Positions 1 to 14,681 of a stretch of 14,681 nucleotides of DNA are shown piece after piece; position 1 is the stretch's first letter; each line of letters opens with the position of its first letter. Source of the stretch: Promethearchaeati archaeon (GTDB taxonomy: Archaea; Asgardarchaeota; Heimdallarchaeia; JABLTI01); contig JABLTI010000073.1 of the NCBI GenBank assembly GCA_013166835.1, positions 1 to 14,681 of the forward strand. The letters run 5' to 3'. The translations under genes and the position numbers were made by a program. The notes under the pieces are model-generated. The model saw only the letters and a list, made by a program, of their open reading frames with translations. It ran no database searches and was not told the origin of the DNA.

Positions 1-123
1 CTTCATTGCATCTTTATACCAGACAAGATTCACTTCCCAACCCATTACATCTTTCATGGCATATACAAGGTCGCGATCACAAGTTGATCCTGAAAATTGA
101 ACTACTATTACTCGCATTGGCAT
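1..123 (-). CDS. purQ: Phosphoribosylformylglycinamidine synthase glutaminase subunit PurQ, N-terminal 41 codons (runs off the window)
   Basis: Manual translation from ATG at 123: MPMRVIVVQFSGSTCDRDLVYAMKDVMGWEVNLVWYKDAMK, matching the PurQ N-terminal motif (VxFPGSNCDxD). GGTGA RBS at 131-135; directly downstream of purS. Not in the ORF track. Confidence 0.93.
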   Translation of the reverse strand, partial: MPMRVIVVQFSGSTCDRDLVYAMKDVMGWEVNLVWYKDAMK

Positions 124-152
124 TTTGTCTTCACCATAATTTCAAAGCAAGC

Positions 153-410
153 TTATTTTACTATCTTGATTGAACAAACATGTGCAACCGGATTGTAAAT
201 CCGAAGTTCATTAACCATATTCCAGCAGATGTCTTCTGCATCTTTCTCATTTTTTGCTTCTAAAATGACTTTCAAAATTTTCCCGCTACGAACAGAAGAA
301 ACCATGTCATAACCATGTTTAATCATTAGGTCACGCATAATTGTTTCTCCCTCAGGATCACGCGCGTTCTTTTTCCCCTCTATAATTACTTCAGCGTTAA
401 ATTTTGGCAT
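153..410 (-). CDS. purS: Phosphoribosylformylglycinamidine synthase subunit PurS
   Basis: 85 aa with DPEGETI, VRSGK and a C-terminal IYNPV motif typical of PurS; precedes purQ. Confidence 0.95.
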   Translation of the reverse strand: MPKFNAEVIIEGKKNARDPEGETIMRDLMIKHGYDMVSSVRSGKILKVILEAKNEKDAEDICWNMVNELRIYNPVAHVCSIKIVK

Positions 411-538
411 AATTTTAAAACCGCCTAAGATTCTTCGAGTGGTTTTGTTTCCACAAGTTGCGATGAGTTAAAAATGTTGCTTATTACATTGTAAAATAAA
501 AAAATGTTTTTAAAAAAGAAAAAAGATGATGAAAGAGA

Positions 539-1894
539 TTAATTCTCTTTCGACTTAACAAAATTACCAGCATCTGCCATGATATAAATAGAACCCTCAG
601 GATTCTCTGCTAAAAAGGCATTAACATAATTTCGTAGGGTTTCTTGTAGTGTTCCTTCGATCTCAATTGGATTAATTCTGAAGACTTCTTTTAGCTCTTT
701 ATGATCCATTTCAGTAATCATGTCAATTTGGTTATCCTTTAGTATTCGTAACAAATCAACTGGTTTTTGGTTACCAATTCTAAATGTCTCTTCACTGCAC
801 TTATTTGCTACGACCCAGGAAAGAGCTTCATCGAGATCCATCTCTTTGATTGCTATCATAGTATCATGATATGCTTGATTACCAACTCCGTCCTGTGCTT
901 TTGCAAGAAGTAAAATTTTACCCCCTTTCTTTGCAGCATTCCAAGCAGCATGTACGCCTTTTCCTGCCTGGTATAAATTCAAACCAAGTTCGCCTGTAGT
1001 AACAATAACTAAATCAGCTGGCTTGTTAACTTCAATAATTCTTAACGGTTTCAATAATCCTCCAGCCATTTCATGAAGAGAAATAATATTGCCAGCGTTT
1101 AACAAAGCAATCTTCTTTTCGTGAAGTATCGCATCAATACAAAAGACAGCTTTGGTCTTCATTACAATTTGAACCATTTCCTTCATGTCTTGAATAACTG
1201 GGTTTCCTTCGGTATTTCCTAATCGGCATTCAGCTTTAAATCCTGTTTCAATGGTGAAAGCTTTAGGATGATTCCTACTGATTGTTTTTCTTCCAGCAAT
1301 TCCCGGGAAGAAAGATTTCACAGTTCCCGCGACACCAGCAAAATAGTGGTATTCAGAATCTGTCAAAGCTATAATCAAACATGATTCTAAAGCAAGTTCA
1401 TTAAGAATAATAGGAGTCCCTCTACTTGAGGTGCCAATTTGCTTTACTCCTTCATCACAATTATGCACAACTACATGATCCTTGTATTTGTTCCAAATTA
1501 TTGTTCCCAAAATTTTTCTTTCAACTTCTTTCGGAGTTGGTGGACGATGAGTGCCACAAGCTACTAATATTTTCAAATCTTCAGCTGCAACTCCATACTC
1601 AATTATCTTTGGAAAGAGAATTGGTAAAAGAATTCGAGTATGTATGTTTGGTCTTGTGTTATCATCTACTAAGATGATTACAGCCTTCCCCTTTGAGTAA
1701 TTCTTCTTAATTATTTCTTCGAGTGGTGGGCTGTCAATTGTTTTTTCTAATACCTCGTAAAGTTTTTCCTTAATCTTAACAATTTCTGGAAAATCTCCTT
1801 TTATCTCGAGATACTTAGCTTTAGCATTCTTTGGAATGAAATCATTGATTTCATTTTCTCCATAATCGATAGGGGTATCCATATATTCTGCCAT
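539..1894 (-). CDS. larA: LarA-family (nickel-pincer nucleotide dependent) lactate/2-hydroxyacid racemase-epimerase
   Basis: Motifs DNTRP, GTHR, HYFAGVAGTVK, a His 16 residues after that Lys, and NLYQAGKG correspond to the conserved LarA active-site motifs. Substrate cannot be determined. Confidence 0.85.
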   Translation of the reverse strand: MAEYMDTPIDYGENEINDFIPKNAKAKYLEIKGDFPEIVKIKEKLYEVLEKTIDSPPLEEIIKKNYSKGKAVIILVDDNTRPNIHTRILLPILFPKIIEYGVAAEDLKILVACGTHRPPTPKEVERKILGTIIWNKYKDHVVVHNCDEGVKQIGTSSRGTPIILNELALESCLIIALTDSEYHYFAGVAGTVKSFFPGIAGRKTISRNHPKAFTIETGFKAECRLGNTEGNPVIQDMKEMVQIVMKTKAVFCIDAILHEKKIALLNAGNIISLHEMAGGLLKPLRIIEVNKPADLVIVTTGELGLNLYQAGKGVHAAWNAAKKGGKILLLAKAQDGVGNQAYHDTMIAIKEMDLDEALSWVVANKCSEETFRIGNQKPVDLLRILKDNQIDMITEMDHKELKEVFRINPIEIEGTLQETLRNYVNAFLAENPEGSIYIMADAGNFVKSKEN

Positions 1895-2083
1895 TTAGTA
1901 CCATCCAATGGTTTATACTTGAGTTTAAAACTTTGAATTAGTTAATTATTATGTCTTTTGATAATTTTTATTTGAAATTTTATGCCCTTTTGCTATAAAA
2001 TTTTTAAACTCAGTTACAAAGTATTTACTACTTGCTATATATAACTAATTATTGTATTAGCTTTCATAAAAGAGAAGATCTTG

Positions 2084-2419
2084 ATGAGTACACTAAAATT
2101 ATGTTCTGTTTCTGAGATCCCTGATAATGATGTTAAAACCTTTAAGATTGAAAATAAGGATATTGCTGTTTTCAAAGTTGAGGGAGAATTTTACGCAATA
2201 GATAGATTATGCACACATCTCAGGGGAAATTTAGCTAAAGGAAAACTTGATGGCAAAACAATTAAATGTCCATTACATGGGTCAGTCTTCAGTTTGAAGA
2301 CAGGTGAACTTCTTAGTCCTCCTGGTACTGTTGCTGGATGGTTTAAAAAAGCTAAAAATACCCATATTTACAAGACATCTGTGAAAGATGATTTTCTGTA
2401 TGTAGAGATCAAAGAGTAA
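2084..2419 (+). CDS. Rieske-type [2Fe-2S] ferredoxin
   Basis: CTH...CPLHGS Rieske ligand motifs in a ~111 aa protein; ATG at 2084 (TTG at 2081 is an alternative). Confidence 0.92.
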   Translation: MSTLKLCSVSEIPDNDVKTFKIENKDIAVFKVEGEFYAIDRLCTHLRGNLAKGKLDGKTIKCPLHGSVFSLKTGELLSPPGTVAGWFKKAKNTHIYKTSVKDDFLYVEIKE

Positions 2420-2457
2420 ATTCTTGGTAGTTCAAGAATTCTCTGTATACTTTTTTT
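2413..2457. terminator. Hairpin plus T-tract between convergent ferredoxin and VOC genes
   Basis: AATTCTTG (2419-2426) / CAAGAATT (2433-2440) 8-bp inverted repeat, extendable by AGAG/CTCT, followed by a T-run at 2450-2457. Confidence 0.5.
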
Positions 2458-2472
2458 CACTTGAGTTTTCAG

Positions 2473-2829
2473 TTATTTTTGAGACCAGAGACCAAGGATA
2501 TTTCCACTATTATCTTCAAAGACAGCATAGAATCCATAATCGTTTCCAATTTCTGTTTTCTCTTGGATAGTCTTCCCACCATTTTTAATGATTATTTCTA
2601 GAGTTTTTGGAATGTCTTCAACTTGAATATTCAAGTTGATTTCTCCTTTTGCTATTTTTTCTGATTCTTGGAGTGCTCCTCCAACGCCTTCTTCACCACT
2701 TTTAAAGAATGCATACCCTGGGAAACCTGTTTCAATTTGAATTTCCCACTTGAAAACACTTTCATAAAATTTTTTAGCCTTTTTGATGTCTTTACAAGGA
2801 ATTTCTATATGTATTATCTTATTTTCCAT
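2473..2829 (-). CDS. VOC / glyoxalase / bleomycin-resistance family protein
   Basis: Starting at ATG 2829 (MENKIIHIEIPCKDIKKAKKFYESVFKW...FEDNSGNILGLW, 118 aa) gives the classic VOC pattern. The 35-codon upstream extension in the ORF track looks like intergenic read-through. Confidence 0.9.
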   Translation of the reverse strand: MENKIIHIEIPCKDIKKAKKFYESVFKWEIQIETGFPGYAFFKSGEEGVGGALQESEKIAKGEINLNIQVEDIPKTLEIIIKNGGKTIQEKTEIGNDYGFYAVFEDNSGNILGLWSQK

Positions 2830-2939
2830 ACAAATCAACTCACAAATAATACATGACAACAATATTATTTTCTGTTTATATTTTTTCCACTTAATTTCGT
2901 AAGATAATTTATTTCTGAATTTTCGGATGTACACAATTC

Positions 2940-2966
2940 TTAAACTGTTGCAAGAGATTGTTTAAA
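2940..2966 (+). promoter_or_regulatory. Putative promoter of surface protein A (TATA-like TTTAAA at 2961-2966)
   Basis: 21/27 identical to 5255-5281 upstream of the paralog, including identical AGATTGTTTAAA. Confidence 0.6.
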
Positions 2967-3020
2967 TCATTTTATCACTTATAAATAATTAGAAATTATA
3001 TTGAGGTTCGATAATTAAAT

Positions 3021-3998
3021 ATGTTAATCAAGAAAAGAAATCCTATAAGCATCACATTGTTACTAATCATATTAACTGTCTTTGCAGTTAATCCCTATCT
3101 TAAAGTAGATGGAGCTGCATTCATAGGATTTAATGCAGGATTCAATGAAATTACAGTCACAACCCAAAGGATGACCTTAAAAGCTCTCGATTATAAACCT
3201 GATTTTGCTTGGTGGTATGATAATACAAGCATAACAGATGAAAAATATCGGTTGAGTTTCACGAAAATACAAGAATATTTTGGGACTGATGACTATCTCA
3301 ACAATAGTGGTGAACTTGGTGGGATAAGTTATGATCTATTAGCGAATGATTGGGACTATGAGATTATTGAAAATCCATTTAATATTATAATTAATTTAAC
3401 ACTTTCAGGGTTAGCAAATAATGTTATAATTCAATTTCTCGTTCATATCACTGAACTTGAAGTACCTATTGACAATACAACTGCATTCTTGCACCCTTTT
3501 ACTGAAGCAGAAATTACAATCATTATTAAGAATTGGAAATTTACTTCTGGAGCTGAGGGTTTAGCTTTAAAATCTGAGGTTTTTGAATCTATGGACCTTT
3601 ATTCTGTTGATATTGTGAATTATACGTATATACCTTATGACAACGTCGAAGGATTTCAAATATTAAGTGATTCTGGGTATGATTCGGAAAAAGCTCTTGT
3701 ATATTGGGTTGGAAGTGCTAATTACTATAATGATTCAAGCTTATATGATTCCAACGTAATTGGGAGTTCATACTTTAATGAAACCAATGATCCTCCGGGA
3801 GAAGATAAAATTCATCCTTGGTTTTCATATCCGAAAATCAATGATTCATTAACAATAAATCATGTATGTGTTTTTGGAATCTATGAACAAGAACCACCAT
3901 ACACATATGTTTTTGGGAGTTTAATTATTCCCATAATTGGCTCTATTCTAATTGTTAATGTACTTGTGATTGTTTTCAGGAAAAAATCCTGGAAATAA
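3021..3998 (+). CDS. Membrane-anchored cell-surface protein A (hypothetical, paralog of 5413-6381)
   Basis: N-terminal basic+hydrophobic signal, acidic beta-rich ectodomain with many N-x-S/T sequons, C-terminal TM helix and basic tail (RKKSWK). Shares KPxFxWWY, FTKIxEYFGxDD and GELGGxSYxL with the paralog. Confidence 0.85.
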   Translation: MLIKKRNPISITLLLIILTVFAVNPYLKVDGAAFIGFNAGFNEITVTTQRMTLKALDYKPDFAWWYDNTSITDEKYRLSFTKIQEYFGTDDYLNNSGELGGISYDLLANDWDYEIIENPFNIIINLTLSGLANNVIIQFLVHITELEVPIDNTTAFLHPFTEAEITIIIKNWKFTSGAEGLALKSEVFESMDLYSVDIVNYTYIPYDNVEGFQILSDSGYDSEKALVYWVGSANYYNDSSLYDSNVIGSSYFNETNDPPGEDKIHPWFSYPKINDSLTINHVCVFGIYEQEPPYTYVFGSLIIPIIGSILIVNVLVIVFRKKSWK

Positions 3999-4071
3999 TC
4001 CTTTATCTTCTCTGTGCTTATTTCCACTATCCTTTTTAGTAAGTTAACAATTATGATATTAGGTGTTTGAA

Positions 4072-4089
4072 AATAGGGTAAACCCTATT
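4072..4089. promoter_or_regulatory. Perfect 8-2-8 palindrome upstream of regulator A (candidate operator)
   Basis: AATAGGGT-AA-ACCCTATT, ending 20 nt before the ATG at 4110. Confidence 0.45.
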
Positions 4090-4109
4090 GTTATAATTGG
4101 GGATATCAG

Positions 4110-5225
4110 ATGAAGAAATCACAAATTATTGGTCTTGTACTTTTATCAACTTTCATTTTGATTCAAGTTTCCCTGCCAGCAATTTGTTTTGAGAATAATT
4201 ATCCTGAATCACCATCTTTTGTAAGTAATCTTCCCCCTAATTCTAATGAACTAATGCTACATTCTAATGGTGACTACATTATCTTTCATAACATGGAAGT
4301 GAAGATACAGTTAGATTATTCACTACATATAGAATCAACACTAGTAATTGAGAATAGTGAAAACGTAACCATTGATTACTTCCAGTATGTAATTAATGAT
4401 TCCATTAGCAATGCATTCGTTTCTGATCCTATAGGTTCTCTAGAATTTTCTTGGAATATATTTGAAGATTCTAGTGTCCTCAATATAACAATGAGGTATC
4501 CTTTACTTGAGGATCAAAAGTATGTAATAACAATTACTTACTTTCTAACCGATTTGCAACCCTTCTTCGTTGAAGAACCTTCTGAATTTTATACTCTTGA
4601 ATATGCCATTTTCCATTATTTAACTACTCAGAAGTTTGATTTAGAAATTTCTCTTCCATTAGGCTATGGTTTGATTACAGGTGAATCCCCACGACCAACT
4701 TATCCTATACCCGAACGAGTTTTCACAGAAGATAATATTGTGAAAATTTCTTGGACATCGTTGAATATTCTCCCTAAATATGAGTATTTGTATACTATTA
4801 GGTTCGAAGAAATAGGAGTAACTTTCTCAATTCCTACACCCCAATCGTATACTTACATCTATATTATACTTGCTTTCCTCGGGGGAGCAGCAGTAAGTAC
4901 GCTTGTGTTCTTCTTAATTATTAAACGAAAATATCATCCTGTAAAATCTGAGCTTGTTAGCTCATTATTATCTGATTCAGAACAAGCAGTCATAAAAGCT
5001 ATAAATGATGAAGGCGGGGTGGCGATACAGCGTCGAATTTGTGAACGCACTGGGTATTCAAAGTCAAAAGTTTCTCAAATCTTGCTGAAACTTGAAGAAA
5101 AGAACGTCTTAAAACGGGAACGATGGGGGCGAACAAACAAAGTATCTATTACAAATCCCTCTTTTCTCAACATAGAACTCGAGGGTAATGCCACTGCTCA
5201 AAAAAACAAGGACTTCAATGATTAA
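4110..5225 (+). CDS. Membrane-spanning transcriptional regulator A: signal peptide, ectodomain, TM helix, cytoplasmic winged HTH (COG2512/DUF7343-like)
   Basis: C-terminal LSDSEQAVIKAI...GG..IQRRICERTGYSKSKVSQILLKLE...RERWGRTNKV is the archaeal membrane-associated wHTH pattern; a hydrophobic TM (YIYIILAFLGGAAVSTLVFFLII) precedes it. Confidence 0.88.
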   Translation: MKKSQIIGLVLLSTFILIQVSLPAICFENNYPESPSFVSNLPPNSNELMLHSNGDYIIFHNMEVKIQLDYSLHIESTLVIENSENVTIDYFQYVINDSISNAFVSDPIGSLEFSWNIFEDSSVLNITMRYPLLEDQKYVITITYFLTDLQPFFVEEPSEFYTLEYAIFHYLTTQKFDLEISLPLGYGLITGESPRPTYPIPERVFTEDNIVKISWTSLNILPKYEYLYTIRFEEIGVTFSIPTPQSYTYIYIILAFLGGAAVSTLVFFLIIKRKYHPVKSELVSSLLSDSEQAVIKAINDEGGVAIQRRICERTGYSKSKVSQILLKLEEKNVLKRERWGRTNKVSITNPSFLNIELEGNATAQKNKDFND

Positions 5226-5283
5226 ACACTTTTTGAACCTATATTGAACCTTACTTGAACCATTGTTAAAGATTGTTTAAAAT
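5222..5283 (+). repeat. Phased 11-bp direct repeats: TTGAACC x3 with degenerate TTAAA copies in register
   Basis: TTGAACC at 5233, 5244 and 5255; TTAAACA at 5222, TTAAAGA at 5266 and TTAAAAT at 5277 continue the 11-bp register. Confidence 0.8.
5255..5281 (+). promoter_or_regulatory. Putative promoter of surface protein B (TATA-like TTTAAA at 5276-5281)
   Basis: Conserved with 2940-2966; overlaps the last TTGAACC repeat. Confidence 0.6.
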
Positions 5284-5333
5284 AAACTTCATTCTATATA
5301 CATATTAGCATACATTAACTCAGATCCTTGGGA

Positions 5334-5354
5334 ATTGAGAATCAAATTCTCAAT
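5334..5354. promoter_or_regulatory. Perfect 9-3-9 inverted repeat in the presumed 5' leader of surface protein B
   Basis: ATTGAGAAT-CAA-ATTCTCAAT. Confidence 0.5.
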
Positions 5355-5412
5355 CTTGAATTTGTGTTTATGTCTTAAAAAAAATCTTATAGCAAAATTA
5401 TGAGGATTAAAA

Positions 5413-6381
5413 ATGAAAACAAAAATAAAATTAATGATTGGTATTTCACTAATAGCGTTATTCTTCTTACCTGCTTTTACCAATTATGCATCTGCAAAAA
5501 GTGATGAAATTTCACTTAAAGAAGGCCAAGATGCCATTACAATCTCAACTAATTTTATTACTTTGAAATTAGTCGATGGTAAGCCACACTTCATTTGGTG
5601 GTATGGGAATCAAAGCACTTCAGATGAAATGTATAATGTTCAATTCACAAAAATACATGAGTATTTTGGCGCTGATGACACTCTAGACAATTGTGGAGAG
5701 CTAGGTGGTAAATCTTACAATTTAGTTACAAGTAATTGGGCTTCTGAAATCGTGGAAGACGATACATCAGTAACTGTTACCTTAACATTATCAGGTTTGG
5801 TAAATGATGCTGAATTACAATTCATAATTCATGTCTATGAAGCTAATCAACCCGTTGAAGGCACAGATCAAATTATTGACGCTCTCGCAGAAGTAAAATT
5901 TGACATCGTTGTTAAAGATTGGGTTTTCAGTGAAGGAGCTGCTGGGTTAGCAGTTAAATCTCAAGTCTTGGAATCTCAACTAAGAAACACAGTTCGTATA
6001 CGAAATGGTACTGTTGCTGAAAATGGTAATACTACAAGAACTATGCAATTTGAAAGTGGCGAATACGGTAATAAGAAAGTCGCTTTTTATGAATGGGCAA
6101 TTTTTGCTGATGTTTATGATGGAGCAAGTAAGATCTCAACAATTGATGTGGGAGAAGCATATCTTGATGAGTGCGCTCAAGGCGAAGGTCCAGGAATACC
6201 AGGAATGATTCACTTCTGGCTAACATATCCAAATTATGGTGATTCATATACCTTAAAACATGACCCATCAATAGGGATTTTTCCAGACGCGTTTATCGTT
6301 CCCCTCTACTTATTCTCAATAATTAGTGGGATAATTGCGACAGTTGCAATAGTGACTATCGTACGAAAACGAAAAACATAA
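5413..6381 (+). CDS. Membrane-anchored cell-surface protein B (hypothetical, paralog of 3021-3998)
   Basis: Signal peptide (ASA-type cleavage site), ectodomain with EVKFDIVVKDW and LKHDPSIG, C-terminal TM plus RKRKT; RBS TGAGGA at 5401-5406. Confidence 0.88.
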   Translation: MKTKIKLMIGISLIALFFLPAFTNYASAKSDEISLKEGQDAITISTNFITLKLVDGKPHFIWWYGNQSTSDEMYNVQFTKIHEYFGADDTLDNCGELGGKSYNLVTSNWASEIVEDDTSVTVTLTLSGLVNDAELQFIIHVYEANQPVEGTDQIIDALAEVKFDIVVKDWVFSEGAAGLAVKSQVLESQLRNTVRIRNGTVAENGNTTRTMQFESGEYGNKKVAFYEWAIFADVYDGASKISTIDVGEAYLDECAQGEGPGIPGMIHFWLTYPNYGDSYTLKHDPSIGIFPDAFIVPLYLFSIISGIIATVAIVTIVRKRKT

Positions 6382-6389
6382 ATTTCTTC

Positions 6390-6430
6390 GGATGTGATTT
6401 TGGTTTATTCCAAAATCACTCATCCTTATT
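6390..6430 (+). terminator. Stem-loop after surface protein B
   Basis: GTGATTTTGG (6394-6403) / CCAAAATCAC (6410-6419) perfect 10-bp stem, extended by GGAT/ATCC, followed by TTATT. Confidence 0.55.
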
Positions 6431-6500
6431 ATTCCACAGAAATTAACCAAATCGATATTATTATAATATTGTTTAATCATTCACTAGGTGTGCTAACAAC

Positions 6501-7592
6501 ATGTCTTCACGTAAAATCAAACTACTCATTATTCTCTCCATAATTTCATTTATGTCTTCAAATCTGATTAATTCTCATTATGCGGAATCAAGAGCACAAG
6601 TAACCAGTAATGATTTTTCACCACTAGTGAATACTGTCTCTTTTCTTAATCCGACATCAATTGAAAACGAAACCTTGCTAGCACACAATATGAAAGTAAA
6701 CATAAATTCTGATAATTCACTCAAAGTCACCTCAACTTTTGTTCTAACAAACAATAATAGTCAACCATTAGCTTTTTTTGCTGTTGAAATAAGCAAAAAT
6801 ATTACCTCTGTATTTTCATTTGATCCTATCGGTTCTTTGAGTTTTTCATGGATTCTTAACCAATCAACAGGAAGCTTGATTAATGTTACAATGCGTTATC
6901 CTTTGTTTCCGAGTGAAATCTATGTGTTCTCTATTTCATATCAAATTGATAATGTAATCTATTTTGTTCAGGAACCCATAGAATATTACGGATTAGATTT
7001 TGAAACCATTCATCCTCGGTCTACTGAAGTCTTCGATTTAGAAATGTGTTTGCCTGGTGAAAGTGATCTTCTTGATCAAAGTCCACCAGAACCAGTCTAT
7101 CCTCGACCAGATAGAGTCTTTGAAGAAGATAATATTGTAAAAATAAATTGGATCTTAGAAGATAGAGATTTGGATGATAATGATGTTTTCCTTATCAGAT
7201 TTGTTGTAAAAACAACTGCAATTAATCCCGGGTCTAATCTAAAACCATTATTCTATATCTTAACTTTATTAGCTGGAATAGTTTTAGGTTCTCTCACTTT
7301 GTTCTTGATTTATAAATTGAAATTTAAACCTGCTGAAAGTCTATTAGTCAGTTCTTTACTAACCAAAACTGAACAAGAAGTCATTAAGGCAATTAATCAA
7401 GATGATGGAGTTTCTACACAAAGAAGGATTTGTGAAAAAACAGGCTATTCAAAATCTAAGGTGTCTCAAATACTTCTCAAACTTGAACAAAGAAATGTCC
7501 TCGTTCGGGAACGTTGGGGAAGAACCAATAAAGTAACAATTACCGCTCCAACCTTCAAATCCATCGGAGTTTCTGAAGAGAAAACTGAATGA
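6501..7592 (+). CDS. Membrane-spanning transcriptional regulator B (paralog of 4110-5225)
   Basis: Same architecture as A; wHTH region 55/71 identical by hand alignment; ectodomain shares HNMxV, DPIGSLxFSW, NxTMRYPL and VFxEDNIVKIxW. Confidence 0.88.
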   Translation: MSSRKIKLLIILSIISFMSSNLINSHYAESRAQVTSNDFSPLVNTVSFLNPTSIENETLLAHNMKVNINSDNSLKVTSTFVLTNNNSQPLAFFAVEISKNITSVFSFDPIGSLSFSWILNQSTGSLINVTMRYPLFPSEIYVFSISYQIDNVIYFVQEPIEYYGLDFETIHPRSTEVFDLEMCLPGESDLLDQSPPEPVYPRPDRVFEEDNIVKINWILEDRDLDDNDVFLIRFVVKTTAINPGSNLKPLFYILTLLAGIVLGSLTLFLIYKLKFKPAESLLVSSLLTKTEQEVIKAINQDDGVSTQRRICEKTGYSKSKVSQILLKLEQRNVLVRERWGRTNKVTITAPTFKSIGVSEEKTE

Positions 7593-7687
7593 ATTGCTAA
7601 TAGTTGTTTATTCATTATTTATATCAATAATCTTTTTTATATTCAATAGAACTATTACTTAGAAATTAGACTATGGTTTGACTATAG

Positions 7688-8458
7688 ATGAGTGAGAAAA
7701 AACAATTCTCTATTATTTCAGGTGCTGAACCTTTTCGCTTGAAAGCTAAAGGTCCGAAAGTTCTTCTTATCCATGGTTTTACCGCAACACCAACTGAAGT
7801 AAGACCTATTGGAGATTATCTACACAAGAAAAAATGTGATATTTACTCAATTTTGATACCTGGTCATGGAACCACTCCAGAGGATTTACAAACAAAGAAG
7901 GTAGCAGATTGGCAGAATTCAATAACCGAGATTTTTGCTGAAAATAATGGCTTTGATTTTGTAATAGGATTTTCTATGGGTGCTTTACTTGCTGCTCAAG
8001 CAGCTATTGATTTTGAAAATCAACTAAAGGGATTAGTTTTGATCTCAACTTTTCTAAAAATCAAACCAAAAATTCTCTCTCGAGTTGCTTTTCTTTTTCC
8101 AGTAATGAAATACTTAAAACCATACTTCTCTAAAAGTGATGAAACTGCACAATTCTTCAAAGATAATAATCTCATCAGCTATCTCAAATATCCTATGAGT
8201 GCTGTTCATGAGATAGTGAAACTCTCAAAATACACTCAAAGAAAAGTTTTATCTAAAATTATGGTTCCAACTTTAATAATCCAGGGAGAAAAAGATGACC
8301 GCGTAGATTCTGAAGGTTACAAAATACTTCAGAAATTGATTCCCGCAGAAGATAAAGAATTAGTACTTCTTCCTGATTCTCAACATATCGTTTCGGTTGG
8401 GCCTGATAAGGAATTATTGTTCAAATCCATTCATCAATTTATAAAAAAGAGAAAATAA
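7688..8458 (+). CDS. Alpha/beta-hydrolase, carboxylesterase/monoacylglycerol-lipase type
   Basis: LLIHGF oxyanion motif, PGHG, GFSMG nucleophile elbow, QGEKD (Asp) and SQH (His) triad. Confidence 0.9.
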   Translation: MSEKKQFSIISGAEPFRLKAKGPKVLLIHGFTATPTEVRPIGDYLHKKKCDIYSILIPGHGTTPEDLQTKKVADWQNSITEIFAENNGFDFVIGFSMGALLAAQAAIDFENQLKGLVLISTFLKIKPKILSRVAFLFPVMKYLKPYFSKSDETAQFFKDNNLISYLKYPMSAVHEIVKLSKYTQRKVLSKIMVPTLIIQGEKDDRVDSEGYKILQKLIPAEDKELVLLPDSQHIVSVGPDKELLFKSIHQFIKKRK

Positions 8459-8567
8459 TTTTTTCACTTTTTCCAATCAATAATCTTAGAAAGACTTAAG
8501 TTCAAAATAAAATCCAATTGACATAGACATTCAATGCCAAAGATGCTCATTTAATGAGGTAAATGTA

Positions 8568-9701
8568 TTGAGTAAAAAAGCTACAACTGGTTCTGAAGTA
8601 GATACAGAACCTGAGGTGAAGGATTTGGATGAAAAAGGTGCAACTTACAAGAAATCAGGAGTAGATATTGTTGAAGAAGGAGAAGTAATTGAAGAAATCT
8701 GGAAATTGCTGCCAAAAACTTTCAAATTAAATCCAAAAGCCAAATTTTTACCCGCGATGTCTCATTATGGTGGAATTGTAGATATTGGTATACCTGACAA
8801 ATACTTAGTAGTTACAGTTGATGGTGTTGGGTCAAAGGTTCTCATTGCTGAAATGCTCGAAAAATTCGATACTGTAGGCATTGATTGTATAGCTATGAAT
8901 GTAAATGATTTGATCTGTGTTGGAGCTGAACCTCTTGTTTTTGTGGATTATTTTGCTATCGAACAACCTGATACTATCATGGCAAATCAAATAGCAAGGG
9001 GATTAGTTGAAGGAGCAATCCAATCAAAAATAGCAGTAGTAGGTGGAGAAACTGCTACTTTACCAGACATCATCCGGGGCCATAATGGCAAAGGATTTGA
9101 TTTAGCTGGAACTGCAATAGGTTTAGTTGAGAAAAAGAAACTTATTCTTGGTGATAAAATTAAACTGGGAGATATTATCTATGGTATTGAGAGTAACGGA
9201 TTACATTCAAATGGTTACTCATTAGCAAGGAGCGTCTTATTAGAGAAACATACCGTAAATGATGTTGTTGATGGATTACATCTCGGTGAAGAATTAATCA
9301 AACCCACTTTGATTTATGTTCAAGAAGTTCTTGAGATGATCAATAAAGCTGAAATTCATGGCTTAGCTAATATCACTGGTGGATCTTTCCTCAAATTAGC
9401 CCGATTAATGAGACAAGCAAAAACAACTATTGGTGTTAAGCTTGATTCATTACCTGAACCACTTCCACTTTTCAAATTAATTCAGAAAATGGGTAATGTT
9501 TCAGTAAAAGAAATGTACAAGACATTCAATATGGGCATAGGTTTTTGTGTTATTGCTCCAGAATTAGAGGAAACAACACTTAAAGAAATTTGTAAGAAAC
9601 ATGGGAAGAAGCTATTTAGAATTGGGTCAATTATAGATGAGAAGAAGATAATTTTAGAATTACCTTCAGAAACGATCGAGTATCCCACTGATAAGTACTA
9701 A
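8568..9701 (+). CDS. purM: Phosphoribosylformylglycinamidine cyclo-ligase (AIR synthetase)
   Basis: TYKKSGVDI, DGVGSK, GIDCIAMNVND, GGETA, SNGLHSNGYSL, ITGG and TFNMGIG motifs; TTG start with GAGGT RBS at 8556-8560. Confidence 0.97.
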   Translation: MSKKATTGSEVDTEPEVKDLDEKGATYKKSGVDIVEEGEVIEEIWKLLPKTFKLNPKAKFLPAMSHYGGIVDIGIPDKYLVVTVDGVGSKVLIAEMLEKFDTVGIDCIAMNVNDLICVGAEPLVFVDYFAIEQPDTIMANQIARGLVEGAIQSKIAVVGGETATLPDIIRGHNGKGFDLAGTAIGLVEKKKLILGDKIKLGDIIYGIESNGLHSNGYSLARSVLLEKHTVNDVVDGLHLGEELIKPTLIYVQEVLEMINKAEIHGLANITGGSFLKLARLMRQAKTTIGVKLDSLPEPLPLFKLIQKMGNVSVKEMYKTFNMGIGFCVIAPELEETTLKEICKKHGKKLFRIGSIIDEKKIILELPSETIEYPTDKY

Positions 9702-10438
9702 AGATCTTCTAGCTCTTCTTTCTTTATATTTCCATTATGAAATGCAGTTGCAACTAATGCTCCCTTAATGCCTTTTTCCTTTAAGACAATCAAGTCCTGT
9801 ATACTACGCACTCCTCCTCCTGTGATTATAGGAATTGTAGAAACATTCTCCACAATTTCTAATAAAGAATCATTTAGTGGTCCTGTTTGACTCCCTACTT
9901 TTTGCAGCTCTAGAACAATAATTGCTTTTAATCCTAATCTTCCAGCAATTTCAGCGATTTCAGTGGGTTTAATCTTGCGTATTTCTTCACTCTTAGCGAG
10001 TAACTCCCCACCTTTAAAATCGACACTCAAGATAATTTTCTGGGAATTAAATTCTGATGCTGCCTTTTCTAAAACCTCTAAAGAACTCAGTGTTTCAGTG
10101 CCAATAATAACCTGGTCAACCCCCCAACCAAGTATTTCCTCTATATCCTCTAGTTGCTTACAACCAGCATCGATTGATATTTTGTAGTTAGATGTCTCTA
10201 CTAGTTCAATGATACTATCCTTATTTCTCTTAGTATTATCTGTGGATTGAATTCTATCTAAATCTGCTATGTAAAACCAATCTAAAGTTAACTTTTCATA
10301 AAATGCATTGGCAACGCTAAGTAGTGCGGGATCATTTGATATAATGGAATCACTAAATGGTTGGTACTCGTTTCTACGACCACCTTTTCCTTGAACGACT
10401 TCGCCATTTAATAGATCCATTACAGGAATTACTTTCAT
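9698..10438 (-). CDS. HisA/HisF-related TIM-barrel protein (probably not canonical HisA)
   Basis: VIPVMDLLNGEVVQGKGGRRNEYQP, YIADLDRI, DAG, IGTETL, LSVD, VGSQTGP and GGGVR fit the HisA/F-related family. Its stop overlaps the purM stop by 4 nt (convergent). Confidence 0.8.
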   Translation of the reverse strand: MKVIPVMDLLNGEVVQGKGGRRNEYQPFSDSIISNDPALLSVANAFYEKLTLDWFYIADLDRIQSTDNTKRNKDSIIELVETSNYKISIDAGCKQLEDIEEILGWGVDQVIIGTETLSSLEVLEKAASEFNSQKIILSVDFKGGELLAKSEEIRKIKPTEIAEIAGRLGLKAIIVLELQKVGSQTGPLNDSLLEIVENVSTIPIITGGGVRSIQDLIVLKEKGIKGALVATAFHNGNIKKEELEDL

Positions 10439-10556
10439 GATTAATGTGAAAAAGCTTCAAGAATAAATAATCTTCTCCTTTTCTTAAAAAAAGTCTTTAT
10501 TAATGAGGACGACTTGAACAATAGGTAATGTCAATTACATCATCAGTTGGAGATAT

Positions 10557-11822
10557 GTGATTAATATGGATCGCATTAGATGTGGAATTTTTTCTGCAAA
10601 AACGAATGTTCCTTTTCGAGCTGGAAAACTTGCAGTTGAACGATCAACCAGTCAAGTTTTTGATACAAATCCCGCATTATGCTTAGTCTTTTTCTCTCCA
10701 AGATACTCCTCTCCAGATTTAGTTGATGGTATTGTTCAAGCAATCTCTCCGGAAGTTGTCGTTGGTTGTTCGACAAATGGTGAAATCGCTTCTGGTTATT
10801 GGAGAGAGAGTGTCATTGCAATAACCCTGTCAACTGATTTCATGAGGTTTGGCATAGCAACAGAAGCAAATGATAAACTAGCATCTGGGTCAAAAGAAGT
10901 CTATCAGCGATTCTATGAACGAGCCATTAAAGATCTGCGTGATAAGATGATTTTTCATAAATCAGAGATGACTGTTCCAGTTAATCCACAAAATATCACC
11001 CCTGATTTCGGTATGCTTTTTCTTCCGGGAACAGATACAGAACTTAATCCAAAAGCAAATGAAGTTGTCATTAATTTAAGAGAATTCTTGGGAGATATAC
11101 CATTAATAGGTGGGGTGATAGGGGATGACTGCAATTATGAAACTGGTTATGTAATCTTCAAAGATGAATTTCTTGAGAATCATACCATTTTAATTCTTGG
11201 TCGCTCTGATTTAGAGTTTTCAATGGCTCAGAAACATGGGTATCATCCAAAGAAAGAATTTTCTGTAACAAGTTCAAAAGGAAACAATCTTTTAACATTA
11301 GATAATCGTCCTGCTTCTGAAGTTTATTTCGAAACTCTGAATTTACCAGTAGTTGAAATTTCGGATATGCGTGATGAGATTTGTGCGATTAATCCTCTTG
11401 CGATTAAAAACCCAGTTACAGAAAACTTGGAGATTCTCTTTCCAATGTCTCGAGGTAGAGATGCAACGGACTTAGTGGTTTCACAAACAATTCCAGAAGG
11501 TTCCAAGATATTAGTTACTGAAGCAGATATTGAGGAATCCAAAAAAGCTACTTTAGAATCAATAAAAGAAGCCTTTACCTCTGGACCCGTAAAGGATCCT
11601 CGAGTTGGAATTATCTTTTCTTGTGTCGGTCGTAGTACTTTTTATTTTGACCGAGCTTTAGCAGAAATTGAAGAAATAAGGAATCGATTCAAGTATACTG
11701 ATATTGGTGGAGCTTATTTGTATGGCACAATTTGTGGTAAAAGTAACTGGATATCAGAAGGGACTTCCAGTACTTTACTAATAGGTAATAATCTAAGAGA
11801 TAGAAGTAATGAATCGAAATGA
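10557..11822 (+). CDS. Stand-alone FIST-domain (FIST_N + FIST_C) sensory protein
   Basis: LVFFS, VVGCSTNGEI, PLIGGVIGDD, LDNRPA and FSCVGR motifs. Start is GTG 10557 (GGAG upstream) or ATG 10566. Confidence 0.87.
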   Translation: MINMDRIRCGIFSAKTNVPFRAGKLAVERSTSQVFDTNPALCLVFFSPRYSSPDLVDGIVQAISPEVVVGCSTNGEIASGYWRESVIAITLSTDFMRFGIATEANDKLASGSKEVYQRFYERAIKDLRDKMIFHKSEMTVPVNPQNITPDFGMLFLPGTDTELNPKANEVVINLREFLGDIPLIGGVIGDDCNYETGYVIFKDEFLENHTILILGRSDLEFSMAQKHGYHPKKEFSVTSSKGNNLLTLDNRPASEVYFETLNLPVVEISDMRDEICAINPLAIKNPVTENLEILFPMSRGRDATDLVVSQTIPEGSKILVTEADIEESKKATLESIKEAFTSGPVKDPRVGIIFSCVGRSTFYFDRALAEIEEIRNRFKYTDIGGAYLYGTICGKSNWISEGTSSTLLIGNNLRDRSNESK

Positions 11823-11835
11823 TTGTTTTTTGTTC

Positions 11836-12777
11836 TTATCCTACAATATTATCAGAGAAAGTGACAGTGTTATGCCATCCTTCTCTTCTCAGAATTTCAT
11901 CAGACATTCTAAGTATTTTCAATTTCTTTTGCAAACACACAAATGTGTGAGGTAATTCACCAAGTAGCTCCCCCATTGCATGTGCATGCACTTTCTTCTC
12001 AGATTCTGTACTAAGAACGATTTTTTTCCCTCTTATTATCTCACACTTAGGATGCGTTATATGCGTTCCTTTCCCAAGCTTTGTTGAGGTAATTAATGTT
12101 TCAAGAATTCTAGTGTTACCAATAATAACCACCTCAAGTAAACCATCGTCAATTATTGCATTGGGTGCAACCATTTTCTTATTTCCAGCTCTTTGACCAT
12201 TCCCTAGCATTACAGTCAAACACTTGCCATCTCTGATTACTCGTCCATCGTCAATGTCGATCCGTATGTGTCTTGGTCGATATGTTAAGATAGAACGAAT
12301 CAGACCAATATTATAAATGATTTTCGTGCTTTTTCCGTGAACGATTTCTGAAAGGTAACCATCAATACCTGCTCCTGCTATTCCCATGCAATATCGATCC
12401 CCATTATTAATCTCCATACAATCTATTAACCGATGCCGCCTCTCTGTGAGCATTTCAATTATATCTTCGATTTTATTGGTTTGCCTTACATTGAAAGCAT
12501 TATCATTCCCTCTTCCCGAAGGAATAATTCCTAACGTAGTCTTAAACCCTGTTTGACCAATACCAGTAAGAACCTCATTAACAGTCCCATCCCCTCCGTA
12601 TGCGACTATTACATCATGATCATCAATAGATTCTTTGACAATACGAATAGCATCATTTCTTTCTTTAGTCCATTCAACTTCGAAATCTAAACCGGCCTTT
12701 TTGAGAGCCTTAACAACTTTTGGCCAAGCTTTTCTCGCTTTCCCACCATAGGTAGCTGGATTACAAATTATCTTCAT
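11836..12777 (-). CDS. Diacylglycerol/lipid kinase family protein (YegS/DgkB-like)
   Basis: NP, GGDGTVNEV, LGIIPSGRGND and APNAIIDDGLLEV motifs. Confidence 0.9.
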   Translation of the reverse strand: MKIICNPATYGGKARKAWPKVVKALKKAGLDFEVEWTKERNDAIRIVKESIDDHDVIVAYGGDGTVNEVLTGIGQTGFKTTLGIIPSGRGNDNAFNVRQTNKIEDIIEMLTERRHRLIDCMEINNGDRYCMGIAGAGIDGYLSEIVHGKSTKIIYNIGLIRSILTYRPRHIRIDIDDGRVIRDGKCLTVMLGNGQRAGNKKMVAPNAIIDDGLLEVVIIGNTRILETLITSTKLGKGTHITHPKCEIIRGKKIVLSTESEKKVHAHAMGELLGELPHTFVCLQKKLKILRMSDEILRREGWHNTVTFSDNIVG

Positions 12778-13054
12778 ACTTGTTTTTCTCCTGTTCTTTG
12801 AATCTCGAAACTATCCTTTAGGTAATATCTTGTAACGATTTTTAGTGTTTTCGCAGTTTAATCGTAAAAACATTCATTTTTTAGAATATGTGTCTATATG
12901 TCATTTAACAAAACTTATTTTAACATAAACGTTAACAAAAAGCGAGTAGTTAAGGAACAAGAAAAACGGACTCAGTTAATAAAATCAAATTTCCATCATT
13001 TATAAAAACATCCTCATGAGGAATGATTAAGTATATCTCAGGAGATATTGAGAA

Positions 13055-13807
13055 ATGCCCATTGCTAGACAAGTTATGATATTAACAAAAGAGGGGTTAT
13101 TACTTTTAGATTACAAGTTCAGAGTAGATGATGGAGATTTAATGGAAACAGATCCGGATCTTCTATCTGGTATGTTATCAGCAATCCTCGCGGTAGCTAA
13201 AGAAACAACAGGTGGGTTAGTACAAACCATCCATCAAGACAAATATAATGTGCTGATAAGCGAAGGTGAAAAAGTCTATGCTCTACTCTTTATTGATGAA
13301 GAGAGCAGAGAGCTTGATAACATAGCAAAGTTGATTGTCGGAAGATTTGAAGCAAAATACAAAGAAGAATTGAAGGAAATAGTCTCAGACGTTTCAGTAT
13401 TCAAAACCTTCCTGAAGGACCTTGGAGAGATTTATGCTCAAATATTCAAGGTAGATGCAGAACTACTCTCAAAAATCATACCTGAAGTAACCAACATTAA
13501 AAACGTCTCTATCTTTGAAAAACCAATGAATCATCAAGTCTACACAGGTCCAAGAGATCCATTTGTAAGTGACTATGAACACTATTTCCAGGAATTTGCT
13601 GTGAAACTCATCGAAAGCCAAGCGGAATTTTCAGAGAAGACACTACAATTCCCAAATAGAACAATATTGGATTACGGAACAAGGGTCATAGTATTAGAAG
13701 ATCTAGGTTCACACGTGCTAATGATAATAGGCGAAAATGCAGACGATATATTAGCAAAAATAAAGAGAATAAGAAGGAAAGCAGGATTACAAGCTCTTAA
13801 AAGATAA
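13055..13807 (+). CDS. Asgard-type longin-like domain protein with a probable second roadblock/longin-like domain
   Basis: N-terminal pattern VMILTKEGLLLL...DPDLLSGMLSAI...E...VQTI...FEAKY resembles Asgard longin-fold proteins. The C-terminal ~110 aa show a helix/strand alternation compatible with a roadblock fold. GGAG RBS and TTTATAAA at 12999-13006. Confidence 0.65.
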   Translation: MPIARQVMILTKEGLLLLDYKFRVDDGDLMETDPDLLSGMLSAILAVAKETTGGLVQTIHQDKYNVLISEGEKVYALLFIDEESRELDNIAKLIVGRFEAKYKEELKEIVSDVSVFKTFLKDLGEIYAQIFKVDAELLSKIIPEVTNIKNVSIFEKPMNHQVYTGPRDPFVSDYEHYFQEFAVKLIESQAEFSEKTLQFPNRTILDYGTRVIVLEDLGSHVLMIIGENADDILAKIKRIRRKAGLQALKR

Positions 13808-13914
13808 TAATTGATGACCAAAAGTTCAAGCACATAAATTTTATTCGCTATTTTTCACAAGTTTTAAAATACTTAAGAAATTAAACAAGGCAAAAACTAA
13901 TTGGAGTTTTGGCA

Positions 13915-14411
13915 ATGCGAGAAGACGTAAAGAAAATCTGGCCAGAAATAGAATGGATAAAAGATAAGACACTAAAAGAAAATGTCTACAAAACATGGGA
14001 ATACGCATTAGAACAGAGCGTTTTAAGTGCAGAAGATTTAGAGAAAATAGAGCAGTAGTATCCATAGCAGTGGACTCAGCAAAAGTCATGCAGAAGTTCT
14101 TCGGAGAGAAACTACCAATAAAAATGGATCTACTAATTGCTGGAGCAATACTCATAGATGTTGGAAAACTATTGGAATACGTTCTAGAAGATGGGAAAGC
14201 AGTAGTAGGAAAAACAGGAAAACTATTACGACATCCATTCACAGGAGTAGGATTAGCAATGATGTTCGACATACCAGATGAAGTATGTCACATGATAGCA
14301 ACACACTCAAAAGAAGGAGACCTAGGAAAAAGAACAGTAGAAGGAATAATAGTACATCACGCAGACTTTATCAGCTATGAACCATTCAAAGCAGATACAC
14401 TTCGGTTGTAA
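13915..14411 (+). pseudogene. HD-domain-like phosphohydrolase, frameshifted near 14049
   Basis: ATG 13915 (GGAG RBS 13903-13906) reads MREDVKKIWPEIEWIKDKTLKENVYKTWEYALEQSVLSAEDLEKIEQ* (TAG 14056-14058). The -1 frame from 14049 continues RAVVSIA...GAILIDVGKLLEY...LRHPFTG...IATHSKEG...VHHAD, typical HD-superfamily motifs. Confidence 0.75.
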
Positions 14412-14495
14412 AAGAAAGAGAGTTAGAAACCATAATCTTAACAAACGAAAGATTCAAAAAGAAAAAAGAAAGGAAAACCTAATGCTGAATAATGT

Positions 14496-14572
14496 GGGCG
14501 GTTGATCTAGCCTGGCATGATACCTCCTTGACGTGGAGGAAGTCCCCGGTTCAAATCCGGGATCGCCCACCA
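14496..14572 (+). tRNA. tRNA-Val (anticodon GAC), intronless, CCA encoded
   Basis: Acceptor GGGCGGT/ATCGCCC, anticodon arm CCTCC-TTGACGT-GGAGG, T arm CCCGG-TTCAAAT-CCGGG, discriminator A14569, CCA 14570-14572. Confidence 0.97.
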
Positions 14573-14574
14573 AT

Positions 14575-14681
14575 CTATTTCTCTAATCCTTCTATTTCTT
14601 TCAAGATTTTCGCATATACTTTTGCAGATAGTCTGAATGTTGTTGTTGTTATTAATTGCGCTAGTAATGTTTGGCTCTCTT
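14575..14681 (-). CDS. C-terminal end of a gene entering from the right, possibly DUF3368/PIN-type protein
   Basis: Manual translation ...ESQTLLAQLITTTTFRLSAKVYAKILKEIEGLEK* (TAG at 14577-14575); FRLSxxxYxxIL resembles DUF3368 C-termini. Only 34 sense codons visible. Confidence 0.55.
   Translation of the reverse strand, partial: ESQTLLAQLITTTTFRLSAKVYAKILKEIEGLEK

What the first reader, a model, noticed from the sequence alone, without database searches (positions are those of the whole stretch)
13300..14681. Extreme synonymous A-bias rising toward tRNA-Val and mirrored on the opposite strand beyond it
Seen (hand counts): in 14049-14408, 46 of 56 fourfold-degenerate codons end in A and 4 in T, including 30 consecutive A-ending ones at 14199-14399. 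In the first ~94 codons of purM the split is about 16 A / 19 T of 42. The bias rises gradually inside the longin gene (mixed 5' part, A-rich 3' part) rather than at a sharp junction. Past the tRNA the + strand turns T-rich and the incoming minus-strand gene again uses ACA ACA ACA ACA, CTA, GCA, GTA, GGA, ATA. So each strand heading toward the tRNA is A-rich and T-poor. Inference: a local strand-asymmetric mutation/repair or DNA-synthesis process centred on the tRNA locus (for example R-loop- or break-initiated synthesis), or selection against U-tracts near it. A simple foreign-gene explanation fits the within-gene gradient poorly. Only ~110 nt are visible on the right side.
Basis: partly seen in the sequence, partly recalled or inferred. 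Interest (0 to 1): 0.75.

Follow-up and report, generated by a model that had tools for sequence, protein, structure and literature searches.

The report
Strand skew flips at tRNA genes
In this Heimdallarchaeota genome and its relatives, the freely changeable DNA positions become almost all A on whichever strand reads toward a tRNA or rRNA gene and flip to T just past it, a mutational footprint that looks like that of a small replication origin.

Summary

- It is a DNA-strand property, not a codon preference. Genes on the opposite strand inside such zones are T-rich, and neighbouring genes correlate by strand.
- The skew flips at tRNA-Val and fades within about 4 kb on both sides. This is seen in relatives and in the contig that probably continues the window.
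- It recurs at other stable-RNA genes: 18 of 22 tRNAs in this genome (0 of 3000 random controls reach the pooled value), 25 of 28 in a congener, and 32 of 37 tRNA/rRNA genes in a complete genome of another family.
- Sharp flips have almost only one polarity (10 vs 1 here; 41 vs 4 in the complete genome).
- That polarity is the same as at the broad skew turn near an Orc1/Cdc6 gene.
- Intergenic DNA and codon positions 1+2 shift the same way but less, which points to mutation bias.

Best reading: DNA synthesis repeatedly starts at heavily used RNA genes and runs outward. The mechanism is inferred, not shown. My literature searches found no description of this.

The parts
13055..13807 (+). The A bias rises along it toward the tRNA.
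   Evidence: Fourfold A/T by thirds is 12/10, 15/7 and 17/4. The gene is syntenic in 9 relatives. There is no Pfam hit. Two 151-nt contigs of a metatranscriptome run match it with no differences.
13915..14057 (+).
   Evidence: Fourfold sites are A 8, T 1, C 1 of 10. All 8 orthologues continue with 18 more codons at this point.
14048..14049 (.). Point where the window lacks 52 letters that other assemblies carry. This gap causes the frame break.
   Evidence: Contigs of runs X2 and X5 (two studies) have 52 letters between 14048 and 14049 and are otherwise identical. 52 = 1 mod 3, which joins the two frames.
14049..14411 (+). C-terminal piece of the same gene, with the extreme A bias.
   Evidence: Fourfold sites are A 46, T 4, C 3, G 3 of 56, with a run of 30 A. 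Protein identity to orthologues in the same genus is 83-92%.
14412..14495 (.). Non-coding spacer before the tRNA. It is also A-rich on the + strand.
   Evidence: AT skew is +0.58 in 14410-14493.
14496..14572 (+). tRNA-Val (anticodon GAC), the point where the skew changes sign.
   Evidence: ARAGORN. Rfam RF00005, 53.4 bits.
14542..14572 (+). 3' end of the tRNA, which recurs as a direct repeat about 0.9 kb downstream. It looks like the attachment-site repeat of an inserted cassette.
   Evidence: Contigs of X2 and X5 read 14681, then 778 other letters, then 14542-14572 again. A similar fragment lies in G007:C229 and in G000:C152.
14575..14681 (-). 3' end of a minus-strand ORF that runs toward the tRNA. 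Its coding strand is A-rich, so the + strand is T-rich here.
   Evidence: Translated (frame 2). Fourfold sites are A 10, G 2, T 1 of 13, counted from the sequence. AT skew is -0.41 in 14578-14661. The stretch is 91% identical to G004:C218:1123-1261.

Best explanation
The A-ending codons are the left arm of a symmetric skew inversion on the DNA strands, 1-4 kb long on each side, centred on the tRNA-Val locus. On both sides, the strand that reads 5'->3' toward the RNA gene is purine-rich, mainly A. The strand that reads away from it is T-rich.

The same structure sits at most tRNA genes and at the 16S and 23S rRNA genes of these Heimdallarchaeota. It also sits at some protein-coding genes, such as actin, EF-2, proteasome alpha and indolepyruvate oxidoreductase.

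Shown: it is a mutational footprint filtered by selection on the protein. The freest sites are nearly saturated. Intergenic sites and codon positions 1 and 2 move the same way, but less.

Inferred: DNA synthesis repeatedly starts at these heavily used genes and runs outward in both directions for a few kb. It could be primed by R-loops, or by broken ends that invade a sister chromosome copy. The flanks are therefore copied as if from a small local origin. The strand reading away from the site is then the leading-strand sequence, which is also the template of the lagging strand. That strand loses purines (A->T, G->T), as this lineage's leading strand appears to do weakly genome-wide.
For: Strand level, not codon level.
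- Fourfold skews of neighbouring genes correlate at +0.29 on the same strand (n=1446), -0.24 for convergent pairs (n=516) and -0.24 for divergent pairs (n=449).
- Pfam-confirmed genes on the opposite strand inside the zones have T-rich codons. The GNAT gene in L025 has T 0.86, the glyoxalase gene in C152 has T 0.64, and the LVIVD gene in C176 has T 0.61.
- Of 137 strong patches, 73 are T-rich and 45 A-rich on the coding strand.

Centred on RNA genes, and symmetric.
- L025 per-gene values are +0.34, +0.65, +0.97, +0.91 | tRNA-Val | -0.87, -0.73, -0.28, -0.08.
- Pooled profiles fall to zero by about 4 kb and are alike upstream and downstream of the RNA gene.
- The 16S and 23S rRNA genes are centres too.

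One polarity only. Forty-site window contrasts of >=36 number 120 against 2 of the opposite sign in G000. Contrasts of >=40 number 338 against 1 in G016.

Origin-like sign. In G016 the cumulative skew of sites more than 5 kb from RNA genes peaks at 2,036,041. That is 48 kb from the best Cdc6_C hit (1,988,077). Skew is +0.092 in the 200 kb to its left and -0.043 in the 200 kb to its right. The minimum lies at 330,625.

Mutational.
- Intergenic skew is +0.20 falling to -0.01, and codon positions 1+2 show +0.05 to +0.09 near the genes against +0.003 far away.
- G is kept or raised while T and C are lost.

Recent and in place. G004 and G005 differ by 4-5% over 7 kb. In the last 250 nt before the tRNA they differ by 10.8%, with 12 T>A changes and 0 A>T.

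Link to use. In G016 the amplitude correlates with the codon demand of each tRNA (rho 0.43, p 0.009, n=35).
Against: - No initiation event, R-loop or break has been observed. The mechanism rests on polarity and shape alone.
- The local skew (0.3-0.97) is far stronger than the genome-wide replication-type skew (0.03-0.09). The same process at the same rate cannot explain both without extra assumptions.
- The calibration of sign uses 2.4 of 3.08 Mb of a single genome and a weak broad trend. That the Orc1/Cdc6 neighbour is the origin is assumed.
- No Orc1/Cdc6 gene lies next to the window's tRNA among the genes scanned.
- G005 has tRNA-Val beside the gene but no skew on either side.
- In G000 the amplitude does not follow codon demand (rho 0.10, n=22).
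- In G016, 29 of 41 sharp flips are not near a stable-RNA gene.
- One flip sits at the same codon of a TPP-binding motif in three paralogue groups. Another sits at an intein junction in RtcB. These fit a site-specific break better than R-loops.
- No genome outside this class could be tested.
Confidence: 0.5

Rival explanations
1. Replication forks arriving from either side stall at the heavily transcribed RNA gene. The nascent strands behind the stalled fork are degraded and remade by an error-prone polymerase, or the leading-strand template is left single-stranded. This imprints a bias that fades with the length of the remade tract.
For: - The centres are the most transcribed genes: tRNA, rRNA, and genes such as actin and EF-2.
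- The range is in kilobases and is symmetric.
- Amplitude follows tRNA demand in G016.
Against: Forks moving toward the site would make the toward-reading strand the leading strand. By the broad G016 trend, the leading strand is T-rich, not A-rich. This rival therefore needs a separate bias of opposite sign. A simple 'insert A' polymerase error would also deplete G, which is not seen.
Confidence: 0.15
2. Transcription alone is the cause. Read-through and divergent non-coding transcription from the strong RNA-gene promoters leaves the non-template strand, which reads away from the gene, single-stranded in bubbles or R-loops. That strand loses purines there. No DNA synthesis starts at the site.
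For: The polarity fits, because the RNA-like strand of outward transcription is the T-rich one. Centres are strongly transcribed genes. The correlation with codon demand in G016 also fits. Raised mutation at eukaryotic tRNA flanks is documented (PMC6130373, passages read).
Against: - The effect is equally strong and long upstream and downstream of the RNA gene. Read-through should favour the downstream side.
- It extends 3-4 kb through protein genes of either orientation, and their own transcription does not change the sign.
- The changes are transversions toward purine, not the transitions reported for that process.
Confidence: 0.12
3. Recurrent site-specific double-strand breaks occur at these sites, made by integrases acting at tRNA 3' ends or by homing endonucleases at conserved motifs. 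They are repaired by short-tract gene conversion from another chromosome copy with biased repair synthesis. No replication fork is set up.
For: - The flips are sharp to within a few codons.
- One lies at the same TPP-motif codon in three paralogue groups and several species.
- One lies at the RtcB intein junction.
- The tRNA-Val 3' end is a repeat flanking an inserted cassette.
- The 1-4 kb reach resembles conversion tracts (recalled).
Against: With 5'->3' resection, the exposed strand is the one reading toward the break. Purine loss there would make it T-rich, the opposite of what is seen (inference from recalled enzymology). rRNA genes and about 30 different tRNAs would each need their own nuclease, or a break cause that is not sequence-specific. 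No nuclease was identified.
Confidence: 0.1
4. Selection rather than mutation is the cause. One version is avoidance of U-tracts (archaeal terminators) in RNAs heading toward the RNA gene. Another is enrichment of T-tracts to stop transcripts leaving it.
For: T is the most depleted base on the toward-reading strand, and C-ending codons replace T-ending ones.
Against: - Nearly every free site is affected over kilobases, which is far more than terminator avoidance needs.
- Genes on the opposite strand in the same zone carry U-rich mRNAs.
- Intergenic sites and amino-acid-changing positions shift too.
- Selection per synonymous site would be very weak (inference).
Confidence: 0.05
5. The DNA is foreign, or it is an artefact. 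One version is a horizontally acquired island with its donor's codon usage. The other is a chimeric or erroneous assembly at a contig end.
For: The right flank does hold an inserted cassette bounded by tRNA-end repeats. The window's contig ends there and carries a 52-letter gap. G007's assembly breaks inside the zone.
Against: - The left-flank genes are syntenic in 9 relatives, and their bias varies from none to extreme.
- The bias follows the strand, not the gene.
- Identical sequence occurs in contigs from two other studies.
- The same structure is present in a complete genome.
Confidence: 0.03

Closest known systems
Skew inversion at replication origins (bacterial and archaeal GC/AT skew; the sharp 'upward jumps' bounding N-shaped skew domains in mammalian genomes).
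   Same: Strand composition changes sign at a fixed point. Only one polarity is sharp. The sign agrees with the broad turn near an Orc1/Cdc6 gene in G016.
   Different: - The reach is about 4 kb instead of a whole replichore or domain.
- There are dozens of centres.
- The centres are stable-RNA genes and some protein genes, with no Orc1/Cdc6 beside them.
- The bias is purine against pyrimidine.
- The amplitude reaches 0.97 at free sites, against 0.03-0.09 genome-wide.
Transcription-associated mutagenesis at eukaryotic tRNA loci (Thornlow et al. 2018, PMC6130373; passages read)
   Same: tRNA genes are hot spots whose flanks evolve fast. The effect is linked to how active the gene is.
   Different: That effect peaks some 10-15 bases from the gene and lies in the immediate flanks. 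It is described as excess conversions between G and A, and it is stronger on the 5' side. Here the effect spans kilobases, is symmetric, and consists of transversions toward purine on the inward-reading strand.
R-loop-primed or break-induced, origin-independent replication (stable DNA replication in E. coli rnhA mutants; origin-less Haloferax and Thermococcus; mutagenic break-induced replication in yeast).
   Same: These processes offer a way to start outward DNA synthesis at transcribed genes or at breaks. Long single-stranded intermediates give strand-coordinated mutation.
   Different: No such activity has been shown in Asgard archaea. Nothing here measures initiation. The long-term compositional footprint described here has not, to my knowledge, been reported for those systems.
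'Structuring effects of archaeal replication origins' (bioRxiv 10.1101/2023.11.15.567178; only the start of the abstract seen in the listing)
   Same: It deals with local departures from strand parity in archaeal chromosomes.
   Different: That abstract attributes them to biased gene orientation and not to mutation. Here the measure is fourfold sites expressed on one strand. The sign holds through genes of both orientations and in intergenic DNA.

Membership tests
Replication-origin skew inversion | Strand skew changes sign at the site, with the leading-strand sign on the outward-reading strands. | tested here: met
   A-rich changes to T-rich on the + strand at tRNA-Val. The broad turn near the Cdc6_C gene in G016 has the same sign. 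This calibration rests on one genome, 2.4 of 3.08 Mb.
Replication-origin skew inversion | An Orc1/Cdc6 initiator gene lies next to the site. | tested here: not met
   No Cdc6 or AAA initiator family appears among the window's genes or the flanking genes of relatives that were scanned. Origin-recognition-box repeats were not searched for.
Replication-origin skew inversion | The skew persists over the whole replicated arm. | tested here: not met
   It falls to zero by about 4 kb.
Replication-origin skew inversion | Copy number peaks at the site in growing cells. | not testable with these tools
   The runs available are kept as contigs, with one depth figure per contig.
Transcription-associated mutagenesis at tRNA loci | Centred on active tRNA genes, and stronger for more active genes. 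| tested here: inconclusive
   It is centred on tRNA/rRNA genes. Amplitude against codon demand gives rho 0.43 (p 0.009, n=35) in G016 but 0.10 (n=22) in G000.
Transcription-associated mutagenesis at tRNA loci | Confined to the immediate, unwound flanks and asymmetric with respect to the direction of transcription. | tested here: not met
   The reach is 3-4 kb, and it is equal upstream and downstream.
Horizontally acquired island at a tRNA gene | Gene content differs between close relatives, and the island is bounded by repeats of the tRNA end. | tested here: not met
   This is not met for the A-rich left arm, which is syntenic in 9 relatives. It is met only for the ~0.9-kb cassette on the right.
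Horizontally acquired island at a tRNA gene | Atypical codon usage that follows the genes' own coding strand. | tested here: not met
   The sign follows the DNA strand. Opposite-strand genes have the reverse codon bias.
Translational codon adaptation | The bias follows the coding strand and tracks a genome-wide preferred-codon axis. | tested here: not met
   Across 2,875 genes the fourfold skew and C-ending Y codons correlate at only 0.09. Coding-strand T-rich patches outnumber A-rich ones, 73 to 45.
Break-induced / recombination-dependent replication mutagenesis | Strand-coordinated changes that switch strand at the break and extend for kilobases. | tested here: met
   The switch is sharp and the arms are 1-4 kb.
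Break-induced / recombination-dependent replication mutagenesis | A break or nuclease acting at the site. | not testable with these tools
   There are only indirect hints: a tRNA-end repeat around a cassette and an intein junction at one flip in G016.

The most novel reading that the evidence does not exclude
Heimdallarchaeial chromosomes start DNA synthesis at dozens of fixed sites, namely their tRNA and rRNA genes and some highly expressed protein genes. This happens in addition to, or instead of, a single Orc1/Cdc6 origin. Each site leaves a miniature origin-type skew jump. If so, these closest archaeal relatives of eukaryotes would already couple replication initiation to transcription at many loci. 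Their initiation sites could then be read from sequence alone in organisms that cannot be grown.
Probability: 0.3. Interest if true: 0.9.

Novelty: new variant of a known kind. Interest (0 to 1): 0.8.

Why it matters
Strand composition skews are the main sequence-only clue to how a chromosome is copied. In most archaea they are weak. Here a very strong, local and repeatable skew marks tRNA and rRNA genes in a lineage central to the origin of eukaryotes.

If it reflects DNA synthesis starting at these genes, several things follow:
- The replication mode of uncultured Asgard archaea becomes directly testable.
- It gives a map of candidate initiation or fragile sites.
- It links transcription, genome instability and replication in a way reminiscent of eukaryotes.

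Whatever the cause, there are practical consequences. Genes next to RNA genes in these genomes have codon usage, and even amino-acid composition, driven by position.
- This can mislead tests for horizontal transfer, expression predictions and phylogenies.
- It can make gene callers pick the wrong strand. A longest-ORF gene call did so in this window.

Tried and rejected
Codon-level explanations. I first suspected translational selection, because A- and C-ending codons match archaeal U34/G34 tRNAs (recalled). I dropped this after seeing the strand-level correlations and the T-rich real genes.

All-site AT skew. It was uninformative, because it mostly follows gene orientation.

Assembly chimera at conserved k-mers. 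I considered this because flips lie at tRNAs and at conserved motifs. I rejected it because the same flips recur in independent assemblies and in a complete genome.

GC-rich islands as the common cause. 721 non-tRNA GC peaks show no notable inversion; left and right skews all lie within +/-0.09.

Hidden RNA genes at the non-tRNA flips. Rfam at gathering threshold found only the known tRNAs in the window and six loci, and nothing in L027, L018, L020, L024 or L026.

The GC-rich hairpin repeat. An element at the C142 flip folds well (z = -6.0) and is conserved in 11 of 11 genomes of the family. Only 2 of its 6 copies in G000 sit at strong inversions, so it is not the general centre.

Homologues of the right-flank genes of relatives. 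I searched for them in G000 and found only weak hits elsewhere.

Script slip. One search printed nothing because of a module-name clash. I corrected this.

Gene calls. These came from my own ORF-based callers, with no gene finder available. The first caller picked an antisense ORF over the A-rich gene in the window. I fixed that by hand and replaced the caller.

Literature. Seven searches and passages of two papers (PMC8813620, where 'skew', 'replication origin' and 'codon usage' each occur 0 times; PMC6130373) gave no description of this pattern.

Sequencing runs. In run X8, 24 of the 30 bins carry any depth. The metatranscriptome run X20 covers only parts of the 250-aa gene and the tRNA. I draw nothing from the uncovered parts.

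This report is the same text with that field added.
Full report
WHAT IS THERE. The window is the whole of contig C188 of a 3.56-Mb, 260-contig, 34% G+C metagenome-assembled genome. Relatives found with the 250-aa protein carry record titles naming Candidatus Heimdallarchaeota in 7 of 9 cases. One is titled Bathyarchaeia and one Promethearchaeati.

The region holds, in order:
- a 250-aa protein gene (13055-13807, +);
- a ~183-aa protein gene in two frames (13915-14057 and 14049-14411, +);
- an 84-nt spacer;
- tRNA-Val(GAC) (14496-14572, +);
- the last 34 codons of a minus-strand ORF (14575-14681).

The purM-like gene is 8568-9701.

In 14049-14408 the 56 fourfold codons end in A 46, T 4, C 3 and G 3, with 30 A in a row.
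- T is avoided elsewhere too. C-ending Y codons are 14 of 24, against a genome mean of 0.25. ATA is 8 of 10 Ile codons and CTA is 7 of 13 Leu codons.
- The upstream piece has A 8 of 10.
- The 250-aa gene goes from 12 A/10 T to 17 A/4 T along its length.
- The minus-strand ORF past the tRNA has A 10 of 13 (read).
- The spacer is A-rich (+0.58) and the far side is T-rich (-0.41) at all sites.
- Genome-wide, fourfold A is 0.397 +/- 0.074 over 2,993 ORFs.
- Only 88 of 380,384 forty-site windows, on four contigs, match the window's value.
- Contigs from two other studies are identical over 12900-14477 except for 52 extra letters between 14048 and 14049. Those letters restore the reading frame. They correspond to the 18 codons that all 8 orthologues have at this point. 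The gene is therefore intact in those populations, and the window's frame break is an assembly error or a minority form.

IT IS A PROPERTY OF THE DNA STRAND. My first idea, selection for codons that match the tRNA pool, failed.
- Across 2,875 genes the fourfold A-T skew barely correlates with C-ending Y codons (0.09).
- Skews of neighbouring genes correlate at +0.29 when they share a strand (n=1446). They correlate at -0.24 when they do not (516 convergent and 449 divergent pairs).
- Of 137 strong patches, 73 are T-rich on the coding strand, 45 are A-rich and 19 span both orientations.
- The T-rich ORFs are real genes: an LVIVD-repeat protein, a POR gamma subunit, a glyoxalase and a zinc-ribbon protein.
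- In the relative L025, a GNAT acetyltransferase on the minus strand lies between the A-rich gene and the tRNA. It has T 0.86 at fourfold sites.

IT FLIPS AT THE tRNA AND FADES ON BOTH SIDES. The window shows only 109 nt on the right, but relatives show the rest.
- In L025 the + strand skew per gene is +0.34, +0.65, +0.97, +0.91 | tRNA-Val | -0.87, -0.73, -0.28, -0.08.
- L023, L021 and L028 also invert at tRNA-Val.
- In this genome, contig C152 read in reverse is probably the continuation. It shares gene order with G007:C229 and holds a fragment of the tRNA-Val end. Its + strand skew runs -0.35, -0.26, -0.79, -0.83, -0.61 up to tRNA-Gly(TCC) and then -0.08. This holds through genes of both orientations.

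THE BIAS BELONGS TO THE PLACE, NOT THE GENE. The locus is syntenic, yet the fourfold A/T of the ~183-aa gene varies widely:

| Genome | A / T |
|---|---|
| G008 | 0.87 / 0.03 |
| G010 | 0.86 / 0.01 |
| G001 | 0.81 / 0.01 |
| G009 | 0.74 / 0.05 |
| G011 | 0.60 / 0.09 |
| G004 | 0.60 / 0.28 |
| G005 | 0.43 / 0.39 |
| G006 | 0.33 / 0.24 |
| G032 | 0.29 / 0.60 |

- The three orthologues with no tRNA detected nearby (G006 within 8 kb; G032 and G023 within 1.5 kb) lack the bias.
- G005 is an exception. The tRNA is adjacent, a 6-kb insert follows it, and there is no skew on either side.
- G004 and G005 differ by 4-5% over 7 kb with balanced changes. In the last 250 nt before the tRNA they differ by 10.8%, with 12 T>A changes (G005 to G004), 0 A>T and 4 G>A. 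Homology ends at the tRNA.
- The two proteins are almost identical, and G004 keeps T at several sites where only G005 also has T. Change in place is therefore more economical than import of a foreign allele.

IT IS GENERAL.
- In G000 the pooled skew of 28 tRNAs goes from +0.22 in the last 500 nt before the gene to -0.12 just after it.
- Of the 22 tRNAs with both flanks, 18 have left greater than right. The pooled difference of +0.249 is reached by 0 of 3000 draws of 28 random intergenic gaps (null 0.012 +/- 0.031).
- Without the three strongest contigs the difference is still +0.22, with 16 of 19 positive.
- The orientation type of a gap has no such effect (-0.03 to +0.02).
- In G010, of the same genus, 25 of 28 tRNA loci agree.
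- In G016, a complete genome of another family, I could fetch 2.4 of 3.08 Mb. There, 32 of 37 stable-RNA genes agree and the median difference is 0.54.
- The separate 16S and 23S rRNA genes of G016 are centres too.
- The pooled profile is the same upstream and downstream of the RNA gene and reaches zero between 4 and 6 kb.

ONE POLARITY, THE ORIGIN'S. Reverse-complementing a contig does not change whether A-rich precedes T-rich, so the direction of the flip is meaningful.
- Strong contrasts between adjacent forty-site windows number 120 against 2 in G000, and sharp flips 10 against 1.
- In G016, contrasts of >=40 number 338 against 1, and sharp flips 41 against 4.
- In G016, sites more than 5 kb from RNA genes give a cumulative A-T curve with its maximum at 2,036,041 and its minimum at 330,625.
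- The best Cdc6_C match lies at 1,988,077. Skew is +0.092 in the 200 kb to its left and -0.043 in the 200 kb to its right.
- If that is the chromosomal origin, the outward-reading (leading) strand is T-rich. This is the same sign as at every local flip.

MUTATION, NOT SELECTION.
- Near RNA genes, intergenic DNA is skewed the same way. In G016 it goes from +0.20 within 250 nt to -0.01 beyond 6 kb. In G000 it is +0.15 within 500 nt.
- Codon positions 1 and 2 also shift, +0.05 to +0.09 against +0.003 in G016.
- The order is fourfold sites > all third positions > intergenic > positions 1+2. This is what a mutation bias filtered by constraint gives.
- On the inward-reading strand T and C are lost while G is kept or raised. 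In the relatives G is 0.07-0.19 against 0.086 genome-wide in G000, and G-C skew is +0.1 to +0.25 in G016.
- The changes are therefore pyrimidine to purine there. Equivalently, they are A>T and G>T on the outward-reading strand.
- By recalled chemistry this is what loss of purines from single-stranded DNA gives, followed by insertion of A opposite the gap.

HOW IT MOST LIKELY WORKS (inference). The outward-reading strand could be single-stranded in three situations: as the lagging-strand template of forks leaving the site, as the nascent strand of break-induced synthesis leaving the site, or as the non-template strand of outward transcription.
- The match with the sign of the genome's own broad skew and the up/downstream symmetry favour DNA synthesis that starts at these genes and moves outward. 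It could be primed by R-loops or by broken ends.
- The link with use is moderate. Amplitude follows the codon demand of each tRNA in G016 (rho 0.43, p 0.009, n=35) but not in G000 (rho 0.10, n=22).
- Forks stalling at the site predict the opposite sign under the same bias.
- Plain 5'->3' resection at a break also predicts the opposite sign.

WHAT DOES NOT FIT NEATLY.
- In G016, 29 of 41 sharp flips are not near a stable-RNA gene.
- Ten of these were scanned with Pfam. They lie in or next to actin, proteasome alpha, EF-2, SecY, an isoleucyl-type tRNA synthetase, Ldh_2, HypD, a RagA-like GTPase, one protein without a family, and RtcB.
- In RtcB the flip falls at about codon 104. That lies between the RtcB match (residues 49-101) and the intein match (residues 108-598).
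- In G000 a flip lies inside the indolepyruvate oxidoreductase alpha gene at the codons for the TPP-binding motif (D-N-x-x-T | A-M-T-G).
- The same flip occurs in 5 of 8 species for that gene and in 5 of 5 for a paralogue that is only 39% identical. It occurs more weakly in a third paralogue group, and not in three other families.
- No extra DNA conservation marks the spot. GC-rich islands as such do not cause flips. No known RNA family is there.
- Such precise, recurrent sites suggest a site-specific event, so the break-initiated form of the explanation stays open.
- The local amplitude is also far above the genome-wide one. The local process must therefore be much more frequent or more error-prone than ordinary replication.

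COMPARISON WITH WHAT IS KNOWN. The closest kinds are the following:
- origin-type skew inversions, which share the sign and the single sharp polarity, but not the reach, the number of sites or an initiator gene;
- transcription-associated mutagenesis at eukaryotic tRNA genes, which shares the centres but not the scale, symmetry or type of change (passages of PMC6130373);
- R-loop- or break-initiated replication, which is a possible mechanism not shown in these organisms (recalled).

The paper on circularised Heimdallarchaeum genomes reports many elements integrated at tRNA genes. It does not contain the words skew, replication origin or codon usage. A preprint abstract ascribes archaeal parity deviations to gene orientation (listing), and the measures used here exclude that. 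Seven literature searches found no account of this pattern.

VERDICT. The finding is real, strong and general in this class. The mechanism is a reasoned inference.

Noticed in passing
window 14048-14049: The window lacks 52 letters that contigs from two other studies carry here. This splits the ~183-aa gene into two frames. The gene is intact in those assemblies and in all 8 orthologues.
   Followed up: yes
window 14542-14572 and beyond the contig end: The last 31 nt of tRNA-Val recur after 778 further letters in contigs of two studies. In G007 the stretch between holds two small genes, one with a PIN domain. It looks like an inserted toxin-antitoxin-type cassette bounded by repeats of the tRNA end.
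   Followed up: partly
G000 contig C152 (L004), read in reverse: This is probably the window's right-hand continuation: a gene starting MSNEKSIKEIQ, tRNA-Ala(GGC), a glyoxalase gene, and tRNA-Gly(TCC). The T-rich zone stops at tRNA-Gly.
   Followed up: partly
G000 C176 11534 (L002), C41 7013 (L052), and C80 27448-29310 (L044): The synonymous bias flips from A to T at the same codon of the TPP-binding motif in three paralogous 2-oxoacid oxidoreductase alpha genes. It does so across several species of the family, but not in three other families.
   Followed up: partly
G016 1,558,207-1,561,182 (L237): A sharp flip lies at about codon 104 of RtcB, between the RtcB match (residues 49-101) and the start of an intein match (residue 108).
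   Followed up: no
G000 C142 15834-15920 (L003 6335-6421); also C77 77296, C77 80601, C185 41396, C185 42863, C121 1067: A repeated element about 75 nt long, with a GC-rich hairpin followed by a T run. The 131-nt stretch folds at z = -6.0. Matches occur in 11 of 11 genomes of the family and 0 of 19 outside it. No Rfam family matches. Two of its six copies in G000 sit at the ends of A-rich zones.
   Followed up: partly
G007 contigs C30 and C229 against window 13191-14183: The nearest relative's assembly breaks inside the 250-aa gene and restarts inside the next gene. The steepest part of the skew is therefore unassembled there, perhaps because of strain variation.
   Followed up: no
tRNA-Val(GAC) in L011, L013, L016, L019, L021, L025, L028 and L064: The orthologous tRNA has a 31-32-nt intron after position 39 in G004, G007, G010 and G011. 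It has none in G000, G005 or G009.
   Followed up: no
G016 1-2,400,000: All 40 tRNA genes found, and both rRNA genes, lie between 1.08 and 2.4 Mb. None lies in the first 1.08 Mb.
   Followed up: no
window 13841-14272 (-): A 143-aa antisense ORF is longer than the true gene's open frame, because the A-rich strand leaves few stop codons on its complement. A longest-ORF gene call picked the wrong strand here.
   Followed up: yes
window 4110-5225 and 6501-7592: Two paralogous genes, each with a C-terminal DUF7343 domain, lie 1.3 kb apart on the same strand.
   Followed up: no
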